Made by a program: the position numbers and the translations under genes. This document shows positions 1-64,000 of a stretch of 64,000 nucleotides of DNA, one piece after another; the stretch's first letter is position 1, and each line of letters begins with the position of its first letter. Where the stretch lies: contig JBBSCF010000008.1 in assembly GCA_038250545.1 (NCBI GenBank), positions 23,519 to 87,518 on the forward strand, written 5' to 3'. The notes beneath the pieces were generated by a model. That model searched no databases, was not told the origin of the DNA, and saw only the letters and a program-made list of their open reading frames with translations. The DNA comes from Candidatus Limnocylindrales bacterium (GTDB taxonomy: Bacteria; Chloroflexota; Limnocylindria; Limnocylindrales; CSP1-4).

Positions 1-722
1 CCCGCGGCCTCGAGGTCGAGGGGGTGCGTCGAGGCCGGCCGCTTGGGCTCGAGGTTGAGCACGATCCCCACCGGGACTCCCGGGGCGGCCGCCCGGATCG
101 CCGGGACCGCGAGGCCATGGGCCACGAGGAGGTGGTGGGCCGCGGCGTTGGCGGCGGCAGGATCCGTGCGACCGGGTGCGTGCAGACCCTGCTCGTAGCC
201 GAGGTAGGCGGCGCACCAGGGCTCGTTGTGGGTGGCGATGGCCGCGGCGCGGTCCCCCAGGCGGCGAGCGACGACGTCCGCGTAGGCGGCGAAGGCCTCC
301 GCGGTCGAGCGGACCGTCCAGCCGCCCGCGTCCTCGAGCACCTGCGGCAGGTCCCAGTGGTAGAGCGTCACGTGCGGGGCGATCCCGCGGGCGCACAGCT
401 CGTCGACCAGCCGATCGTAGAAGTCGAGGCCCGCCTCGTTCACCCTGCCGATGCCGTCCGGGATCACGCGGGGCCAGGCCACAGAGAAGCGGTACGCATC
501 CAGGCCCAGCTCCGCCATCAGGGCGACGTCCTCGCGGTACCGGTGGTAGTGGTCGCACGCCTCGTCGCCGGTGTCGCCACCGGCCACCCGCCCGGGGGTA
601 TGCGCGAAGCGGTCCCAGATGCTCTCGCCGCGCCCGTCCTCGTGCACGGCACCCTCGATCTGGTAGGACGCCGTGGCCGCGCCCCATGCGAAGCTCGGCG
701 GAAACGAGACCATCCCGGCCAT
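1..722 (-). CDS. GH1 beta-glucosidase, N-terminal ~240 codons (3' end lies beyond the window start)
   Basis: Open-ended, so absent from the ORF track. My reverse-complement reading from ATG 722..720 gives [62 protein letters not shown], the canonical GH1 N-terminus. AGGAGG lies 5 nt upstream of the ATG. Listed + ORF 24..824 is its antisense shadow. Confidence 0.9.
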
Positions 723-737
723 GACGGCCTCCTGTAC

Positions 738-751
738 TGGAAGCGCTCTCA
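738..751. promoter_or_regulatory. LacI/CebR-type operator candidate TGGAAGCGCTCTCA in the bgl leader
   Basis: 14-mer identical to 873..886. Half-sites TGGAAGCG/CGCT(C/T)(T/C)CA. Lies 15 nt upstream of the bgl ATG, next to its RBS. Confidence 0.6.
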
Positions 752-841
752 GGACTGTTGCGCCCATATCCTAGCGCAGCGCACCCGGGCCCTGGACCGG
801 ATCTTCGCGGCGTCGCTTCCATGAATCGGCACCTGGAGTGC

Positions 842-871
842 TTGACACGCGTGCGGGGGTGGACTTAGCGT
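842..871 (+). promoter_or_regulatory. Candidate sigma-70-type promoter for the GH94 gene (-35 TTGACA 842-847, 18-nt spacer, -10 TAGCGT 866-871)
   Basis: Perfect -35 hexamer and a TAnnnT -10. An operator copy starts 1 nt after the -10. Confidence 0.5.
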
Positions 872-872
872 T

Positions 873-886
873 TGGAAGCGCTCTCA
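873..886. promoter_or_regulatory. LacI/CebR-type operator candidate TGGAAGCGCTCTCA
   Basis: Identical to 738..751. Positioned at the predicted transcription start of the promoter at 842..871. Confidence 0.6.
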
Positions 887-1159
887 CCCACGGAACTCCG
901 ATCGCCGCGAAGTCGCGGGAGGTGTGTTGCCTGGCCTGGATCGTCGACGTGCGGGGACCCGGCCGGACCACGCCCGCCCTCTCTCGACCGGCGGGATGAC
1001 GAGCCGGCTAGCCGTCGCTCCCCGCCGGTGCGGCACCCCGCCACGAGCGGTACACCGAGCCGCGGACGACCACGGCCGCGCGGGCCGGTCGCCAATCCTC
1101 CCCGCGCGGCGGGCCGCCTCGCCCGGCGTGACCGTCACCAGCGTCCGGAAGTAGGGATC

Positions 1160-3640
1160 ATGCGTTACGGGCAGTTCGACGACGAGCACCGCGAATACGT
1201 CATCACGCGACCGGACACGCCGCTCCCATGGATCAACTACCTCGGCAGCGACGAGTACTTCGGCATCATCTCCAACACGGCCGGGGGCTACTCGTTCGTG
1301 CGCGACGCCCGCCTGCGCCGAATGACGCGCTACCGGTACAACAACGCCCCGCTCGATCTCGGTGGCCGCTACCTGTACCTCCGCGACGACGAGACCGGCG
1401 ATGCCTGGAGTCCCAGCTGGCAGCCGACCGGCGGCGACCTCGACGACTACACGTGCCGCCATGGCCTGGGCTACACGGTCATCGCCTCGCGGCGGGCCGG
1501 GATCGGGGTCGAGACGCGCTACTTCGTGCCGGCCGCGGAGACGCTCGAGGTGTGGCGGGCGCGGGTGACCAACGAACGGACGACCCCGGCGCGGGTGTCC
1601 CTGTTCGGAACCGTGGAGTTCTGCCTGTGGGACGCGCAGGACGACGCCACGAACTTCCAGCGCAACTACTCGATCGGCGCGGTCGAGGTCGAGGACGGCG
1701 TCATCTACCACACGACGGAGTACCGCGAGCGGCGGGACCACTTCGCGTACTTCGCCTGCTCGGAGCGGTCGGCCGGCTTCGACACGTCGCGTGACGCCTT
1801 CCTCGGGCCCTATCGCGGCTGGGACCGGCCGCTGGCCGTCGAGCGTGGGACCACGTCGGGCTCGATCGCCCACGGCTGGCAGCCGATCGGGGCCCACCAC
1901 GTCTCCCTCGAGCTGGCGCCGGGCGAGACCCGCGACATCCTGTTCGTCCTGGGCTACGCCGAGAACCCGGCCGACGCCAAGTTCGATCCGCCAGGCTCCG
2001 GCACGCTCGACAAGCGGCGCGTCCGCCCGGTCATCGCCCGCTACCTCGACCCGGGCGTGGCCGAGGCGGCCTTCGCGGCGCTCGGTGCGCGCTGGGCCGA
2101 CTGGCTGGGGGCGCTCCAGATCGAGACGGGCATCGCGGACCTCGACCGGATGATCAACACCTGGAACGCGTACCAGTGCATGGTCACGTTCAACCTGTCG
2201 CGATCCGCATCGCTGTTCGAGTCCGGGATCGGCCGCGGCATGGGCTTCCGCGACTCGACCCAGGACCTCCTCGGGTTCGTCCACATGGTCCCCGAGCGGG
2301 CCCGGGAGCGGATCCTGGACATCGCCGCCACGCAGCTCCCGACGGGCGGCGCCTACCACCAGTACCAGCCCCTGACCAAGCGGGGCAACGACGCCGTCGG
2401 GTCCGGGTTCAACGACGATCCGGCGTGGCTGGTGCTCGGCGTCGCGGCCTACGTCCGGGAGACGGGCGATCTCGCGATCCTCGAGGAGCCCGTTCCCTAC
2501 GACAACCTGCCCGGCAGCGAGCGGCCGCTGGCCGACCACCTGCGCCGCGCGATCGACTACACGCTCGAGCGGCTCGGCCCCCACGGGCTGCCCCTGATCG
2601 GCCGGGCGGACTGGAACGACTGCCTCAACCTCAACTGCTTCTCCGCCACCCCGGGCGAGTCGTTCCAGACGACCCAGAACCGCGAGGGCGGCGTGGCCGA
2701 GTCGGTGTTCATCGCCGGCCTGTTCGTGCTCGCGGCCGGGGAGCTGGCGTCGCTCGCCGATGCCCGGGACGACGGGGTCGAGGCGGCCCGGCTGCGCGCC
2801 GCGGCGACCGCGATGGTCGGGGCGGTCAATGCCCACGGATGGGACGGCGCCTGGTTCCGGCGCGCCTACGACTTCTTCGGCGAGCCGATCGGCTCCGCCG
2901 CCAACGACGAGGGCCAGATCTTCATCGAGCCCCAGGGCATGTGCGTCATGGCCGGCATCGGCCTCGATGACGGACGGGCGGCGACGGCCCTGGCGTCCGT
3001 CCGTGAGCGCCTCGCGACGGAGCACGGGATCGTCCTGGTCCAGCCCGCCTTCTCGGCCTACCAGCTTCGTCTGGGCGAGATCTCCTCGTACCCGCCGGGC
3101 TACAAGGAGAATGCCGGGATCTTCTGCCACACCAACCCGTGGGTCATGATCGCGGAGGTCCTGGCGGGCAACCCCGAGGGCGCCCTCGACTACTACCTGC
3201 GGATCAACCCGTCGGCCCGCGAGGCGATCTCGGATGTCCACCGCTGCGAGCCGTACGTCTATGCCCAGATGATCGCCGGCTGCGACGCCCCGACCCACGG
3301 CGAGGCCAAGAACTCGTGGCTCACGGGCACGGCCGCCTGGAACTATGTCGCGGCCACGCAGTGGCTGGTGGGGGTCCGGCCCGAGCTCGGCGGACTGCGG
3401 GTCGACCCGCGGCTGCCGGCCGCCTCCACGCCGGTCCGCGTGACGCGGCGGTTCCGCGGGGCGACGTACCGCATCACCGTGCACCCGGGCGTGGAATCCG
3501 GTGGCGGTCCGTCCCGCGTGGTCCGCCTCGTCGTCGACGGGGTTCCGATCGACGGCAGCCTGGCGCCGTTGCCTGCCCCCGGGGTCCACGAGATCGAGGT
3601 CCAGGCATACCTGGGAGCTCCCGCAGCCGGCCCCGGATGA
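1160..3640 (+). CDS. GH94 cellobiose phosphorylase
   Basis: In-frame ATG inside track ORF 872..3640. MRYGQFDDEHREYVITRPDTPLPWINYLG..., RYRYNNAPLD, GIGRGMGFRDSTQDLLGF, GRADWNDCLNLNCFS, YPPGYKENAGIFCH and NSWLTGTAAW are collinear with cellobiose phosphorylases as I remember them; ~826 aa. The 96 codons upstream are Arg/Pro-rich junk. Confidence 0.93.
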   Translation: MRYGQFDDEHREYVITRPDTPLPWINYLGSDEYFGIISNTAGGYSFVRDARLRRMTRYRYNNAPLDLGGRYLYLRDDETGDAWSPSWQPTGGDLDDYTCRHGLGYTVIASRRAGIGVETRYFVPAAETLEVWRARVTNERTTPARVSLFGTVEFCLWDAQDDATNFQRNYSIGAVEVEDGVIYHTTEYRERRDHFAYFACSERSAGFDTSRDAFLGPYRGWDRPLAVERGTTSGSIAHGWQPIGAHHVSLELAPGETRDILFVLGYAENPADAKFDPPGSGTLDKRRVRPVIARYLDPGVAEAAFAALGARWADWLGALQIETGIADLDRMINTWNAYQCMVTFNLSRSASLFESGIGRGMGFRDSTQDLLGFVHMVPERARERILDIAATQLPTGGAYHQYQPLTKRGNDAVGSGFNDDPAWLVLGVAAYVRETGDLAILEEPVPYDNLPGSERPLADHLRRAIDYTLERLGPHGLPLIGRADWNDCLNLNCFSATPGESFQTTQNREGGVAESVFIAGLFVLAAGELASLADARDDGVEAARLRAAATAMVGAVNAHGWDGAWFRRAYDFFGEPIGSAANDEGQIFIEPQGMCVMAGIGLDDGRAATALASVRERLATEHGIVLVQPAFSAYQLRLGEISSYPPGYKENAGIFCHTNPWVMIAEVLAGNPEGALDYYLRINPSAREAISDVHRCEPYVYAQMIAGCDAPTHGEAKNSWLTGTAAWNYVAATQWLVGVRPELGGLRVDPRLPAASTPVRVTRRFRGATYRITVHPGVESGGGPSRVVRLVVDGVPIDGSLAPLPAPGVHEIEVQAYLGAPAAGPG

Positions 3641-3765
3641 TCGCGAGCGGCTCCTCCCCGGCGCTACGCCACCTCGCCGCGCGGATCGGCGCCGGGACCC
3701 GCGGCGAGGTGGCCCCCGCCTGACGCCGGGCGGACTCCCGGGGCGGTCGCGGCCGTGTCCCGGCT

Positions 3766-3779
3766 TGGAAGCGATCTCA
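3766..3779. promoter_or_regulatory. LacI/CebR-type operator candidate TGGAAGCGATCTCA
   Basis: Variant of the same 14-mer, in the cbp-lacI intergenic region. Confidence 0.45.
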
Positions 3780-3825
3780 GCCGATCGGGTGGCGAAGTCA
3801 TTGCCCGATCGGGGCAGATTCCATC

Positions 3826-3855
3826 TTGACAGGGTTGCGGCAGGGGACCAAGATT
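3826..3855 (+). promoter_or_regulatory. Candidate promoter of the LacI-family gene (-35 TTGACA 3826-3831, 18-nt spacer, -10 AAGATT 3850-3855)
   Basis: Perfect -35 and a weak -10. Same -35/spacer/operator layout as 842..886. Confidence 0.45.
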
Positions 3856-3868
3856 GGAAGCGCTTCCA
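3855..3868. promoter_or_regulatory. Perfect palindromic operator TGGAAGCGCTTCCA
   Basis: 14-bp perfect inverted repeat 41 nt upstream of the regulator ATG, overlapping the predicted -10/start. Confidence 0.7.
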
Positions 3869-3908
3869 TTCCGGCGTCCATCGAACACCGCATCTGGGTT
3901 GCCCCTGA

Positions 3909-4913
3909 ATGGCCCGAACCATCGATGAACTCGCGGCACTGAGTGGTGTCTCCCGGGCGACGGTCTCCCGGGTGATCAACGGCGGCAGCGTGTCCGAGCG
4001 GACCCGCCGCAAGGTGCAGGCCGTCCTCGTCGAGACGAACTACCGCCCCAACCTCGCGGCGCGGTCGCTGGCGTCCGGGAAGAGCGGCGTCGTGGGCGTG
4101 GTCATGCACCTGGACCCCCACCTGCTGTTCACGGATCCGTATTTCGGCCAACTGATGCACGGCATGAGCAGCGCCCTCGCGGACGTGGCGACCGGGATGA
4201 TGCTCTGGCTCGGCAACCGGTCCAAGGAGGAGACGCTCGAGACGATCCTCTCGATGAGCCTCCTCGACGGCGTGATCGTGACGGCGCACAACCTCGATGA
4301 CCCGCTCGTGGATGGCCTGCTCGCGTCGAGCCTGCCCACGGTCCTCGTCGGGCATCGCAACGCCGACCGCAACGCCAGCTACGTCGATGTCGACAACGTC
4401 CACGCGGCCGACGGGATCACCTCGCACCTGCACGAGATCGGCCGACACCGGATCGGCCACATCACGGGCATGCGCCGCACGGTGCACGCCGAGGACCGCC
4501 TGGCCGGCTACCTGCGCGCGATGCACCGGGCGAAGCTGTCACCCGAGGTGGTGGACGGCGACTTCAATGCGCCGTCGGGCTTCGCCGGCGCCTCACGGCT
4601 GCTCGACCGCGGGGTGGACGCCATCTTCTGCGCCAACGACGCGACCGCCCAGGGCGCCCTCGAGGCGGTCCTGGCCCGCGGGCTGCGCGTCCCCGAGGAC
4701 GTCGCCCTGGCCGGGTTTGACGACCTCGAGTTCTCGGCCCACCTCGACCCGCCGCTGACCACCGTCCGCCAGGGCGTCCGTCAGCAGGGCGAGGAGGCCG
4801 TGCAGTGCCTGTGCCGGCTCATCCGGGACCAGGGCGCCGGACCGCAGCGGGTCCTGCTCCCGACGGAGCTCGTCATCCGGCAGTCGACCGTGGGAGGTGG
4901 AGTGCGGGCCTAG
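3909..4913 (+). CDS. LacI-family transcriptional repressor (CebR/CelR-like)
   Basis: N-terminal HTH MARTIDELAALSGVSRATVSRVINGG..., NYRPNLAARSL hinge and a periplasmic-binding-fold C-terminus. 334 aa. Confidence 0.92.
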   Translation: MARTIDELAALSGVSRATVSRVINGGSVSERTRRKVQAVLVETNYRPNLAARSLASGKSGVVGVVMHLDPHLLFTDPYFGQLMHGMSSALADVATGMMLWLGNRSKEETLETILSMSLLDGVIVTAHNLDDPLVDGLLASSLPTVLVGHRNADRNASYVDVDNVHAADGITSHLHEIGRHRIGHITGMRRTVHAEDRLAGYLRAMHRAKLSPEVVDGDFNAPSGFAGASRLLDRGVDAIFCANDATAQGALEAVLARGLRVPEDVALAGFDDLEFSAHLDPPLTTVRQGVRQQGEEAVQCLCRLIRDQGAGPQRVLLPTELVIRQSTVGGGVRA

Positions 4914-4978
4914 AGGGATCGATGAGACGTCGGCCGTCGTGGACGGCCGTTGGAGCGTAGAAGGAGGAGATACGGGAC

Positions 4979-6757
4979 ATGGCAAACAGCAAACGGCTGG
5001 TCAGCCTGCTCGCGGTCGCGGTCCTCACGGTGACCGCCTGCGGCAGCCCGAGCGCCACGACCGCGCCGGCAACCGCCGCGCCCGGTAGCGCGGCGCCGGC
5101 GACCGAAGTTCCGGCGGCCACGACGCCGCCCGCGACCGAGGCACCTGCCGCGGAGTCCTACCCGCGCAACGAGACCCTCTACACGACCGGCAAGCAGTGG
5201 GGCCCGCCGTCGACGTGGAACCCGCTCGACCCGAACTCCGCGATGGGCGTCGTCGGTCTCCAGTACGAGACCCTGTTCCTGTACGACCCGCTGGCCGACA
5301 AGTTCGATCCCTGGCTCGCCGAGAGCGCCAGCTGGACCGATGCCACGACCTACACCATCAAGACCCGTGCCGGCGTCACCTGGAGTGACGGCCAGCCGTT
5401 CTCGGCCGAGGACGTCGCGTTCACCATCGGGCTCGCGAAGATCAAGGCCGTTGGCTCCAACATCTGGGACTACGTCACCGACGCCACCGCGACCGACGCC
5501 AACACCGTCGTCGTGAAGTTCAACAACCCGGCCTATCAGGAGTGGGCGACCTGGACCTACAACAGCCCGATCCTCCCCAAGCACGTCTGGGAGGCCAAGG
5601 CCAACGAGGACATCCTCAAGGACACCAACGCCAACGGCATCGGCACCGGCCCGTACATGTACAAGACCGCCGCCGAGGACCGCATGGTCTGGGTCAAGAA
5701 CGACAGCTGGTGGGCGAAGGCCGCGCTCAACCTCGACGTCAAGCCGAAGTACATCGTCGACATCGTCAACGGCGCCAACAACGTCGCCCTCGGCCTGCTG
5801 ATGCAGGGCGGGATCGACCTGTCCAACAACTTCCTGCCGGGCGTCGCCACGCTCGTCGACAACGGCTACGTGACCACGTACTTCAAGGGCGCGCCGTACA
5901 TGCTGTCCGGCAACACGGCGTGGCTCGTCACCAACGACAAGAAGAAGCCGTTGGACGACCCGGCGTTCCGCAAGGCCATCGCCTTCGCGGTCGACGTTCC
6001 GACGATCGTCAACAAGGTGTACGGCAACATCGTCAAGGCCGCCGACCCCACGGGCCTCCTGCCGACCTGGGACAAGTACATCGACGCCGCCCAGTGCGAC
6101 GCGCTCGGCTTCAAATACGACCCGGCGAAGGCCGCCTCGATCCTGGACGCCGCCGGCTACAAGAAGGGCGGCGACGGGTTCTACACCGCCAAGGACGGCT
6201 CCGCGGTCAAGCTCACGATCATGGTCCCCACCGGCTGGTCCGACTGGGAGGCCGCTCGTGACGTCATCGTGTCCAGCCTCAAGGCCGCCGGCATCAACGC
6301 CGAGGCCCGGATCGTCGACTACAACGGCCTCGTCGATGCCCGCAACAGCGGCGACTTCGACCTGGTCGTGAACAACGAGGTCCAGATGTCCAACACGCCC
6401 TGGACCTACTACGACTACATGTTCCGGATGCCGCTCATCGAGGGCGCCGGCAAGAACCGCAACTACGGCAGCTACGAGAACCCCGACGCCTGGGCGCTCG
6501 TCCAGCAGCTCGACAAGACGCCGGTCGACGACGTCGCGGCGATGCAGGCGATCACGAGCAAGCTCCAGAAGATCTCCCTGACCGACATGCCGGTCATCCC
6601 GCTCTGGTACAACGGGCTCTGGTCGCAGGTCAGCAACGTCGTCTGGACCAACTGGCCGTCGGATGAGGGCACCCACATCCTGCCCGCGACCTGGAACGGG
6701 TACTGGCAGATGGGCGCCGTCAAGATGCTCACCGAGCTCAAGCCGGCCGGGCAGTAG
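4979..6757 (+). CDS. ABC transporter substrate-binding lipoprotein, family 5 (Opp/Dpp type), probable cello-oligosaccharide binder
   Basis: Lipobox LTVTAC, Ala/Pro/Thr linker, size and sequence typical of family-5 SBPs. GAAGGAGGAG RBS 10 nt upstream. Substrate inferred from context only. Confidence 0.85.
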   Translation: MANSKRLVSLLAVAVLTVTACGSPSATTAPATAAPGSAAPATEVPAATTPPATEAPAAESYPRNETLYTTGKQWGPPSTWNPLDPNSAMGVVGLQYETLFLYDPLADKFDPWLAESASWTDATTYTIKTRAGVTWSDGQPFSAEDVAFTIGLAKIKAVGSNIWDYVTDATATDANTVVVKFNNPAYQEWATWTYNSPILPKHVWEAKANEDILKDTNANGIGTGPYMYKTAAEDRMVWVKNDSWWAKAALNLDVKPKYIVDIVNGANNVALGLLMQGGIDLSNNFLPGVATLVDNGYVTTYFKGAPYMLSGNTAWLVTNDKKKPLDDPAFRKAIAFAVDVPTIVNKVYGNIVKAADPTGLLPTWDKYIDAAQCDALGFKYDPAKAASILDAAGYKKGGDGFYTAKDGSAVKLTIMVPTGWSDWEAARDVIVSSLKAAGINAEARIVDYNGLVDARNSGDFDLVVNNEVQMSNTPWTYYDYMFRMPLIEGAGKNRNYGSYENPDAWALVQQLDKTPVDDVAAMQAITSKLQKISLTDMPVIPLWYNGLWSQVSNVVWTNWPSDEGTHILPATWNGYWQMGAVKMLTELKPAGQ

Positions 6758-6834
6758 AGACCGCCTGACCACACGGTCCCTCCCGCCGCGTCGCGGCGGG
6801 AGGGACCGCCCCCAGCCCGACCGCCGGAGATCTC

Positions 6835-7827
6835 GTGCGACGGTATTTCGGCCGCAAGCTCCTGATCTATGCGCTGACGTTCTTCGTCGCCGCGACGATC
6901 GACTGGATGATCCCCCGCTTCATGCCGGGCGACCCCGTCCAGAGCATGCTCTCCCGGCGGCAGATCCCGCCGGAGGCGGTCCCGGACGTCATCGCCTACT
7001 ACAACCGGCTGTTCGGCCTCGACGTGCCGATCTGGCAGCAGTACCTCAACTTCTGGGGATCGCTGTTCCACGGTGATCTCGGCCGCAGCGTGTACCTCTC
7101 CGGCCGGCCGGTCGTGGACACGATCATGGCCGCCGTTCCCTACACGCTGGCGCTGCTCATCCCGGCCATCCTGCTGAGCTGGTGGGTGGGCAACTCGTTC
7201 GGCGCCATGGCCGCCCGCCGCAAGGTCCTCGACAACGCGATCCTGCCGATCGGGTACATCCTCACGGCAACCCCCTACATGTGGCTCGCGATCGTGATCG
7301 CCTGGGTCCTGGGCACCATCTTCCGGATCTTCCCGATCTCGGGCGGCTACGGCTACGCGCTCGAGCCCTCGCTGTCGATCGAGTTCGCCACCAGCCTGTT
7401 CTCGCACTGGGTCATGCCGTTCCTGTCGCTGTTCCTCGTCCAGCTGGGCGGGTGGGCGATCGGCATGCGCAACATGATCATCTACGAGCTCGACGCGGAC
7501 TATTCCCGGTACCTGGCCGCGCTCGGCGCGCCGTCCGGGCTCATCCGCCGGTATGCGTTTCGGAACGCGGTCCTGCCGCAGGTGACGGGCCTGGCCCTCC
7601 AGCTCGGCGTGGTCGTCGCCGGTGCCCTGGTCACGGAGATCGTGTTCTCGTACCCGGGCCTCGGGAAGCTGCTCCTCGCGGCGGTCCAGAACGAGGACTA
7701 CTTCCTGCTCCAGGGAATCTTCCTGTTCGTGATCGTCGGCGTCCTGGTCGCCAACTTCCTGGTCGACATCGCCTACGTGCTGCTCGATCCACGCACGCGC
7801 GTGGGCATGAGCGGGGGCACGGCATGA
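6835..7827 (+). CDS. ABC transporter permease (DppB/OppB-like)
   Basis: Six hydrophobic segments. Typical N-terminus MRRYFGRKLLIYALTFFVAATIDWMIPRFMPGDP. 330 aa. Confidence 0.9.
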   Translation: MRRYFGRKLLIYALTFFVAATIDWMIPRFMPGDPVQSMLSRRQIPPEAVPDVIAYYNRLFGLDVPIWQQYLNFWGSLFHGDLGRSVYLSGRPVVDTIMAAVPYTLALLIPAILLSWWVGNSFGAMAARRKVLDNAILPIGYILTATPYMWLAIVIAWVLGTIFRIFPISGGYGYALEPSLSIEFATSLFSHWVMPFLSLFLVQLGGWAIGMRNMIIYELDADYSRYLAALGAPSGLIRRYAFRNAVLPQVTGLALQLGVVVAGALVTEIVFSYPGLGKLLLAAVQNEDYFLLQGIFLFVIVGVLVANFLVDIAYVLLDPRTRVGMSGGTA

Positions 7828-8777
7828 CCACGTCGCGCACGCCCGCCTCGTCCGCGTCCGCTCCCGCACCCGTCGCTCCGGCCCCCGGGCCCGTGGGCAC
7901 CCCCGTGGCCAGGGCCGCCGGTGAGGGCGTCGGTCGCGGTCGGGAGATCCGCTACTTCGTCCTGCGCAGCCGCAAGGTCCTGATCTCGTCCGCCATCCTG
8001 CTCCTCTTCATCGCGCTGGCGGTCGTCGGGCCTCTCCTCCGGCCCGGCGACCCCAACGCCTTCACCGGGCCGATCGCCGAGGCACCCTCGGCCGAGTACT
8101 GGTTCGGCACGACGACCTTCGGCCAGGACGTGTTCGCGCAGTTCGTCAACGGCCTGGCCTCGACCTTCGTCATCGGCCTCGCCGGCGGCGGTCTGGCCGC
8201 GATCATCGGCGTGGTCATCGGCTTCGTGGCCGGCTACCGCGGCGGCTGGATCGACGAGATCCTCAGCGGCTTCACGAACGTGGTGCTGGTCATCCCGACG
8301 TTGGCCCTGCTGCTGGTCGTGACCGCCTTCCTCCAGGCGCGCGGCCTGCTGGTCGAGGCCGCCTTCATCGGGTTCACCTCGTGGCCGTGGGCCGCGCGCG
8401 CGATCCGGGCCCAGACGTTCTCGCTCAACGCGCGCGAGTTCGTCGACCTGGCGCGGATCACCGGGGTGCCGAGCCGGAAGGTGATCTTCAGCGAGATCGC
8501 CCCCAACATGAGCTCGTACCTGTTCATGACGTTCATCCTGATGTTCGGCGGCTCGATCCTCATCGCAGCGTCCCTGGACTTTATCGGCCTGGGGCCCACC
8601 GAGGGCGTGTCGCTCGGGCTGATGATGTACAACTCGGTCGCCTGGAGCGCGCTCCAGCTGGGGCTGTGGTGGTGGTTCCTGCCGCCGGGCATCGGCATCA
8701 CCGCGGTCGTCGGGGCGCTCTACGTGATGAACGTGGGCCTCGACGAGATCTTCAACCCCCGGCTGCGGGAGTCCTGA
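7824..8777 (+). CDS. ABC transporter permease (DppC/OppC-like)
   Basis: ATG at 7824 overlaps the upstream stop (ATGA). A low-complexity N-terminus is followed by a typical OppC core (FGTTTFGQDVFAQF..., WPWAARAIRAQTFSL). Confidence 0.85.
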   Translation: MTTSRTPASSASAPAPVAPAPGPVGTPVARAAGEGVGRGREIRYFVLRSRKVLISSAILLLFIALAVVGPLLRPGDPNAFTGPIAEAPSAEYWFGTTTFGQDVFAQFVNGLASTFVIGLAGGGLAAIIGVVIGFVAGYRGGWIDEILSGFTNVVLVIPTLALLLVVTAFLQARGLLVEAAFIGFTSWPWAARAIRAQTFSLNAREFVDLARITGVPSRKVIFSEIAPNMSSYLFMTFILMFGGSILIAASLDFIGLGPTEGVSLGLMMYNSVAWSALQLGLWWWFLPPGIGITAVVGALYVMNVGLDEIFNPRLRES

Positions 8778-8779
8778 TC

Positions 8780-9730
8780 GTGAGCCTCAAGGTCACGGAC
8801 CTCCGTGTCTACTACCGCACGCTCGCGGGTGACGTGAAGGCCCTCGACGGCGTGTCGTTCGAGCTCGCCGACGGCGAGATCATGGGCCTGGCCGGCGAGT
8901 CCGGCTGCGGCAAGTCCACCCTGGGCAACAGCCTGATCCGCATCGACGGCCGGATGCGCCATGTCGGCGGCACCGTCGAGCTGGACGGCGTCGAGCTGCC
9001 CATCGGCGACGACGACGCGATGAACGCCTTCCGGTTCAAGGAGGTGTCGATCATCCCGCAGTACGCGATGAGCGCCCTCAACCCGACCCGCAAGATCGGC
9101 CAGATGATCCGGGAGGTCGTGGAGTCGCGCGGGATCAGCTTCGGCGACATCCGTGAGGAGCTGGAGCGCCGGCTGGTGCTGGTGGGCCTCACCCCCGCCA
9201 TCCTGCGCATGTACCCGATCGAGCTCTCGGGCGGCATGAAGCAGCGGCTCGTGATGGTCATGTCCACCCTGCTCGACCCGGCGCTGCTGATCGCCGACGA
9301 GATCACCTCGGCGCTCGACGTCTCCAGCCAGCGCGCCGTCTCCCAGACCCTGGTCGAGTTCCGGGACCGCAAGTTCGTAACCAGCATGATCGTGGTCACC
9401 CACGACGTGTCGATCCTCTACCAGATCGCCGACACGCTCGCGATCATGTACGCCGGCAAGCTCGCCGAGAAGGCGTCGACCGACACGCTCATGGAGGCGC
9501 CGCTGCACCCGTACACGCGCCTGCTCGTCTCGTCGCTGCCCGAGATGGGGGTCCGGTTCGCGGACCAGCGGCTCACCGGCATCCCCGGCAGCCCGCCCTC
9601 GCTGCTCAACCCCCCGACCGGCTGCCGGTTCCGTGACCGGTGCCCCCTCGCGGACGCCCAGTGCGAGGAGGAGCCCCCCTTCGTCGAGATCGCCGCCGGG
9701 CACTCGGTGGCCTGCTGGAAGGTCACCTGA
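8780..9730 (+). CDS. ABC transporter ATP-binding protein (DppD/OppD-like)
   Basis: GTG 8780 lies 2 nt after the upstream stop. Walker A GESGCGKST, signature LSGGMKQR, Walker B LLIADE, C-terminal oligopeptide-type extension CRFRDRCP. Confidence 0.9.
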   Translation: MSLKVTDLRVYYRTLAGDVKALDGVSFELADGEIMGLAGESGCGKSTLGNSLIRIDGRMRHVGGTVELDGVELPIGDDDAMNAFRFKEVSIIPQYAMSALNPTRKIGQMIREVVESRGISFGDIREELERRLVLVGLTPAILRMYPIELSGGMKQRLVMVMSTLLDPALLIADEITSALDVSSQRAVSQTLVEFRDRKFVTSMIVVTHDVSILYQIADTLAIMYAGKLAEKASTDTLMEAPLHPYTRLLVSSLPEMGVRFADQRLTGIPGSPPSLLNPPTGCRFRDRCPLADAQCEEEPPFVEIAAGHSVACWKVT

Positions 9731-10689
9731 TGCTGTCGCTCGACCACGTCTCCAAGGTCTACAAGACCGGCCCCTTCGGCGGGACGAACCTGGTCGCGGT
9801 CCGCGACGTCTCGTTCGCCATCTCGCCCGGCGAGGTCGTCTCGCTCATCGGCGAGAGCGGCAGCGGCAAGTCCACCATCGGCAAGATGATCCTGCGGCTG
9901 ATCAAGGTCAACGGCGGCCGCATCGACGTCGACGGCGACGACATCTCGACGCTGCGCGGCTCCACCCTGCGCGAGTACTACCGCCACGTCCAGGGCGTGT
10001 TCCAGGATCCGTTCAGCTCGTTCAACCCGATCTTCAAGGTGGATCACGTCTTCAGCATGGTCCACGGCGTGTACTTCGCCGGCGTCCCGGCCTCCGAGTG
10101 GCGCGGGCGCGTGGAGTCGGCGCTCGATGACGTCGGGCTCGAGGCGGGCCAGACCCTGCACAAGTACCCGCACCAGCTGAGTGGGGGCCAGCTCCAGCGA
10201 CTGCTGATCGCGCGTGCGCTCCTGCTGGACACGCGCTACCTCGTGGCCGACGAGATCATCAGCATGCTCGACGCTTCCACCCGGATCGACGTGCTCAACC
10301 TCCTCGGTGACCTCAAGGGCCGCGGCCTGGGCATCCTGTTCATCACCCACGACCTGTCGCTGGGCAACTACATCAGCGAGCGGGCGGTGATCCTGCGCCG
10401 TGGCCGCGTCGTGGAGATGGGGTCCACCGAGCGCGTGTTCGGCAACGCGGTCCACCCGTACACCCGGATGCTCCTCGCGTCGGTCCCGCGGCTTCACGAG
10501 CGATGGGGCTCCGCGGATGCGGCGACCGACGCCGGCCAAGGCGCCCTCTGTCCGGTCCACGATCGCGCCGGGGCGGGCCGCTCCGGCGACGGTCCGGAGC
10601 CGCCGCTCGTGGAGGTCGAGCCGGGCCACCTCGTCGGGTGCTCCGGCACGGGATCCGGCTGCCGCGAGGGGGCCGTCGCCGCCGCCTGA
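9730..10689 (+). CDS. ABC transporter ATP-binding protein (DppF/OppF-like)
   Basis: ATG overlaps the upstream TGA (TGATG). Walker A GESGSGKST, LSGGQLQR, Walker B YLVADE. Confidence 0.9.
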   Translation: MLSLDHVSKVYKTGPFGGTNLVAVRDVSFAISPGEVVSLIGESGSGKSTIGKMILRLIKVNGGRIDVDGDDISTLRGSTLREYYRHVQGVFQDPFSSFNPIFKVDHVFSMVHGVYFAGVPASEWRGRVESALDDVGLEAGQTLHKYPHQLSGGQLQRLLIARALLLDTRYLVADEIISMLDASTRIDVLNLLGDLKGRGLGILFITHDLSLGNYISERAVILRRGRVVEMGSTERVFGNAVHPYTRMLLASVPRLHERWGSADAATDAGQGALCPVHDRAGAGRSGDGPEPPLVEVEPGHLVGCSGTGSGCREGAVAAA

Positions 10690-10953
10690 CCCGCGGCTCC
10701 GCGATCCTCCGCGATCCTCCGCGACCCGGACGGCACGGCCCGGGATTCCCCGCAACGGCCGCTCTGGGCTTGGCCGCTTCGGGGCGCGCGCCGCGTGACG
10801 CAGCATGCGGGGCGGCGGATCGCCCCGGAGCGTCACCGCCGACCGGCCCGGCCGGCGCCTCCCCACTGGCGGCGGCCCGGGACCTCGCGGGGCCACGGCG
10901 CCCCGCCTCGTTGACGGTGCGGCTGCCTGGGCGGTCCCCGGGAGGTACGTGCG

Positions 10954-12495
10954 ATGCGTCGGCCGCTCCTGCTCCTCGTCCTGCTCGCCCTCGGCACCTC
11001 GGCCTGCGGCAGCGCGGCCGCGACGGCCGCGCCTGCGAACGGCGATCCGCCCACGCACCCGCGCTGGACGCCGGACCCGTGGCCCGCGTCGGAGGCTCCC
11101 GCGGCCGCGGCCCCCGCCGGGACCCCGTACGACGGGGTGACCTACGCCGACCCGGGCGTCAACCCCTACGTCCCCACCGACCGCGACCGGGAGTCGACGT
11201 TCGCGCTGGACGTGGACACGGCCTCCCACGCCATCCCCCGGCGCTACGTCCACGATGGCAACCTCCCGGACCCGGCATCGGTCCGTGTCGAGGAGTTCGT
11301 CAACGCCTTCGACCAGGGCTACGCGCCGCCGCGTGACGACACCTTCGCGATCCACGCGGGTGGCGGCCCCAGCCCGTTCCTGCCCCGGGACGAGGTCCTG
11401 CTGCGGGTGGGGATCCAGGCGCGGGTCATCGACGAGGAGGCGCGCAAGGACGCGGCGCTCACCTTCGTCATCGACACCTCGGGATCGATGGAGCGGGAAG
11501 ACCGCCTGGGGATCGTCAAGCGGGCGCTGGCGCTCCTCGTGGACCGCCTGGCCCGCACCGACACCGTCGCGATCGTGACCTACGGGTCCCAAGCACGGGT
11601 CGAGCTCGAGCCGACCTCCGCCAGGGACGCGGACCGCATCGTGGCGGCCATCGACGGGCTGCACACCGACGGCTCCACGAACGCCGAGGCGGGTCTCGCC
11701 CTGGGCTACCTGCTGGCCGCCGGCACGTTCCGCGAGGGCGGCATCAACCGCGTGATCCTGGCCTCGGACGGCGTTGCGAACGTGGGCGACACGGACCCCG
11801 AGTCCATCCTGCGGCGGATCAGCTGGGACGCCTCGCTGGGCGTTCAGCTGGTGACCGTGGGTTTCGGGATGGGCAACGACAACGACACGCCCATGGAGCA
11901 GCTCGCGGACAAGGGCGACGGCTTCTACGCGTACGTCAACACGCTCGACGACGCGCGCACGCTGTTCGGCCGCGACCTGACGTCAACGCTCCAGTCCGTC
12001 GCGCTCGACGCGAAGGCCCAGGTGGAGTTCGACCCGGCGGTCGTGGAGTCGTACCGGCTCATCGGCTACGAGAACCGAGACGTCGCCGACGACCGCTTCA
12101 CGGACGACTCGGTCGAGGCGGGTGCCATCGGAGCCGGGCACGCCAGCACCGCGCTCTACGCCCTGAAGCTGACCGGCGAGGGCCGCGCGTCCGACCGGCT
12201 CGCGACCGTCCGCGTGCGCTGGGCCGACCTGAACGGCGGTCGGACACGGGAGCTGGCCAAGGACGTCCGCGTGGGCGACCTCGCGGACCGCTTCGAGGCC
12301 ACGGATTCCGCCTTCCGGCTCGACGCCCTCGTCGCGGCCTCGGCCGAGGTCTTCCGCCAGAGCCGGTGGAGTGACCGGTCCACGCTGCGGGACGTCGTCG
12401 CCACGGCCTCCGAGGTGGTCGGTGCCCTGCCGCGATCCGACCAGGCCGCGGAGTTCCTCGCCTTCCTCGCGGACGCAGCGAGGCTGGGGCGCTAG
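10954..12495 (+). CDS. von Willebrand factor type A (vWA) domain lipoprotein, YfbK-like
   Basis: Signal/lipobox LLALGTSAC. MIDAS motif DTSGSM, later GSTN. GGGAGG RBS. 513 aa. Confidence 0.85.
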   Translation: MRRPLLLLVLLALGTSACGSAAATAAPANGDPPTHPRWTPDPWPASEAPAAAAPAGTPYDGVTYADPGVNPYVPTDRDRESTFALDVDTASHAIPRRYVHDGNLPDPASVRVEEFVNAFDQGYAPPRDDTFAIHAGGGPSPFLPRDEVLLRVGIQARVIDEEARKDAALTFVIDTSGSMEREDRLGIVKRALALLVDRLARTDTVAIVTYGSQARVELEPTSARDADRIVAAIDGLHTDGSTNAEAGLALGYLLAAGTFREGGINRVILASDGVANVGDTDPESILRRISWDASLGVQLVTVGFGMGNDNDTPMEQLADKGDGFYAYVNTLDDARTLFGRDLTSTLQSVALDAKAQVEFDPAVVESYRLIGYENRDVADDRFTDDSVEAGAIGAGHASTALYALKLTGEGRASDRLATVRVRWADLNGGRTRELAKDVRVGDLADRFEATDSAFRLDALVAASAEVFRQSRWSDRSTLRDVVATASEVVGALPRSDQAAEFLAFLADAARLGR

Positions 12496-12662
12496 GCGCT
12501 CTGTCGTCAACGGCCGGGGGGGTGGAGGAGCGCCGCCCCCGGCCACGCGGCCGCCGCGGGACGGCGGGCCGCCGTGGATCCCCGTCTCGCCACCCCTGCC
12601 GATGTTCCGGTGCCCCCATCGGGCCCTTGCGGGGGCGGCCAACCGGGCGCAGGATCGCGGGC

Positions 12663-13037
12663 ATGACGCCCGTGGCCACGCCCGAGACGCTCAACACGGG
12701 TCCCGAGGTGGTGATCCCGATCATCCTCGTGGCCGTCTGCGTCGTGGTGATCGCGATCCTGCTCCGCCGCGTTCTCCTGGCGGTCGTCGACGAGCTCGCC
12801 GACCTCGTGCGCACCTACGGCCCGGTGGCCGCCGGCAGGGCGCTGGACCGCCGGCCCGGCCTGGCGCCGACGCCGTGGTTCTGCAGCGGATGCTCGTCCT
12901 GGAACGGCCTCAGCGCCCGGCGCTGCTACCACTGCGGCGGGCGGCGGGAGGACTGCGAAGCCCCGGTCCCGGACGCCGACACGCCGCCCGGCGCGAGCGC
13001 CGGGCTCGCGAACCGGACCCGCAACCGGACCGGCTAG
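12663..13037 (+). CDS. Small single-pass membrane protein with C-terminal RanBP2-type zinc finger
   Basis: In-frame ATG inside track ORF 12522..13037. TM segment VVIPIILVAVCVVVIAILL. WFCSGCSSWNGLSARRCYHC fits W-x-C-x2-C-x3-N-x6-C-x2-C exactly. Confidence 0.55.
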   Translation: MTPVATPETLNTGPEVVIPIILVAVCVVVIAILLRRVLLAVVDELADLVRTYGPVAAGRALDRRPGLAPTPWFCSGCSSWNGLSARRCYHCGGRREDCEAPVPDADTPPGASAGLANRTRNRTG

Positions 13038-13104
13038 GCCCCCACCGGAATGAGGCGCCTCGGGCCAGGTCAGCGCCGGGCCGGCACCACGGATCAGCGA
13101 CGGC

Positions 13105-13824
13105 TCAGCGCCAGGCGGCGACGCTCCGGCTGGGCGGGTACGGCTGGTGAAAGAACCCCAGCAGGGGCTCACCCGTCGACTGGGCAACCGCGATCCGGTC
13201 GCGCCACGGCGCGCCGGGCCGTCCGCCGACCGTCACCCGCAGCTCCACGTCATCCCGGCCGGGGTGGTTGGGGTCGTAGACCCGCAGCGTGATCCGCCCC
13301 GCGGATGCCTCCCAGCCCCACGCGAGGACCTGGTGGTTCTGCGTCAGCATCCAGGGCGAGCCGCCCGCCGCGCGGATGAGCCCGACCACCGACGGGTGCC
13401 CGGCGTCGATCTCCGCCCGGATCCGGGGCCATTCCCGGAGCACGGTGGCCACACGCGGCGGCTCCCGCCGCAGGCGCAGCGCGAACCCCGCCGGGGGATC
13501 TGGGCGGAGGGCCTGCAGGTCGAGGTAGCGCAGCGGGACTCGCAGCCAGTCGAGGGACTGCACCTGGCGCCGGACGAGGGCCCGGAACCGGGGCGAGCCG
13601 TTGGCGGGTGGGGTCGCCTGGGCGGATGGCGCTGGGATCCCCGCCTCGTACAGGTCGCGGGCCGTCAGTGCCATGCCACCACACAGGCCCGCGGAGGCGT
13701 CGCCAAACCCGAGACGCCGGGGGTCGAACGGCCCGAGACGCAGGGTGGGCCCCGGCGGGAAGGCATTCACGAACGGGAGCCCGTAGCGCGATGGGAGGAA
13801 CCCCGTGACCGCGTTGGCCGCCAC
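13105..13824 (-). CDS. Hypothetical protein, candidate papain-fold (C39-like) cysteine peptidase
   Basis: 239-aa ORF with normal composition. GLCGGMA (Cys), NHQVLAWGW (His) and LRVYDPNHPG (Asp) occur in C..H..D order and resemble C39-type motifs. Confidence 0.65.
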   Translation of the reverse strand: MAANAVTGFLPSRYGLPFVNAFPPGPTLRLGPFDPRRLGFGDASAGLCGGMALTARDLYEAGIPAPSAQATPPANGSPRFRALVRRQVQSLDWLRVPLRYLDLQALRPDPPAGFALRLRREPPRVATVLREWPRIRAEIDAGHPSVVGLIRAAGGSPWMLTQNHQVLAWGWEASAGRITLRVYDPNHPGRDDVELRVTVGGRPGAPWRDRIAVAQSTGEPLLGFFHQPYPPSRSVAAWR

Positions 13825-13828
13825 GGCG

Positions 13829-14905
13829 CTAGTCCTCCCGACCGGCGGACGCGAGCTCGGACGCCAGGAGCGCCGCCAGCTCCCGGGCGTTGGTGGAACC
13901 GTAGTTCGCGTAGCAGTTGTTCATCAGCACGTGCGTGTCCTCCGCCGACGCGGCCGCTGACCCGATCCGGGGGACCCACTCCTCCAGCTCGTTGCGTGCG
14001 TACAGATAGCGGAAGCGCTCCACCGTCGGCAGCCCCGCCATGGCCTCCCAGGTCGCGGTGCGCCGTCCGTGGAACCGAACGACGGCGAGGCTCGGATCCG
14101 TCACCGCGACCACCGGCGGCACCGACGACTTGAAGCCCTGCGGCCCGTCCACCATGACCAGGGGGATGTGCTCGTCCTCGAGGAAGCGCAGCGTCCGCTC
14201 CACGTTCTTCTCGTTGAACCAGCTGGCGTTGCGGAACTCCACCGCGACCCGCAGCCCGAACGGCTGCAGGGCCGCCTTCGCCTCGCGGATGGCGTCGCGG
14301 TTCTCGGACGAGGTGAAGAACCACTTCGGATATTGCAGGAACACCGCGCCCAGCTGGCCGCTCTCGGCGAGTGGCGCGAGGCCATCCGCGAACTGGCGCC
14401 AGACCTCCGCCAGCAGCTCGCCCGGCAGGTCCTTCGCGTACAGGCGGGCCTTGGCGGCGAGCGTCGCGGGCAGCGCCTCGCGGAGCGCCTTCGGCAGCCG
14501 CTTCGTCTCCGTCGGCTGGCCGGTGAGCAGGGCGTGGGCCTTGATGTCGAACACGAAGTCGGGCGGGGTGCGCGCCACCCACAGCTCCGACAGCCTGCGC
14601 GAGGGGAGCGCGTCGTACGTCGCGTCCACCTCGACCACCGGGAAGCGCGACGCGTAGTAGCCCAGGCGCTCCTCGGCCGTCCCCGCCTCGGGCGGGTAGA
14701 ACACGCCGCCGGCGATCATCGTGGGGTCCGTCCAGGAGGCCGTGCCGACCCGGACCGTGTGGCCGCCGGGCGTGGAGAGCGGATCGGTGGCAGCCTCCTC
14801 GAGCGCGGCCGCCTCGAGGTGCGACCGGGCGATGTCCGGTCCGGGATCGTGGGCGGCGTCGAGGTCGTCCGCGGTGCGATGGGTGGCGGCCGGCTTGACA
14901 GGCAT
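13829..14905 (-). CDS. DUF72 (YecE-like) family protein with ~50-aa N-terminal extension
   Basis: VRVGTASWTDP..., FYP..., YASRFPVVEVDATYDALP, FLQYPKWF and FRNASWF are typical of DUF72. Confidence 0.85.
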   Translation of the reverse strand: MPVKPAATHRTADDLDAAHDPGPDIARSHLEAAALEEAATDPLSTPGGHTVRVGTASWTDPTMIAGGVFYPPEAGTAEERLGYYASRFPVVEVDATYDALPSRRLSELWVARTPPDFVFDIKAHALLTGQPTETKRLPKALREALPATLAAKARLYAKDLPGELLAEVWRQFADGLAPLAESGQLGAVFLQYPKWFFTSSENRDAIREAKAALQPFGLRVAVEFRNASWFNEKNVERTLRFLEDEHIPLVMVDGPQGFKSSVPPVVAVTDPSLAVVRFHGRRTATWEAMAGLPTVERFRYLYARNELEEWVPRIGSAAASAEDTHVLMNNCYANYGSTNARELAALLASELASAGRED

Positions 14906-14917
14906 GACAGCCGTAGG

Positions 14918-16018
14918 CTAGCCCGCGGCGGCGCGCTCGGCCAGCACACGCCGGTAGGCGCGCTCGTACTCGTCCGCCATCCGCACCGCCGAGAAGCGTT
15001 CCAAGGCGCGCGCGCGGACCAGCCGCCGGTCCAGGTCCGGGATCCGCTCCACCGCGAGCACGGCCTCGTCGACATCGTCCACCAGGAAGCCCGTGACGCC
15101 ATGCTCCACGGTCTCGGTCAGGGCGCCGGCCCGGCGGGCGATCACGGGCGTGCCGGTCGCCATCGACTCGATCGCCACGAGCCCGAACGGCTCAGGCCAG
15201 GCACCGAGCATGATCGTCGCCAGCGCGCCCGCATACAGCGGGTCCCGCTCCTCCGGGCCCACCTCGCCGAGGAAGTCGAGCTCGTCTGCCTCGATCGCGG
15301 GTCGGACGACCTCCTCGAAGTGGCGCCATTCCTCGGGCGAGAGGACCTTGGCTGCCGCGCGGAGCCGGAGATGGGTTCGCCGGCTCAGCTCCAGCGCGTC
15401 CCGGATGCCCTTCTGTCCCGTCACCCGGCCCACGAAGGCGAGGTAGGTGCCGTGTGTCACCCGAAAGGGCATCGCCTCGAGCGGCAACCCATGGTGGATG
15501 GTCGCCACCCAGTGTTGCTCCGGGAAGAAGCGGCGCTGGCTCTCGCTGATGGCCACCAGGGGCATGTCCCGGTGCGCCGCGAGCAGCTCGGGCATCCCGG
15601 GAGCGTCCAGCCGACCGTGCAGCGTCGCGATGACCGGCGTCGCGCAACGCCGGCCCAGCTCGAACGAGGCCTGCTCCAGGTGCGCGTGGACGATGTCGAA
15701 CCGGGGGGCCTCGAGCAACGTGACCTCCACGGTGTGCTGCATGGCGTCGGCCATGTCGCCGACGTATCCGGCGGACCAGAGGCCCCGCGCCACCGTGGGG
15801 ATGTGCTCGTAGGGGACGGACGAGTCGCCCGACGCGACGAGCGCGACGGCGTGGCCCCGCCGGTGCAGCTGTTCGCCGAGCGCCGCGATCACGCGCTCCG
15901 TGCCGGCATAGGACGGCGGGGGTACCGGGAGCAACGGCGGGGCGACGAGCAGGACGCGGAGACGCCCCTGGCCGACCGCGGGTGCCGTCGGTTCCATCAG
16001 GGCCACAGACGTTCCCAT
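14918..16018 (-). CDS. Glycosyltransferase family 4 (GT-B)
   Basis: LRVLLVAPPLLPVPPPSYAGTERV N-terminus. EPFGLVAIESMATGTPVIA (E-x7-E region). An alternative start at 15997 is possible. Confidence 0.88.
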   Translation of the reverse strand: MGTSVALMEPTAPAVGQGRLRVLLVAPPLLPVPPPSYAGTERVIAALGEQLHRRGHAVALVASGDSSVPYEHIPTVARGLWSAGYVGDMADAMQHTVEVTLLEAPRFDIVHAHLEQASFELGRRCATPVIATLHGRLDAPGMPELLAAHRDMPLVAISESQRRFFPEQHWVATIHHGLPLEAMPFRVTHGTYLAFVGRVTGQKGIRDALELSRRTHLRLRAAAKVLSPEEWRHFEEVVRPAIEADELDFLGEVGPEERDPLYAGALATIMLGAWPEPFGLVAIESMATGTPVIARRAGALTETVEHGVTGFLVDDVDEAVLAVERIPDLDRRLVRARALERFSAVRMADEYERAYRRVLAERAAAG

Positions 16019-16126
16019 GCTTCCAGTCGACCACGGGGTCGGGCGACTGGCCCATTCCGCGGAGGAGACCCCGCGTTGCGAAGCCGTTGCGATCGCCGCC
16101 GGGGACCGGCGGCTCCATGATCCGGG

Positions 16127-18100
16127 CTAGCCGTTCCCCCGGAGTGGCGGCATGATCGGCGCCGGCGAGGGCGTGGGGGGGGGCGGCGCCGCGTTGACCG
16201 TGACCCGGATGATCGCCGGCGCGCTGCCCAGGGAGGACATCGGTCCGCTCTCCGGGGTGAGCACGTCCAGCAGCAGCAGGTAGGTGCCCGGGCCATCCGG
16301 AGCCTGCAGCACCAGGAGCGTGTCCGTGGCTCCGCCGGGGGCGAAGACGGCCTCGTCGAGGCGGATGCTGAGGGGAGCCGGGACCGGGGAGCCATCGCCG
16401 GACACCCATGTCGCGACGAGATAGGCGGGGAGCGTCGTCGTCCGCTGCACGACGCCGGGCTCGTTGGCCACCCGGGTCGGCGGCGCGGTCACGATCTGGT
16501 CCCAGCGCACCGCGCCGGCGTTGAGCACGCGGACCGGGACCTCGGACGGGGTGCCGGCCGTCACAGCGAGGGTCGCGGGGGCGCCGTAGGCGACGGCCCG
16601 GGTGCCGCCCACGCGGACCAGCACCGGCACCAGCAGGGCCTGCGTCGGAGCGTCGTACGCGACGCCCTCGGGGGTATGGAGCGTGGCCGTCAGCCGGTAG
16701 AGACCGGGCGCCGGTGGGTACGTCACGTCGAGCGAGAGGCCGCTCGCACCGCGGACGGCCTTCGCCGGCGTCACCACCGTGCCGGCCTGCTCCGGGATGA
16801 CGAGGTCGACCTCGGGCGCCACCGGCGTGGGCTCGGGCGTGAGGGTGGGCGCGGGCGTCGGCGTGGGCTCGGGCGTCGGCGTGGGCTCGGGCGTGAGGGT
16901 GGGCGCGTTGGGCCGCTCGAACCGCGCGACAACGTTGGGGTCGACGGTGGGCGAGGGCTCCGGCGTCGGTACCGGGGTGGGGGTGGGGACCGGGGCCGGG
17001 GTGGGCGTGGGGGCGACCGTCGGGTCGGGGGCCGGCGGCGCGTCGAGCAGGATGGGGTTCCAGCGGATCGAGACCTGCGCCCCGGCCGGGATGCGGGTGG
17101 CCCGTCCGCTGGAGAGTGGCAGCGTGAGGCGGGTCCCCGTCGCGGCGATCGGCAGCGTGGAGAACGCCGGCTCCCCGAACCGGACGCCGGTGCTCACGAG
17201 GGACGGTTCCGTCGGCGGAGCGATGACGCCGCCCGTGCCGGTGCCCGTCGCCCCGGCCCGGACCTCGGCGGCGGTGAGGCCGCGGGACACGAGGGACCGG
17301 ACGTAGCCGCCCGTGGCGCGCTGCGGGTCCAGGTGGAGCTTGTAGCCCGGTGTCCGGGTGCTGCCGGCGACGATCGCGTGGCGTGCGACGGAGGTCGGCG
17401 ACGCGGACCAGATGGCCTCGATGTTGCCGCGGTCGCGCAGGAGCGCCTTCACGTAGTACGCGGGCCCGAGGTAGGCCTCGGCGATGACGGCGCGGGCACC
17501 CGCCCGCAGGAAGCCCGCCGCATAGTTGTCGACGCGCTGCACCGCCTGGTCCTGGGTGCCCTCGGCGAGGCCGGGCTCGGAGTTGCCGCTCGCATAGCAC
17601 AGGTGGCTCAGCACCACGACGGCGTTGGGCGCGAGCTGGAGGCGGGCGATCACGTTCTCGCCGAAGTACTGGTGGTTGTAGTCGTCGCCGCCGGCCTGCG
17701 GGTTGAGGCCGAACCCGTTCTGGGAGGGCGGATAGAGCGCGTCCCGGTAGCGACTCGGCCAGCCGTTCCCGTGGCCGAGGTACACGACGATCGACGCCCC
17801 CGTCACGGCGCGCTTCACGGCCGTCCAGGTGGCGTCCGGGGAGTAGGCGGTCACGACCTCGGCACCGGCGGCGGTCGCCGCCTTGACCGCTTCGTCGGCG
17901 AGCGACCGGTAGGCGCCGGTGATGCTGCCCGCGGGCCCGACGATGACCGCGACCCTCGGGACGCGCGATTCCGCCGCGGCGGGTGCGACCGCACCCGTCG
18001 CGCCGACCAGCGCCATAAGGACCGCGACGAGCGTCGCGCGGAGCCAGCGATTCAGCGATCCGTCTCCTTGCCGAGGATGCCGGGCGTTCAGGCCGTGCAC
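16127..18100 (-). CDS. Secreted multidomain protein: N-terminal caspase-fold-like (clan CD-like) domain, Pro/Thr linkers, C-terminal Ig-like repeats
   Basis: Signal peptide RWLRATLVAVLMALVGATGAVAPAAAES. IVVYLGHGNG and AVVVLSHLCYASG lie ~57 aa apart. PT-rich linkers. Two similar beta-rich C-terminal modules. The start codon (GTG 18100) is uncertain. Confidence 0.75.
   Translation of the reverse strand: MHGLNARHPRQGDGSLNRWLRATLVAVLMALVGATGAVAPAAAESRVPRVAVIVGPAGSITGAYRSLADEAVKAATAAGAEVVTAYSPDATWTAVKRAVTGASIVVYLGHGNGWPSRYRDALYPPSQNGFGLNPQAGGDDYNHQYFGENVIARLQLAPNAVVVLSHLCYASGNSEPGLAEGTQDQAVQRVDNYAAGFLRAGARAVIAEAYLGPAYYVKALLRDRGNIEAIWSASPTSVARHAIVAGSTRTPGYKLHLDPQRATGGYVRSLVSRGLTAAEVRAGATGTGTGGVIAPPTEPSLVSTGVRFGEPAFSTLPIAATGTRLTLPLSSGRATRIPAGAQVSIRWNPILLDAPPAPDPTVAPTPTPAPVPTPTPVPTPEPSPTVDPNVVARFERPNAPTLTPEPTPTPEPTPTPAPTLTPEPTPVAPEVDLVIPEQAGTVVTPAKAVRGASGLSLDVTYPPAPGLYRLTATLHTPEGVAYDAPTQALLVPVLVRVGGTRAVAYGAPATLAVTAGTPSEVPVRVLNAGAVRWDQIVTAPPTRVANEPGVVQRTTTLPAYLVATWVSGDGSPVPAPLSIRLDEAVFAPGGATDTLLVLQAPDGPGTYLLLLDVLTPESGPMSSLGSAPAIIRVTVNAAPPPPTPSPAPIMPPLRGNG
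16824..16907. repeat. Exact 30-nt direct repeat (16824-16853 and 16878-16907, 54-nt period) inside the PT-linker coding region
   Basis: GGCGTGGGCTCGGGCGTGAGGGTGGGCGCG occurs twice with an 18-nt related unit between. Encodes APTLTPEPTP repeats on the minus strand. Confidence 0.8.
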
Positions 18101-18232
18101 CGTAGCCTACGACCCTTATCGCCCGCTGGGAAGTGAGGTTCAGCCGACCGACCCGTGCCGGTCGACCCTGGGCCAGTCTTGCGGTGACCGGGTGCACCGT
18201 CCAGCCCCCAGATACGGGGTTCCGGACCCGCG

Positions 18233-18238
18233 TACCAT
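18233..18238 (+). promoter_or_regulatory. -10 box TACCAT 6 nt upstream of the yyaL-like ATG (leaderless candidate)
   Basis: TAnnnT hexamer. No Shine-Dalgarno between it and ATG 18245. Confidence 0.45.
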
Positions 18239-18244
18239 CGGGGC

Positions 18245-20344
18245 ATGGTCGAAGCGAACCCGCGCCAGCGGCCCACCAACCGGCTCGCCGGCGAGACGAG
18301 CCCGTACCTGCTCCAGCACGCCCACAACCCCGTGGACTGGTACCCGTGGGGGCCCGAGGCCCTGGGCCGTGCCGTGGAGCTGGACCGGCCCGTCTTCCTC
18401 TCCATCGGCTATGCCGCCTGTCACTGGTGCCACGTGATGGAGCGCGAGTCGTTCGAGGACCCCGCGACGGCGGCCTTCCTCAACGAGCACTTCGTCGCGG
18501 TCAAGGTGGACCGCGAGGAGCGCCCGGACCTCGACGCGCTGTACATGGGGGCGGTGCAGGCGATCACGGGCCAGGGCGGCTGGCCGATGAGCGTCTTCCT
18601 GACGCCCGAGGGGCGACCGTTCTTCGGCGGGACCTACTACCCGGACACGCCGCGCCACGGCATGCCGTCGTTCCGACAGGTCCTGGACGGGGTGCGCGCT
18701 GCGTGGTTCGAGCAGCGCACCGAGATCGAAGAGGCAGGCGGGCGGCTGGTGCAGGCGCTCGCGGAGCAGCAGCGCGCGGGATCCGCCGCGGCCGGGTTGC
18801 CCCCTGCGTCGGTCCTCGGCGAGGCCATGCGGGTCATCGACGAGGCCTTCGACCCGGTGAACGGTGGCTGGGGCGGGGCTCCCAAGTTTCCCCAGCCGAT
18901 GACGATCGAGGCGCTGCTCCGGCGCCACATCGCCAGCGGGGATGTGCGGCCGCTCGAGATCGCGCGCCGGAGCCTGGTCGCGATGGCGGCCGGCGGGGTG
19001 CGCGACCAGCTCGGCGGCGGGTTCCACCGCTACAGCACGGACGCGCACTGGCTGGTCCCGCACTTCGAGCAGATGCTCTACGACAACGCCCAGCTCTCGC
19101 GCGTGTACGTGCACGCGTGGGCACTCGTGGGCGATCCGGCCTACCTCGAGACCGCGACGGGCACGCTCGACTACCTGCTGCGCGAGCTCCGAACCGCCGA
19201 CGGCGGGTTCGCCGCGAGCCAGGACGCCGACACCGGGGGCGAGGAGGGCGCGACCTTCGTCTGGTCGGCCGCCGAGATCGGCGAGGTCCTGGGCCCGGAT
19301 TCCCCGCTGTTCGCCGCCGCGTACGGGGCGACCGACGGGGGCAACTGGGAGGGCAGCACGATCCTGTCGCGGATCCGCGACGACCGCGAGCTGGGCGAGC
19401 GGTTCGGGCTGGCGCCGGACGAGGTGGCGGCGCGCCTGCGCGACGCCCGGGCGCGGCTGCTGGAGCGCCGGTCGGCGCGGCCCCAGCCGGCCCGGGACGA
19501 GAAGGTGCTCGCGGCCTGGAACGGGCTCGCGATCGGGGCGTTCGCGGACGCTGCCCGGGCGCTCGCGGCCACCGGCGACCCGGGGCATGCGGGGCTCGCG
19601 ACCCGCTACCGCGCCGCCGCTGCCGACGCCGCGGGGGCGGTCCTCGGCGGGCTGCTTGGCCCGGACGGCCGTCTGCGCCGCTCGTGGAAGGACGGCCGGG
19701 CCACGGCCGCGGGCGTGCTCGAGGATCATGCGAACCTCGCGGAGGGCCTCCTCGCGCTGTACGAGGCCACCACGGACGAGCGGTGGTTCATGGCCGCGGT
19801 CTCGCTCGCCGACGCGATCCTCGCCCGCTTCTCGGACCCGGCCGGGGGCTTCTTCGATACCGCGGACGATGGCGAGGCGCTCGTCGTCCGGCCCAAGGGC
19901 ACGCAGGACAACGCGACGCCCTCGGGTGGCGCCACGGCGGCGATCATGCTGCTCCGCCTCGGCGCCCTGACCGCGGACCCGCGCTACGGGGCGGCCGCGG
20001 AGGGCGCCCTCGCCACCATGGGCCCGGACCTCGCGCGCTACCCCACGGCGTTCGCGCAGTGGCTCTGCGCCCTGGAGCTCGCCCACGCCGGGGCCACCGA
20101 GGTCGCGATCATCGGTGACCCGGCCGGCGAGGACACCCAGCGCCTCGTGAGCGTGGCCCATCGCGGCTACCACCCCTTCCGCGTCCTGGCCGTAGCCGCG
20201 TCATCCGCGGCGACGGCCGTGCCCCTGATCGCGGGGCGGTTTGCGCTCCATGGGCGCGCGACGGCGTTCGTCTGCCGTGACTTCGCCTGCCGCCAGCCGG
20301 TGCACGAGCCCGAGGCCCTGGACGCGCTGCTGGTGGGCTCGTGA
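18245..20344 (+). CDS. Thioredoxin-domain protein, YyaL/DUF255 (SPATA20-like) family
   Basis: [47 protein letters not shown] and [13 protein letters not shown], then an alpha-toroid C-terminal region. 699 aa. Confidence 0.92.
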
Positions 20345-20841
20345 CGGGACGTCTCGTGGTGCGGCAGGCCCGGGACGATGAGCTCGAGGCGGCGGGGGCC
20401 CTGGTCGCGGACGCGTACCTGACGCAGCCGGGCATGGACCCCGCCAGCCCCTATCTGACCTCCGTCCGTGACGCCCGGCGGCGGGCGGTCGATTGCCCGG
20501 TGCTGGTCGCGGCTGACGCGGACGGGACCCTGCTCGGGTGCGTGACCTACGTGCCGGACCGCGCCAATCCGTACGCGGAGCTCGAGGAGCCCGGTGAGGC
20601 GGGGTTCCGGATGCTCGGCGTCGTCGCGGACGCGCGCGGGCGTGGCGTGGGCGAGGCGCTGGTCACCGCGTGCGTGGAGCGGGCGCGCGCCGCCGGGCGT
20701 CGGGGCCTCGCGATCTCGACCAGCGCCGACTGGACGGCGGCTCGCCGGCTCTACGAGCGGCTGGGGTTCCGCCACGCCGCCGAGCGCGACTTCGAGCCCG
20801 TCCCCGGGATCCACCTGCTGGCGTACGTCCGCGACCTGTGA
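20341..20841 (+). CDS. GNAT family N-acetyltransferase
   Basis: GTG overlaps the yyaL stop (GTGA). Acetyl-CoA motif [10 protein letters not shown]. Confidence 0.85.
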
Positions 20842-20866
20842 CGTCGCGGCGGCTGCCGGCGCGTGA

Positions 20867-21052
20867 CTAGGAGGGCTTGGGGGCGTCCTCGTCGTCGTCC
20901 TTGCCGGCCACGTCCGACCGGATCTCGCCGATCTCCTTGCGGGCCTCCTTCACGCCCTGGCCGAACGCGCGGCCGAGCAGGGGAAGGGTCTTGGGCCCGC
21001 GCCACATGATCACCAGGACCAGGACGATGATGAGGACGACCAGGATGTCCAT
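20867..21052 (-). CDS. tatA: Twin-arginine translocase subunit TatA/E
   Basis: Internal ATG of track ORF 20867..21187. MDILVVLIIVLVLVIMWRGPKTLPLLGRAFGQGVKEARKEI is the TM plus amphipathic helix signature. 61 aa. Confidence 0.85.
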   Translation of the reverse strand: MDILVVLIIVLVLVIMWRGPKTLPLLGRAFGQGVKEARKEIGEIRSDVAGKDDDEDAPKPS

Positions 21053-21369
21053 GCGCCAGATGGTAGCAGCGCCCGCGCCGGGCGTCGCCACGGTGGGACA
21101 CGTCGGCTCTCGCGGCCGCCTCCGGCAGGGTCCCGAAAACGGGGGGCCGCTCGGTCCGGGACAGGCGGGGGGTCGACACCCTGCCATTGGTCCCTCGGCG
21201 TCATCGATCGTCGGGCGGACCGGCCCGCGCGCGGACCGGGCAGCGTCGGCGAGGATTCACCCAGACGAGGACCCCACCGGGACGGCCCCCTCGGACCGGT
21301 GAAGACCCTCAACACGTCGATCGCGCGGAGCTCTCCTCCCCCTCCGCCGCGCGACCGAACGGGCAGACG

Positions 21370-21399
21370 GAACGGCGAACCCCAACGGGTTCGCCGTTC
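21370..21399. terminator. Perfect 13-bp hairpin GAACGGCGAACCC-CAAC-GGGTTCGCCGTTC
   Basis: Lies 50 nt beyond the stop of minus-strand gene 21449..22138. On the + strand it is followed by TGCTGTTCG. Confidence 0.5.
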
Positions 21400-21448
21400 T
21401 GCTGTTCGAGGCCCGTCACCACGCCACGCGGCGGGACGGGCCAGCGGA

Positions 21449-22138
21449 TCAGGACGCCGCCGGCGCGGGCGACCCACCGGCAACCAGGAGTCGCCAGGCT
21501 GCCACCGTGGTCCGGCCCCCACCGAGGTCGAGGTCGGCGGTGAGGAGGTAGTCACCGGCCGGGAGGCCCGCGACCGCCCACCGGTTCTGGGAGGCGAAGG
21601 ACGGATCCCCACGAGGGTTGGCCTGGTGCGCCAGCTCGATGACGCGGCCCGGTACGACGGGCTCCGCCCAGACCCTCCAGGCGAGCGCGCAGTCCTCCGC
21701 GCCGAGGATCAGGAGCACAGCGGCGCCGGCCGGGACCCGCACCTCGGGCACCGCGGCGGTTCCCGGGGATGCTCCCGGGGCGACGGGGCCTCCCTCGACG
21801 ATCAGGAACACCCGGAGCGGCATCACCGGCGGGCGCTCGTTGCAGGGCACCGCCGGGATCACCGCGCGCGTCGGCCGGGGCGAAGGGCTCGATCCGGGCG
21901 TCCCGGGCGAGCCCGGCGGCGCGCCGGAGGGTGCGATCACCGCCGCCGCCGTCGGTGGAGCGGGCGCCTCGTCCGCGCTCCGCCCGGCGACCCCCAGGCC
22001 CACGACGACGATCGCCAGCGCGACCACCACCACGGCCATGATCCGGCCCCGCCCCAGCCTGCGCGCCGGCGCCACCGGCACCGGGGCGAACGCGGCGCCG
22101 GGCGCCTCGCGCTCCGCGGGCGAACGCCGATCATCCAT
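21449..22138 (-). CDS. Hypothetical single-pass membrane protein with extracytoplasmic beta-rich domain
   Basis: TM segment IMAVVVVALAIVVVGLGVA, Pro-rich linker, then a non-repetitive C-terminal domain. Divergent from lhr. Confidence 0.6.
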   Translation of the reverse strand: MDDRRSPAEREAPGAAFAPVPVAPARRLGRGRIMAVVVVALAIVVVGLGVAGRSADEAPAPPTAAAVIAPSGAPPGSPGTPGSSPSPRPTRAVIPAVPCNERPPVMPLRVFLIVEGGPVAPGASPGTAAVPEVRVPAGAAVLLILGAEDCALAWRVWAEPVVPGRVIELAHQANPRGDPSFASQNRWAVAGLPAGDYLLTADLDLGGGRTTVAAWRLLVAGGSPAPAAS

Positions 22139-22197
22139 GTCCAGTCACGTCCGCAGGACCTCCGCGCGCATGATCGCATCCGCGCCCGCCCGCGGGA

Positions 22198-22213
22198 TCG
22201 AACATCTGTACGA
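22198..22213. promoter_or_regulatory. LexA (SOS) box candidate TCGAACATCTGTACGA
   Basis: 11 of 12 match to the actinobacterial consensus TCGAAC-N4-GTTCGA. Located 15 nt upstream of the TATACT -10 box. Confidence 0.6.
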
Positions 22214-22228
22214 AATCAAACGGACGGC

Positions 22229-22234
22229 CTATAC
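22229..22234 (+). promoter_or_regulatory. -10 box TATACT upstream of lhr
   Basis: TAnnnT hexamer 10 nt upstream of GTG 22245, implying a very short or absent leader. Confidence 0.45.
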
Positions 22235-22244
22235 TCGGCGTCCC

Positions 22245-25200
22245 GTGGCCGCGCGCAGCAAGGATCCGCTCGCACCCTTCGGGCCCGCCGTCCGGGCCTG
22301 GTTCGAAGCGACGTTCGAGACTCCCACGCCGGCCCAGGCGCTGGGCTGGGTGGCCATCGCCGCAGGGCGCAGCACGCTGATCCACGCCCCCACCGGCAGT
22401 GGCAAGACCCTCGCCGCGTTCCTGTGGTGCCTGGACCGCCTGGTGGAGGACCCGCGCCCGGCGCCCACCCGGGCGGACCCCGGCAGCGTCCGCGTCCTGT
22501 ACATCAGCCCGCTCAAGGCGCTCACCTACGACGTGGAGCGCAACCTGCGCGCCCCGCTCGCGGGCATCGCGCTCGCGGCGCAGCGCCTGGGCACGGAGCC
22601 GCCGCACATCACCATCGGCAGCCGCACCGGCGACACGCCCGCGGCGGATCGCCGGGACCTCGTCCGCCATCCACCGGACATCCTCGTCACGACGCCCGAG
22701 AGCCTGTACCTCCTGCTGACCAGCCAGGCCCGCGAGATCCTGACCGGCGTGGAGCAGGTCATCGTGGACGAGGTCCACGCGGTCGCCGGGACCAAGCGCG
22801 GCGCCCACCTCGCCCTGAGCCTCGAGCGTCTCGAGCGCCTTCGCCCGGCGGACGCCCGGCCGCTCCAGCGCATCGGCCTCAGCGCCACGCAGCGCCCCCT
22901 CGAGACCATCGCCCGGTTCCTCGGCGGGGCGGGGGAGGGCCGCGAGGTCGCCATCGTGGACGCGGGGGCCCGCAAGCCGCTGGACCTGCGGGTCATCGTC
23001 CCGGTGGAGGACATGGCCAGGCTGGGCGAGGTCCTCCCGCTCGACGAGCAGCCGGGCGGCCCGGTCCTGGGCGGCGAGGTGAAGACCAGCATCTGGCCCG
23101 CGATCCACCCCCGGATCCTGGAGCTCATCCGGGCGCACCACTCCACCATCGTGTTCACGAACAGCCGCCGCCTCGCGGAGCGCCTGGCCCAGCGTCTCAA
23201 CGAGCTGGCGGGCGAGGAGCTGGTCCGCGCCCACCACGGCAGCATCGCGCGCGAGCAGCGCCTGGAGATCGAGGAGGAGCTCAAGGCCGGCCGTCTCCCC
23301 GCCCTGGTCGCCACGAGCTCACTCGAGCTGGGCATCGACATGGGCGCCGTGGACCTCGTCATCCAGGTCGAGAGCCCGACCTCGGTCGCCCGCGGGCTCC
23401 AGCGCATCGGCCGGGCCGGCCACCAGGTGGGCGAGCCCAGCAAGGGCGTCATCTTCCCCAAGTACCGCGGCGACCTGCTGGAGACCGCGGTGGTCGTGCG
23501 CGGGATGCGCGAGGGCCGCGTCGAGCCCACCGTCATGCCGCGTAATCCGCTCGACGTTCTCGCCCAGCAGCTGGTCGCGATGACCATCGAGCAACGCTTC
23601 ACCGTGGACGAGCTGCTCGCGATGGTGGTCCGCGCGGCGCCCTTCGAGACCCTGACCCGCGAGGTCCTCGAGGGCGTGCTGGGCATGCTCGCGGGCGCCT
23701 ACCCCTCGGACGAGTTCGCCGAGCTCAAGCCGCGGATCACGTGGGACCGGATCACGGACGTGATCGAGGGGCGCCGCGACGCCCGCACCGTCGCCGTGAC
23801 GAGCGGTGGCACGATCCCGGACCGCGGCCTCTACCCGGTCTTCCTCCAGGGCGAGGCAGGAACCCCGGGCCGCCGTGTCGGCGAGCTGGACGAGGAGATG
23901 GTCTACGAGCTGCGGGCCGGCATGCACGGCGACGTGGTGGTGCTGGGCGCCAGCTCCTGGCGGGTCGCCGAGATCACGCCCAACCGCGTCACCGTCACGC
24001 CCGCCCCCGGCGTCCCGGGCAAGCTCCCGTTCTGGCACGGCGACGCCGTCGGGCGGCCCGTGGAGCTCGGCAAGGCCATCGGCGAGTTCATGCGCGGCAT
24101 GGAGGCGGATCTCGCGAGGGGCCCGAAGGGCCGCGCGAAGGCCGCGGTCCGGCTCCACGAGGAGCACGACCTGGACGACCTCGCGGCCGAGAACCTGCTC
24201 GCCTACCTCGAGGACGAGCGCGAGGCCACGGGCGCGCTCCCCACCGACCGGCGGATCGTGATCGAGCGGTTCCGGGACGAGCTGGGCGACTGGCGGCTCG
24301 TCATCCTCACCCCGTTCGGCGGCCGGGTCCACGCGCCGTGGACGCTCGCGCTCGAGGCACGCCTCCAGGAGCGCCTCGGCCTCGAGGTCCAGACCATCTA
24401 CTCGGACGACGGCATCGCCATCCGGCTGCCGGAGGGCGACGCGACCCTCGAGGGCGTCGAGGAGCTGCTGTTCCCCGACCCCGACGAGGTGGAGGACCTG
24501 GTCGTCGGCCGGGTGGGGCAATCGAGCCTGTTCGCCAGCCGGTTCCGCGAGAACGCGGCCCGCGCGCTGCTCCTCCCGCGGCGCCGGCCCGGGACCCGCA
24601 CGCCGCTCTGGCAGCAGCGCCAGCGGGCCGCGGACCTGCTCTCGGTGGCGAGCCGCTACGGGAGCTTCCCGATCCTCGTGGAGACCTACCGCGAATGCCT
24701 GGCCGACGTCTTCGACCTGCCGGCGCTGCGCGAGCTCCTGGGCGGGGTCCAGCGGCGCGAGCTCACGGTCCACAGCGTCGAGACGGCGCGCGCGTCGGCG
24801 TTCGCGAGCAGCCTGCTGTTCGACTACGTCGCCGCCTACATGTACGAGGGCGATGCCCCGATGGCCGAGCGCCGGGCCCAGGCGCTCACCCTGGACCGGG
24901 ACCTGTTGCGGGAGCTCCTGGGCCAGGAGGAGCTGCGCGAACTGTTGGACCCGGCGGCGCTGGCGGACCTCGAGCTCAGCCTCCAGGCCCTCGCGGACGA
25001 CCGGCAGGCGAAGACCGCGGACCAGGTCCACGACCTGTTGCGACGGCTCGGCGACCTCACGCCCGACGAGGTGGGGGCGCGGACCGTTGGCGGGCGGGTG
25101 GAGGCGTCGCTGTTCCTCGCCGAGCTCGCGTCCACGCGGCGCGCGGTCCGGGCGCGGATCGCCGGCGAGGAGCGCTGGATCGCGATGGAGGACGTCGCCC

Positions 25201-26861
25201 GGTTCCGGGACGGCGTGGGGGTCAGCGCGCCGCCGGGGGTCCCGGGGGCATTCCTCGCGCCGGTCGCGGGCGCGCTCGACGGGCTGCTCGCCCGGTACGC
25301 GCGGACGCACGGGCCGTTCCTGGCCGCGGACCCGGCGCGCCGCTGGGGCCTCCCGGCGGGCGTCGTGGGCGATGCGCTGCACCGGCTCGTGGAGGCCGGG
25401 ACGCTGCTCGCCGGGGAGTTCCGGCCGGGCGGTGCCGAGCGCGAGCTGTGCGACCCCGAGGTGCTGCGGCTCCTGCGCCGCCGATCGCTCGCCACGCTCC
25501 GCCGCGAGGTGGAGCCCGTCGATCCCGTGACCCTGGCACGGTTCCTGCCCGCCTGGCAGGGCGTCGCCCCGTCCCCGTCCGCCACGGGGAGTGCCGGCTC
25601 ACCGTTCCGCGGCTCCGCCGCCCTGGAGCGCCTCGCCGAGGTCGTGGACCAGCTCGCCGGCCTGCCGATCCCCGCGTCCGTGCTGGAGCGGGACGTGCTC
25701 CCGGCGCGGATCCCGGGTTACCAGCCGCGCCTCCTCGACGAGCTGGGCGCCATGGGCGAGGTGGCCTGGGTGGGGCGGGGGAGCCTGGGCCGCGACGACG
25801 GCCGGGTCGTGCTCCTGCGCCCGGGCCGGGAGCTGCTGCGGCCGGTGGGCCCGCCCGACGGCGTGGAGCGGCCGGGCGGCGACATCCACGAGCGGCTCCG
25901 CGCGCACCTGCGCCGGCGCGGGGCGTGCTTCTACCGCGAGCTGTTCAGCGCGTCGGGGGCGCGGACGGACCGCGAGGCCCTGGACGCGCTGTGGGACCTC
26001 GTCTGGGCCGGCGAGGTCACCAACGACACCTTCGCCCCGCTCCGGGCGCTGCGCTGGAAGCGCCCGGCCAAGGACCACCGGCCGCGCGCCGGCCGCCTGA
26101 CCGCGCTGGGACCGCCGGAGGCCGCGGGCCGCTGGTCGCTCGTGGCGGACGACGAGGTCGAGGGCCCCTCCCGCACGGAGCGCGTCCACGCGCAGGCGCT
26201 GGCCCTCCTCGAGCGCCACGGCGTCCTGACCCGCGAGGCGGTCGCGGGAGAGGCCGTGGACGGCGGGTTCTCCGCGGTCTATCCGGTCCTGCGCCTGCTG
26301 GAGGAGGGCGGGCGGATCCGGCGCGGCTACTTCGTGGACGGGCTGGGCGCCGCGCAGTTCGCGCTCCCCGGCGCCGTGGACCGGCTCCGGGCGCTGCGGG
26401 ACCAGCCGGGCGAGGTGGCGGGGGACCATGGCCGGGTCGTGCACCTCCTCGCGGCGGCCGATCCCGCGAACCCCTACGGCGCCGCGCTCGCGTGGCCGCG
26501 CCGCGACGAGGGGGACCGGCGCCCGTTGCAGCGCGCGGCCGGCGCGTACGTGGCGATGGTCGACGGGGCCGCCGTGCTCTACGTGGACCGCGGCGGGACC
26601 TCGCTCCAGGTGCTCCCCGCGGGCGACGACCCCGAGGCGCTGGCGTATGCCCTCCGCTCGCTGACCGACCTCGTGCAGGACGGACGCGTGCGCGAGCTCG
26701 TCATCGGCAAGGTGGACGGCGAGCCGGTCGCGGCGTCGCGCTTCGGGGACGCGCTGCTCGCGGCGGGGTTCGTGACCGGGTACCGCGGCTACGCGCTGCG
26801 GTCCATCACCTCGGTCGAGCGGACCTACCCGCGTCCGGCGCCCGTGCGCCCGATCCGCTGA
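22245..26861 (+). CDS. lhr: ATP-dependent DNA helicase Lhr (large helicase-related, superfamily 2)
   Basis: Inside track ORF 21618..26861. PFGPAVRAWFEATFETPTPAQ, motif I HAPTGSGKT, motif II DEVH, HHGSIAREQR, then a ~700-aa Lhr-type C-terminal region; ~1538 aa. The start could instead be ATG 22170. Upstream codons overlap the divergent gene and are junk. Confidence 0.9.
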   Translation: MAARSKDPLAPFGPAVRAWFEATFETPTPAQALGWVAIAAGRSTLIHAPTGSGKTLAAFLWCLDRLVEDPRPAPTRADPGSVRVLYISPLKALTYDVERNLRAPLAGIALAAQRLGTEPPHITIGSRTGDTPAADRRDLVRHPPDILVTTPESLYLLLTSQAREILTGVEQVIVDEVHAVAGTKRGAHLALSLERLERLRPADARPLQRIGLSATQRPLETIARFLGGAGEGREVAIVDAGARKPLDLRVIVPVEDMARLGEVLPLDEQPGGPVLGGEVKTSIWPAIHPRILELIRAHHSTIVFTNSRRLAERLAQRLNELAGEELVRAHHGSIAREQRLEIEEELKAGRLPALVATSSLELGIDMGAVDLVIQVESPTSVARGLQRIGRAGHQVGEPSKGVIFPKYRGDLLETAVVVRGMREGRVEPTVMPRNPLDVLAQQLVAMTIEQRFTVDELLAMVVRAAPFETLTREVLEGVLGMLAGAYPSDEFAELKPRITWDRITDVIEGRRDARTVAVTSGGTIPDRGLYPVFLQGEAGTPGRRVGELDEEMVYELRAGMHGDVVVLGASSWRVAEITPNRVTVTPAPGVPGKLPFWHGDAVGRPVELGKAIGEFMRGMEADLARGPKGRAKAAVRLHEEHDLDDLAAENLLAYLEDEREATGALPTDRRIVIERFRDELGDWRLVILTPFGGRVHAPWTLALEARLQERLGLEVQTIYSDDGIAIRLPEGDATLEGVEELLFPDPDEVEDLVVGRVGQSSLFASRFRENAARALLLPRRRPGTRTPLWQQRQRAADLLSVASRYGSFPILVETYRECLADVFDLPALRELLGGVQRRELTVHSVETARASAFASSLLFDYVAAYMYEGDAPMAERRAQALTLDRDLLRELLGQEELRELLDPAALADLELSLQALADDRQAKTADQVHDLLRRLGDLTPDEVGARTVGGRVEASLFLAELASTRRAVRARIAGEERWIAMEDVARFRDGVGVSAPPGVPGAFLAPVAGALDGLLARYARTHGPFLAADPARRWGLPAGVVGDALHRLVEAGTLLAGEFRPGGAERELCDPEVLRLLRRRSLATLRREVEPVDPVTLARFLPAWQGVAPSPSATGSAGSPFRGSAALERLAEVVDQLAGLPIPASVLERDVLPARIPGYQPRLLDELGAMGEVAWVGRGSLGRDDGRVVLLRPGRELLRPVGPPDGVERPGGDIHERLRAHLRRRGACFYRELFSASGARTDREALDALWDLVWAGEVTNDTFAPLRALRWKRPAKDHRPRAGRLTALGPPEAAGRWSLVADDEVEGPSRTERVHAQALALLERHGVLTREAVAGEAVDGGFSAVYPVLRLLEEGGRIRRGYFVDGLGAAQFALPGAVDRLRALRDQPGEVAGDHGRVVHLLAAADPANPYGAALAWPRRDEGDRRPLQRAAGAYVAMVDGAAVLYVDRGGTSLQVLPAGDDPEALAYALRSLTDLVQDGRVRELVIGKVDGEPVAASRFGDALLAAGFVTGYRGYALRSITSVERTYPRPAPVRPIR

Positions 26862-26892
26862 GGCACGTAAGCGGCCGGTGAGCGCGCGCTCG

Positions 26893-26898
26893 TATAAT
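26893..26898 (+). promoter_or_regulatory. Consensus -10 box TATAAT 6 nt upstream of the antitoxin ATG (leaderless mRNA)
   Basis: CGTATAATGGCTACATG. No room for an RBS. Confidence 0.6.
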
Positions 26899-26904
26899 GG
26901 CTAC

Positions 26905-27252
26905 ATGAGCGAGATGAAAAGCGCCACAACAAGGACCCGAGGAGCCGCGGCCCGGACCGAGGCTCCCGCCGGTGCCGCACGGTTGGTCGGGGTCCGCGAG
27001 TTGCGCGACCACCTGTCGGAGTATCTCCAGCAGGTACGAGCGGGAACGCCCTTGACCGTGACCGAGCATGGACGGCCGATCGCGACGATCGTGCCGCGGG
27101 GCTTCTCCTTGGAGCTGCTCGACCTCGCGGCGCGCGGGATCGTTACCCTGCCGGGCCTGCCGAAGGGGGACCCGTCGAGCTGGCCGCGTGTACCAGTCGA
27201 CGGCGGCACCGACGACCTCGTGGACTGGGCCAAGGGTGAACAGCTACCTTGA
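26905..27252 (+). CDS. Type II antitoxin, Phd/YefM (prevent-host-death) family
   Basis: VGVRELRDHLSEYLQQVRAGTPLTVTEHGRPIATIVP is the Phd/YefM core. Its 3' end overlaps the PIN gene by 17 nt. Confidence 0.8.
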   Translation: MSEMKSATTRTRGAAARTEAPAGAARLVGVRELRDHLSEYLQQVRAGTPLTVTEHGRPIATIVPRGFSLELLDLAARGIVTLPGLPKGDPSSWPRVPVDGGTDDLVDWAKGEQLP

Positions 27253-27661
27253 CACCTCGGCGCTCGTGAAGCTCGTCCTCGACGAGCCGGGCAGCGCCGT
27301 CGTCGAGCGACTCTGGCGGGCATCTGACCACGTGACCGCGTCATGCATCGGCCATGTCGAGCTCGGGGCGGCCGTCGCCGCCGCCTGCCGGGCCGGCGGC
27401 GTGCCGGCCATCGCCGCGGCCGTGGCCCGCCGGAGCGCCGACACGGTCTGGCAGCAGGTCGCCGCCGTGGACCTCGACCGCGAGACGCTCGCCGTGGCTG
27501 TCGAGCTCACGTCCAGGCGCGGCCTGAGCGCCGCCGACGCGATCCACCTGGCCGCAGCCCTGCGAGCACGAATCGGGGAGACGGTGTTCGTGAGCTTCGA
27601 CCGGCGGCTCCGCGAGGCCGCTGCGGCGGAGGGTTTCCGGGTGCTACCCGAGGTGGCCTGA
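27236..27661 (+). CDS. vapC: Type II toxin VapC (PIN-domain ribonuclease)
   Basis: GTG start. VNSYLDTSALVKLVLDEPGS, SAADAIHLAAAL and FVSFDRRL supply the PIN acidic residues. 141 aa. Confidence 0.85.
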   Translation: MNSYLDTSALVKLVLDEPGSAVVERLWRASDHVTASCIGHVELGAAVAAACRAGGVPAIAAAVARRSADTVWQQVAAVDLDRETLAVAVELTSRRGLSAADAIHLAAALRARIGETVFVSFDRRLREAAAAEGFRVLPEVA

Positions 27662-27662
27662 C

Positions 27663-28436
27663 GTGCCCGAGGGCGACACGCTCGTCCGGACCGCCGACGG
27701 CCTGCGTCCGTACCTGCTCGGGCGCACGGTGACCGCCGCGTCCGCGCGGGCGCCGGGCTCCCAGGCGGAGCGCCTCGTCGGGGCGACGGTCACGGCCGTC
27801 GAGGCGCGGGGCAAGAACCTGCTGATCCGGTTCGACACCGGGCTCGAGGTCCGGACGCACCTGCGGATGAACGGCTCGTGGCACCGCTACCGCCCCGGCG
27901 AGCGCTGGCGGCGGCCGGCTGCGCGGGCGCGGCTCGTGATCGAGGTGGAGGGCTCGGTCGCGGTCTGCTTCGACGCGCCGACCGTCGAGCTGTTCGAGCA
28001 GCGGGTCGAGGCGATCCACCCGTCGCTCTCGCGGCTCGGCCCGGACCTGCTGAAGGAGCCCGTGGACACCGCCGAGGCCGTGCGGCGACTCCGCGAGCCG
28101 GCGCGCGCCGTCGTGCCCATCGCGGTCGCCCTGCTGGACCAGCGGGCCATGGCCGGCATCGGCAATGAGGTCAAGAACGAGGTCCTGTGGCAGGCGCGTC
28201 GCTCCCCGTTCACGCCGGTTCGAGACCTGGACGACGCCGCGCTCCGCGATCTCGTTGACCTCGGCCGCGACGTCCTCCGCCAGGGTGCCTCGGCGGGCCG
28301 TCGCCCGCGCCATGTCTACCGGCGCGCCGCGCGCCCGTGCCCGCGTTGCGGGACGCCCATTCGCGTGGCGCACCAGGGCACGGACGTGCCGCGCCTCACG
28401 TTCTGGTGCCCCCGCTGCCAGCCCCCGTCCGCCTGA
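27663..28436 (+). CDS. nei: Endonuclease VIII (Nei/Fpg family DNA glycosylase/AP lyase), Nei2-like
   Basis: N-terminal (M)PEGDT, H2TH region GIGNEVKNEVLW, C-terminal zinc finger CPRCG...CPRCQ. The start lies 1 nt after the vapC stop. Confidence 0.9.
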   Translation: MPEGDTLVRTADGLRPYLLGRTVTAASARAPGSQAERLVGATVTAVEARGKNLLIRFDTGLEVRTHLRMNGSWHRYRPGERWRRPAARARLVIEVEGSVAVCFDAPTVELFEQRVEAIHPSLSRLGPDLLKEPVDTAEAVRRLREPARAVVPIAVALLDQRAMAGIGNEVKNEVLWQARRSPFTPVRDLDDAALRDLVDLGRDVLRQGASAGRRPRHVYRRAARPCPRCGTPIRVAHQGTDVPRLTFWCPRCQPPSA

Positions 28437-28500
28437 TCGGACGCGCCGCAGGGTCTATGCTCCGGGGCGTCCGGCGGCCCCGGACCGCCAGGAGCTGTGC

Positions 28501-29901
28501 GTGACGCGTTCGACACGATCCCCGGGGGCCCGGTGGCTGCTGGTCCTCGTCCCCATCGCGGTGGTCGCCGTGCTGGAGGTCCTCTCGGACAGCGTGCTCG
28601 ACGAGGCCCTGCCGTTCCCTCGGGACACGCTCCTGGTGGTCGCCGCGACGGCCGCGTTCGGCCTGGTGTTCGGGGCGGTCGCCTTCTCCCGGATCGACGC
28701 GCTGACCGGCGCCCTGCGGGCCCGCAACGCCGAGCTGGAGTCGCGCGGCGCGAGCGCCCGGGCCCTCCACCGCGTCTCGCTCGCGATCGCGTCGCTGTCC
28801 GACGTGGAGCATGTGCTCGACGCGGTCGTGAAGCACGCCCGGGAGCTGCTCGGTGCGGATGTCGCGGTGCTGCTCCTCGAGGGGCCGGACGGCCGGCTCG
28901 AGCTGCGGGCCGTGGCGCCGGCGGACGCGCCGCGCCGCGTCCCGGTCCCGCCCCGGGCCGCGGAGCCCGGCGACCCGGCCGCGGCGATGCTCGCATTCGT
29001 GAACCCGTCGCTCGCGGTCGTCCGCCTGGCAGCGCCGCTGCAGCGGGGCAACGCCACGATCGGGCTGCTCGCGGTCGGCTGCTCCATGGCCCGAGGCTTC
29101 GACGCGGATGAGGTCGAGACCCTCGCGTCGCTCGCCAACCAGGCCACCATCGCGCTCGAGCATGCGCGGCTGGAGGCGCGTCTCCGCGAGCTGGCCGTGG
29201 TGGAGGAGCGCGAGCGGATCGCCCGCGAGCTCCACGATGGCATCGCCCAGGTGCTGGGCTACGTGAACACCAAGTCACAGGCGGTTGACGAGTACCTCGC
29301 GGCGGGGCGCGTCGACGAGGCCCGGGTCCAGGTGGCCGACCTCGGAGCCGCCGCACGCGCCGTCTACGTCGATGTGCGCGAGTCGATCCTGGGCCTGCGG
29401 AGCCCCATCGAGCCCGGGCAGGGCCTCGGATCGGCCGTGCTTGCCTACGCCGGCCGGGCTGCGGCCGCGTCCACGTTCGCCCTCGACGCGGACATCGAAC
29501 CAGACGTGTGCGACCTGCGCCTCGACCCCGATGCGGAGGCCCACGTGTACCGCGTCGTGCAGGAGGCCCTGACCAACGTCCGCAAGCACGCCGCGGCCCG
29601 GCGGGTCCGGGTCGCGATGCGGATCGAGGCGCTGGACCTCGTGCTCCGGGTCCAGGATGACGGCCGCGGCGTGGCCGCCGGGGACGCCCCGTCCGCGGTG
29701 CCGCACTACGGCCTGCGGGCGATGCGCGAGCGCGCGACGGCGATCGGCGGAACGCTCGACGTGGGTCCCGGGCTGGGCGGCCGCGGGACCGCCGTGGTCC
29801 TCCGGGTTCCGCTGGCGGCCCACGTGATCCCGGCGAACGTGATCCCGGCGCGCGTGGTCCCGGCAACCGAGCCGGCAGCGGTCGAGACGCGGGGCGCATG
29901 A
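28501..29901 (+). CDS. Sensor histidine kinase, 2 TM + GAF + HisKA_3 + HATPase (NarX/DesK class)
   Basis: GTG inside track ORF 28165..29901. TM segments WLLVLVPIAVVAVLEVL and LLVVAATAAFGLVFGAVAF. H-box ERERIARELHDGIAQ. N-box EALTNVRKHA. Confidence 0.88.
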   Translation: MTRSTRSPGARWLLVLVPIAVVAVLEVLSDSVLDEALPFPRDTLLVVAATAAFGLVFGAVAFSRIDALTGALRARNAELESRGASARALHRVSLAIASLSDVEHVLDAVVKHARELLGADVAVLLLEGPDGRLELRAVAPADAPRRVPVPPRAAEPGDPAAAMLAFVNPSLAVVRLAAPLQRGNATIGLLAVGCSMARGFDADEVETLASLANQATIALEHARLEARLRELAVVEERERIARELHDGIAQVLGYVNTKSQAVDEYLAAGRVDEARVQVADLGAAARAVYVDVRESILGLRSPIEPGQGLGSAVLAYAGRAAAASTFALDADIEPDVCDLRLDPDAEAHVYRVVQEALTNVRKHAAARRVRVAMRIEALDLVLRVQDDGRGVAAGDAPSAVPHYGLRAMRERATAIGGTLDVGPGLGGRGTAVVLRVPLAAHVIPANVIPARVVPATEPAAVETRGA

Positions 29902-30557
29902 TGCGGATCCTGCTCGCCGACGACCACGCGCTCTTCCGTGACGGGATCGCGTCCCTTCTCGCGGCCTGGGGCCACGAGGTGGTGGGACAGGCCGCCGACG
30001 GCACGCGTGCCATCACGCTGGCCGTTGAGCTGCACCCGGACCTCGTCCTGATGGACGTCGCGATGCCCGGCGGCGGGGGCCTCGAGGCGACGCGCCGGCT
30101 GGCCGCGCTCGAGCCGGGGATCGCGATCGTGATGCTCACGGCCAGCGAGGACGTCGACCACCTGTTCGCGGCGATCAAGGCCGGCGCGCGTGGCTACCTC
30201 CTCAAGAACCTCGAGAGCATCGAGCTTCGCTCGATGCTCGAAGCCGTGGCTCGCGGCGAGGCCGCGATCACACCCGCGATCGCGGGCCGGATCCTGGCCG
30301 AGCTCGCCCGCCCCGAGCCGCTGCCCGCCGGGGCCGGGCACGACCGCCCGGACCCCGATCGGCTGACCGACCGCGAGCTCGAGGTGCTGAGGCTGGTGGT
30401 CGTCGGACAGCGCAACAAGGAGATCGCGGCGGACCTCGGGATCAGCGAGAACACGGCCAAGTTCCACCTGCGCAACATCCTCGACAAGCTCCACGCCCAG
30501 AACCGCACCGAGGTGGTGGCCCGGGCGATGCGCGACGGGCTCATCGAGCGCGCCTGA
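29898..30557 (+). CDS. Response regulator, NarL/LuxR family
   Basis: Receiver ILLADDH...LVLMDVAMPG. LuxR HTH LTDRELEVLRLVVVGQRNKEIAADLGISENTAKFHLRNIL. 4-nt overlap with the kinase gene. Confidence 0.92.
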   Translation: MMRILLADDHALFRDGIASLLAAWGHEVVGQAADGTRAITLAVELHPDLVLMDVAMPGGGGLEATRRLAALEPGIAIVMLTASEDVDHLFAAIKAGARGYLLKNLESIELRSMLEAVARGEAAITPAIAGRILAELARPEPLPAGAGHDRPDPDRLTDRELEVLRLVVVGQRNKEIAADLGISENTAKFHLRNILDKLHAQNRTEVVARAMRDGLIERA

Positions 30558-30752
30558 CCCCTCGGGACCCGCTCTCGACCGGCTCGCAGACGGGCTCCGG
30601 CCGATTCGGCTGCCAGTGGAGTGCCGGCCATGTGGCCCGGGCTGCATGGCCCCCGGGTCCTACCCGAAATGACGGGCAGCCTACCCACCCGCACGAACGT
30701 GGTGCCGGCGATCCCGGCCGCCGATGCTGGCGATGCGAGAAGGAGGCGGCGT

Positions 30753-32774
30753 ATGGGCTATCGCATCGACATCGACCATGGAGGCTGCATCACCTGCGGC
30801 ATCTGCATGGATGTCTGTCCCGTCGAGGCGCTCGACATGACCCGGCCCGACCATCCCGGTCTCGAGACCGGGCCCGTCGGCGGCCGTCCGCTGCCGTGGA
30901 TGATGGAGAGCCCGCTGCAGGTGGGCGAGTGCATCGGCTGCGGCATCTGCGTGCGGGAGTGCCCGCCGGCGGTCATGACGGTCGTCGAGCTGCGGGGCGA
31001 GCAGATCCCGCTCGCGGCGCGCCAGGGTCCGGTGGATCGGCCGAGCGCCGTGGCCGCGGACGAGGCGTGGCTGCCGTGGTCCGAGGTGAGCCGCGAGTCC
31101 CTCAAGCGCACCAAGCCCGTCCCGTGGGGCTCCCTGTTCGCGTGGCGCACTCGGTCGCGGCCCAAGCCCTGGCAGGCCTGGACCACGATGGTCGACGTGG
31201 CTCCCGCCTCGCCGATCGCCCCCTGCCAGGAGGCCTGCCCGGCCGGCACGGACGCCGGCCGGTACGTCGGCCTGGTGGCCGCCGGCCGGTACGACGAGGC
31301 GTACGCGGTCGCCGCCGAGGTCAACCCGTTCCCGTCCGTCTGCGGCTGGATCTGCACGGCCCCGTGCGAGAGTGCCTGCCGCCGCGGCGTCCTCGATGAG
31401 CCGATCTCGATCCGCACGATCAAGCGCTTCGCCGCCGAGCGCGGCAAGCTGCCGCCCGTCCCCAAGACCGTCCAGACGCGCAGCGAGAAGGTCGCCATCG
31501 TCGGGGGCGGGCCCGCCGGCATGTCCGCGGCCTGGTATCTCGCCCGCCTGGGCTACCCGGTGACGGTCATGGAGGCCATGCCCATCCCGGGCGGCATGAT
31601 GGCCATCGGCATCCCCGAGTACCGCCTGCCCCGCGAGGTCCTCCAGGCCGAGCTGCAGCGCATCGTGGACGCGGGGGTGGAGCTCAGGCTCGACACCGTG
31701 ATGGGCCGTGACTTCACGCTGCCCGACCTCGAGCGCCAGGGCTACAAGGCCATCTTCCTGGCCACGGGCGCGTCCAAGTCCCGCCGCCTCGGCGTCCCGG
31801 GCGACGACCAGCGGGGCATGATCCCCGCCACCCGGTTCCTCAAGGAGGTCAACCTCGGGGAGAACCCGCGTCTCGCGGGCGACGTGATCGTCGTCGGCGG
31901 CGGCAGCACCGCGATGGACGCGGCGCGGTCGGCCAAGCGGAGCGGCGCGGGCTCGGTGAGCATCGTCTATCGGCGGGGCCGCGCCGACATGCCGGCCCAG
32001 GCCGAGGAGGTCGACGCCGCCGAGCGAGAGGGCATCGCCATCCGCGAGGGGCTCGCCCCTCGCGAGGTCGTCGGGCGGGACGGGGCGGTCGTCGCCCTCC
32101 GGTGCGACGTCACCAGGCCCGCCGACGCGCCGGCCGAGGACGGCCGCACGCCGTGGAACCCCACCGGCGAGACGCGCGAGCTCGCGGCCTCCTCGATCCT
32201 CGTCGCCATCGGCGAGGAGCCCGACCCGTCGATCCTCCCCGAGGGGGCCGGGATCGAGGTCAGCGGCTGGGCCGGCATCAAGGCCGATCCCGACACCCTG
32301 GCCACGGGACGCGCCGGCATCTTCGCCGGCGGCGACGTGGTCTCGGGTCCCAAGACCATCATCGAGGCCGTGGCCGCCGGACGGCGCGCCGCGGGCTCCA
32401 TCCACGAGCACCTCGCCGGGGTCCGCAATGGCGAGGCGGAGATCATGAAGGTCGTCCGCGTCAGGACCCCAGCCGAGTCGAAGCTCCAGCTCGATATCGC
32501 CGACCGGCCGCGCGTGCACGCACCCCTCCCGGTCGTCGAGACGGGCAACTTCAAGGCAACCCAGGTGGGCTTCGGCGAGCAGGCCGCGCGGACCGAGGCG
32601 TCCCGCTGCTTCCGCTGCGACGCCGTCTACGGGTGTCCGTCCGTCAGCGTCCTCGCCGGGCGCGGTCCCGCCGACAGCCGTGTCGGTGGCGGTGCCATCC
32701 CGGTCGCACCCGTGGCTCCGGCCATCACCCCATCAACCGCATCCGACTCCGCTGCACATGGAGGACCCCAGTGA
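30753..32774 (+). CDS. Fe-S flavoprotein: N-terminal 2x[4Fe-4S] ferredoxin domain fused to a GltD-family NAD(P)H-dependent oxidoreductase (AegA/YgfT-like architecture)
   Basis: AGGAGG RBS then ATG 30753. CITCGICMDVCP and CIGCGICVRECP. CQEACPAG...CGWICTAPCESACRRG. Dinucleotide folds VAIVGGGPAGMSAA and VIVVGGGSTAMDAA. C-terminal CFRCD...C. Confidence 0.88.
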   Translation: MGYRIDIDHGGCITCGICMDVCPVEALDMTRPDHPGLETGPVGGRPLPWMMESPLQVGECIGCGICVRECPPAVMTVVELRGEQIPLAARQGPVDRPSAVAADEAWLPWSEVSRESLKRTKPVPWGSLFAWRTRSRPKPWQAWTTMVDVAPASPIAPCQEACPAGTDAGRYVGLVAAGRYDEAYAVAAEVNPFPSVCGWICTAPCESACRRGVLDEPISIRTIKRFAAERGKLPPVPKTVQTRSEKVAIVGGGPAGMSAAWYLARLGYPVTVMEAMPIPGGMMAIGIPEYRLPREVLQAELQRIVDAGVELRLDTVMGRDFTLPDLERQGYKAIFLATGASKSRRLGVPGDDQRGMIPATRFLKEVNLGENPRLAGDVIVVGGGSTAMDAARSAKRSGAGSVSIVYRRGRADMPAQAEEVDAAEREGIAIREGLAPREVVGRDGAVVALRCDVTRPADAPAEDGRTPWNPTGETRELAASSILVAIGEEPDPSILPEGAGIEVSGWAGIKADPDTLATGRAGIFAGGDVVSGPKTIIEAVAAGRRAAGSIHEHLAGVRNGEAEIMKVVRVRTPAESKLQLDIADRPRVHAPLPVVETGNFKATQVGFGEQAARTEASRCFRCDAVYGCPSVSVLAGRGPADSRVGGGAIPVAPVAPAITPSTASDSAAHGGPQ

Positions 32775-33379
32775 ACGCCGACCAGGTCTCAGGTCTCTTC
32801 GGCGCCGGAGAGGCGTTTGTCGAGGGGACCATCGCAGCAGCGCTCGTGATCCTCTGGATCCTGGCGGTGGCGCTGCACCTCGCCCGGCCGTACATGGCGA
32901 GGACCACGGGCAAGTTCACCCTGCGGCTCGGTGCGGACCTGTGGTGGATCATCTACGTCGCCCTGCGCGACCTGATCCTCCTCCAGGTCTTCCTGGGCAG
33001 CTTCATTTTCTTCTACCCGGACGTCGTCACCGGCCAGAGCCTGCCGATCACCGGCGGTGTCGCCGCGGTGTTCGCCTTCGCCGCGTTGCTGATCAAGCTC
33101 ATGTCCAAGGGTGACGCGGACCTCCTGGGGATGCGGGTCCAGGTGATCCTCATCGGGATCGGCGCCGCGCTCTACCTGACGCCCTACCTGTTCGGCACCC
33201 AGACGACGATGCTCACCGGCGCCCACATCACCGGCATCTCCGAGTTCCTGGTCACCTCGACCAACCCGGGCCTGGCCCTGCCGCTGTGCTACCTGTCCGC
33301 CCTGGCGACGGGGATCCTGGGCCTGGTGGCCGTGGGCTACAACATCCGCCTGTCGATGCGCGCCCCCAAGGCCGCGTGA
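32771..33379 (+). CDS. Polytopic membrane protein of unknown family (paralog A)
   Basis: GTG overlaps the upstream stop (GTGA). About 5 TM segments. Shares the LH(L/F)ARPY, TLR(L/F)G(A/G)D(L/V)WW and RD motifs with the next gene. Confidence 0.75.
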   Translation: MNADQVSGLFGAGEAFVEGTIAAALVILWILAVALHLARPYMARTTGKFTLRLGADLWWIIYVALRDLILLQVFLGSFIFFYPDVVTGQSLPITGGVAAVFAFAALLIKLMSKGDADLLGMRVQVILIGIGAALYLTPYLFGTQTTMLTGAHITGISEFLVTSTNPGLALPLCYLSALATGILGLVAVGYNIRLSMRAPKAA

Positions 33380-33389
33380 GGAGAACCCG

Positions 33390-34016
33390 ATGCTGAGTGG
33401 AGACGATCTCGCCACCGCGATTGCCCAGGGCGGCTCCTCCTGGATGGTCCTGTCCGTCGCCGCGGTCCTGCCGATCATCTGGGCATTCACCCTGTCCCTG
33501 CACTTCGCCCGCCCCTACGTCCTGCGGTTCCTGCAGAACCTGACGCTCCGCTTCGGCGGGGACGTCTGGTGGCTGTCCTACGTGCTCACCCGCGACGCGC
33601 TGCTGGTGGTCACGCTCTGTCTGTCCGTGGTCTTCGTCTTCCCGAACGTCTACCTGCAGGGTGACGGCCTCGGGATCACGGCACCCATCGCCACCCTGGT
33701 GCTGTTCTGGGCGACGCTCGTCAAGCTGCTCCGGGACCCGGACGACAGCCCGTCCGACTTCCGCCTCATGAGCCTCCTGCTCGTCATCGCGTCCGTGCTC
33801 TACATCGTTCCCCAGGTGTACGGCATGGAGGCGGCGGACCAGGGGCTGGGCGACTGGTCCGCGGCCCTCATCTCGACCTCCAACCTGGCCCTGGCGCGAC
33901 CCATCCTGTGGGGCACGCTCCTGCTGTTCGGCGCCACCGGCGCCGCCGTCTTCGTGCGGTTCCTCGTGCAGCTCGGGAAGCCGGGCGACGGCGAGGTGTC
34001 GCTCGCCGAGGCCTGA
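33390..34016 (+). CDS. Polytopic membrane protein of unknown family (paralog B)
   Basis: Starts 10 nt after paralog A and is collinear with it over the full length. 208 aa. Confidence 0.8.
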   Translation: MLSGDDLATAIAQGGSSWMVLSVAAVLPIIWAFTLSLHFARPYVLRFLQNLTLRFGGDVWWLSYVLTRDALLVVTLCLSVVFVFPNVYLQGDGLGITAPIATLVLFWATLVKLLRDPDDSPSDFRLMSLLLVIASVLYIVPQVYGMEAADQGLGDWSAALISTSNLALARPILWGTLLLFGATGAAVFVRFLVQLGKPGDGEVSLAEA

Positions 34017-34022
34017 TCCCGC

Positions 34023-34094
34023 GGGCCGCCGGCGGCCCACCCAGCGTCCCGACCGGACCTCGACGCCCCCGTCCCAGGACGGGGGCGTCGAGGT
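34023..34094 (+). terminator. Two consecutive GC-rich hairpins (16-nt palindrome 34023-34038; 18-19-bp perfect inverted repeat 34056-34095)
   Basis: GGGCCGCCGGCGGCCC, then ACCTCGACGCCCCCGTCC-CA-GGACGGGGGCGTCGAGGT, directly after the stop of paralog B. There is no U-tract. Confidence 0.55.
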
Positions 34095-34180
34095 CGCACC
34101 CGGTGGAGGACGTCGCCGGCCGAACCGTTGCGCCGCCGCGACGCGGCCGTGCCCGCGGCGAACCCCGGGGAGAGCGTGCG

Positions 34181-34474
34181 ATGCTTCCGGCCATGGGCGA
34201 TGAGATCGATGTCCGGTGCGAGCCTGCCCCGGGCGGCTGGACCTGCCACGTGACGGTGGGCGGGCACGGGGCCTCGACGTCGCACGACGTCACGGTCACG
34301 GCTGCCGACCTCGTGCGGCTGGCGCCCAGCGCCACGGACCCGGTCGACCTCGTCCGGCGCTCGTTCGCCTTCCTGCTGGCGCGCGAGCCGAAGGAATCGA
34401 TCCTCACCCGCTTCGATCTGCCACTGATCGGGCGCTACTTCCCGGAGTACGAGCGGGAGATCCGGGCCGGCTGA
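34181..34474 (+). CDS. Small conserved-looking hypothetical protein (97 aa)
   Basis: In-frame ATG of track ORF 33908..34474. Non-repetitive sequence ...VTVTAADLVRLAPSATDPVDLVRRSFAFLLAREPKESILTRFDLPLIGRYFPEYEREI. Confidence 0.6.
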   Translation: MLPAMGDEIDVRCEPAPGGWTCHVTVGGHGASTSHDVTVTAADLVRLAPSATDPVDLVRRSFAFLLAREPKESILTRFDLPLIGRYFPEYEREIRAG

Positions 34475-34475
34475 G

Positions 34476-34754
34476 CTAGGGGCTGCTCGCCATCGGCTCG
34501 GCGAGCCTGAACGGCAGCGGCAGCTCGACGGTCCGCGGCCAGCCGAGCGTCCTCACCTGGACGGTGATCGTGTCCAGCAGGGCGAAGGAAGCGTCGTCGG
34601 CCCGCCTGGGTGGCACGAAGCCCGGCCCATAGGCGCAGACACCGGCCAGACCAACCAGCGTGATGCGGCCGCGGAACCGTTCCCTCTCGACGAGCTGTGG
34701 CCGCGCCGCGACGGCCGGAGGGACGGCGTCAGTCGCCGATCTCGGCCACAACAT
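34476..34754 (-). CDS. Possible small hypothetical protein (92 aa)
   Basis: The only ORF filling the 250-nt gap. The last 27 codons I read all end in G/C. ATG 34754 overlaps the GT87 stop by 26 nt. No recognisable motif. Confidence 0.35.
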   Translation of the reverse strand: MLWPRSATDAVPPAVAARPQLVERERFRGRITLVGLAGVCAYGPGFVPPRRADDASFALLDTITVQVRTLGWPRTVELPLPFRLAEPMASSP

Positions 34755-35739
34755 GGGGGTCCCTGCCGGAGGCGACCGTCTGCCGGCGGGTCGGGGGCGG
34801 TGCATCCGCGCCCAGGTAGCGGCGCAGCCACCTTGACGCGAGGGCCCGCGCGTGCCGCGCGCTCGCCGCGGGCTCGGCCCGGAACGCTCGCCCCCAGCGG
34901 GCGGCCCGATCGCGCTCCACCCGTATCGCCCGCGCCCAGGCCGAGACGTGCAGGAACGCGAACGGGTGGCGGAGGCGCCACCACCAGGGGACCGCGGACC
35001 AGATGAGCACGAGGTAGTCCGCGCGGATCGGGCGCTCGCCGAAGCCGAACAGCACCTGGAGCTGGACGATCGTGAGCGGGAGCATGAGGAGCGAGAGCAG
35101 GCCCGACAGGGCGAGGAACACGAGGCCCCACGCGCGGGCCCTGGGGGGCAGGACCAGCCACAGCGGCGCCGGCACCCACTTCATCCAGGTCGCGAGACCC
35201 CAGATCAGGCCGCCCAGCCTGGGACCCGTGAACTGGGCGCCGAACAGCGCGAGGGCGAGGAGCAGGTTGATGTTGCCCGTGTCGAGGTTCGCCGCCATCG
35301 GGAAGGCCAGGAGCGCGACGAGGAGGGCGGTGGCGAGCGGTCGGCGCGTGTAGGCCCAGCGGATGGACCACAGCAGCAGCAGGATGGTGGCACCGCGCCA
35401 GGAGAACCAGGCCACCTCCCAGGGCAGCACTGCCCAGGGGATGAAGATCGGCAGCATCCAGGGGGCGTAGACATAGGGCAGGAACGGGCCCTGCGGGTGG
35501 TACGGATCGCCGCCCTCGAGCCAGATCCGGACCGCCGCCCAGTAGGCCCGGGCGTCCGCGCCGGCGGTCTCGCCGCGGGCGAGCATGGCGGCCAGGGCTA
35601 CGCCGAAGGTGACGACAAGGATGGCCATGGCCAGCATCCGGCGCGGCTCGTGGATGCGTGCCGCCTCCAGGCGCAGGGCTCGCCGGATCACGCCGGCCCG
35701 GCGGGCCGGCCGCCGCTGGACGGCCGCGGGTGGTGTCAT
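34729..35739 (-). CDS. Membrane glycosyltransferase, GT87/DUF2029 (PimE-like mannosyltransferase) family
   Basis: Multiple TM segments. N-terminal DARAYWAAVRIWLEGGDPY loop typical of DUF2029. Confidence 0.75.
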   Translation of the reverse strand: MTPPAAVQRRPARRAGVIRRALRLEAARIHEPRRMLAMAILVVTFGVALAAMLARGETAGADARAYWAAVRIWLEGGDPYHPQGPFLPYVYAPWMLPIFIPWAVLPWEVAWFSWRGATILLLLWSIRWAYTRRPLATALLVALLAFPMAANLDTGNINLLLALALFGAQFTGPRLGGLIWGLATWMKWVPAPLWLVLPPRARAWGLVFLALSGLLSLLMLPLTIVQLQVLFGFGERPIRADYLVLIWSAVPWWWRLRHPFAFLHVSAWARAIRVERDRAARWGRAFRAEPAASARHARALASRWLRRYLGADAPPPTRRQTVASGRDPHVVAEIGD

Positions 35740-35880
35740 GCCAGTGCATTCTCGCGCGCCCGGGCCTCAGGCGGGAAGCGGGCCCGCACCGCCACCGCAG
35801 GAAGCGCGGGACCTCGGGCCCGGCCCCGCCGGCGATCCCCGATCCCGGATCGGGGGGTTTGGGGGCGGACCGGGCGCTGC

Positions 35881-35886
35881 TAGACT
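35881..35886 (+). promoter_or_regulatory. -10 box TAGACT just upstream of the cyanophycinase remnant
   Basis: TAnnnT hexamer 9 nt before ATG 35896. The same hexamer precedes the M20 gene at 42543. Confidence 0.4.
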
Positions 35887-35889
35887 CCC

Positions 35890-36060
35890 GTGACCATGCC
35901 GCACGGGACCGTCATCGTCATCGGCGGGGCTGAGGACAAGGTCCGGGACCGGGTCATCCTCAGCCGGTTCGTCGCGCTCGCGGGCGGGCGGGACGCACGG
36001 ATCGCGGTCATCGCCACCGCGAGCTCCTTCGGCATGGAGGCCGGCGACCGGTATCCAGGG
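35890..36060 (+). pseudogene. Cyanophycinase (peptidase S51) N-terminal stump, ~55 codons
   Basis: GTVIVIGGAEDKVRDRVILSRFVALAGGRDARIAVIATASSFGMEAGDRY matches the cyanophycinase N-terminus. Similarity stops near 36055. The catalytic Ser/His region is absent, and a convergent GNAT gene occupies the space. Confidence 0.7.
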
Positions 36061-36125
36061 CGAGCTCGCCTCCGGCTGACGCCGACCACCGACGACGTCG
36101 ACCGGCGGTCGTGTGTCGGCCGGCG

Positions 36126-37013
36126 TCAGGCCCCGCCCCAGTCGAACGTACAGCGCTCGCCGTCGATCACCGGGCGGTAGCCGATCGCCTCGTAGATGCG
36201 GTTCGAGGTCGGGTTGGCCCGGTCCGTGTCGAGGAAGCAGGATGCGCGCCCGCCATCAAGCTCCGCCTGGCTCACGGCTGCCACCAGGGCCGAGGCGTAC
36301 CCGCGTCGCCGATGCTCCGGTGGCGTGTAGACGGACCCGATGCGCCGTCCGTTGGGGGTCACGTTCCCGGCGACGGCCATCGCCACCGGGACGCCGGCGG
36401 CCTCCCAGAGCCAGACGATCCGCACGGGGTCCGCGAGCCACCGCGCGAGCAGCGTCTCGGCCGGATCGCCGGCGGGCTCGTGGCCCAATGCCTCCGCCTG
36501 GAACGCGGCGACCCAGGCCGCGAGCAGGGAGGCGTCCCCGCTGCGTGCCACCCGGGGGCCGCCGACCGGCGGCGCCGATGGCGGGACCACGCGGTCGAGG
36601 CGGTAGGTCCGCGTGCGCAGGTCGACCTCGGCGGGCGGGCCGCCGGCCGCGCCCCACGCCGCCACGAACCGCCGCAGGACGTCGACGGGGCCCGCGACGC
36701 CCGATGGTCGCCGGCGCCTCGCGAGGGCATCGGCGGCGACCAGGTCGACCGCCGCCGGCCGCGCGGCCAGCGAGAGGACCAGGTCGTGCGGGGGCGTGCA
36801 TACCGCGACCAGGCCCACACCGGCGACGTCCCGCACGAGGGCGAGGTACGGGTCGCGGAACACCTCGGGCCGATCGCGCACGGCCCCGAGGAGGCCCAGC
36901 AGGAGGCTGTGCTCTGCCTCGCGGGCAACCAGGAAGGCGCCCGCCGCCTCCATGAGCTCGGCGCCCGAGGCGACGACCTCGAGGCGCAGCGACCCTCGCG
37001 CCGCTCCGCTCAT
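36126..37013 (-). CDS. GNAT family N-acetyltransferase (two-lobed, ~295 aa)
   Basis: Internal ATG of track ORF 36126..37316. C-terminal GNAT core VYTPPEHRRRGYASALVAAVS...NPTSNRIYEAIGY. Confidence 0.8.
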   Translation of the reverse strand: MSGAARGSLRLEVVASGAELMEAAGAFLVAREAEHSLLLGLLGAVRDRPEVFRDPYLALVRDVAGVGLVAVCTPPHDLVLSLAARPAAVDLVAADALARRRRPSGVAGPVDVLRRFVAAWGAAGGPPAEVDLRTRTYRLDRVVPPSAPPVGGPRVARSGDASLLAAWVAAFQAEALGHEPAGDPAETLLARWLADPVRIVWLWEAAGVPVAMAVAGNVTPNGRRIGSVYTPPEHRRRGYASALVAAVSQAELDGGRASCFLDTDRANPTSNRIYEAIGYRPVIDGERCTFDWGGA

Positions 37014-37146
37014 CCGATCCACCCTCCACGACCGCTGCACCTCCGCGCGGACCGCCATCCTATAGGCGGCCTGCGACGGGTGGCCAGCGGAACGGCGCCG
37101 CCCGCACCGCGGACACGCCGGGTCCCACGCAGTCGAGGAGGGGCCA

Positions 37147-40071
37147 GTGGCGCAGGCGGATCCGGGTACCCCGAAGCGATCGAGGACGACGCGGACGAAG
37201 GCCGCGGCCGACGCGTCGGGTGCCGCGACCGAGCCGACGGCCCCTGGGGCCACCCCCCGGCGACGCGCCAGCGACGCGAGCCCCGGCGGAATCCGCCCCG
37301 AGCCCACGCTCCGCATCCTCGAGACCCGTGTGCTGCGCGGCGCGAACTACTGGGCCAGGGAGCCGGTGATCCGCCAGGTCGTCGACCTTGGGCGTGCTGG
37401 AGGAGTTCCCCAGCAACAAGATCCCGGGTTTCGTGGACGCCCTGGTGGAGATCCTGCCCACGCTCGAGGATCACGCCTGCTCCCTCGGCCGTCGCGGCGG
37501 GTTCCTGACCCGCCTCCGCGACGGGACCTGGGCCGGGCACGTCGCCGAGCACATCGCGCTCGAGTTCCAGAACCTCGCCGGCACGGAGGTCCGTCACGGC
37601 AAGACCCGCGGCACGGGCGACTACGGCCGCTACCACGTCATCTTCGAGTACCGCGAGGAGCAGGTCGGCATCGAGGCCGGCAAGATGGCCGTGGCCCTCG
37701 TCAACCACCTCATCGCGCCGCACGACCCGGCCTACGAGTTCGACCTGGTCCCCGAGCTGGAGGGCCTGATCCGGCTGGCCGAGCGGCTCGCGTTCGGGCC
37801 GTCAACGCAGGCGCTCCTCGACGAGGCGGCCGGCCGCGACATCCCGTACATCCGCCTCGACCGCTACAGCCTCGTCCAGCTGGGCCAGGTCGTCCACCAG
37901 CAGCGCATCCGGGCCACCATGACCAGCCGCACGGGCGGCATCGCGGTGGACATTGCGTCGGACAAGAAGCTCACCAACCGCCTGCTCGACTCCGCCGGCC
38001 TCCCGGTGCCGCGCTCCGAGGTCGTCGAGACCGAGGACGAGGCCGTGGCCGCCGCCCGCCGGCTGGGTTACCCCTGCGTCATCAAGCCGCTCGACGGCAA
38101 CCACGGCCGCGGCGTGGCGCTCGACCTGCGCGACGAGGCCGCCGTCCCGGCCGCCTGGCCGGAGACCCTGGCCCAGAGCCGGCGCGGCGACGTCATCGTC
38201 GAGAGCTACATCACCGGCCGGGACTACCGCTGTCTCGTCATCGGCGGCAAGCTCGCCGCGGTCGCGGAGCGCGTCCCCGCGAGCGTGACGGGCGACGGCG
38301 TGAAGACGATCCGCGAGCTGGTCGAGATCACCAACGCGGACCCGCGCCGCGGCATCGGCCACGAGAAGGCCCTCACCCGGATCAAGCTCGACGCGAACGC
38401 CGAGGAGGTCCTCGAGGGCCAGGGCCACACGCCCGACTCGGTACCCGCCGAGGGCGCCTTCGTCAAGCTCGCGCTGACCGGCAACATGAGCACCGGCGGC
38501 ACGTCCATGGACCGGACGATGGAGGCCCACCCCGACAACGTCGAGATCGCGGAGACCGCCGCGCTCGTCGTGGGTCTCGACATCGCCGGCATCGACTTCA
38601 TCTGCCCCGACATCGAGGTTCCCGTCCGCGAGACCGGAGGCGGCATCGTGGAGGTCAACGCGGCCCCCGGGTTCCGGATGCACACCCACCCGACCGAGGG
38701 CGAGCCGCAGTACGTGGCCAAGCCCGTCATCGACCTGCTGTTCCCGCCCGGCACCCCGTCCCGCATCCCGATCGTCGCGGTGACCGGCACCAACGGCAAG
38801 ACGACGACCGTCCGGATGATCGCCCACATCCTCAAGCTGATGGGCAAGCGGGTCGGCATGACCTCCACGGACGGCATCGTCATCGCGGTCGGCTCATCAA
38901 GCGCGGCGACATGTCCGGGCCCAAGAGCGCGCAGATGGTGCTCCAGAACCCGACCGTGGACACCGCCGTGTTCGAGGTGGCCCGCGGCGGCATCCTGCGC
39001 GAGGGCCTGGGCTACGACCGCAACGACGTGGCTGTGGTCACCAACGTCACCGGCGACCACCTGGGCCTCGGCGGCATCGACACGGTGGGCCAGCTCGCGG
39101 GCGTCAAGGGCGTCCCGGTGGACGCGGTCCCGCGCTCGGGCACGGCGGTGCTCAACGCCGACGACCACCTCGTCTACCGGATGGGGCGCCACTGCGCCGG
39201 GCGTGTGGTCCTGTTCAGCATGGCCAAGGAGAAGGGCGAGGACGGGCGCGACCGCGTCGACGGGCATGCGTCCCGCGGCAACGCGGCGTTCTGCCTCGAG
39301 GACACGCCCGGTGGCGAGCTGATCGTCCTGCGCCACGGGCCGCGGAAGATGCCGGTCCTGTACACGCACCTCGTGCCGGCGACCTTCGGCGGCCGGGCGC
39401 GCATGAACGTGGCCAATGCCCTCGCCGCGGCCGCCGCGGCCTGGGGGATGGGGGCCCACCTGCACGACATCCGCCAGGGTCTCCGGACGTTCAGCACGTC
39501 CTTCTTCCAGGCGCCCGGCCGGCTCAACCTCGTCGAGGTCGCCGGGACGCGCGTCGTCATCGACTACTGCCACAACGTGGACGGCATGCGCCAGCTCGCC
39601 GACTTCGTCAACCGGATGATGGTCGACCCGCAGGCGCGGCCGGCCGCTGCCGGGGCGTCGGCGCCGCCGCGTGCCGGCCGGGCGATCGGCGTGATCGGCA
39701 TCCCGGGCGACCGGCGGGACCAGGACCAGCACGAGTACGGCGCCCTGGCGGCGACGGCCTTCGACGAGATCATCATCCGCGAGGACCGCAACCTGCGCGG
39801 CCGCGAGCCCGGCGAGACGGCGTCCAACGTGGTGGCCGGCATCCGCGCGGTGCGCGGCGAGGGCAGGGCTCGGACCACCAAGGTGGACAAGGTGCTCGAC
39901 GAGCCGGCGGCCGTGCGCGCGGCCCTGCGGCGGGCCGCCCCGGGCGACCTCGTCGTGGTCTGCGCCGACGACGCCGTGGACGTCTACCGCGAGGCCATGA
40001 AGCTGGGCGGGCGCACCCAGGGCGGCACGGCCTTCGCCGATCCGGGCGAGCTCGAGGCGCCGCTGGGATGA
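37147..40071 (+). pseudogene. cphA: Cyanophycin synthetase CphA1 (N, ATP-grasp G and Mur-ligase-like M domains) interrupted by two single-nucleotide frameshifts
   Basis: GAGGAGG RBS then GTG 37147. N domain LRILETRVLRGANYW...VVDLG in frame 1. VLEEFPSNKIPGF...KPLDGNHGRG...VTGTNGKTTT...TSTDGIVI in frame 2 (track ORF 37388..). GRLIKRGDMSGPKSAQ...to the stop back in frame 1. Shifts at ~37393 (+1) and ~38885-38887 (-1). Could be true mutations or assembly errors. Confidence 0.85.
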
Positions 40072-40679
40072 CCGTGGCCGGGCCCCGGGGCGACGACCTC
40101 GCGGCGGGGCTCGCCGAGCGAGACTTCACCGGGGTCGTGCTTGCCGTCGGGCCGGACGGGCTGCTGGCGGCGGCGACGCGGGGCGTCGCGGATCTGGCCA
40201 TGGGCCGGTTGATCACGGTCCGATCGCGGTTCGGCATCGCGTCCGCGGCGAAGCTGTTCACGGCGGTGACGATCGGGTACCTCGTCCCGCCGGGCGGCGA
40301 GCCGGGCGGGGTCTGGCGGTCCAACCTGTACGCGATCCCGGCCCGCGGCCGGCCCGACGGCGGTGCCTTCGCCCCCGCCGCGGACCTCGTGCGGTTCCTG
40401 GACGCGTTCCGCGAGGGGCGGCTGCTGGGCGCCGCTTGGCGGGACGAGATGGTGCGGCCGCGGGTCCGCGACGAGCGCGAGGAGGTCGACTACGGGCTGG
40501 CGTGGTGGCGGCAGGGTGAGGGTCGTGGACGCTGGGGGGGGCACCCGGGTGGCGATCCCGGGTACGTCGCGCAAGTGCGCTGGTACCCGGAGGCCGGCGT
40601 GCGGCTCATCGTGCTGGCGAACCGGTCGAACCGTGCCGGGTCGGCCGCCGCGCTCGCGGAGGCGCTGCTGGTCGGGTAG
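40068..40679 (+). CDS. Beta-lactamase-family serine hydrolase, abnormally short (probable internal deletion)
   Basis: ATGA overlap with the cphA stop. S-x-x-K present (FGIASAAKLF) and an HxG-like box (GGHPGG) near the C-terminus. Only 203 aa, and the central Tyr-x-Asn region is missing. Confidence 0.6.
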   Translation: MTVAGPRGDDLAAGLAERDFTGVVLAVGPDGLLAAATRGVADLAMGRLITVRSRFGIASAAKLFTAVTIGYLVPPGGEPGGVWRSNLYAIPARGRPDGGAFAPAADLVRFLDAFREGRLLGAAWRDEMVRPRVRDEREEVDYGLAWWRQGEGRGRWGGHPGGDPGYVAQVRWYPEAGVRLIVLANRSNRAGSAAALAEALLVG

Positions 40680-40711
40680 GTCCGGCCGGGAGCGGCAACC
40701 TCGAGGGTCGC

Positions 40712-42481
40712 TCAGCCGGTCTGCGACCGCGCCCGCCCTGCCAGCCGCGGTGCCAGGTCCCGCAGCTCCGCACCCACGTCGACGCTGTGCGCCCCCAGGC
40801 GCTCCAGCAGGGCGAAGACCTCGTCGCGGTCCTGGTGGCAGAACAGCACGATGACCCGCGGCGCGTCCTGCCCACCCGCGGCGGCGGCAGACCCGTCGGT
40901 GCGCATGAGCTCCGCCTCGAGCGCGCCGGCCTCCGTCTCGTACACCGGTGTCGTGGCCGGGTCGACGCCGCCCTCCGCGAGCCCCTCGCCGAGGAGCCGC
41001 ATGAGGTCGGCGCGGTCTCGCCCGCGCAGGTAGGCCAGGGCCTCCTTGACGACCACGCGCTGCGCCCGCTCGGCCGCGATCCGCCCGACGCCCCGCAGCG
41101 TGTCGTCGGGCCGGTCGCCCGCGGTGCCGACGATCGCCGTCACCGGGGCTGCGGGCCCGCCCGCGCCGCCCGCGAGCGCCGCCGCCACCTCGAGGATCGC
41201 CTCGGTGCCCACCTCGTTGTGCGCGAAGTCCACGATGACGGTCCGGCGCCCCAGGCGGAACAGGTTGAGCCGGCCCGGCGAGAGCTCCGCGGAGGGCTGG
41301 AAGTCGCGCAGGCCGTCGGCCACCTGCTCTCGGGTGGCGCCGATGGCCCGCGCCCCGCCCGCGGCCGCGAGGGCGTTCGCCACGTTGTGCCGGGCGAGGC
41401 CGCCCAGCGCAACGGGCAGGTCGGCCAGGTCCAGGATCGGGTGCGTCGCGGCCCCGTCCCACTCGACCAGGCGGCCGCCGTCGAGCACCCACGCCAGCCC
41501 GCCACCGCGGCGGTGGCGCGCGAGGACCGGCGATGCGCCCGGGTCCATCGAGAAGTAGGCGACCCGCGCGTGCACCCGCCGGGCAATGGCGGCGACCAGC
41601 GGGTCGTCCGCGTTGAGCACGACGAGCCCGTCGGGCTTCGTGATCCGGCAGACCGTGGCCTTGACCTCGGCCAGCTCGGGCAGCGTGTGGATTCCCTGGA
41701 GGTCGAGATGGTCCGAGGACACGTTCGTGAACACACTCGCCTCGTTGGACTCGTAGCCCATGCCGCGCAGGACGAGGCCACCGCGCGCCGTTTCGAGGAC
41801 CGCCACGTCCACGTCCGCCCGGCGCAGGACCGCGCCGGCACCACCCGGGCCAGTCCAGTCGCCGGTCTCGACCAGCCGCTCGTCCACGAGGATTCCGTCG
41901 CTGGTCGTCGTGCCGACGCGCCGCCCGGCGCGCAGCAGGATGTGGGTGATCAGGCGGGTGACGGTCGACTTCCCGTTCGTGCCGGTGACGGACACGATGG
42001 GCACCGTCCGGTCCGCGTCACGGATCCAGGCCGGTGGTGTGGCGCGGGCCTCCGTGATGCGCGTCTCCCAGGCCGCGACCTGGCGCGCCTGGGTGCCCGT
42101 GAGGCGCACGCGGCGGGCGGACGACACCGACCGGCCCGCGAGGTCAACGGCGGCCTCGGCGATGAGCCTGGCGCGCTCGGCGCCGGTCCACGGCCACGTG
42201 ATGACCCAGCGCCCCGCATCCGATGCCCGGTGCGCCTCCACGGGCCCGGCGTGCTCGCCGTGATCGCCGCGCAGGCGGCGGGTCCAGGCGACGATGTCGG
42301 TGACGGCGTCGGGCCACTCGCGGGCGGCGATCGGGCGGGCGAGATGGACCAGCGCACCGTCCGCGGGCGACCGCGAGCCGTGCCAGGCCCTCGTCCGCCC
42401 GACGGCCACCTCGACCTTGACCACCGGCGCCAGCCGGTAGACGTTCGGACCTTCGAGCAGCCGGATCTCCACGAGTCGCAC
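40712..42481 (-). CDS. Cyanophycin-synthetase-like ligase with N domain + Mur-ligase-like M domain but no ATP-grasp (G) domain
   Basis: GTG start. (M)RLVEIRLLEGPNVYR resembles the CphA N domain. From PIVSVTGTNGKSTV it is collinear with the CphA1 M domain of the neighbouring gene (TTSDGILVDERLVETGD, ETARGGLVLRG, VLNADDPLV, RHNVANALAA, PGRLNLF, DFAHN, GTAGDR). 589 aa, intact. Confidence 0.85.
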   Translation of the reverse strand: MRLVEIRLLEGPNVYRLAPVVKVEVAVGRTRAWHGSRSPADGALVHLARPIAAREWPDAVTDIVAWTRRLRGDHGEHAGPVEAHRASDAGRWVITWPWTGAERARLIAEAAVDLAGRSVSSARRVRLTGTQARQVAAWETRITEARATPPAWIRDADRTVPIVSVTGTNGKSTVTRLITHILLRAGRRVGTTTSDGILVDERLVETGDWTGPGGAGAVLRRADVDVAVLETARGGLVLRGMGYESNEASVFTNVSSDHLDLQGIHTLPELAEVKATVCRITKPDGLVVLNADDPLVAAIARRVHARVAYFSMDPGASPVLARHRRGGGLAWVLDGGRLVEWDGAATHPILDLADLPVALGGLARHNVANALAAAGGARAIGATREQVADGLRDFQPSAELSPGRLNLFRLGRRTVIVDFAHNEVGTEAILEVAAALAGGAGGPAAPVTAIVGTAGDRPDDTLRGVGRIAAERAQRVVVKEALAYLRGRDRADLMRLLGEGLAEGGVDPATTPVYETEAGALEAELMRTDGSAAAAGGQDAPRVIVLFCHQDRDEVFALLERLGAHSVDVGAELRDLAPRLAGRARSQTG

Positions 42482-42490
42482 GGTCCGGAA

Positions 42491-42496
42491 ATGCTA
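42491..42496 (-). promoter_or_regulatory. -10 box TAGCAT (minus strand) 9 nt upstream of the CphA-like GTG
   Basis: Reverse complement of ATGCTA. No Shine-Dalgarno in between. Confidence 0.4.
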
Positions 42497-42542
42497 CGCG
42501 AGCGAGGTCCGCCGGGAGGCTCCGTTGCGCGCCCGCCGTCGA

Positions 42543-42548
42543 TAGACT
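42543..42548 (+). promoter_or_regulatory. -10 box TAGACT 7 nt upstream of the M20 peptidase ATG (leaderless candidate)
   Basis: GATAGACTGGGCCGCATG. Confidence 0.5.
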
Positions 42549-42555
42549 GGGCCGC

Positions 42556-43806
42556 ATGGCATCCACCCCCGATCCCCTCGTCGCGCCCGAGGAGATCGCC
42601 GATCTGCGGGCGAGCATCGAGCGCGGCTACCCGTCCTACCTCGCCGACCTCGAGCGGCTCGTCAACACCGACTGCGGCAGCTACACGCGGGCGGGCGTCG
42701 ACGCGATCGGCCGCTGGACGGCCGAGCGGCTGCGGGCGTTGGGGTTCTCGGTCACGAGCCACGAGAACGACCAGGGCCTGGGCGAGACGGTGATCGGCGA
42801 GCTCCACGGGACAGACCCGGCCGGGCCCACGCTCCTGTGCATCGGGCACATGGACACGGTGTTCGACCCGGGCACCGCGGCCGAGCGGCCCTTCGCCATC
42901 CAGGGCGGTATCGCGACCGGCCCGGGCGTCACGGACATGAAGAGCGGGCTGCTCTCGGGCCTGCATGCGATCGGGGCGCTTCGCGAGGCGCTGGGCGGCG
43001 TGCCCATGGCGCGACTCGTCTTCGTGGCGAACCCCGACGAGGAGATCGGCTCGCCGGCCTCGACGTCCCACATCCGCCGCCTCGCCGCCGAATCGGACGC
43101 CTGCCTCGTGCTCGAGTGCGCGCGTGCGAACGGCGACATCGTCTCGTCGCGGAAGGGGTCGCTGGACCTCGTGATCGCCGTTCACGGGAAGGCGAGCCAT
43201 GCCGGCATCGAGCCCGAGAAGGGGCGTTCCGCCATCCTGGAGGCGGCGCGCATCACGACCGACCTCCACGCGCTCAACGGGCGCTGGCCGGGCGTGACGG
43301 TCAACGTGGGCGTCATCGAGGGCGGGACTCGCCCGAACGTCGTGGCGGATCGCTGTTCGATGGAGGTCGACGTGCGCGCCGTGACCCGCGAGGCCCTCGA
43401 GGTCGTCGAGGCGGCGATCGCCGAGATCCTCGTGCCCACGGCGGTTCCGGACGTGCGGGTGGAGCTCACCCAGAGCGCCCGCCACTGGCCGATGGAGAAG
43501 CTGGAGCGGTCCGGGCGGCTCGTCGACCATGCCGTGCGCCTGGCGTCGGACCTCGGGTTCGCGCTGCGTGACGCCGCGACGGGTGGCGCCTCGGACGCCA
43601 ACACGACGGCCGGCATGGGCGTGCCGACGATCGACGGCCTCGGCCCGATCGGCGGGCTGGACCACTCGCCGGGCGAGTACCTCGAGGTCGCCTCCATCGT
43701 CCCGCGGACGCTCCTGCTCGCGGCGCTCATCGCCGCGATCGGGCGAGACCCGGAGGTCGGGCGCTGGCGCGGCGAGCGGCTGGCGAGGCGGGGCGCGGCG
43801 CGGTGA
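42556..43806 (+). CDS. M20 family metallopeptidase (carboxypeptidase G2-like)
   Basis: GHMDTV, GVTDMKSG and PDEEIGS metal/catalytic motifs, a dimerisation insert, and a C-terminal H in GLDHSPGEY. 416 aa. Confidence 0.88.
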   Translation: MASTPDPLVAPEEIADLRASIERGYPSYLADLERLVNTDCGSYTRAGVDAIGRWTAERLRALGFSVTSHENDQGLGETVIGELHGTDPAGPTLLCIGHMDTVFDPGTAAERPFAIQGGIATGPGVTDMKSGLLSGLHAIGALREALGGVPMARLVFVANPDEEIGSPASTSHIRRLAAESDACLVLECARANGDIVSSRKGSLDLVIAVHGKASHAGIEPEKGRSAILEAARITTDLHALNGRWPGVTVNVGVIEGGTRPNVVADRCSMEVDVRAVTREALEVVEAAIAEILVPTAVPDVRVELTQSARHWPMEKLERSGRLVDHAVRLASDLGFALRDAATGGASDANTTAGMGVPTIDGLGPIGGLDHSPGEYLEVASIVPRTLLLAALIAAIGRDPEVGRWRGERLARRGAAR

Positions 43807-44189
43807 GCCGGCGGCACGTGTCGGGCCGTGGACCGTGGGAGGCGATGGGCGGCTACTCCCGCGCGCTCGCCGTGGGCGACGCGTGCTCCGTGGCAGGCAC
43901 CACGGACGCCGGGCCCGATGGGGAATCGCTCCACCCGGGTGATGCGGCGGGCCAGGCGCGGGCGGCATTCGCGATCGTCGAGGGGGCGCTCGGCGAGGCC
44001 GGGTTCGCCCTCGAGGACGTCGTCCGGACGCGGATGTACCTCGTGGATCCCGCCGACGCCGACGCCGTGGTCGCGGTCCACGGCGAGCTGTTCCGGCACG
44101 TGCGGCCGGCGGCGACGCTCGTGGTGGTCGCGGGTCTGATGCGGCCGAGCCTCCTCGTCGAGGTGGAGGCCGAGGCCCGCCGCGGCTGA
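43803..44189 (+). CDS. RidA/YjgF/Rid family protein
   Basis: GTGA overlap with the M20 stop. YSRALAVGD..., QARAAFAIVEGALGEAG, DVVRTRMYL and LVEVEAEA are typical Rid-fold motifs. Confidence 0.8.
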   Translation: MSRRHVSGRGPWEAMGGYSRALAVGDACSVAGTTDAGPDGESLHPGDAAGQARAAFAIVEGALGEAGFALEDVVRTRMYLVDPADADAVVAVHGELFRHVRPAATLVVVAGLMRPSLLVEVEAEARRG

Positions 44190-44237
44190 CGGCTGACGGC
44201 GGGCTGCGGCGGCGGCTCCCGCGGCTCCGGGGCAGGC

Positions 44238-44570
44238 CTACGCGGGACCGGCCGCCCGCAGCAGGGCCACCAGCACCACGCCCGCCACGAGCCCCAGGAG
44301 CAGGTTCCGGCGCCACGCGACGATCGCCAGGCACAGGACCACGCCGAGGATGTCGACGGTCGGGATGACCGAGTGAGCGCCCGCGGCGTCGGTCCGCACC
44401 AGGGTTTGCGTCGCGGCGATCGACGCGAGCACGGCCGGCCCCACGAGGCGCAGGTAGAGCAGCGCCCGCGGCGGCAGGCGCTCGATACCCGGGGCGAGCA
44501 GGGGCAGCGCCCGAGATGGGTAGGTGACGGCCAGCATCAGGACGGCGAGGAGGATGAGCTCCGTGCTCAT
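44238..44570 (-). CDS. azlD: Branched-chain amino acid exporter small subunit AzlD
   Basis: Internal ATG of track ORF 44238..45134. MSTELILLAVLMLAVTYPSRALPLL. About 110 aa with 3-4 TM segments. 4-nt overlap with azlC. Confidence 0.8.
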   Translation of the reverse strand: MSTELILLAVLMLAVTYPSRALPLLAPGIERLPPRALLYLRLVGPAVLASIAATQTLVRTDAAGAHSVIPTVDILGVVLCLAIVAWRRNLLLGLVAGVVLVALLRAAGPA

Positions 44571-45358
44571 CGCGGCTCCTCGAGGTCGGCGACGGCGCCC
44601 TCGATGTCCACGATCGTGCCGGTCAGATCCGAGTCCTGCGCCGCGTGGCGCGTCCCGTCCGGCACGGCCATGCCGAGCAGCGGCCCCGCCAGACCCCCGG
44701 CCACGATCCCGACACCCGGCCCCAGGGCCAGCGACGCCGCGACGCCGATGACCGCCCCGGACGCGGCTGCGACGACCTCCCGCCGGCCCGTCACCAGGCC
44801 GACGGCGAGGCCGGCCATCGCCGCGGGGAACACGATGTCCAGCCCGAACCGGCTGGGCTCCGGGATCGAGCCGCCAAGGGTCACGCCTGCCAGCGTGGCC
44901 AGGTTCCACGGGATGAAGACCCCGAGGATCGCCCCGATCCAGTAGCCCGGCACGTCCACGCGGCCGAGGCGGTGGAAGTGGGTCGCCGCGAGCGCGAACG
45001 CCTCGTCGGTGAGGACGTGGGCCATGGCGGCTCGCTGCAGGAACGGGACCTGGCGGAGCCACGGGGCCAGCGCCGCGCTGTAGAGGAGGTGGCGCGCGTT
45101 GAGGAAGAACGTGAGGACGACGATGGGCAGCCACGGGAGCCCGGCACTGACGTACCCCACCGCCGCGAACTGGGCGGCGCCCGCGAAGCCGATGGTGCTC
45201 ATCGCCATCGCCTCGATGGTCGAGTAGCCGGCGTTGCGCGCCGCCAGGCCGAACACGAACCCGAAGCCGATGGCGGACACGGCGATGCCCGCGGTATCGA
45301 GGAGGAGCTGGCGCCGCGCGGCCCGCAGGTCCGGCTGCGACCCCGCGGGTGCGCTCAC
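44567..45358 (-). CDS. azlC: Branched-chain amino acid exporter AzlC
   Basis: GTG 45358 inside track ORF 44567..45559. GFGFVFGLAARNAGYS...STIGFAGAAQFAAV is typical of AzlC. Confidence 0.8.
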   Translation of the reverse strand: MSAPAGSQPDLRAARRQLLLDTAGIAVSAIGFGFVFGLAARNAGYSTIEAMAMSTIGFAGAAQFAAVGYVSAGLPWLPIVVLTFFLNARHLLYSAALAPWLRQVPFLQRAAMAHVLTDEAFALAATHFHRLGRVDVPGYWIGAILGVFIPWNLATLAGVTLGGSIPEPSRFGLDIVFPAAMAGLAVGLVTGRREVVAAASGAVIGVAASLALGPGVGIVAGGLAGPLLGMAVPDGTRHAAQDSDLTGTIVDIEGAVADLEEPR

Positions 45359-45374
45359 GCCGCCGGTCCGGCGA

Positions 45375-45647
45375 CTAGCGCAGGAAGGTCTTCGCGCAGG
45401 TCCCGTCGCAGACGACGTAGACGGCGTGCTTCTCGATCGCGTAGCCGGCCGCGTGGAGCAGGCCCGGGCAGCCGGCGGTCGGGCACTTGTAGACCCACCA
45501 GCGCTCGTTGGTGTCGAGTGGGGTCGTCTCGGCCTTGAGCTTGTCGGCGAGGCCCTCACGACCCTCGGTCAGCGTGGCGACGCGGGCAGCCCGGTCCGCC
45601 TCCGTCTCGCTGGTATAGGGGTAGTTCTGGCCGACGTTCGAGGTCAC
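45375..45647 (-). CDS. Small cytoplasmic protein with C-terminal four-Cys zinc-ribbon-like motif (90 aa)
   Basis: GGAGG RBS then GTG 45647. ...WWVYKCPTAGCPGLLHAAGYAIEKHAVYVVCDGTCAKTF. Confidence 0.6.
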   Translation of the reverse strand: MTSNVGQNYPYTSETEADRAARVATLTEGREGLADKLKAETTPLDTNERWWVYKCPTAGCPGLLHAAGYAIEKHAVYVVCDGTCAKTFLR

Positions 45648-45780
45648 TGGCCCCTCCGCTGTCCATACAGGGCCGGCGGCAGATCGGTGTGAGCGCGGCT
45701 GCCACCGGCTGGCGGAGGATACCATCCGGGACCCGCGCCTCCGGACCGCGGACGACACCGTTCGGGCGCCCGCGCGACCG

Positions 45781-47439
45781 TCACCGGACGGCCGGCAGGC
45801 CGGCGCTGCGGGGGTCCGTCATGGCCGCCAGGGACCCGCCCGCGGCAGGCCCCCCGTCGACCAGCTCGATCGCGTGCTCGTGGCCCAGGGCGCCGTCGTA
45901 GCCGATCTCGGTCAGCCGGTGGCCGCGCTCGCGGAGCCCCGCCGCGACCCCATCGGCGAGCGTCCCGTCGGCGGCGACGTGGACCGGCGGCGCGAGCCAT
46001 CCGTCGGGCTCCACCGTGATCCGCGGGGCCGCCACGGCCGTCGCGATGTCGGCCCCGCCGTCGACCAGCGCCGAGACGAGCTGGACGTGGACCTGGGGCT
46101 GGATGTCGCCGCCCATGGACCCGGCGACCACCCACGGCCGCCGCTCGCCGGCCCGGAACAGCATGCCGGGGAGCAGCGTGTGCGCAGTCCGCTTGCCGGG
46201 CGCCAGGACGTTCGGGTGGTCGGGGTCCAGCGAGAACGAGGCGCCCCGGTTCTGGAAGTGCACGCCGGTGCCCGGGTCCACGACGCCGCTGCCGAACCCG
46301 GCCGCGTTGGACTGGATGAGGCTCACGGCGTTGCCGTCTCCGTCCACGACGCCCAGCCAGATCGTGCCTCCGACGAGCGTGCGGGCGGGGGGCGGGGCCG
46401 GGTCGGCACGCCGCGGGTCGATCCGGGCGGCGAGCTCGGCCGCGCGGTCCTTCGAGAGGAGCAGGTCCAGCGGCACGTCCCGGAAGGCCGGGTCCGTGAG
46501 CAGCGCGTCGCGATCGGCGTAGGCGAGCTTGGCGGCCTCGAGCCAGCGGTGCGGCCAGGCCGCGTCCGACCAGCCGCGACCCGTGAACCGGGCGCCGGGC
46601 GGGGGCTCGAACCGCTCGAGCACGTTGAGGATCTCGAGGGCCAGCACGCCGCTGCTGTTGGGCGGGTGCGTCGTCACGCGGACGCCACGGTAGGTGGTGG
46701 CGATCGGCAAGCCGAGCGTGCTCCGGTGGCCGCGCAGGTCGTCCGCCGTGTGGCTGCCGCCGGCCGCCGCCAGGGCCCGTGCGACCCGCTCGCCGAGGTC
46801 GCCGTCGTAGTAGGCGTCGAAGCCCTGGTCCGCGAGCTCGCGCAGGGTCGCGGCGAGCGCCGGGAGCCGGACCACCTCGCCGGGCCGCCACGGGCGGCCC
46901 TCGGGGCGCCACACCGAGCGGAACCCCGCGGCCCACGGCTCGTCGCCGATGCTCGCGTCGGTTGCCTCGACCGCCCCGATTAGCCCGTCCCAGGCCGGGA
47001 AGCCCGCGCCCGCCTGCTCGATCGCCGCCGCGAGCACCGCGTCGCGGGAGAGCCGGCCCCAGCGACGGTGAGCGTCGGCCCAGGAACGGACGGCCCCGGG
47101 CACCGTGATCGCGAGCGGCCCGCGGAGCGGGATCCGGTCCAGGCCCCGTGCCCGCAGCGCGGCCGCGTCGGCGGCCGCGGGGGCGCGCCCGGAGCCGTTG
47201 AGCGCGACCTGCTCGCCCGCGGCCTCGTCCCACACCAGCCAGAACGCGTCGCCGCCGATCCCGCAGCCGTTTGGCATGACCACGCCCAGGACCGCGTTGG
47301 TGGCGATCGCGGCGTCGACCGCGTGCCCGCCGGCCGCGAGGACGGCGAGGCCGGCGGCGGTCGCGAGGTGGTGGGGCGCCACGACGGCCCCGCGGGCGCC
47401 GCGCGCCAGCCGGGCGGGGACGAGGGCGGGATCAGGCAT
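45781..47439 (-). CDS. ggt: Gamma-glutamyltransferase
   Basis: ATG 47439 (MPDPAL...). GCGIGGDAFWLV. Autoprocessing/nucleophile region VGGTIWLGVVD. GSMGGDIQPQ. Confidence 0.9.
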   Translation of the reverse strand: MPDPALVPARLARGARGAVVAPHHLATAAGLAVLAAGGHAVDAAIATNAVLGVVMPNGCGIGGDAFWLVWDEAAGEQVALNGSGRAPAAADAAALRARGLDRIPLRGPLAITVPGAVRSWADAHRRWGRLSRDAVLAAAIEQAGAGFPAWDGLIGAVEATDASIGDEPWAAGFRSVWRPEGRPWRPGEVVRLPALAATLRELADQGFDAYYDGDLGERVARALAAAGGSHTADDLRGHRSTLGLPIATTYRGVRVTTHPPNSSGVLALEILNVLERFEPPPGARFTGRGWSDAAWPHRWLEAAKLAYADRDALLTDPAFRDVPLDLLLSKDRAAELAARIDPRRADPAPPPARTLVGGTIWLGVVDGDGNAVSLIQSNAAGFGSGVVDPGTGVHFQNRGASFSLDPDHPNVLAPGKRTAHTLLPGMLFRAGERRPWVVAGSMGGDIQPQVHVQLVSALVDGGADIATAVAAPRITVEPDGWLAPPVHVAADGTLADGVAAGLRERGHRLTEIGYDGALGHEHAIELVDGGPAAGGSLAAMTDPRSAGLPAVR

Positions 47440-48724
47440 GGGTGGTGCCCTCGGGATCGCCGGCCGTCGCACCGAACCGGTGCTCGTAGCCGCGCAGGTG
47501 GCTGATCGGCAGGAGCGCGATCCCCAGCAGCACGAACGACACGACGAAGATCCCGTCGAGCCCCGACCGCTGGGCGGCCACCCCGCCGAGGATGCTGCCG
47601 ATGATCTGCCCGAGCCCCAGGAACACGGAGTACAGACCCATGATCGCGCCGCGGTCCGCCGGGTAGGCCTCGGTCATGTCTGCCAGCAGGCCGATGGCGG
47701 CCGGGGTCGCGCCCGCGAGCACGAACAGCCCACCCGCCGCGAGGGCGAGGAGCACGAGCAGGAGGGGCAGCAGGCCCGTGCCGACGTGGTTGATCGCCAT
47801 CGAGGCCGCCAGCATCACCGCGCCGCCCGCGATCCCGTACAGGATGATCGTCGTCCGCCGCATCGACTTGAACTTGCCGCCCCAGTAGAGCAGGCCGGCA
47901 AAGAACAACAGTCCGCCGATCCCCAGGCCGATCGACACCTGGACGGGGCTGAAGCCGCCCATCAGCGCCTGGTCGGCGAACGTGGGGTTCCGCGCCCCGA
48001 CCAGCTGGAACAGCGTCTGGCTGGTGAACAGGCCCAGGGTGGCGTTGATGGCGATCCACGTCGGCGCCAGCAGCCACACGTGGCTCCCGGCGAGGATTTG
48101 CCAGTAGCGCCGGAAGCCCTCAGCCCGGTCGTGGGCGCGCGCGGCCGCCTCCGGCTCCGCGTGCGCCGGGACGCCATACCGATAGATCAGGAACGACACC
48201 AGGTAGACGAGGGCGTTCACCATGAACCCCAGCGGGCCCAGGGCGGTGAACAGCACGCCGCCCACCACGAAGCCGAACATGAGCCCGGCCAGGGTCGCCG
48301 CCTCGAAGCGCGCGACGGCCTTGCCGCGCCGGAGCTCATCCGCTGCCGTGGCGAAGGCGATGAACCCCAGGATCGATGGCACGGACGCGGCGGTCGAGCC
48401 GCCCTCCAGCAGCCGGGTGAGGCCGATGATCGGCAGGCTCACCGTGAGCGCCGTGATCACGACGGCGATGCCGCCGAACAGGGGGCCGATGAGCATGACC
48501 CGGCGGTGCCCCAGGCGGTCCGAGAGGATGCCGAAGATGGGGGAACCGATCAGCTCGCTCGCGTAGAACAGCGCGCCGAGGATGCCCACCTCGAACGCCG
48601 AGACCGGCTGGCCGCCGTAGCGTGGGAAGTCGGCGTAGTAGTAGACGAGCATCGACCCGGTGATGCCCGTGGCCAGCCGCAGCGTGAAGGTGCCGAAGAT
48701 GACCGCGAGGACGGGGCGCTCCAT
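47432..48724 (-). CDS. MFS transporter
   Basis: Internal ATG (MERPVLAVIFGTF...). 12 predicted TM segments. GILSDRLGHRR loop motif. 8-nt overlap with the ggt start. Confidence 0.85.
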   Translation of the reverse strand: MERPVLAVIFGTFTLRLATGITGSMLVYYYADFPRYGGQPVSAFEVGILGALFYASELIGSPIFGILSDRLGHRRVMLIGPLFGGIAVVITALTVSLPIIGLTRLLEGGSTAASVPSILGFIAFATAADELRRGKAVARFEAATLAGLMFGFVVGGVLFTALGPLGFMVNALVYLVSFLIYRYGVPAHAEPEAAARAHDRAEGFRRYWQILAGSHVWLLAPTWIAINATLGLFTSQTLFQLVGARNPTFADQALMGGFSPVQVSIGLGIGGLLFFAGLLYWGGKFKSMRRTTIILYGIAGGAVMLAASMAINHVGTGLLPLLLVLLALAAGGLFVLAGATPAAIGLLADMTEAYPADRGAIMGLYSVFLGLGQIIGSILGGVAAQRSGLDGIFVVSFVLLGIALLPISHLRGYEHRFGATAGDPEGTTHA

Positions 48725-48861
48725 CCCACCAGCGTATCGGAGCCGGGGCGACCGGTCGCGGTCGAAACGTCCCTTCGGCGGGACGCGCGGCTCCCTATCA
48801 TCCGGAGCCGAGGGGGAGCCGGCCCGTGGCGGCCACGTCAACGCCGAGGAGAAGCCAGACC

Positions 48862-49707
48862 GTGTCCCGCGTCGCGATCGTCACCGACTCCGCCAGCGAC
48901 CTGCCGCCCGAGGTCGCCGCCGCGGCGGGGATCACCGTCGTCCCGCTCATCGTGAGCTTCGGGTCGGAGACCTTCAGGGCCAACGCCAACCTCACCACCG
49001 ACGAGTTCTGGGCACGCATGACCGCTCCCGGGGCACCGTTCCCCACCACGGCGGCCGCCTCGCCCGGCGTCTTCGGTCAGGCCTATCAGGCGGCCTTCGA
49101 CGCCGATGCGGATTCGATCGTCTGCGTGACGGTATCGAGCGACCTGTCGGGGACCTTCAAGTCCGCGACCATCGCGGCGGCCAGCCTGCCCAGCCGTGAC
49201 ATCCGCGTCGTCGACTCCCGATCCGCGTCCATGGGGCACGGCATGCTCGCCCAGGTGGGCGCCGAGATGGCGGCGGAGGGCCGGTCCGCGGCGGAGATCG
49301 CCGCGGCGCTCGAGGAGACCAAGGGCCGGATCGACCTCTTCGTCGCGCTCGACACCCTCGAGTACCTCAGGCGCGGCGGGCGGATCAGCGGCGCCCGCGC
49401 GGCGATGGGGACGATGCTCTCGATCAAGCCGATCATCACCGTGACCGAGGGCATCGTCGAGCAGGCCGAGCGCGTCCGTACCCGGATCACGGCGCGCGAG
49501 CGGTGCCTGGAGCTGCTCACGGCTCGGCCGATGGAGCGGGCGTCGGTCCTGCACACCACCAACGCGGACGTCGAGGCCTTCCACGCGGCGTTCCTGGAGC
49601 GGTCGGGGCTGGACCCAGCGCTGGTCCAGGTCAGGACCGTCGGGCCGTCCGTTGGCCCGCACCTGGGCCCCGGGTGCGTGGGCGCCGTCGCGGTGTACCG
49701 GGCGTAG
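48862..49707 (+). CDS. DegV family (fatty-acid-binding) protein
   Basis: GAGGAGAAG RBS then GTG. VAIVTDSASDLP N-terminus. GTMLSIKPII. Confidence 0.88.
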   Translation: MSRVAIVTDSASDLPPEVAAAAGITVVPLIVSFGSETFRANANLTTDEFWARMTAPGAPFPTTAAASPGVFGQAYQAAFDADADSIVCVTVSSDLSGTFKSATIAAASLPSRDIRVVDSRSASMGHGMLAQVGAEMAAEGRSAAEIAAALEETKGRIDLFVALDTLEYLRRGGRISGARAAMGTMLSIKPIITVTEGIVEQAERVRTRITARERCLELLTARPMERASVLHTTNADVEAFHAAFLERSGLDPALVQVRTVGPSVGPHLGPGCVGAVAVYRA

Positions 49708-49979
49708 GCGGTGGCACGAGCCGCGTCCTCGCGGTCGGTACGGTGCGGACCCCTGCCAATGGACAGGGACGGCGAAGTGACGGACAGGTTGCGGCAGGGT
49801 GACGAGCGGCCCGTGGTCCCGGGCTCCGCGTGGCTATACTCGGGCTCCGAAGGCGGCGCGTGACGCCCGTCCGGCCCTGCCACGGCCGGAGGCCGATCCG
49901 CCCCCGTGGGGTCGTCCGGACGACGACCCATCGTCCAGGGGCGGCGTCCACCGTCCCGCCAACCGAGGATCTTCCGTTC

Positions 49980-51245
49980 ATGACGACGGAAAACGTTGCG
50001 GCGCCGATCAACGCCTGGCAGGTCGCGCAGCATCAGTTCGACATCGCTGCCGAGATGCTCAACCTCGACCCCGGCCTGCGCCGCGTGCTGCGCGAGCCCC
50101 GCCGCGAGCTCACCGTTCACTTCCCGGTCCACATGGACGACGGCTCCGTCCAGGTCTTCACGGGCTACCGCGTCCAGCACAACCTGGGTCGCGGCCCGGC
50201 CAAGGGCGGCATCCGCTACCACCAGGACGTCACGCTCGACGAGGTCAAGGCCCTCGCGATGTGGATGACCTGGAAGTGCGCGGTCGTCGGCATCCCGTAC
50301 GGCGGCGGCAAGGGCGGCGTCAGCGTCGACCCCAAGAAGCTGTCCCAGAAGGAGCTCGAGGGACTCAGCCGCCGGTTCTTCACCGAGATCTCGGTGCTCG
50401 TCGGCCCGGAGCGCGACATCCCGGCGCCCGACGTCAACACGACGCCCCAGATCATGGCCTGGTTCATGGACACCTACTCCATGCACGTCGGCTACACGGT
50501 CCCGGGCGTGGTCACCGGCAAGCCGATCAGCCTCGGCGGGTCGGAGGGGCGCAACGAGGCGACCGCGCGCGGCTGCGTGTACACGATCGTCGATGCCGCG
50601 GCCCATCTCGGCACGGACCTCACCAGGACGACGACGGCCGTCCAGGGCTTCGGCAACGCGGGCGCCATCGCGGCCCGGCTCATGGCCGACGAAGGATCGA
50701 CGGTCATCGCCGTGTCCGACACGGGCGGCGCGATCACGAACCCCAACGGTCTCGATGTCGATCGCGTGCTGGCCTGGAAGAAGGAGCACGGCACCGTCGT
50801 CGGGTTCCCGGGCACCACCACGATCACCAACGGCGAGCTCCTCGAGCTGCCGTGCGACATCCTGATCCCGGCCGCCTACGAGAACCAGATCACCGCCCAG
50901 AATGCCGCGAACGTGAAGGCCAGGATCGTCGCCGAGGCCGCCAACGGCCCCACGACGCCCGAGGCCGACGTGATCCTGGCCGACAAGGGCGTGTTCATGA
51001 TCCCGGACATCCTCGCCAACGCCGGCGGCGTGACCGTCAGCTACTTCGAGTGGGTCCAGGACCTCAACCGCGATCACTGGAGCGAGGCCGTCGTCAACGC
51101 CAAGCTCAAGGAGATCATGGACCGCTCCTTCGGAGAGGTTCTCGTGATGGCCCATAGCGAGAACGTCAACATGCGCACCGCGGCATACCTCGTCGCCGTC
51201 AAGCGCGTGGCCGACGCCACCGCCCTGCGCGGTCTCTATCCGTGA
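49980..51245 (+). CDS. gdhA: Glutamate dehydrogenase (Glu/Leu/Phe/Val dehydrogenase family)
   Basis: Internal ATG (MTTENVAAP...). KGGIRYH with the catalytic Lys region. GIPYGGGKGG. Dinucleotide fold VQGFGNAG. Confidence 0.92.
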   Translation: MTTENVAAPINAWQVAQHQFDIAAEMLNLDPGLRRVLREPRRELTVHFPVHMDDGSVQVFTGYRVQHNLGRGPAKGGIRYHQDVTLDEVKALAMWMTWKCAVVGIPYGGGKGGVSVDPKKLSQKELEGLSRRFFTEISVLVGPERDIPAPDVNTTPQIMAWFMDTYSMHVGYTVPGVVTGKPISLGGSEGRNEATARGCVYTIVDAAAHLGTDLTRTTTAVQGFGNAGAIAARLMADEGSTVIAVSDTGGAITNPNGLDVDRVLAWKKEHGTVVGFPGTTTITNGELLELPCDILIPAAYENQITAQNAANVKARIVAEAANGPTTPEADVILADKGVFMIPDILANAGGVTVSYFEWVQDLNRDHWSEAVVNAKLKEIMDRSFGEVLVMAHSENVNMRTAAYLVAVKRVADATALRGLYP

Positions 51246-51293
51246 TCCGTCGCGGCGGGTGACCGTCGCCGGCGCGTCAGAACGCTCGAAGCG

Positions 51294-51323
51294 GCCCGGG
51301 TTCGCCCGGGTCGTTTCGATTTC
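51294..51323 (+). terminator. Intrinsic terminator candidate for gdh (GCCCGGG-TTCG-CCCGGGT then CGTTTCGATTTC)
   Basis: Short GC stem with a T-rich tail, 50 nt after the gdh stop. Confidence 0.5.
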
Positions 51324-51341
51324 AGGGCTGGAGCGGCGGGC

Positions 51342-51878
<537 letters not shown>

Positions 51879-51947
51879 CTAGCCGAACCAGGCTCGCCCC
51901 GAAACCCCCGGCTCGGGGGATGACCGGGACACCTCGCCGGGCCCTGT

Positions 51948-51953
51948 TACCAT
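51948..51953 (+). promoter_or_regulatory. -10 box TACCAT 6 nt upstream of ATG 51960 (leaderless candidate)
   Basis: Same hexamer and spacing as upstream of the yyaL-like gene. Confidence 0.45.
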
Positions 51954-51959
51954 CGCCCC

Positions 51960-52565
51960 ATGCTCGACCACGAGGAGAAGTTCCTCTTCAAGGAGGAGAT
52001 CCTCCACCTCGCCAACGCCCTCAACGACCCGGGCAGCCTCGACAACGTCGAGGACCTCCTGACCGACGTCATCACCAGCCCGCGCTTCGACTCCGAGGTG
52101 TTCACCCTGGAGCGCAGCCTGCAGGTGATGCTCGGGGCCCGCGCCGGGACCACGCTCGTCGGCCTCCTGACCGTCGCGCCCGAGGTGTTCGAGGACGTGG
52201 CCGAGGTCCGGATCCCGCCCGAGGTCTACGAGCGGCTGGTGGCCTGGCGTGCCCGGTTCGGCCTCGCCATCGACAACGCCCTCAACTTCCTCAACAACCC
52301 CGACGGCATCCAGGGTCACAACTTCTCCACCCAGGTCGCCCATGTCGAGGAGCGCCGGGTGCTGCAGGGCCGCCTCACGATGGTCCGCTACAACAACGAG
52401 CCCCAGTTCTTCGTGGCCGATGCCGCGGTGTTCCTGGGTCTCGTCACGGACATCATGGAGCGCCTCGGGCCCTACCTCGAGCCGGACAGCGTGGACGAGG
52501 AGTCGCTCACGCGCCTGCGCGAGGCCGTGCAGCTCATCGAGCGCAAGACCGCCTCTCGCGGCTAG
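51960..52565 (+). CDS. Hypothetical protein (201 aa), no recognisable motif
   Basis: Balanced, non-repetitive composition (K, F, N, E present) with high GC3. Followed 11 nt later by the DRTGG gene. Confidence 0.7.
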   Translation: MLDHEEKFLFKEEILHLANALNDPGSLDNVEDLLTDVITSPRFDSEVFTLERSLQVMLGARAGTTLVGLLTVAPEVFEDVAEVRIPPEVYERLVAWRARFGLAIDNALNFLNNPDGIQGHNFSTQVAHVEERRVLQGRLTMVRYNNEPQFFVADAAVFLGLVTDIMERLGPYLEPDSVDEESLTRLREAVQLIERKTASRG

Positions 52566-52576
52566 GCGCCACCGCC

Positions 52577-53749
52577 GTGCGCCAGCTGTTCCTCGCCGCC
52601 ACCGGCCAGAATCGGGGCAAGACCACGGCCGCACTCGGCCTGCTGGACGGGTTCCGGCGGCGCGGCTACCGCACGGGCTTCTCCAAGCCCGTCGGCCAGC
52701 GCACGCTCATGATCGACGGCCAGCCGTGCGACGAGGACGCGGACCTCATGCGTCGGGTCTTCGACCTGCCCGACCCGTTCGCGGCGATGAGCCCGGTCCA
52801 CATTCCCCGTGGCCTCACGAAGCGCTATCTCTCGGGCGACGTGGTCGAGGACATGGAGTCGCCGATCATGGCCGCCCAGCGCCACTTCGCCGACCACGAC
52901 ATCTGGCTGGTTGAGGGGACCGGCCACGCGGGCGTCGGGGCCGTGGTGGGGCTGTCGAACGCGCGGGTCGCGTCCATGCTCCGGGTGCCTGCGGTGATCA
53001 TCTCCGAGGGCGGCGTGGGCCGGCCGATCGACGAGATCGTCCTCAACGCGTCGCACTTCGAGGCGCACGGCGTCCCCGTCGCGGGCGCCATCGTCAACAA
53101 GATCCGCGTGGACGAGTCGCCGGGCATCGAGCGGACCCTCGAGCGGGGCCTCGCCCTCCACGGGATCCCGCTGCTGGGCGTGCTCCCGTACCGCCCGATC
53201 CTGTCCAACCCCACCCTGGGCATGATCCTCAAGGGCGTCCACGGGGCTCTGATCTGCGCGGGGCCGGACCTCGACGCGGTCATCGACAGCGTGGCCATCG
53301 GTGCGATGGAGCCCCACCACATGCTCCTCCACGTCGGCCCGCGGACGCTGGTCATCGTGCCCGGCGACCGCGAGGACGCCATCCTGACCCTGGCGGCTGC
53401 GCACATCGCCGACCGGCCGTCCGCGCCCGACGTGGTCGCGCACCTCGAGAGCCTGGTGGGCGCGACGCCGGGGGCGATCGGCGCAGGCCCCGAGGGCAAG
53501 GCGCTGGGGATCGTGCTGACCGGTGGCTACACGCCCCGCCCGGAGGTGCTCGACGCGGTGCGCAACGCGGGCATGTTCGCGGCCATCGTCCCGGACGACA
53601 CCTACACGGTCGCGGCCGAGGTCCACGACCTGCTCGTGAAGACCCATCCCGAGGACACGGGCAAGATCGAGCTCATCAAGGCGCTGGTCTGGGAGCACCT
53701 GATGATGGACCGGTTCCTCGAGGTCGCCGCCGAGGCGCGGTTCGACTAG
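52577..53749 (+). CDS. Stand-alone phosphotransacetylase N-terminal-like protein (BioD/CobQ-like P-loop domain + DRTGG domain), no PTA catalytic domain
   Basis: GTG inside track ORF 51920..53749. LFLAATGQNRGKTTAALGL P-loop-like start. VEGTGHAGVG. VIVPGDREDAIL (DRTGG-type motif). 390 aa. Confidence 0.8.
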   Translation: MRQLFLAATGQNRGKTTAALGLLDGFRRRGYRTGFSKPVGQRTLMIDGQPCDEDADLMRRVFDLPDPFAAMSPVHIPRGLTKRYLSGDVVEDMESPIMAAQRHFADHDIWLVEGTGHAGVGAVVGLSNARVASMLRVPAVIISEGGVGRPIDEIVLNASHFEAHGVPVAGAIVNKIRVDESPGIERTLERGLALHGIPLLGVLPYRPILSNPTLGMILKGVHGALICAGPDLDAVIDSVAIGAMEPHHMLLHVGPRTLVIVPGDREDAILTLAAAHIADRPSAPDVVAHLESLVGATPGAIGAGPEGKALGIVLTGGYTPRPEVLDAVRNAGMFAAIVPDDTYTVAAEVHDLLVKTHPEDTGKIELIKALVWEHLMMDRFLEVAAEARFD

Positions 53750-53928
53750 CCCGCCCGGGCGAAGCGCGGCAGGAAGCGCCGGTTCGCCGCGAGGACCGCC
53801 GCGAGCAGGCCCGTCGCGCCGCTCGAGCAGCTCCGGCTTGCGGTCCAGGGCCTCGCTCGACCCCGGGGCCCCGTCGCTCTGCTCGCGTAGCCCCCGCGAG
53901 GCGCCCCGCACCGGGCACACTGGGAGCG

Positions 53929-55167
53929 ATGACCCGCCGCGGTGCCGCCGCGGGGCCCGCGAGCCCCGTCTCACCCAGCCCCACCGGCACCGCCGAGCCC
54001 GAGCCGGAGCCCCCGGTCCTCTCCATCGTCCCGTCCTGGGTCACCTACGGGTTCCAGTTCATCGCGATCGGGGCCTGGACCGCGTATGCCACCGTCTACT
54101 TCGCGGAGCTGGGCCTCGACCTCGCGATCATCGGCGTGCTGGCGGCCGTCCCGGCCGCTGTCGCCGTCGTCGCGGGCCCGCTGTGGGGCCTCGTGGCCGA
54201 TCGGCTGGGCGACATGCGCGCGCCGTACCTCGTGGCAGCGCTCATCGCCGCGGGGGCCGGCCTCGCCCTCGCCGGGGCGCCGGACATGCCTGGGCTCGTG
54301 ATCGCCGTCCTCGTGCTCTCCGTGGGGTCCGCCGGCCTTACGCCGCTCCTGGACGCCCGGACCATCCAGCGCATCTGGCCGCGCCGCGAGCGGTTCGGGC
54401 AGGCCCGGGTCGCGGGGTCGCTGGCGTTCATGGTCGGGACGACCGGGACCGGGATCATCATCGCCGCCACGGAGCTGCGGGCCCTGTTCGTGGTCTATGC
54501 GGCGTCAATGGCCGCGGCAGGGCTCGCGGCCGCGGTCCTGCTGGGTCGACCGGACCGCGCCCAGCGGGTGGGCTCGGTGGGTCCGGTCGCGGCCCTCCGC
54601 CTGCTGCGGCTGCCGGGGCTCGGGCTGTTCTTCGCCGGGTCCTGCGTCATGTGGGTGTCGGCCGTGGGCTCCATGACCCTGTTCTCGCTGCGCGTCGTGG
54701 AGCTGGGCGGCGACACCACGCTCGTCGGCGTGGGCTGGGCGACTTCGGCGCTGTTCGAGGTCCCGATCATGGTCCTGTTCTCGAGGCTGGTGCGACGGCT
54801 GGGCGTGGAGCGGCTGATCTTCGCCGGGTCGCTGCTGTTCATCGCGCGGGCGGTGCTGTGGACGCTGGCCGGCAGCCCGGCCTGGCTGATCGCGTTCACC
54901 TCGCTCGGCGGCAGCGGCTACGCGCTCGCGATGGTGGGCACCACCAGCTATGTCGCGTCGCGCGTGCCGGCGAACCTCCAGGCGACCGCGCAGGCCCTGT
55001 TCGGCAGCACCACCTTCGCGTTCGGGACCATCGCCGGGGCGATCCTCGCCGGCCAGGTGGCGGAGATCGGCGGGCTCTGGGCGGTCTTCCCGGCCGGCGG
55101 CGTCGTGGCCGCGATCGGGGCGGTCCTCATCGGGCTGGCACTGCGGCAGGGCCGAGCGACGGCGTAG
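53929..55167 (+). CDS. MFS transporter
   Basis: 12 hydrophobic segments. GPLWGLVADRLGDMR loop motif. 412 aa. Confidence 0.85.
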   Translation: MTRRGAAAGPASPVSPSPTGTAEPEPEPPVLSIVPSWVTYGFQFIAIGAWTAYATVYFAELGLDLAIIGVLAAVPAAVAVVAGPLWGLVADRLGDMRAPYLVAALIAAGAGLALAGAPDMPGLVIAVLVLSVGSAGLTPLLDARTIQRIWPRRERFGQARVAGSLAFMVGTTGTGIIIAATELRALFVVYAASMAAAGLAAAVLLGRPDRAQRVGSVGPVAALRLLRLPGLGLFFAGSCVMWVSAVGSMTLFSLRVVELGGDTTLVGVGWATSALFEVPIMVLFSRLVRRLGVERLIFAGSLLFIARAVLWTLAGSPAWLIAFTSLGGSGYALAMVGTTSYVASRVPANLQATAQALFGSTTFAFGTIAGAILAGQVAEIGGLWAVFPAGGVVAAIGAVLIGLALRQGRATA

Positions 55168-55533
55168 GCCGGGGCGAGTCGCGGGTCAGCGGCCTCGCGG
55201 GTATCCGCCAGGGGATGTCAGGGCGGGGCACCCCTCGGAGCTGGTGGCCCGGGATGACGATACGGGGGGCGAGCTCCTCGAGGTGATGCGCCGGCTCATC
55301 CCGTGGAGGATCCGACGACCGCCTGGGTCGTCGCCAGCGGCCGTTGAGCGGCACGGATCGACCACGGAATCGGCCTCCCGACGGCCCCGAATGGGACGGC
55401 TGCTCACGGACCGGCGTCCTGACGTGGTCGACCTGTGACTGCCCGGCACGATCGGCGCCTGCGGGCTGGATCGTCATGACCGCGACCGTGGGGGCGGGCC
55501 CGTGAGCCGCGGGATGACTCCGGCGTCACCCGC

Positions 55534-56367
55534 TCAGAGCACCCGCTCGTTGTCGATGAGGCGGACCTCGTCGATCCGGACCGCGAGCGACAGCAGTGCC
55601 CGCCCGGCGACCGTCGCCAGCTCCTCGAGGGAGTCCGGGTCCGCCACCGACACGTAGTCCGGCGTCGCCGCGGGCTCCGACGCCAGGACCGCCAGCATCG
55701 CGTCGCGCACCGCTGCCGCGGACCCCTCGCCGGATCGCACGCACTCGGCACCCGCCAGGAGCGCACGCCGCAGGACGGACGCCCTCGCGCGACCCTCGGA
55801 CGTCAGCCGCGCGTTCCGCGACGACATCGCGAGGCCATCCGGCTCCCGCACGGTCTCGCATGGGACGACCTCGGTCGGCAGCGCGAGGTCCAGGGCCATG
55901 CGCGAGATCACCCGGACCTGCTGGTAGTCCTTGAGCCCGAAGTAGGCCCGCTCCGCCCCAACCAGCGCGAACAGGATCGCGACCACGGTCGCCACCCCGT
56001 CGAAGTGCCCGGGCCGCGCCGCGCCCTCGAGCGGTAGCGAGATGGCCCCCACGCTGACGACGGTGTCGAAGCCCGGCGGGTAGACGGCCTCCGCGGTGGG
56101 CGCGAACACGATGTCGACACCCGCCGCCTCGGCCTTCGCGAGGTCGCGCGCCTCGTTGCGCGGGTACCGCTCGAAGTCGGCCGTCTCTCCGAACTGCTTC
56201 GGGTTGACGAAGATCGACATGACCACGGTCGCGCTCTCCGCCCGCGCCCGCTCCACGAGCGAGACGTGCCCCGCGTGGAGCCAGCCCATCGTGGGTACGA
56301 GGCCGATCGGCCGCGGCGCGGAGGACAGGACCGCGCGGAGCTCGGCGCGGGTGCGGACGACCTGCAC
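55534..56367 (-). CDS. panC: Pantoate--beta-alanine ligase
   Basis: GLVPTMGWLHAGHVSLV (HxGH), SIFVNPKQF. Confidence 0.93.
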   Translation of the reverse strand: MQVVRTRAELRAVLSSAPRPIGLVPTMGWLHAGHVSLVERARAESATVVMSIFVNPKQFGETADFERYPRNEARDLAKAEAAGVDIVFAPTAEAVYPPGFDTVVSVGAISLPLEGAARPGHFDGVATVVAILFALVGAERAYFGLKDYQQVRVISRMALDLALPTEVVPCETVREPDGLAMSSRNARLTSEGRARASVLRRALLAGAECVRSGEGSAAAVRDAMLAVLASEPAATPDYVSVADPDSLEELATVAGRALLSLAVRIDEVRLIDNERVL

Positions 56368-56379
56368 GAGGGGTGGCGT

Positions 56380-57294
56380 TTAGAGGTCGCGGTCGAGCGG
56401 GATCCCGCCGAGCTCGATGAGGTCGCCGGCGCGGTCCTGGTCCGTCCGTCCCAGCACCTCGTCGAGCACCGACGGGTCCATCAGCACGGTCTCGGGGGGG
56501 CCGGGAAAGTCGCCGGCCTCCACGTCCGCGCGGTACGCCTGGATCGCCGCCAGGATCGTCCCGCGGAGGTCCGCGTACTTGCGCGCGTGCTTCGGCGTCC
56601 AGTCGCCCCAGCCGAGCGTGTCGCTGATGACCTGGATCTGGCCGGAGCACCCGGCACCCGCGCCGATCCCGATCGTCGGGATCCGCAGGCGCTCCGTGAT
56701 CGCCTGGGCGAGCTGTCCCGGGACCAGCTCCAGCACGACCGCGAAGGCGCCGGCCTCCTGGACCGCGAGGGCATCGGCGAGCAGCGCGCGCGCCTGCTCC
56801 TTGTTCTTGCCCTGGACCCGCACGCGGCCGATGGCGTTGATCGCCTGCGGCGTCAGCCCGATGTGGGCCATCACCGGGATCCCGGCCCGGACCAGCGCCT
56901 CGATCGTGCGGGCGCTGCGGACGCCGCCCTCGAGCTTGACCGCCTGCGCGCCACCCTCGCGCAGGAAGCGGCCGGCGTTGGCCACCGCGTCCTCGGGCGT
57001 GGAGTAGGACAGGAACGGCATGTCCCCCACGACGATGGCGCGCTTGCTGCCCCGGACCACGGCCTTGGTGTGGTGGAGCATCTCGTCCATCGAGACACGG
57101 ACGGTCGTGTCGTAGCCCAGCATCACCTGCGCGAGCGAGTCGCCCACGAGGATCAGCGGGATGCCGGCCTCGTCCACGAGCGCGGCGGTGGGAAAGTCGT
57201 ACGCGGTGATCGTCGCGATACGCGTGCCGTCGGCGTACAGCTTCGCGATGTCGACGACCGACAGCCGGCGGACGGTCTCGGACTGGGCGCTCAT
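56380..57294 (-). CDS. panB: 3-methyl-2-oxobutanoate hydroxymethyltransferase
   Basis: ITAYDFPTA, LVGDSLAQVMLGYDTT, VVGDMPFLSY, VKLEGG. Confidence 0.93.
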   Translation of the reverse strand: MSAQSETVRRLSVVDIAKLYADGTRIATITAYDFPTAALVDEAGIPLILVGDSLAQVMLGYDTTVRVSMDEMLHHTKAVVRGSKRAIVVGDMPFLSYSTPEDAVANAGRFLREGGAQAVKLEGGVRSARTIEALVRAGIPVMAHIGLTPQAINAIGRVRVQGKNKEQARALLADALAVQEAGAFAVVLELVPGQLAQAITERLRIPTIGIGAGAGCSGQIQVISDTLGWGDWTPKHARKYADLRGTILAAIQAYRADVEAGDFPGPPETVLMDPSVLDEVLGRTDQDRAGDLIELGGIPLDRDL

Positions 57295-57309
57295 CGGGTG
57301 GTCTCCATG

Positions 57310-58611
57310 TCAGGAAGTGTGCGCCCGGGCGTCGCGAGCGTCCAGCACCCCCACCACGCGGTCCAGGAGCCGGTCCGCAACCTCGCGCTTGGTGAGCAGC
57401 GGCAGGTCGTCGCGCGAGCCGTCGGCGGCCAGGATCACGACCCGGTTGGTGTCGGTCCCGAACCCGGAGCCGGGCTCCGAGACGTCGTTCGCGACGAGGA
57501 GGTCCGCGCCCTTGCGGCGGAGCTTGTCCGGGGCGCGATCGAGCGAGCCAGTCTCGGCGGCGAACCCGACGATGATCGGGCGGGGCTCCATCTCCCGGGC
57601 GCGCGCGCCCACCTCGGCGAGGATGTCCTCGGTCGGCACGAGCTCCAGGGTCATGCCCTCGCCGCGGGTGAGCTTGGTGTCCGCGGCGGCCCTGGGGCGG
57701 AAGTCGGCGACCGCGGCGGCCATGACGAGGACGTCGGCCGGGTGGTCGATGACGGCGTCGATGACCGCGGCGCGCATCTGGGCGGTGGACTCGGCACGGA
57801 CGACGGACGCGCGGGCCGGCAGGTCCATCTCGACCCGCCCCGCGACGAGCGTCACGCGCGCGCCGCGCGCCAGCGCTGCCTCGGCGATCGCGACGCCCAT
57901 CTTGCCCGTGCTGCGGTTGCCGATGAACCGGACGGGATCGATAGCCTCCGCCGTCCCGCCGGCACTCACGACCACGTGGCGGCCCTCGAGGTCCGGCTCG
58001 ACCCAGGGTTCCGTGGCGGGCGGTCGTTCCGCGGCGTCGGGCTGGCGCACGGGCCGGCCTTCGACCGCGGCCACCACCGCGTCCACGATCAGCGGCAGGT
58101 CCGCGAGCCGCCCGATCCCGCTCTGCCCGGACGCCAGCGACCCGATCTCCGGGGGCACGATCCGGTACCCGAAGTCCCGCACGAGGCGCGCCACGTTGTC
58201 CCGCGTCGCCCGGTGGGTCCACATGTCGCCGTCCATCGCGGGCGCGACCACCACCGGCGCGCTCGTCGCGAGGCATGCCGCGGTCACGGTGTCGCTCGCG
58301 ATCCCGTTCGCCATCGCGCCCAGCCAGCGCGCGGTCGCCGGGGCGATCACGAGCGCGTCGGCCGCGTCCGCGACCACGATGTGGCCGATGCGCTGGTCCG
58401 GCAGCAGGCCCAGGACGTCGGTCTCGACGGCGTGGCGGCTCAGGGCCCCGAAGGTGAGGGGGCCGACGAACTGTTGCGCCGCCGGCGTCAGCATCACCAC
58501 GACATCCGCGCCCTCCATGCGCAGGAGCCGCAGCAGCTCCACGGCCTTGTACGCGGCGATCGACCCGCAGACGCCGAGGCCGATCAGCCGGCCCTCGAGG
58601 CGCCCGCTCAT
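57310..58611 (-). CDS. coaBC: Bifunctional phosphopantothenoylcysteine decarboxylase / phosphopantothenate--cysteine ligase
   Basis: N-terminal flavoprotein GVCGSIAAYK, PAMDGDMW. C-terminal ligase half ISAGGTAEAIDPVRFIGNRSTGKMG, AAVADF. 433 aa. Confidence 0.93.
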   Translation of the reverse strand: MSGRLEGRLIGLGVCGSIAAYKAVELLRLLRMEGADVVVMLTPAAQQFVGPLTFGALSRHAVETDVLGLLPDQRIGHIVVADAADALVIAPATARWLGAMANGIASDTVTAACLATSAPVVVAPAMDGDMWTHRATRDNVARLVRDFGYRIVPPEIGSLASGQSGIGRLADLPLIVDAVVAAVEGRPVRQPDAAERPPATEPWVEPDLEGRHVVVSAGGTAEAIDPVRFIGNRSTGKMGVAIAEAALARGARVTLVAGRVEMDLPARASVVRAESTAQMRAAVIDAVIDHPADVLVMAAAVADFRPRAAADTKLTRGEGMTLELVPTEDILAEVGARAREMEPRPIIVGFAAETGSLDRAPDKLRRKGADLLVANDVSEPGSGFGTDTNRVVILAADGSRDDLPLLTKREVADRLLDRVVGVLDARDARAHTS

Positions 58612-59417
58612 CGCGTGCCGTCCACGGGCTCGCCGCCCGCGACCTCGTGGTAGAGGATCGCAAGGCCCTTGAGGGTGAGGTCGGGGTCGATGGCCTCGAC
58701 GCCGTCGACGTCCCTGGCCCAGGGCTCCATCGAGAGGCCGCCGGTGAGGATCCAGCGGACCTGGTCCAGGCTCGTGCCCGTGAGCTCGGCGAGCTCCTGG
58801 CGGATCCGCGCGAGGAGGCCGGTCACGGCGGCCTGGTAGCCGAAGACCGTGCCGCTCTGCATCGCGCTCACGGTGTCGCGGCCGATCGCCCGGTCCGGCG
58901 TCCGGAGCTCGATCCGCGGCAGGCGCGCGGTGTTCCCCGCCAGCGCCTCGAGGCCGAGCTTCAGGCCGGGGGCGATCGCGCCACCCAGGAACGCGCCGTC
59001 AGGGCCGACGCAGTCGTAGGTCGTGGCCGTGCCCATGTCCACGACGACCGCCGGGCAGCCGTACAGCCGCTGGGCGGCCAGGGCGTTCACGATCCGGTCG
59101 GGGCCCACCTCGCTCGGGCGGTCCACGCGGATGGCGATGGGGACGGTGCCGGGGGCGGCGACGAGGATCGGGATGCCGCGGCGGTTCGCGACGGCCTCGA
59201 CCATCGCCGTCTGCGAGGGGACCACCGACACGAGGGCCGCGGCGCTCACGCCATCGAGGGTCCGCTCGTCGAGCCCGAGGAGGCCCTCGAGCAGCAGCTC
59301 CATCTCGTCGGCGGTCGATGCCCGGTTCGTCGCCGCGCGCCGCGTGGCCACGATGGACCCGCCGTCCAGGAGGCCCAGCGTCAGGTTGGTGTTCCCGATA
59401 TCGACGGCGATGAGCAT
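58608..59417 (-). CDS. coaX: Type III pantothenate kinase
   Basis: Internal ATG. MLIAVDIGNTN, DRIVNA, VVDMGTATT. 4-nt overlap with coaBC. Confidence 0.9.
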   Translation of the reverse strand: MLIAVDIGNTNLTLGLLDGGSIVATRRAATNRASTADEMELLLEGLLGLDERTLDGVSAAALVSVVPSQTAMVEAVANRRGIPILVAAPGTVPIAIRVDRPSEVGPDRIVNALAAQRLYGCPAVVVDMGTATTYDCVGPDGAFLGGAIAPGLKLGLEALAGNTARLPRIELRTPDRAIGRDTVSAMQSGTVFGYQAAVTGLLARIRQELAELTGTSLDQVRWILTGGLSMEPWARDVDGVEAIDPDLTLKGLAILYHEVAGGEPVDGTR

Positions 59418-59592
59418 GTCGGGATGATACGCGGGCCCCCGGCAGCCGCGGCACTCGAGCCGCCCACCATCGCCCCGACCGTGCAAACTCTACCCACCCG
59501 CAACCATCCCCCCGCGTTACGATCCGCCGTGTCGTGACGCCCCCGGGAGGGCGGCGCGGCGAGCCGCTAGTCCAGCCCCTTCGAGCACGAGG

Positions 59593-60036
59593 TTGGAGCC
59601 CACCGTGGCGAGCGATCCGCCCGCGAAGTTCTTCGTCAACCAGGGTCTCGTGACCAGCCGGACCGACGTCCAGCACCTCCTCCGTCCGATCCTCAAGCAG
59701 ACCGTCTCGTACCGGTTCTACCGGGGACGGGACCTCGTCGCGCACGGGACGGGATGGGTGGAGCGGATCGTCGCGGACGAGCCGGGGGTGTCGACGTACT
59801 TCACGCCGATCGCGATCACGATCAACGTGGACTCCTTCGAGCATCTCGAGTTCGAGACGCGCCCCGACCAGCTGCTCGTGTACACCCTGGTGCAGGGCGA
59901 CGAGCGGGTGGTCATCGAGTTTGTGCCGGGTCGCGGCGATGACGGTGAGGGGCCGTCGATGCCGCGCCAGCTGGAGCTCGGCATGGAGGGCTTCGTCCAG
60001 ATGGAGCTTCTCGGCCTCGAGGGATCCGAGGAGTAG
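59593..60036 (+). CDS. Hypothetical protein (~143-147 aa)
   Basis: Non-repetitive sequence with an acidic C-terminus. The start is either TTG 59593 or, more likely, GTG 59605 (GGAG 6 nt upstream). Confidence 0.6.
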   Translation: MEPTVASDPPAKFFVNQGLVTSRTDVQHLLRPILKQTVSYRFYRGRDLVAHGTGWVERIVADEPGVSTYFTPIAITINVDSFEHLEFETRPDQLLVYTLVQGDERVVIEFVPGRGDDGEGPSMPRQLELGMEGFVQMELLGLEGSEE

Positions 60037-60066
60037 CCGGAACCGCCGGCCCCCGAAGACTCCGGG

Positions 60067-61035
60067 CTACCGGCCTCGCTCGCCCCGCGCGTAGGGGATT
60101 CCGAGGGCGGCCGGCGCGCCGATCCGCTTGCGCATCGCCTCGCGTGACCCGGCCACGAGCGCGACCAGGACCAGCGCGTAGGGGAGCATCTCGAGGAAGA
60201 ACGTGTTCGGGTGGTACTGGAAGAAGGGGTTCGCCAGGCCGAGGATCGTGGGCGGCAGCTGCATCGCCAGGGTGAGCTGGACGACCGCGCCGAACAGATA
60301 GGCGCCGGCCGCGGCCCGGAACGGCGACCACTGGGCGAAGATGACGAGCCCCACCGCGATCCACCCGCGCCCGTTCACGGTGAGGGCACCAAACCAGCCC
60401 GGCTGCACGGCGAGCGTGATCGTCGCCCCGGCCAGACCGGACAGCATCCCGCCCACGAACACGTACCGGTAGCGGGTCGCGTACACGCTCACGCCGAGCG
60501 CGTCCGCGGCTGCGGGCTCCTCGCCCACCGCCCGCAGGTGAAGGCCGGGCCGTGTCCGGTTGATCCAGTACCAGACTGCCGGCACCAGCAGGTAGCCGAC
60601 GTAGACCAGGATGCTCTGCTCGGTGAACGCGATCGGCCCGAGCACCGGGACCTGCGAGAGCACCGGGACGGAGAAGCGGGGCAGGAGGGAGATGGCTCCC
60701 GCCTTGCTGAGCCCCTCCCCGAGCACGGCCGCCAGGCCGGATCCGAGGAACGTCAGCGCCAGGCCGGAGACGACCTGGTCCGCGCGGAAGGTGATCGTGA
60801 TGATCGCGTGGAGCAGGCTGAGCAGCCCGCCCGCGAGCATCGCGGTCGCAACGCCGAGCCAGGGGTTGCCGGTCGACACGGCGGTGGCGTAGCCCACGAC
60901 GGCGCCGATGAGCATCATCCCCTCGACGCCGAGGTTGATCACCCCGGCTCGCTCGGCGAGGATCTCGCCCACGGCCGCGAACAGGAGGATCGTTCCGACC
61001 GCGATCCCGGCCGCGGCGATCAGCTGGAGGTCCAC
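60067..61035 (-). CDS. ABC transporter permease (BMP/ribose-type, NupQ/YufQ-like)
   Basis: FAAVGEILAERAGVINLGVEGMMLIGA is typical of the BPD_transp_2 family. 322 aa. Confidence 0.88.
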   Translation of the reverse strand: MDLQLIAAAGIAVGTILLFAAVGEILAERAGVINLGVEGMMLIGAVVGYATAVSTGNPWLGVATAMLAGGLLSLLHAIITITFRADQVVSGLALTFLGSGLAAVLGEGLSKAGAISLLPRFSVPVLSQVPVLGPIAFTEQSILVYVGYLLVPAVWYWINRTRPGLHLRAVGEEPAAADALGVSVYATRYRYVFVGGMLSGLAGATITLAVQPGWFGALTVNGRGWIAVGLVIFAQWSPFRAAAGAYLFGAVVQLTLAMQLPPTILGLANPFFQYHPNTFFLEMLPYALVLVALVAGSREAMRKRIGAPAALGIPYARGERGR

Positions 61036-61036
61036 G

Positions 61037-62158
61037 CTACCCCTCCACGCCGGCGACCGCGCCCGCGACCGAGGGGCGACGGGCGAGGCCGACCCGGTAG
61101 CGGAGGAAGACCTCGCTCGCGATCAGGCAGAACAGGATGATCCCCTGGATCATCCCCGGCACGCCCGAGGGCTGGATCTCGCGGCCGGCGAGGATCAGCG
61201 CCCCGAACAGGATCGCGACCGGCACGACCCGCAAGGGGTGGAACTTCGCCAGGTACGCGACGATGATCGCCGTGTACCCGTAGCCGGGCGAGAAGTTGTC
61301 CTGGAGGCGGTGCACGACGCCCGAGATCTCCGCCATCCCGGCGATCCCGGCCAGACCGCCGGAGATCGCGAACACGAGCAGGATGTTCCGGGCGATCCGG
61401 ATGCCGGCGTACCGGGCCGTCCGCGGGCTGTCGCCGATGAGCCGGATCTCGTACCCCCAGGCGCTGCGCTGCACGATGAACCAGACGGCCACGGCGGCGA
61501 GCAGTGCCAGGAGGAAGCCGGCGTGGACGGTGAGGCCGCGCAACGCCGGGACGGCATCGGCAAGGTCGCTGAGGCGTGGCAGCCAGGCCGTGGTCGGGAA
61601 CTGCTTGCTCATCTGGAAGCCGCCCTCGGTCCACGGCCCGAACACCCAGTACTGGATCCAGGCGAAGGCGATGCTGTTGAGCATCAGCGTGGCGATGATC
61701 TCGTTGACGCCGAACCGTGCCTTGAGCACGCCGGGGATGAGGCCCCACAGCGCGCCACCCAGGAACCCGGCGACCAGCATCGCGCCCAGCAGGATCGGTC
61801 CGGGCGCGCCGGCGGGCACGAGCGGGACGAGCACGACCGCGCTCGCCGCCCAGGCCCCGAACAGCAGCTGGCCCTCCGCGCCGATGTTCCACAGCCGCAT
61901 CCGGAAGGCGAGCGCACAGGCGAGGCCCGTCAGGATGAGCGGGGTCGACTTGACGAGCGTGTCCGAGATGGCGCCGACGCTGCCGAGCGAGGAGCCCACG
62001 ATATGGAGGTAGACCCGGATCGGGTCGGCGCCCGCGAGCATCAGGATGAGGCCCGAGACGACGAGGGCGACGATGAGGGCGACGGTCGTCAGCGCCGGCG
62101 ACAGCCAGCGCGAGGCCTCGAGCCGGGGCTCCAGGCGCAGCGTGAACGGCAGCCTCAT
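61037..62158 (-). CDS. ABC transporter permease (BMP/ribose-type, NupP/YufP-like)
   Basis: NIGAEGQLLFGAWA motif and about 9-10 TM segments. The start overlaps the ATPase stop. Confidence 0.88.
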   Translation of the reverse strand: MRLPFTLRLEPRLEASRWLSPALTTVALIVALVVSGLILMLAGADPIRVYLHIVGSSLGSVGAISDTLVKSTPLILTGLACALAFRMRLWNIGAEGQLLFGAWAASAVVLVPLVPAGAPGPILLGAMLVAGFLGGALWGLIPGVLKARFGVNEIIATLMLNSIAFAWIQYWVFGPWTEGGFQMSKQFPTTAWLPRLSDLADAVPALRGLTVHAGFLLALLAAVAVWFIVQRSAWGYEIRLIGDSPRTARYAGIRIARNILLVFAISGGLAGIAGMAEISGVVHRLQDNFSPGYGYTAIIVAYLAKFHPLRVVPVAILFGALILAGREIQPSGVPGMIQGIILFCLIASEVFLRYRVGLARRPSVAGAVAGVEG

Positions 62159-63792
62159 CGGCCCCCACCCTCGGCGACCGGCCCGGTGGCGGTGTTGCCT
62201 CCATCGCCGCCCGTCATCAGCAGCCCGATCCGGTTCACGTCGGCGTCGGCAGCATCCATGATCCCGACGATGCGGCCCTCGTACAGCACGGCGATCCGGT
62301 CCGACAGGCTGAGCACCTCGTCGAGGTCCTCCGAGATGAGCAGGATGGCGGCGCCCGCCGCGCGCCGCTCCATGAGCAGGCGGTGTGCGGATTCCACGGC
62401 GCCCACGTCGAGCCCGCGCGTGGGCTGGACGGCGATCATCAGACGAGGCTCGGACTCGATCTCGCGGGCGAGGATCAGGCGCTGGATGTTGCCGCCCGAG
62501 AGCAGGCGCGCCTGCGTCTCGACGGACGGGGCCGAGATCTCGTAGCTATCCTTGAGCTCGGTCGCGGAGGCCCGGGCGGCACCCATGTCGATCGTCCAGC
62601 CGCGGGCGATCGGCTTGGCGCGGTACCGCTTCATGATGAGGTTGTCGACCAGCGACAGGTTGGGCGCGGTGCCGACGCCCGTCCGATCCTCGGGGACGTG
62701 CGCCACGCCTCGCTGGATCGCCTTGCGCACCGGCCGGTTGGCCATGTCCTCGCCGCCGACCAGGACCCGACCGCGGCATTGGCGGAGGCCGCTGATGACC
62801 TCAGCCAGCTCGCTCTGGCCGTTGCCCGCGACGGCCGCGATCCCGACGATCTCGCCCGAGCGGACCTGGAGGTCGACGCCGCGCAGCGCCGGGACGCCCT
62901 TGTCGCCCTCCGCCTCGACCTGTTCGAGGGACAGCACGACGTCGCCGGGGGGCAGCCACGTCCGCTCGAGGCTCTCGAGGACCTCGCGGCCGACCATCAG
63001 CCGGGCCAGCTGGGGCTTGGTCATGCCTGCCGCCGGGAGCCCCTTCGCCGTCACCCTGCCCCGGCGCATGACGGTGACCCGGTCCGCGATGGCGACGACC
63101 TCACCCAGCTTGTGGCTGATGAACACGATGCTGCGCCCCGCCGACGTCATGGACCGCAGGGTCCGGAACAGGTCGTCGATCTCCTGCGGGGCGAGGACCG
63201 CGGTGGGCTCGTCCAGGATCAGGACCCGGGCGCCGCGGTAGAGCACCTTGAGGATCTCGACCCGCTGGCGCTCGCCGACGGACAGCTGCCAGACCTTGGC
63301 GCGCGGGTCGATGCGGAGGCCATGCTGCTCCGCGAGACGCGCGATCTCCACGTCCTGCCTGTCCAGCCGCAGCCGGAAGCGGGGCCGGTCGAGGCCGATG
63401 AGGACGTTCTCGGTGACGCTCATCGAGGCGACCAGCGTGAAGTGCTGGTGGACCATCCCGAGCCCCGCGGCGATCGCGTCCCGCGGGGAGCGGAACGCCA
63501 CGGGCCGCCCGTCGATGAGGATCTCCCCCGCATCGGGCTGGTACAGCCCGTCGAGGATGTTCATGAGGGTGCTCTTCCCGGCGCCGTTCTCGCCGAGGAG
63601 GGCGTGGATCTCGCCGGCCGCAAGCACGAGATCGACGCCGTCGTTGGCGACGACGCCCGGGAACCGCTTGACGATGCCGCGGAGCTCGACGGACGGCGCC
63701 GGGGTGGCGACGTCCGTCGGTTGCTGTCCGTTCACCTGGTGGTCGTCGATGTCGGTGGGTGCTCCGCGCATGTGCTCGGCACCCACCCGCAT
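62155..63792 (-). CDS. ABC transporter ATP-binding protein with duplicated ATPase domains (RbsA/NupO-like)
   Basis: First Walker A GENGAGKST, LSVGERQR, ILDEPT. Second domain GVAGNGQSE, LSGGNIQR. The start is ATG 63792 or 63771. The longer track ORF would overlap the upstream gene. Confidence 0.88.
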   Translation of the reverse strand: MRVGAEHMRGAPTDIDDHQVNGQQPTDVATPAPSVELRGIVKRFPGVVANDGVDLVLAAGEIHALLGENGAGKSTLMNILDGLYQPDAGEILIDGRPVAFRSPRDAIAAGLGMVHQHFTLVASMSVTENVLIGLDRPRFRLRLDRQDVEIARLAEQHGLRIDPRAKVWQLSVGERQRVEILKVLYRGARVLILDEPTAVLAPQEIDDLFRTLRSMTSAGRSIVFISHKLGEVVAIADRVTVMRRGRVTAKGLPAAGMTKPQLARLMVGREVLESLERTWLPPGDVVLSLEQVEAEGDKGVPALRGVDLQVRSGEIVGIAAVAGNGQSELAEVISGLRQCRGRVLVGGEDMANRPVRKAIQRGVAHVPEDRTGVGTAPNLSLVDNLIMKRYRAKPIARGWTIDMGAARASATELKDSYEISAPSVETQARLLSGGNIQRLILAREIESEPRLMIAVQPTRGLDVGAVESAHRLLMERRAAGAAILLISEDLDEVLSLSDRIAVLYEGRIVGIMDAADADVNRIGLLMTGGDGGNTATGPVAEGGGR

Positions 63793-63806
63793 CGCGATCC
63801 GTGCGC

Positions 63807-64000
63807 CTAGTTGCCGAGCGCCGGGAGCTCGGCCGCGATCCCCTCGTTCCACCAGTACATGCAGGTCTTGCACTCCGAGCCCGGGGCGCCGGGCGGGAAC
63901 TGGTCGAGGTCGGACTGCACGAGCTTCTGCCCTGCCGGGAGGAGCTCCTTGCCGGTGTTGTCGACGAGGGGCCCCGCGAAGACATCGAAGCGGTCGAAGC
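63807..64000 (-). CDS. BMP-family (PnrA/Med-like) ABC substrate-binding protein, C-terminal 63 codons (5' part beyond the window end)
   Basis: Not in the track. My minus-strand reading ends ...FDVFAGPLVDNTGKELLPAGQKLVQSDLDQFPPGAPGSECKTCMYWWNEGIAAELPALGN-stop (CTA at 63807-63809). This tail is typical of BMP lipoproteins. Confidence 0.7.
   Translation of the reverse strand, partial: FDRFDVFAGPLVDNTGKELLPAGQKLVQSDLDQFPPGAPGSECKTCMYWWNEGIAAELPALGN

Follow-up and report, generated by a model that had tools for sequence, protein, structure and literature searches.

What is done by an Fe-S flavoprotein whose gene is joined to the genes of two membrane proteins that fit no recognised family? The question is raised by a locus in a 64,000-nucleotide stretch of DNA, referred to below as the window, from a soil or sediment Chloroflexota genome. 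On the plus strand the locus comprises genes for a sensor kinase and a NarL-type regulator, a 195-nt gap, the flavoprotein gene (FLV), the genes of membrane proteins A and B, and two GC hairpins. With moderate confidence, FLV, A and B are interpreted here as one membrane-bound oxidoreductase.

Layout of the locus and the flavoprotein

The features of the locus are as follows; elements of the region upstream of FLV are given further below.

28501..29901, +, sensor histidine kinase (GTG start at 28501; Pfam)
29898..30557, +, NarL/LuxR-type response regulator, REC and GerE HTH (Pfam)
30740..30746, +, ribosome-binding site AAGGAGG of FLV, 6 nt 5′ of the ATG
30753..32774, +, FLV, Fe-S flavoprotein of 673 aa (Pfam, NCBIfam, PDB relatives)
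30753..31202, +, ferredoxin (FD) module of FLV, aa 1-150 (alignment with stand-alone FDs)
31218..31442, +, Fer4_20 region with two [4Fe-4S] sites of GltD/NfnB/DPD type (Pfam, 1.6e-16; Cys pattern conserved)
31488..32381, +, FAD and NAD(P)H binding domains, Pyr_redox_2 (Pfam, 8.9e-37)
32604..32639, +, C-terminal motif RCxRCDxxYxCP, aa 618-629 (invariant in 16 FLV orthologs)
32771..33379, +, membrane protein A, 202 aa, 5 TM, N-out/C-in, GTG start (sequence, charge bias)
33390..34016, +, membrane protein B, 208 aa, 5 TM, N-out/C-in (paralog of A; AF2)
34023..34093, +, two GC-rich hairpins 3′ of B, at 34023-34038 and 34058-34093 (fold energy, palindromes)

The gene order and junctions given in a preliminary description were all reproduced. 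The kinase ORF ends at 29901 and the regulator ATG lies at 29898, forming a 4-nt ATGA overlap, and 195 nt separate the regulator stop at 30557 from the FLV ATG at 30753. The FLV stop (32774) and the GTG start of A (32771) overlap in GTGA, and B begins at an ATG at 33390, 10 nt after the stop of A at 33379. The locus has lhr, a PIN toxin gene, nei, GT87, GNAT and cyanophycin genes as neighbours. The double hairpin described after B was located as two GC-rich palindromes, the second of which (34058-34093) has a perfect stem of 16-17 bp; the region 34023..34093 folds as RNA with -67.7 kcal/mol (z = -4.6 against shuffles). No terminator was called after B by a simple scan because the hairpins lack a T-run, and they probably represent a factor-independent transcript end without a U-tract.

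FLV is predicted to be cytoplasmic and has no signal peptide. Its FD module carries the motif CxxCxxCxxxCP twice (aa 12-23 and 60-71), followed by an LDMTRP...WMM.P.Q insert and a W.PLS.YT...PWG...W...WQ.W tail, and is 32-40% identical to stand-alone FDs, with which it makes up a specific family. The Fer4_20 region (aa 156-230; 60.6 bits against a Pfam cut-off of 25.8) and the Pyr_redox_2 region (aa 246-543; 127.5 bits against 26.1) come next, the latter with GxGxxG motifs and, past the second Rossmann strand, a YRR motif. The two-cluster Cys patterns of Fer4_20 together with the Rossmann domains place this part among GltD/NfnB/DPD-type modules, and the combination of a doubled CxxCxxCxxxCP with a GltD-type module in one enzyme, as first proposed, is thus borne out by motifs and Pfam domains. 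All cluster Cys residues and the FAD and NAD(P)H motifs are kept across 16 FLV orthologs. The C-terminal motif RCxRCDxxYxCP weakly matches the second such segment of NfnA (9n5u); by this resemblance to the start of a second Fer4_20 unit it is a possible extra cluster site. The best NCBIfam match, PRK12771 ('NAD(P)-binding protein'), covers residues 155-629 only, and membership of that subfamily was rejected at 457.9 bits against a curated cut-off of 516.

Membrane proteins A and B and their genomic distribution

A and B are paralogs, as had been claimed, with 31% identity over 172 aa (E 5e-28). Their description as proteins outside any family also held: neither matched a family in Pfam or NCBIfam, 55 aligned members of the A/B family gave no meaningful Pfam match at E <= 1, no sequence relative was found in PDB, and fold searches returned generic helical bundles only (Z <= 9.5), with no specific match. 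The AF2 model of B is confident (pLDDT 93.6, pTM 0.87), and a read-through pseudo-fusion of A and B was modelled with pTM 0.73 from a shallow alignment of 26 sequences. In phylogenetic trees, A and M1 form one clade (support 99/97) and B and M2 another (92/83), while forms with a single M protein diverge deeply and make up a clade of their own (100/100). The A-type clade also takes in the gene that opens M-FD-M loci. By these trees, the A/B duplication is ancient, with both copies always kept.

Conservation in A/B is highest in loop 1, on the cytoplasmic side, and over the inner half of TM2, with the pattern (H)-x-x-R-P-Y, L-R-x-G-x-D-x-W-W, Y and an intramembrane R-D pair. In B, D58 and R68 are invariant and R41-P42-Y43, R54, G56, W61, Y64, D69, P85 and K112 nearly so; Lys and Arg are enriched in loop 1 and at the C-terminus. 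Relatives of A/B carry a signal peptide and extracytoplasmic domains ahead of TM1, so the conserved motifs face the cytoplasm. The sole near-conserved His lies where TM1 meets the cytoplasm, and many relatives have Gln in its place; a heme-containing anchor is therefore unlikely, and there is no demonstrable quinone site. Nor was sequence or structural similarity found between A/B and known quinone-binding anchors.

The N-terminal extensions of some relatives bring up another role, in which A/B conduct electrons of the FD module through the membrane and deliver them outside the cytoplasm, for example to a metal, a c-type cytochrome or a periplasmic reductase. One relative (P0270) has a CxxCH heme-c motif in its extracytoplasmic N-terminal domain, another (P0161) has extracytoplasmic N-terminal repeats rich in His, Asp and Glu, and three (P0158, P0175, P0180) have a signal peptide and Ig-like domains before the M domain. 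However, a 30-Å crossing requires cofactors, and the TM helices contain no conserved Cys and no conserved His/Met/Cys pairs; even the frequent TM1 His is often replaced by Gln. Besides, A and B of the window expose just ~16-20 residues before TM1, and proteins of the P0270 type are few (a cluster of 8) and seemingly truncated. Such a conduit is quite improbable.

The FD module and A/B share exactly 28 of 301 Chloroflexota genomes, and the order FLV-A-B is the same in 20/20 loci across the phylum at 40-85% identity. Co-occurrence of the trio, whose absence would have told against the preliminary description, is thus strict and syntenic across Chloroflexota. Among Limnocylindria species loci, ~78 of 80 have FLV-A-B intact, and the remainder are interrupted by contig ends. 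The trio is present in genomes that have a heme-copper oxidase, and also in six in which none was found (G151, G169, G205, G237, G005, G018), and it is therefore not bound to a single respiratory mode. Reduced forms without the GltD/NfnB-like part also exist, as Fd-A-B in L027 and as M-FD-M and M-FD in metagenomes. An FD+M module can accordingly be defined by a gene for a 5-TM protein with RPY...LRxGxDxWW...RD that adjoins a gene for a 2x[4Fe-4S] ferredoxin with the LDMTRP/WMM insert and the W.PLS..T...PWG tail; the window locus falls under this definition. Judging from gene content, the minimal unit is the ferredoxin module with its membrane protein(s), and the GltD/NfnB-like part is an add-on. 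The pairing of flavoprotein and membrane proteins in the preliminary description thereby holds for the FD module, the conserved partner of A/B, but not for the GltD-type module, which the reduced forms lack. A further-reaching proposal can be made tentatively: the FD and M pair could be an ancient, unrecognised minimal ferredoxin-level:quinone oxidoreductase, possibly ion-coupled, of several bacterial lineages, onto which Chloroflexota fused an NADPH-FAD module.

Alternatively, A/B might be a mere tether or scaffold, or might have an unrelated function (transport, for instance), and the true redox partner or substrate of FLV would be a soluble enzyme or another membrane enzyme with its gene elsewhere. 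GltD/NfnB-type modules usually serve a catalytic subunit, no nameable catalytic signature is present in A/B, and the conserved C-terminal Cys motif of FLV could suit another partner. Nevertheless, a mere tether would not require two paralogs of ancient origin, each conserved in its own right and with invariant polar residues, the reduced forms conserve FD and M alone, and in the 20 loci compared, conservation across classes extends to no gene next to the trio. This alternative is considered unlikely.

Kinase, regulator and upstream region

The kinase consists of two N-terminal TM helices, a cytoplasmic GAF domain (GAF_2, residues 213-332 of the long ORF in Pfam), HisKA_3 and HATPase_c, and the alignments of its homologs begin at about residue 11 counted from the GTG at 28501. 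Its PDB sequence matches comprise the DesK/VraS/DevS-type kinase core only; those to the heme-GAF sensors DevS/DosT are confined to the kinase ATPase domain (residues 343-439), and the same search gave no solved relative of the GAF domain. The regulator has Response_reg (2.6e-26) and GerE (5.3e-20) domains in Pfam and matches the NCBIfam NarL model at 1.3e-43, yet under the model cut-off. A HisKA_3/HATPase_c kinase adjoining a REC/GerE regulator is the make-up of a NarL-family two-component system. The named systems NarX/Q/L, MctSR and MadSR were considered, and all their NCBIfam equivalog models scored under cut-off, so the pair is none of these.

Dedicated control of the trio by this pair had been suggested. 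Linkage is indeed found directly 5′ of FLV in almost all Limnocylindria loci having enough sequence, but only within that class, and in the same-genus genome the pair was not found in the 1.9 kb upstream. An alignment of 67 Limnocylindria intergenic regions delineates the following elements upstream of FLV.

30634..30657, +, GC-rich hairpin-like block, consensus GGCCCGGGCC..GGCCC (67-region alignment)
30659..30679, +, operator-like inverted repeat, consensus CCYACCCG-AT-CGGGTRGG (67 species)
30680..30704, +, second imperfect repeat, conserved, consensus CCCGCCCGG.CGGGCGTGG (upstream-region alignment)
30721..30730, +, conserved CCGATGCT(C/G)G box (in most of the 67 aligned regions)

The hairpin-like block is possibly the end of the kinase/regulator transcript. 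The inverted repeat keeps its position, ~90-98 nt upstream of the FLV start, in 67 species; in the window its left half is intact and its right half degenerate, and genome-wide it shows no enrichment. The CCGATGCT(C/G)G box, with a column identity of 0.7-0.9 over the 67 regions, is a candidate -10-like promoter element; a sigma-70 consensus scan gave no match. The regulator may act at this palindrome-bearing promoter region; in Limnocylindria, the operon would be under two-component control of its own, exerted there by the membrane-anchored GAF kinase and the NarL-type regulator. The kinase, the regulator and the conserved candidate operator together offer a handle on the inducing condition.

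Proposed electron route and comparison with known systems

The locus is judged to be a real variant of membrane-anchored Fe-S oxidoreductase, undescribed so far; no paper describing the FLV-A-B module was found in the literature. The points counted for a single oxidoreductase are the translational coupling of FLV with A and of A with B, the synteny, the co-occurrence of FD with A/B, the recurrence of FD and M without the GltD part, the ancient A/B duplication, the topology and models of the membrane proteins, the conserved FLV core, and the linked kinase/regulator pair with the conserved upstream region. Counted against it are the lack of similarity to known quinone-binding anchors, the replacement of the frequent His by Gln, the shallow alignment behind the A-B pseudo-fusion, the presence of the trio with and without a heme-copper oxidase, and the degenerate, unenriched palindrome of the window; also, no RNA run was found to contain the locus. 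From the sequence comparisons we infer a physical complex, the direction of electron flow, a quinone acceptor, binding by the regulator and a sensed signal. Cytoplasmic FLV would accept hydride at its FAD from NAD(P)H, NADPH being suggested by family analogy, and single electrons would pass from FAD over the pair of GltD/NfnB-type [4Fe-4S] clusters and on to the N-terminal FD module with its own two [4Fe-4S] clusters. The FD module is proposed to dock on the cytoplasmic face of an A/B heterodimer, from which a membrane-resident acceptor, most likely (mena)quinone, would receive the electrons, in the manner of SdhB on SdhCD or PsrB/NrfC on PsrC/NrfD.

If the complex works as proposed, A/B would be a new family of membrane anchors, and the complex a new point at which electrons of NAD(P)H or ferredoxin enter the membrane. 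The minimal FD+M form would be a compact system in which to study the passage of electrons from a ferredoxin to the membrane. If the FD+M reading is true, the fusion with the NADPH-FAD module would represent a further class of NAD(P)H dehydrogenase, structurally unrelated to complex I, NDH-2 and Nqr. The hosts, Limnocylindria and other Chloroflexota of soil, sediment and freshwater, are abundant and almost wholly uncultured, and their energy metabolism has been reconstructed from annotation only. Because the genes are annotated "hypothetical", metabolic models of these organisms omit them.

Like A and B, RnfA/RnfE and NqrD/NqrE are pairs of ~200-aa polytopic paralogs in a ferredoxin/NADH-linked membrane complex. 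In another reading, A/B move H+ or Na+ with the help of Arg-Asp pairs inside the membrane and of Asp/Lys residues in the loops. Ions would then be pumped at the expense of NAD(P)H or ferredoxin oxidation by an Rnf/Nqr-like logic or, in the reverse mode, the membrane potential would drive electrons uphill from quinol to NADP+ or ferredoxin. The (near-)invariant charged residues R68-D69, D58 and K112 of both paralogs, cited for the TM2 interior, speak for it, as does the FLV core, which is nearest to NfnB/StnC-type modules that use low-potential ferredoxin chemistry. Moreover, the FD+M core exists without the NAD(P)H module, which makes ferredoxin-level electrons the common currency. On the other hand, RnfA/E, NqrD/E, the antiporter-like subunits of complex I and PntB share only generic helices with A/B (Foldseek E >= 0.07 and TM-scores <= 0.35). 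A and B have the same topology, whereas RnfA and RnfE are inverted relative to each other, and the Cys residues of the intramembrane cluster in RnfA/RnfE and NqrD/NqrE have no conserved counterpart in A/B. Ion coupling is regarded as improbable. Membership of the RnfA/E-NqrD/E family (PF02508) was rejected, since 0/55 A/B-family members match the profile.

For the favoured membrane-bound oxidoreductase, functional models are found among anchors that dock Fe-S subunits. SdhC/SdhD and FrdC/FrdD are pairs of small, paralogous, tandem-encoded membrane subunits; like these, A and B would bind an Fe-S subunit at the cytoplasmic face and provide a quinone site close to its last cluster, but the likeness is one of functional analogy only: they have 3 TM helices against 5 each in A and B, show no sequence or specific fold match to them, and the bis-His pair for heme b of the SdhC/SdhD type is not conserved in A/B. 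In NrfD/PsrC with NrfC/PsrB, and also in NuoI on NuoH, a ferredoxin-fold protein sits on a heme-less quinone-reactive membrane partner. NuoI gives a weak local match to FLV residues 5-31. NrfC/PsrB ferredoxins have four clusters where the FD module of FLV has two, and the latter is cytoplasmic and without a Tat signal. Assignment of A/B to NrfD/PsrC (PF03916) was rejected, with 0/55 family members matching the profile.

E. coli AegA/YgfT, which act in formate-dependent uric acid utilisation, were named at the outset as enzymes resembling FLV. The architecture is the same, with ferredoxin-type clusters N-terminal to a GltD-like module, but orthology is not supported: the NCBIfam models of AegA and YgfT align to FLV residues 156-555 only, the N-terminal parts are without detectable homology, and the scores lie far under the equivalog cut-offs (195.5 bits against 1003 for AegA and 176.9 against 1154 for YgfT). 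We know of no such membrane partners described for AegA/YgfT.

The closest relatives of FLV in PDB are NfnA (9n5u, 1e-99), 9bov_A, StnC (8oh5_C), NfnB, GltD and DPD, and its core matches modules of the 9n5u_A, 8oh5_C, 9bov_A, 4ylf_B and 5jca_L type at E 1e-99 to 1e-38, the E-values for NfnA, StnC, NfnB and GltD lying between 1e-99 and 1e-54. An NfnAB, glutamate synthase or PreAT-type enzyme was rejected, as no gene for an NfnA FNR-like protein, GltB or PreA adjoins FLV. NfnA/NfnB- and StnC-type modules, the glutamate synthase beta subunit and the N-terminal domains of DPD have in common with FLV residues 155-560 the NAD(P)H-FAD-2x[4Fe-4S] unit. Unlike these, FLV begins with a 2x[4Fe-4S] ferredoxin module whose insert and tail are particular to its family, bears RCxRCDxxYxCP at its C-terminus, and is coupled to two membrane proteins.

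Gene layout and the regulatory region

The locus lies in DNA of ~73% G+C, and genes were called from an ORF listing that was read directly and filtered by third-position G+C. Five genes were found in one direction on the + strand, encoding a kinase, a regulator, a 673-aa Fe-S flavoprotein (FLV) and two 5-TM membrane proteins (A and B). The features are as follows:

28501 (GTG) to 29901, +, kinase with Pfam GAF, HisKA_3 and HATPase_c domains
29898-30557, +, regulator with Pfam REC and GerE domains; ATGA overlap with the kinase gene
30753-32774, +, FLV with ferredoxin dicluster motifs, Fer4_20 and Pyr_redox_2; preceded by a 195-nt gap and an AAGGAGG site
32771-33379, +, A; GTGA overlap with the end of FLV
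33390-34016, +, B; 10-nt gap after A
34023-38 and 34058-93, two GC-rich palindromes 3′ of B

Every element of the gene order, overlaps, motifs and hairpins observed in the preliminary description was recovered through ORFs, direct reading and Pfam. The palindrome at 34058-93 forms a perfect 16-17 bp stem, with a folding energy of -67.7 kcal/mol (z = -4.6) for the palindrome region; a terminator scan and a consensus sigma-70 scan gave no match. The module is flanked by lhr, a PIN toxin gene and nei upstream and by GT87, GNAT and cyanophycin genes downstream, and is therefore self-contained. The upstream genes, for the lhr helicase, PIN-domain toxin and nei/fpg-type glycosylase, occupy window positions 26862-28436, and 64 nt separate the glycosylase stop from the kinase start. 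Only DNA runs contain the locus. They are from sediment, which is probably the sample of origin, and to a small extent from peat and soil; as to expression, no RNA runs are listed for the locus.

The kinase has two N-terminal hydrophobic helices joined by a very short outside loop and then a cytoplasmic GAF domain, and its solved relatives match in the DesK/VraS/DevS-type kinase core only. The spacers between regulator and FLV from 67 Limnocylindria species have an ordered set of blocks in common. These are a GC hairpin, then, about 90-98 nt 5′ of the FLV start codon, an inverted repeat of consensus CCYACCCG-AT-CGGGTRGG, followed by another, imperfect repeat, a CCGATGCT(C/G)G box and the ribosome-binding site. 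The window copy of the first repeat lies at 30659-30679 and its right half is degenerate. The TACCC core of this repeat is reminiscent of NarL-type heptamers. Genome-wide, the palindrome is not enriched (12 and 12 matches vs 11 and 12 in the control), and therefore no regulon can be deduced from it.

The flavoprotein and its membrane partners

FLV carries two CxxCxxCxxxCP motifs (aa 12-23 and 60-71) in its N-terminal ferredoxin part (FD module, aa 1-150), and its residues 155-560 match NfnA of 9n5u (1e-99), 9bov_A, StnC (8oh5_C), NfnB, GltD and DPD. The best NCBIfam model is PRK12771, below its cut-off. An architecture like that of AegA/YgfT had been proposed; the AegA/YgfT models align to the GltD-like part alone, with scores far under their cut-offs. 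All cluster cysteines, the glycine motifs for FAD and NAD(P)H and a YRR motif are conserved in an alignment of 16 orthologs. So is a C-terminal RCxRCDxxYxCP motif after the flavin domains (aa 618-629; window 32604-32639), which is invariant and resembles, by its sequence, the opening cluster-binding segment of a second Fer4_20 unit that has been truncated. FLV has no signal peptide and is therefore cytoplasmic.

With 31% identity (E 5e-28), A and B are paralogs, and no model in Pfam or NCBIfam matches either. The AF2 model of B (pLDDT 93.6, pTM 0.87) has five long helices with short connecting helices. Charges were counted over 55 family members: K+R are concentrated in the C-terminus and in loop 1, where they average 3.9, and the acidic residues lie in loops 2 and 4 and at the N-terminus. 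Some relatives (P0158, P0175, P0180) have a signal peptide and an Ig-like domain of ~110 aa before TM1, P0161 bears N-terminal extracytoplasmic His/Asp/Glu-rich repeats, and P0270, of one small cluster, an N-terminal extracytoplasmic CxxCH heme-c motif. The charge bias together with these relatives therefore sets the topology as N-out/C-in for A and B alike. Such extracytoplasmic fusions, found in a few relatives, are also what would speak for a transmembrane electron conduit, in competition with the oxidoreductase discussed in the last section.

The conserved residues cluster on the cytoplasmic side, within loop 1 and the inner half of TM2. D58 and R68 (B numbering) are invariant in the family, and W31, R41-P42-Y43, L53-R54, G56, W61, Y64, D69, P85 and K112-L113 nearly so; a frequent His before RPY is replaced by Gln in many members, and no Cys is conserved in the family. 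The invariant intramembrane R-D pairs could favour an ion-coupled module as another rival of the oxidoreductase. At 26 loci A and B stand in a shared frame, and a pseudo-fusion with the single stop read as Gly was modelled (pLDDT 78.7, pTM 0.73) with disorder in the linker only, which is compatible with a defined A-B arrangement.

The preliminary description had placed A and B in no family, and none of the wider searches supplied a relative or a specific match in fold. First, Pfam at E <= 1 gave only scattered chance matches over all 55 members (e.g., SecD-TM1, E 0.026), and a PDB profile search gave one chance match (E 1.3). Second, the B model and the pseudo-fusion retrieved only generic four-helix bundles, with nothing at E <= 0.001 in Foldseek and a best Z of 9.5 in structural alignment against 48,000 chains. 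Third, the ESM Atlas returned just the family's own unnamed Chloroflexota clusters; leads to DUF5692 and COX1 fragments were weak (0.77-0.80) and were taken as noise.

Distribution of the trio and its minimal unit

A collection of 5.8 billion proteins contains 1552 relatives of B, all unnamed or "hypothetical" and one labelled Candidatus Limnocylindrales. At 50% identity, only 190 representatives are found among 1.84 billion proteins, and the family is therefore narrow. In GTDB species genomes a relative is encoded on 468 stretches, and Chloroflexota/Limnocylindria MAGs make up the whole of the best 80. When the phylum was sampled evenly, 28/301 genomes had A/B, in tandem with few exceptions. 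A search with FLV 1-150 finds strong single matches in exactly these 28, and a further genus adds five weak ones (E about 1e-9), to another protein. Within this sample, the FD module and the membrane pair therefore share their phyletic distribution completely. The order FLV-A-B (the trio) holds in 20/20 loci across the phylum at 40-85% identity, and no other gene is conserved beside it in these loci.

The gene linkage behind the proposed dedicated two-component control is narrower: kinase and regulator adjoin the trio in only four of the 20 loci, all from Limnocylindria (L022-L025). Among 80 Limnocylindria species loci the five-gene order is the rule wherever the upstream sequence is long enough; in a same-genus genome (G079) neither gene was found in the 1.9 kb upstream of the trio. 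At some loci outside Limnocylindria (L033:5061-6059(-), L035:5230-6219(-), L040:4578-6651(+)), tandem-domain universal stress proteins and, at L040, a DoxX-domain membrane protein are encoded just 5′ of the trio in place of the kinase and regulator; these neighbours hint at a stress or hypoxia context.

Heme-copper oxidase occurs in 243/301 genomes and in 22/28 trio carriers, and was not found in the other 6/28; a link of the trio to aerobic respiration was rejected since these counts do not discriminate, and the module is therefore not tied to it. This tally and the FD and A/B negatives include the unpublished genomes G173, G272, G038, G227 and G145, all five of which lack the trio.

Several loci contain broken genes. 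G265 has three copies of the trio. In the contig-2 copy (L030, G265:C2) both FLV and B are frameshifted, and G233 (L036, G233:C1) likewise has a split B gene; assembly errors or the decay of paralogous copies would account for this. In many of the loci L042-L121 (MFD long-read MAGs), kinase, FLV or A is split over two or three frames, probably through homopolymer sequencing errors. Long-read splits yield false "fusion" proteins in databases: the FLV-A(-B) "fusions" P0159, P0235 and P0126 contain out-of-frame stretches and were discarded as frameshift/assembly artefacts rather than Rosetta-stone fusions.

A smaller unit was found in G110 (L027; G110:C3, about 121000-122700), where a stand-alone 145-aa dicluster ferredoxin, equivalent to FLV 1-134 and with no GltD-like part, precedes A-B, directly after rplI, dnaB and purA. 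When metagenomes were scanned from the family's most divergent members (any such membrane protein is here M), three architectures emerged: FD fused to GltD with two M genes after it, which is the arrangement in the window; M-FD-M, at seven loci; and, at about twenty loci of G+C 32-70%, one longer M with FD behind it. Their ferredoxins align at 32-40% identity and share an insert, LDMTRP...WMM.P.Q, and a C-terminal tail, W.PLS.YT...PWG...W...W.VW. As the FD module is shared with or without it, the GltD/NfnB-like part is an add-on, which sets NAD(P)H as donor in Chloroflexota.

A maximum-likelihood tree joins A to the leading M of M-FD-M loci (support 99/97), joins B to the trailing one (92/83) and sets the single-M proteins apart in their own clade (100/100). 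A and B stem from an old duplication in which neither copy is ever lost, which would fit an obligate A/B heterodimer; the single-M forms would be homodimers. A possible archaeal origin of the single-M loci was weighed, and their neighbours point both ways: HTH_10 and V4R proteins are encoded nearby, and so are DnaJ and a PEP carboxylase of bacterial type. At L124, L122, L127 and L128, three further small genes, for an unnamed ~170-aa protein, a small extra 4Fe-4S ferredoxin and a V4R-domain protein, are conserved 3′ of the ferredoxin, with a divergent HTH_10 regulator upstream.

A candidate membrane-bound oxidoreductase

The best-supported reading is that FLV, A and B form one membrane-bound oxidoreductase, in which electrons would pass from NAD(P)H through FAD and two Fer4_20 clusters to the two FD clusters. 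A and B might instead be a mere tether. In the oxidoreductase we infer, the acceptor would lie within the membrane and would most likely be a quinone. No paper on an FLV-A-B or FD and M module was found in the published literature searched; an "NfnB-like" match proved to be HdrA-NfnB fusions in ANME-1, unrelated to the module. We class it as a putative Fe-S oxidoreductase on a membrane anchor of an undescribed and apparently unrelated family. The FD module may bind the A/B dimer on its conserved side, which faces the cytoplasm; SdhB on SdhCD and PsrB on PsrC provide analogues.

Follow-up and report, generated by a model that had tools for sequence, protein, structure and literature searches.

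A conserved Chloroflexota protein family joining a cyanophycin synthetase-like N domain to a CphA-type Mur-ligase domain

An intact CphA-like protein without an ATP-grasp domain

The DNA analysed here, a stretch of 64,000 nucleotides from a Candidatus Limnocylindrales genome (the window), carries an intact gene for a protein made up of a CphA-like N domain and a CphA-type Mur-ligase (M) domain, without the ATP-grasp (G) domain that builds the backbone in CphA, the cyanophycin synthetase of nitrogen storage. This composition was confirmed, and the N+M architecture is that of a conserved family and not a local truncation. The features of the gene and of its neighbours are listed in Table 1.

A first-pass annotation of the sequence had claimed an intact paralog of cyanophycin synthetase lacking the entire ATP-grasp domain. 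The 589-aa open reading frame, whose translation starts with VRLVEIRLLEGPNVYR, was confirmed, and all the claimed motifs were present in the claimed order: GTNGKS (residues 167-172), TTSDGILVDERLVETGD (192-208), ETARGG (230-235), NADDPLV (290-296), HNVANALAA (365-373), PGRLN (402-406), DFAHN (418-422) and GTAGDR (452-457). The reading frame aligned over its full length and in a single frame to 120 homologs of 565-620 aa. In an independent Logan contig (L087), which matched window positions 38986-43298 at 99.98% identity with no gaps, the N+M gene was also full length.

The absence of an ATP-grasp domain held up as well. No ATP-grasp family of Pfam matched the N+M protein, while the adjacent cphA1 matched at least seven. 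Positions 1-474 of TIGR02068, the NCBIfam equivalog model for CphA1, were unmatched in the N+M protein, which scored 374.5 bits against a cutoff of 850. In AlphaFold models the linker between the N and M domains had about 15 residues, a helix at 129-147 being followed by the P-loop strand at 162-166, which leaves no room for a cryptic ATP-grasp domain. The Pfam outcome foreseen in the first-pass annotation was thus obtained for Mur_ligase_M, Mur_ligase_C and the lack of ATP-grasp, but the N domain gave no match to the Cyanophycin_syn model of Pfam. A full-text search of the literature, made to see whether the architecture already had a known function, turned up no paper describing it. Scans of the whole window for tRNA genes and Rfam families found nothing.

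Table 1. Features of the N+M gene and of the neighbouring genes in the window
Feature	Position	Strand	Description and evidence
cphB (cyanophycinase) remnant	35896..36054	(+)	First 53 of 277 codons; tblastn; TIGR02069 positions 1-49 only
GNAT acetyltransferase-domain ORF	36126..37316	(-)	Pfam Acetyltransf_1 and FR47 at residues 280-392 (C-terminal part)
cphA1, disrupted	37147..40071	(+)	tblastn with the intact 969-aa CphA1 of L001, nucleotide alignment, Pfam, NCBIfam
Beta-lactamase-family gene	40068..40679	(+)	In-frame internal deletion, about residues 80-216 of a 353-aa relative missing; tblastn, partial Pfam
N+M gene, intact	40712..42481	(-)	589 aa, GTG start; CphA-like N domain and CphA-type Mur-ligase domain, without ATP-grasp domain
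M lid (residues 403-565, Mur-ligase C-terminal domain)	40787..41275	(-)	Pfam Mur_ligase_C; R404, H421 = TeCphA1 R731, H748
KEALAYLRGR (residues 479-488)	41018..41047	(-)	Aligned with the MurE DNPR amino-acid-binding motif
M core (residues 159-395, ATP-binding Mur-ligase middle domain)	41297..42007	(-)	Pfam Mur_ligase_M, TIGR02068, 7lg5, Foldseek 7lgj
D257-H258	41708..41713	(-)	Alignment; = SuCphA1 D585-H586; invariant in the 74-sequence family alignment
P-loop GTNGKS (residues 167-172)	41966..41983	(-)	Translation, alignment; K171, S172 = TeCphA1 K499, T500
N domain (residues 1-155)	42017..42481	(-)	Diverged CphA N-domain fold; GPNxY loop kept, without Cx19HxxEH
M20 metallopeptidase (glutamate-carboxypeptidase/CPG2-like)	42556..43806	(+)	Pfam; NCBIfam NF004788 283 bits, cutoff 349
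RidA/L-PSP family gene	43803..44189	(+)	Directly after the M20 gene; Pfam, synteny

The Mur-ligase domain is of the CphA type

Pfam matched Mur_ligase_M at residues 165-375 (80.6 bits, cutoff 24) and Mur_ligase_C at residues 403-498 (29.5 bits, cutoff 28.4). The M domain aligned with TIGR02068 positions 475-837 at 374 bits, about the score of a genuine CphA1 M domain, compared with 106 bits for MurE, and its best PDB matches in both sequence and fold were all CphA1 (7lg5, 263 bits; Foldseek 7lgj, E 4e-36). The claimed motif-by-motif collinearity with the M domain of the adjacent cphA1 was seen at 60% identity in the P-loop segment and 36% over 302 other residues.

Residues N169, K171, S172, T192/T193, E230, R404 and H421 correspond to N497, K499, T500, T522, E558, R731 and H748 of TeCphA1, in which the roles of the M-site residues have been described and R731 and H748 contact the ATP phosphates (PMC9427784). 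Together with D257-H258 and K274, each of these residues either was shared by the two N+M clades or did not vary in the Limnocylindria alignment; the position of S172 is Thr in the Thermomicrobiales/Chloroflexia N+M clade and in CphA1. The double mutation D585A H586A renders the M domain of SuCphA1 inactive (PMC9262961). As judged from these alignments, the M domain is complete, with all catalytic and ATP-site residues retained, and is apparently active.

Other positions conserved in CphA1 were changed. The motif equivalent to DNPR reads [RK]-E-D-x-[ND]-L-R-G-R in 60 CphA1 M domains and K-[ED]-T-x-x-Y-L-R-G-R in 239 N+M proteins, so that the conserved Asp is lost and an extra Tyr is invariant. 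The changed motif suggests that the amino acid added by the N+M protein may not be Arg, a functional reading of KEALAYLRGR that is inferred from the alignment with E. coli MurE. In addition to the inserted Tyr, the substitutions were S542 to G, E607 to R, P774 to A and D801 to T or A. E607 of SuCphA1 contacts the polymer (PMC9262961).

The N domain is a diverged CphA N domain

Pfam searches of residues 1-160 at E values up to 10 gave no match, PF18921 (Cyanophycin_syn) included, and an HMM profile of 26 N-domain sequences found only chance matches to tyrosine phosphatases among PDB sequences (E at least 0.3). Against 1.84 billion representatives the N-domain profile returned 149 matches, none of them a CphA1; the long ones retrieved were N+M proteins or frameshifted N+M read-throughs, and the rest were mostly short fragments. 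Sequence-only methods failed to tie the domain to CphA, and it took profile-profile comparison and structure prediction to do so. The former aligned the N domain with CphA1 N domains over 119 collinear columns (hhalign, Prob 79%, E 1.7e-5) and with the N domain of the Thermomicrobiales/Chloroflexia clade at a Prob of 99.2%. An earlier full-length AlphaFold model, built on a shallow alignment (at least 70% identity), gave the N domain low confidence (pLDDT 40-80); with an alignment that included the Thermomicrobiales clade, the N-domain model reached a pLDDT of 83 and a pTM of 0.80. Foldseek placed CphA1 or CphA2 N domains in all of the top 12 PDB matches of this model (TM 0.40-0.62; 0.56-0.62 for most CphA1 entries). 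No Mur protein was among the top 50 structural matches, and assignment of the N-terminal region to Mur-ligase domain 1 was rejected. The claim of a CphA-type N domain was thus borne out at the level of fold and profile, but the likeness does not extend to the Cx19HxxEH motif, which is absent here and kept in the adjacent cphA1.

Cx19HxxEH is the endo-cyanophycinase motif of the CphA1 N domain and is found in 83% of CphA1 (PMC9262961). It was absent from the N+M protein of the window and from both N+M clades, and the sole related stretch in the window's N domain, H-G-E-H at residues 74-77, was not conserved. The N+M family has an invariant GPNxY loop; in CphA1 this hydrophobic loop of the N-terminal region contacts the M domain (PMC9262961). 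Polymer at the M site of CphA1 sits between the N domain and the M core (PMC9427784). The mean net charge of the N domain was +7.5 in the window's clade, -7.5 in CphA1 and -12.1 in the sister clade, and with its strongly basic N domain the window's clade may differ from CphA1 in polymer or amino-acid specificity.

Family, selection and phylogeny

N+M relatives occur in at least 272 species genomes from one clade alone, that of Limnocylindria, making the family abundant in soil Chloroflexota; the best 80 matches were nearly all Chloroflexota/Limnocylindrales. A second N+M clade, with proteins of about 545-560 aa, belongs to Thermomicrobiales/Chloroflexia. The dN/dS of the N+M gene was 0.17-0.25 in both domains, and by this measure the gene is under purifying selection. 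Annotation pipelines label N+M proteins inconsistently, either as cyanophycin synthetase or as Mur ligase family protein.

A tree of M domains grouped the N+M proteins with CphA1 against E. coli MurC-F with 94% bootstrap. This agrees with the 374 against 106 bits (MurE) and the CphA1 best matches in the PDB, and upholds the assignment to CphA that the first-pass annotation wished to see checked against MurC-F. The N+M proteins lay outside the sampled CphA1 crown group, which was monophyletic with 93% bootstrap. Being outside this crown and with CphA1 against MurC-F, they represent an old sister lineage. Recent derivation by deletion from the adjacent cphA1 was rejected, with an M-domain identity of only 36% and CphA1 monophyletic at 93%. 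The description of the protein as a reciprocal truncation is therefore apt for the architecture, which mirrors that of CphA2, but not for its origin, since the gene belongs to a separate old lineage and was not cut from the local cphA1.

Neighbouring genes in the window and in relatives

The cphA1 of the window lies in three frame pieces, with residues 1-89 and 575-966 in frame 1 and residues 75-588 in frame 2, separated by an inserted base near 37388 and a missing base near 38885; it keeps Cx19HxxEH, the ATP-grasp domain and the M motifs. Because cphA1 is intact in relatives and its dN/dS against that of the related locus L001 was 0.19, the disruption is recent, or the two 1-bp indels are possibly assembly errors. 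The contrast drawn earlier between an intact N+M gene and a disrupted cphA1 is correct as an observation but, for the same reasons, carries little evolutionary weight. The GNAT ORF takes the place of the rest of cphB, has no counterpart between cphB and cphA1 in the related loci L001 and L002, and probably has its true start downstream of the ORF start. The same beta-lactamase-family ORF (203 aa) was found in the independent contig L087. The M20 gene is divergent from the N+M gene, with 74 bp between them.

The N+M gene is linked to cphA1-cphB in two Chloroflexota classes. Among 62 Limnocylindria loci that had 4 kb or more of flank (flanks were seen up to 10 kb), 58 had it tail-to-tail with intact cphA1-cphB, and so did four of seven distinct Thermomicrobiales/Chloroflexia loci (L083, L084, L089 and L090). 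The other flanks of these four loci were unrelated to those of Limnocylindria, cphA1 and cphB being the only common neighbours. An M20 gene stood upstream of the N+M gene at all Limnocylindria loci (72/72), and an Rce1-like/CPBP gene adjoined it at five of the seven distinct Thermomicrobiales/Chloroflexia loci. The N+M gene was intact where nearby cphA1-cphB was missing or decayed in the window and at loci L033, L050, L067, L086, L091 and L092; as far as the flanks reach, this persistence argues against a strict dependence on CphA1.

Proposed function and alternatives

We propose, with an even chance of being right, that the N+M protein is a stand-alone counterpart of the CphA1 M site, a side-chain ligase acting on cyanophycin or poly-Asp; the proposal draws on sequence, fold and gene neighbourhood. 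In it, a diverged CphA-type N domain runs directly into a catalytically complete Mur-ligase domain of the CphA type; the N domain of CphA1 helps to hold the polymer and packs on the M core. The N+M protein would bind a chain that ends in or contains Asp with a free beta-carboxylate, phosphorylate this carboxylate in an ATP-dependent step and then join it through an isopeptide bond to the alpha-amine of an amino acid, acting in trans beside the CphA1 and the cyanophycinase encoded by its neighbours. We infer both the reaction and its substrate, cyanophycin or poly-Asp. The decoration or re-arginylation of poly-Asp or cyanophycin suggested in the first-pass annotation is likewise hypothetical. 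Against the M-site reading, the adjacency of the paralogs could be a relic of duplication and not a sign of functional coupling, CphA1 has an active M domain of its own and the need for a second one is left unexplained, and CphA1-conserved positions are altered and the window's clade has an N domain of reversed charge. A trans-acting side-chain ligase with an amino-acid or polymer specificity other than that of CphA1 would fit the lost Asp and added Tyr of the DNPR-equivalent motif, as well as the basic N domain of the window's clade; in Limnocylindria it might be paired with the M20 enzyme in a 'charge/discharge' system on poly-Asp. The M20 enzyme, a hydrolase of N-acyl-amino-acid type, would remove side-chain amino acids and the N+M protein would add them, with the backbone kept. 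To this version we give a small probability.

It is unlikely, in our judgement, that the protein is an active Mur-type ligase for a non-cyanophycin substrate (a peptide, polymer or metabolite), its place beside cphA1 being the relic of an ancient duplication. Such a role would agree with the intact N+M gene in the window and at the other loci named above where cphA1-cphB is locally missing or decayed, with the branch outside the CphA1 crown group, with the family-specific changes at the DNPR-equivalent motif and at the polymer-contacting E607, with the reversed N-domain charge in the window's clade, and with the tightest neighbours being lineage-specific and non-cph (M20 at 72/72 and Rce1-like/CPBP at 5/7 loci). 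However, cphA1 and cphB are the only neighbours common to the two classes, whose other flanks are unrelated, and simple tandem duplication would not leave a tail-to-tail orientation. An N domain whose known roles are in cyanophycin handling has also been kept by purifying selection, and the score on the CphA model is about that of a genuine CphA1 M domain.

The M-site chemistry would be identical if the protein made a small molecule, joining Arg to free Asp or to a short Asp-terminated peptide to give beta-Asp-Arg or primers for CphA1. Gene linkage to cphA1 would be in keeping with this, and the minimal CphA1 primer is (beta-Asp-Arg)-Asp, with priming rate-limiting (PMC9262961). We nevertheless consider it improbable: the co-resident Chloroflexota CphA1 retains the primer-generating Cx19HxxEH, so priming should not limit, a dipeptide synthetase has no need of a polymer-handling N domain, and the putative Arg-recognition motif has lost its conserved Asp. 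Still more doubtful is a role without catalysis, in which the protein would bind polymer or synthetase as a partner or regulator of CphA1 or of cyanophycin granules. CphA2 provides a precedent for CphA-family domains kept in a non-catalytic role (PMC10273328), and cphA1 is adjacent, but the P-loop, the Mg ligands, D257-H258, R404 and H421 are kept in both clades or are Limnocylindria-invariant, and the M domain has a dN/dS of about 0.2. The neighbouring cph genes of the window are decayed, and many database relatives are frameshifted pieces from error-prone assemblies, as would be expected of a decaying or mis-assembled fragment of a cphA1 duplicate. This origin was refuted, and we give it practically no weight: the gene runs over its full length in one frame both here and in the independent contig of 99.98% identity, the architecture of about 545-620 aa recurs in hundreds of species, and the lineage is under purifying selection and of ancient divergence.

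Significance

Two forms of cyanophycin-synthesising enzyme are known. CphA1, with its N, G and M domains, polymerises Asp and Arg, while CphA2, with N and G domains and a dead M domain, re-polymerises dipeptides. An N+M form that is conserved and catalytically intact would add a third member to the CphA family, one that mirrors CphA2. If the M-site reading is true, cyanophycin metabolism would include a step beyond current schemes, for which side-chain addition in trans, backbone repair or re-decoration and incorporation of another amino acid are candidates, and biotechnology would gain a small, separable enzyme with which poly-Asp side chains could be tailored. The charge/discharge system, if true, would be a new cyanophycin-like mode of nitrogen storage and a natural tool for non-Arg cyanophycins. 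The inconsistent labelling of N+M proteins may inflate metagenomic counts of cyanophycin producers.

Comparison with known systems

The N+M protein has the N-domain fold in common with CphA1 (7LG5, 7LGQ, 7WAE), with the GPNxY loop kept, and its M domain is collinear and 36-43% identical, with the M-site catalytic residues all present; its gene usually adjoins a genuine cphA1 and cphB. Unlike CphA1, it lacks the whole ATP-grasp G domain of about 320 residues and therefore cannot extend the Asp backbone. Its N domain has no Cx19HxxEH and is invisible to Pfam PF18921, its M-lid motif is altered (D801 to T or A and the extra Tyr), its score is 374 bits against the TIGR02068 cutoff of 850, and it branches outside the sampled CphA1 clade.

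Mur ligases form an acyl-phosphate and then an amide bond. With MurC-F, and MurE in particular, the N+M protein shares the middle and C-terminal Mur domains, the P-loop, the Mg ligands and the GR and H motifs, and, as predicted from sequence, the overall chemistry; it also has Lys at the site of carbamylation in MurD-F. It differs in an identity of only 19-25% and in having no UDP-binding Mur N-terminal domain, to which Pfam gave no match. The best score on a peptidoglycan Mur model was that of MurE (106 bits, cutoff 373), and every NCBIfam Mur cutoff was far from reached. MurT (a subunit of the lipid II isoglutaminyl synthase), PgsB/CapB and FolC are stand-alone enzymes of the Mur-ligase fold that act on non-nucleotide carboxylates. 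Membership in the MurT, PgsB and FolC families was rejected at 35 bits (cutoff 800), 24 bits (cutoff 223) and 46 bits (cutoff 163), respectively. MurT_C (DUF1727) was absent from the N+M protein, and GATase_3 from the neighbouring genes listed for the window and for related loci. A genuine, separate MurT-GatD pair was seen in a related genome (L091).

CphA2 (7TA5, 8FXH) is likewise a reduced member of the CphA family, with an N domain and one catalytic domain, and its N domain was a structural match to that of the N+M protein. In CphA2 the G domain is active and the M domain is truncated and inactive (PMC10273328), whereas the N+M protein is the reciprocal reduction, without a G domain and with an M domain that is complete and apparently active.

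The N+M gene and its M domain

The N+M gene begins with GTG and was confirmed as a real open reading frame, whose translation contains all the motifs that the first-pass annotation had read from it, in the same order. Its base composition (about 73% G+C) and its best homologs assign the window to Chloroflexota, class Limnocylindria. Contig L087 from an independent public assembly (Logan SRR19962010) was 99.98% identical to window positions 38986-43298 with zero gaps, thus the sequence of the N+M gene is reliable. When the window gene was compared pairwise with seven relatives, dN/dS was 0.17-0.25 in the N and M domains alike.

Features of the cph cluster and of neighbouring genes
Feature	Contig	Position	Strand	Remarks
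cphB remnant and GNAT-domain ORF	window	35896-37316	minus (GNAT ORF)	first 53 codons of cphB remain
cphA1, disrupted	window	37147-40071	plus	three frame pieces
beta-lactamase-family gene	window	40068-40679	plus	between cphA1 and N+M; in-frame internal deletion
N+M gene	window	40712-42481	minus	589 aa
M20 metallopeptidase and RidA genes	window	42556-44189	plus	M20 divergent from N+M, 74 bp apart; RidA next
90-aa ORF	window (L001)	45378-45647 (6800-7072)	minus (window)	conserved in L001
Rce1-like/CPBP gene	L086, L089, L090, L091, L092	about 7000-7960	plus	adjoins divergent ParB-like gene

Pfam placed Mur_ligase_M at residues 165-375 and Mur_ligase_C at residues 403-498 of the N+M protein and matched no ATP-grasp family in it; on the adjoining cphA1 fragment it gave Cyanophycin_syn and seven or more ATP-grasp families. 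The Mur-ligase domains and the missing ATP-grasp hit were as predicted, but the expected N domain was not recognised by Pfam, which had no match in the N-terminal 155 residues. Only positions 475-837 of TIGR02068, the NCBIfam cyanophycin synthetase model, matched N+M, with 374 bits compared to 106 bits for MurE, the top-scoring Mur model. The top PDB sequence matches were all CphA1 (194-263 bits over residues 159-504 or more), while MurE-type entries scored 66 bits or less, and Foldseek with the AlphaFold model gave the same ranking (CphA1, E 4e-36; MurE, about 1e-19). The M domain is therefore of the CphA type and not a generic Mur domain, as had been proposed from its motifs.

All the published M-domain residues that bind ATP/Mg or are required for activity were present in N+M. 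Residues N497, K499, T500, T522, E558, R731 and H748 of the reference TeCphA1, which bind ATP/Mg at the M site (PMC9427784), correspond to N169, K171, S172, T192/193, E230, R404 and H421. D585-H586 of SuCphA1, whose double mutation leaves the M domain dead (PMC9262961), corresponds to D257-H258. Most of these residues were at least 85% conserved in the Limnocylindria N+M proteins (clade A), the Thermomicrobiales/Chloroflexia N+M proteins (clade B) and CphA1, and the remaining ones were invariant in the Limnocylindria family alignment; clade B and CphA1 have Thr at the S172 position.

Comparison of 239 N+M with 60 CphA1 proteins revealed positions that distinguish the two. CphA1 S542, E607 and P774 are replaced by G214, R279 and A454, respectively, and E607 of SuCphA1 touches the polymer bound on the N domain. 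The M-lid motif is [RK]-E-D-x-[ND]-L-R-G-R in CphA1 and K-[ED]-T-x-x-Y-L-R-G-R in N+M, with Ala instead of the family Thr in the window protein. Its place in the alignment is that of the E. coli MurE motif DNPR, to which the incoming diaminopimelate binds. N+M may, by this analogy, accept an amino acid other than the arginine used by CphA1.

The N domain

An HMM profile of the N domain recognised no relative among PDB sequences, and no CphA1 relative of this domain was detected among 1.84 billion representatives. When 235 N+M N-termini were aligned with 65 CphA1 N domains by hhalign, a collinear match over 119 columns was obtained (Prob 79%, E 1.7e-5), pairing the GPNxY loop, the beta-hairpin and helix alpha-a. 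AlphaFold gave a confident model (pLDDT 83, pTM 0.80) from an input alignment that took in the more distant clade B. The top 12 PDB structure matches of this model were solely CphA1 and CphA2 N domains, with TM scores of 0.40-0.62 (most CphA1 entries 0.56-0.62); Mur-ligase domain 1 was absent from the matches, and below the top 12 there was only noise. Profile-profile alignment, structure prediction and structure comparison thus show that the N-terminal region is a diverged CphA N domain, bearing out the initial assignment.

The linker between the last N-domain helix (129-147) and the P-loop strand (162-166) is only about 15 residues long, which excludes a cryptic G domain and, together with the Pfam result, upholds the claim that ATP-grasp is lacking. 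The Cx19HxxEH endo-cyanophycinase motif described in CphA1 (PMC9262961) is not present in the N domain of N+M; the window cphA1 still carries it. The mean net charge of the N domain was +7.5 in clade A, -12.1 in clade B and -7.5 in CphA1, and this reversal between the two clades hints at differently charged binding partners.

Family extent and phylogeny

The N+M architecture defines a family rather than a chance event at one locus. Its top 120 homologs were 514-624 aa long (nearly all 565-620 aa), shared 69-100% identity and were named "Mur ligase family protein [Candidatus Limnocylindrales]" or "cyanophycin synthetase". With each GTDB species represented by a single genome, a scan found the N domain encoded in 272 genomes; of the best 80, two bore the labels Verrucomicrobiia and Sulfomarinibacteraceae and the others were Chloroflexota, for the most part under the labels Limnocylindrales, uncultured Chloroflexia or Chloroflexota. 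Clade B, found through the distant match P0262, consists of proteins of about 545-560 aa whose N domain matched that of the window's clade with an hhalign Prob of 99.2%. Many library proteins related to the family (P0142, P0161, P0173, P0207, P0219 and others) were translations that run through frameshifts at Limnocylindria loci in error-prone assemblies; in them Arg/Pro/Gly-rich nonsense surrounds short genuine segments, and they stand in the clustered protein libraries as separate representatives.

A neighbour-joining tree of M domains (391 columns, 300 bootstraps) was constructed from 21 N+M proteins, eight CphA1 (Synechocystis, Trichodesmium, Tatumella, Acinetobacter and four Chloroflexota) and E. 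coli MurC-F. As anticipated, N+M grouped with CphA1 and away from MurC-F (94%). CphA1 was monophyletic (93%), as were clade A (100%) and clade B (96%), while the union of A and B was unresolved (45%). Identity of the window M domain was 36% with the CphA1 of Limnocylindria, 43% with that of Synechocystis and 25% with MurE. Tree and identities therefore place N+M as an old sister lineage of the CphA1 M domains, although in a distance tree of few taxa faster evolution of N+M could also draw it to the base. The idea of a reciprocal truncation held in that the G domain is missing and the M domain complete, but descent by deletion from the co-resident cphA1 was rejected, given the 36% identity and the monophyly of CphA1.

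Gene neighbourhood

The Limnocylindria order is GGT ... RidA - M20 peptidase, divergent N+M, then convergent cphA1 - cphB. The cphA1 gene lay downstream of N+M in 58 of the 62 Limnocylindria loci whose flank spans 4 kb or more, and an M20 gene lay upstream in 72/72 loci, a tighter linkage than that of cphA1. Thermomicrobiales flanks were unrelated to these, with ParB and often an Rce1-like/CPBP gene; in four loci (L083, L084, L089 and L090) N+M stands tail-to-tail with cphA1-cphB, and in L086, L091 and L092 it has no adjoining cph genes. In 5/7 distinct clade B loci the Rce1-like/CPBP intramembrane protease gene immediately precedes N+M and shares its strand, independent of the presence of cphA1-cphB downstream. 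Since cphA1 and cphB are the sole neighbours common to Limnocylindria and Thermomicrobiales, the case for a functional link rests mainly on them. The chief reservation is that N+M persists without a nearby cphA1 in L033, L050, L067, L086, L091 and L092, and without an intact one in the window; L026 also lacks cphA1, and the N+M match there ends after about 247 residues.

The M20 protein resembles glutamate carboxypeptidase/CPG2 (NF004788, 283 bits, under the model cutoff). Since M20 enzymes cleave N-acyl amino acids, a class that includes beta-Asp-Arg, it could supply the missing cyanophycin dipeptidase in Limnocylindria genomes or be a partner of N+M that takes side chains off. The 90-aa ORF between the GGT and AzlC genes was 81% identical between the window and L001 and had zero NCBIfam matches.

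Two frameshifts indeed disrupt the adjacent cphA1: one base is inserted near 37388 and one is deleted near 38885. The G+C content is high enough to leave frame 1 without a stop for 974 codons, through both frameshifts. An automatic gene prediction would therefore give a "cyanophycin synthetase" of full length in which the central 500 residues, with all of the G domain, are translated out of frame and make no sense. The GNAT acetyltransferase-domain ORF fills the space of the lost cphB and reaches over the cphA1 start; this gene was not at the corresponding position in the relatives L001 and L002. The beta-lactamase-family gene, found in a minority of related loci only, lacks approximately residues 80-216, and L087 carries the identical deletion. 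The ten other window neighbours compared were all intact. Judged from sequence, the frameshifts, the loss of cphB and this deletion make the cluster look genuinely decayed, and a dN/dS of 0.19 for cphA1 against L001 indicates that its loss was recent. The two single-base indels could instead be assembly errors; L087 ends 60-100 bp before the second one.

Possible function and comparison with known enzymes

We give about an even chance to N+M being a free-standing M-site module that acts in trans with CphA1 and CphB. An Asp-terminated or under-decorated cyanophycin or poly-Asp chain would be held between the N domain and the M core, as the chain is in CphA1 (PMC9427784); N+M would use ATP to activate the Asp beta-carboxylate, to which it would join an amino acid.

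The persistence of N+M beside absent or broken cphA1 genes has to be weighed against the shared cph neighbours, and it is possible, though rather unlikely, that N+M is an active ligase shifted to an unrelated substrate, its adjacency to cphA1 being a relic of duplication. Synthesis of beta-Asp-Arg or short primers is improbable, and slightly more so is a non-catalytic partner of CphA1 or of the granules, a role to be set beside the complete M site. With the gapless independent contig and the dN/dS values in view, we consider an artefact or pseudogene very improbable.

Full-text searches and the main structure and bioinformatics papers on cyanophycin yielded no account of such a protein, with subscription journals mostly outside the coverage; the sequences are already in databases under inconsistent names, and the architecture appears to be unstudied. 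N+M belongs to the Mur-ligase superfamily, but Pfam and NCBIfam assigned it to no named family among Mur, MurT, PgsB and FolC. CphA1 and CphA2 are the nearest known enzymes, and N+M belongs to neither because it has no G domain. Compared to CphA2, in which the G domain is active and the M domain truncated and dead (PMC10273328), N+M represents the reciprocal reduction.
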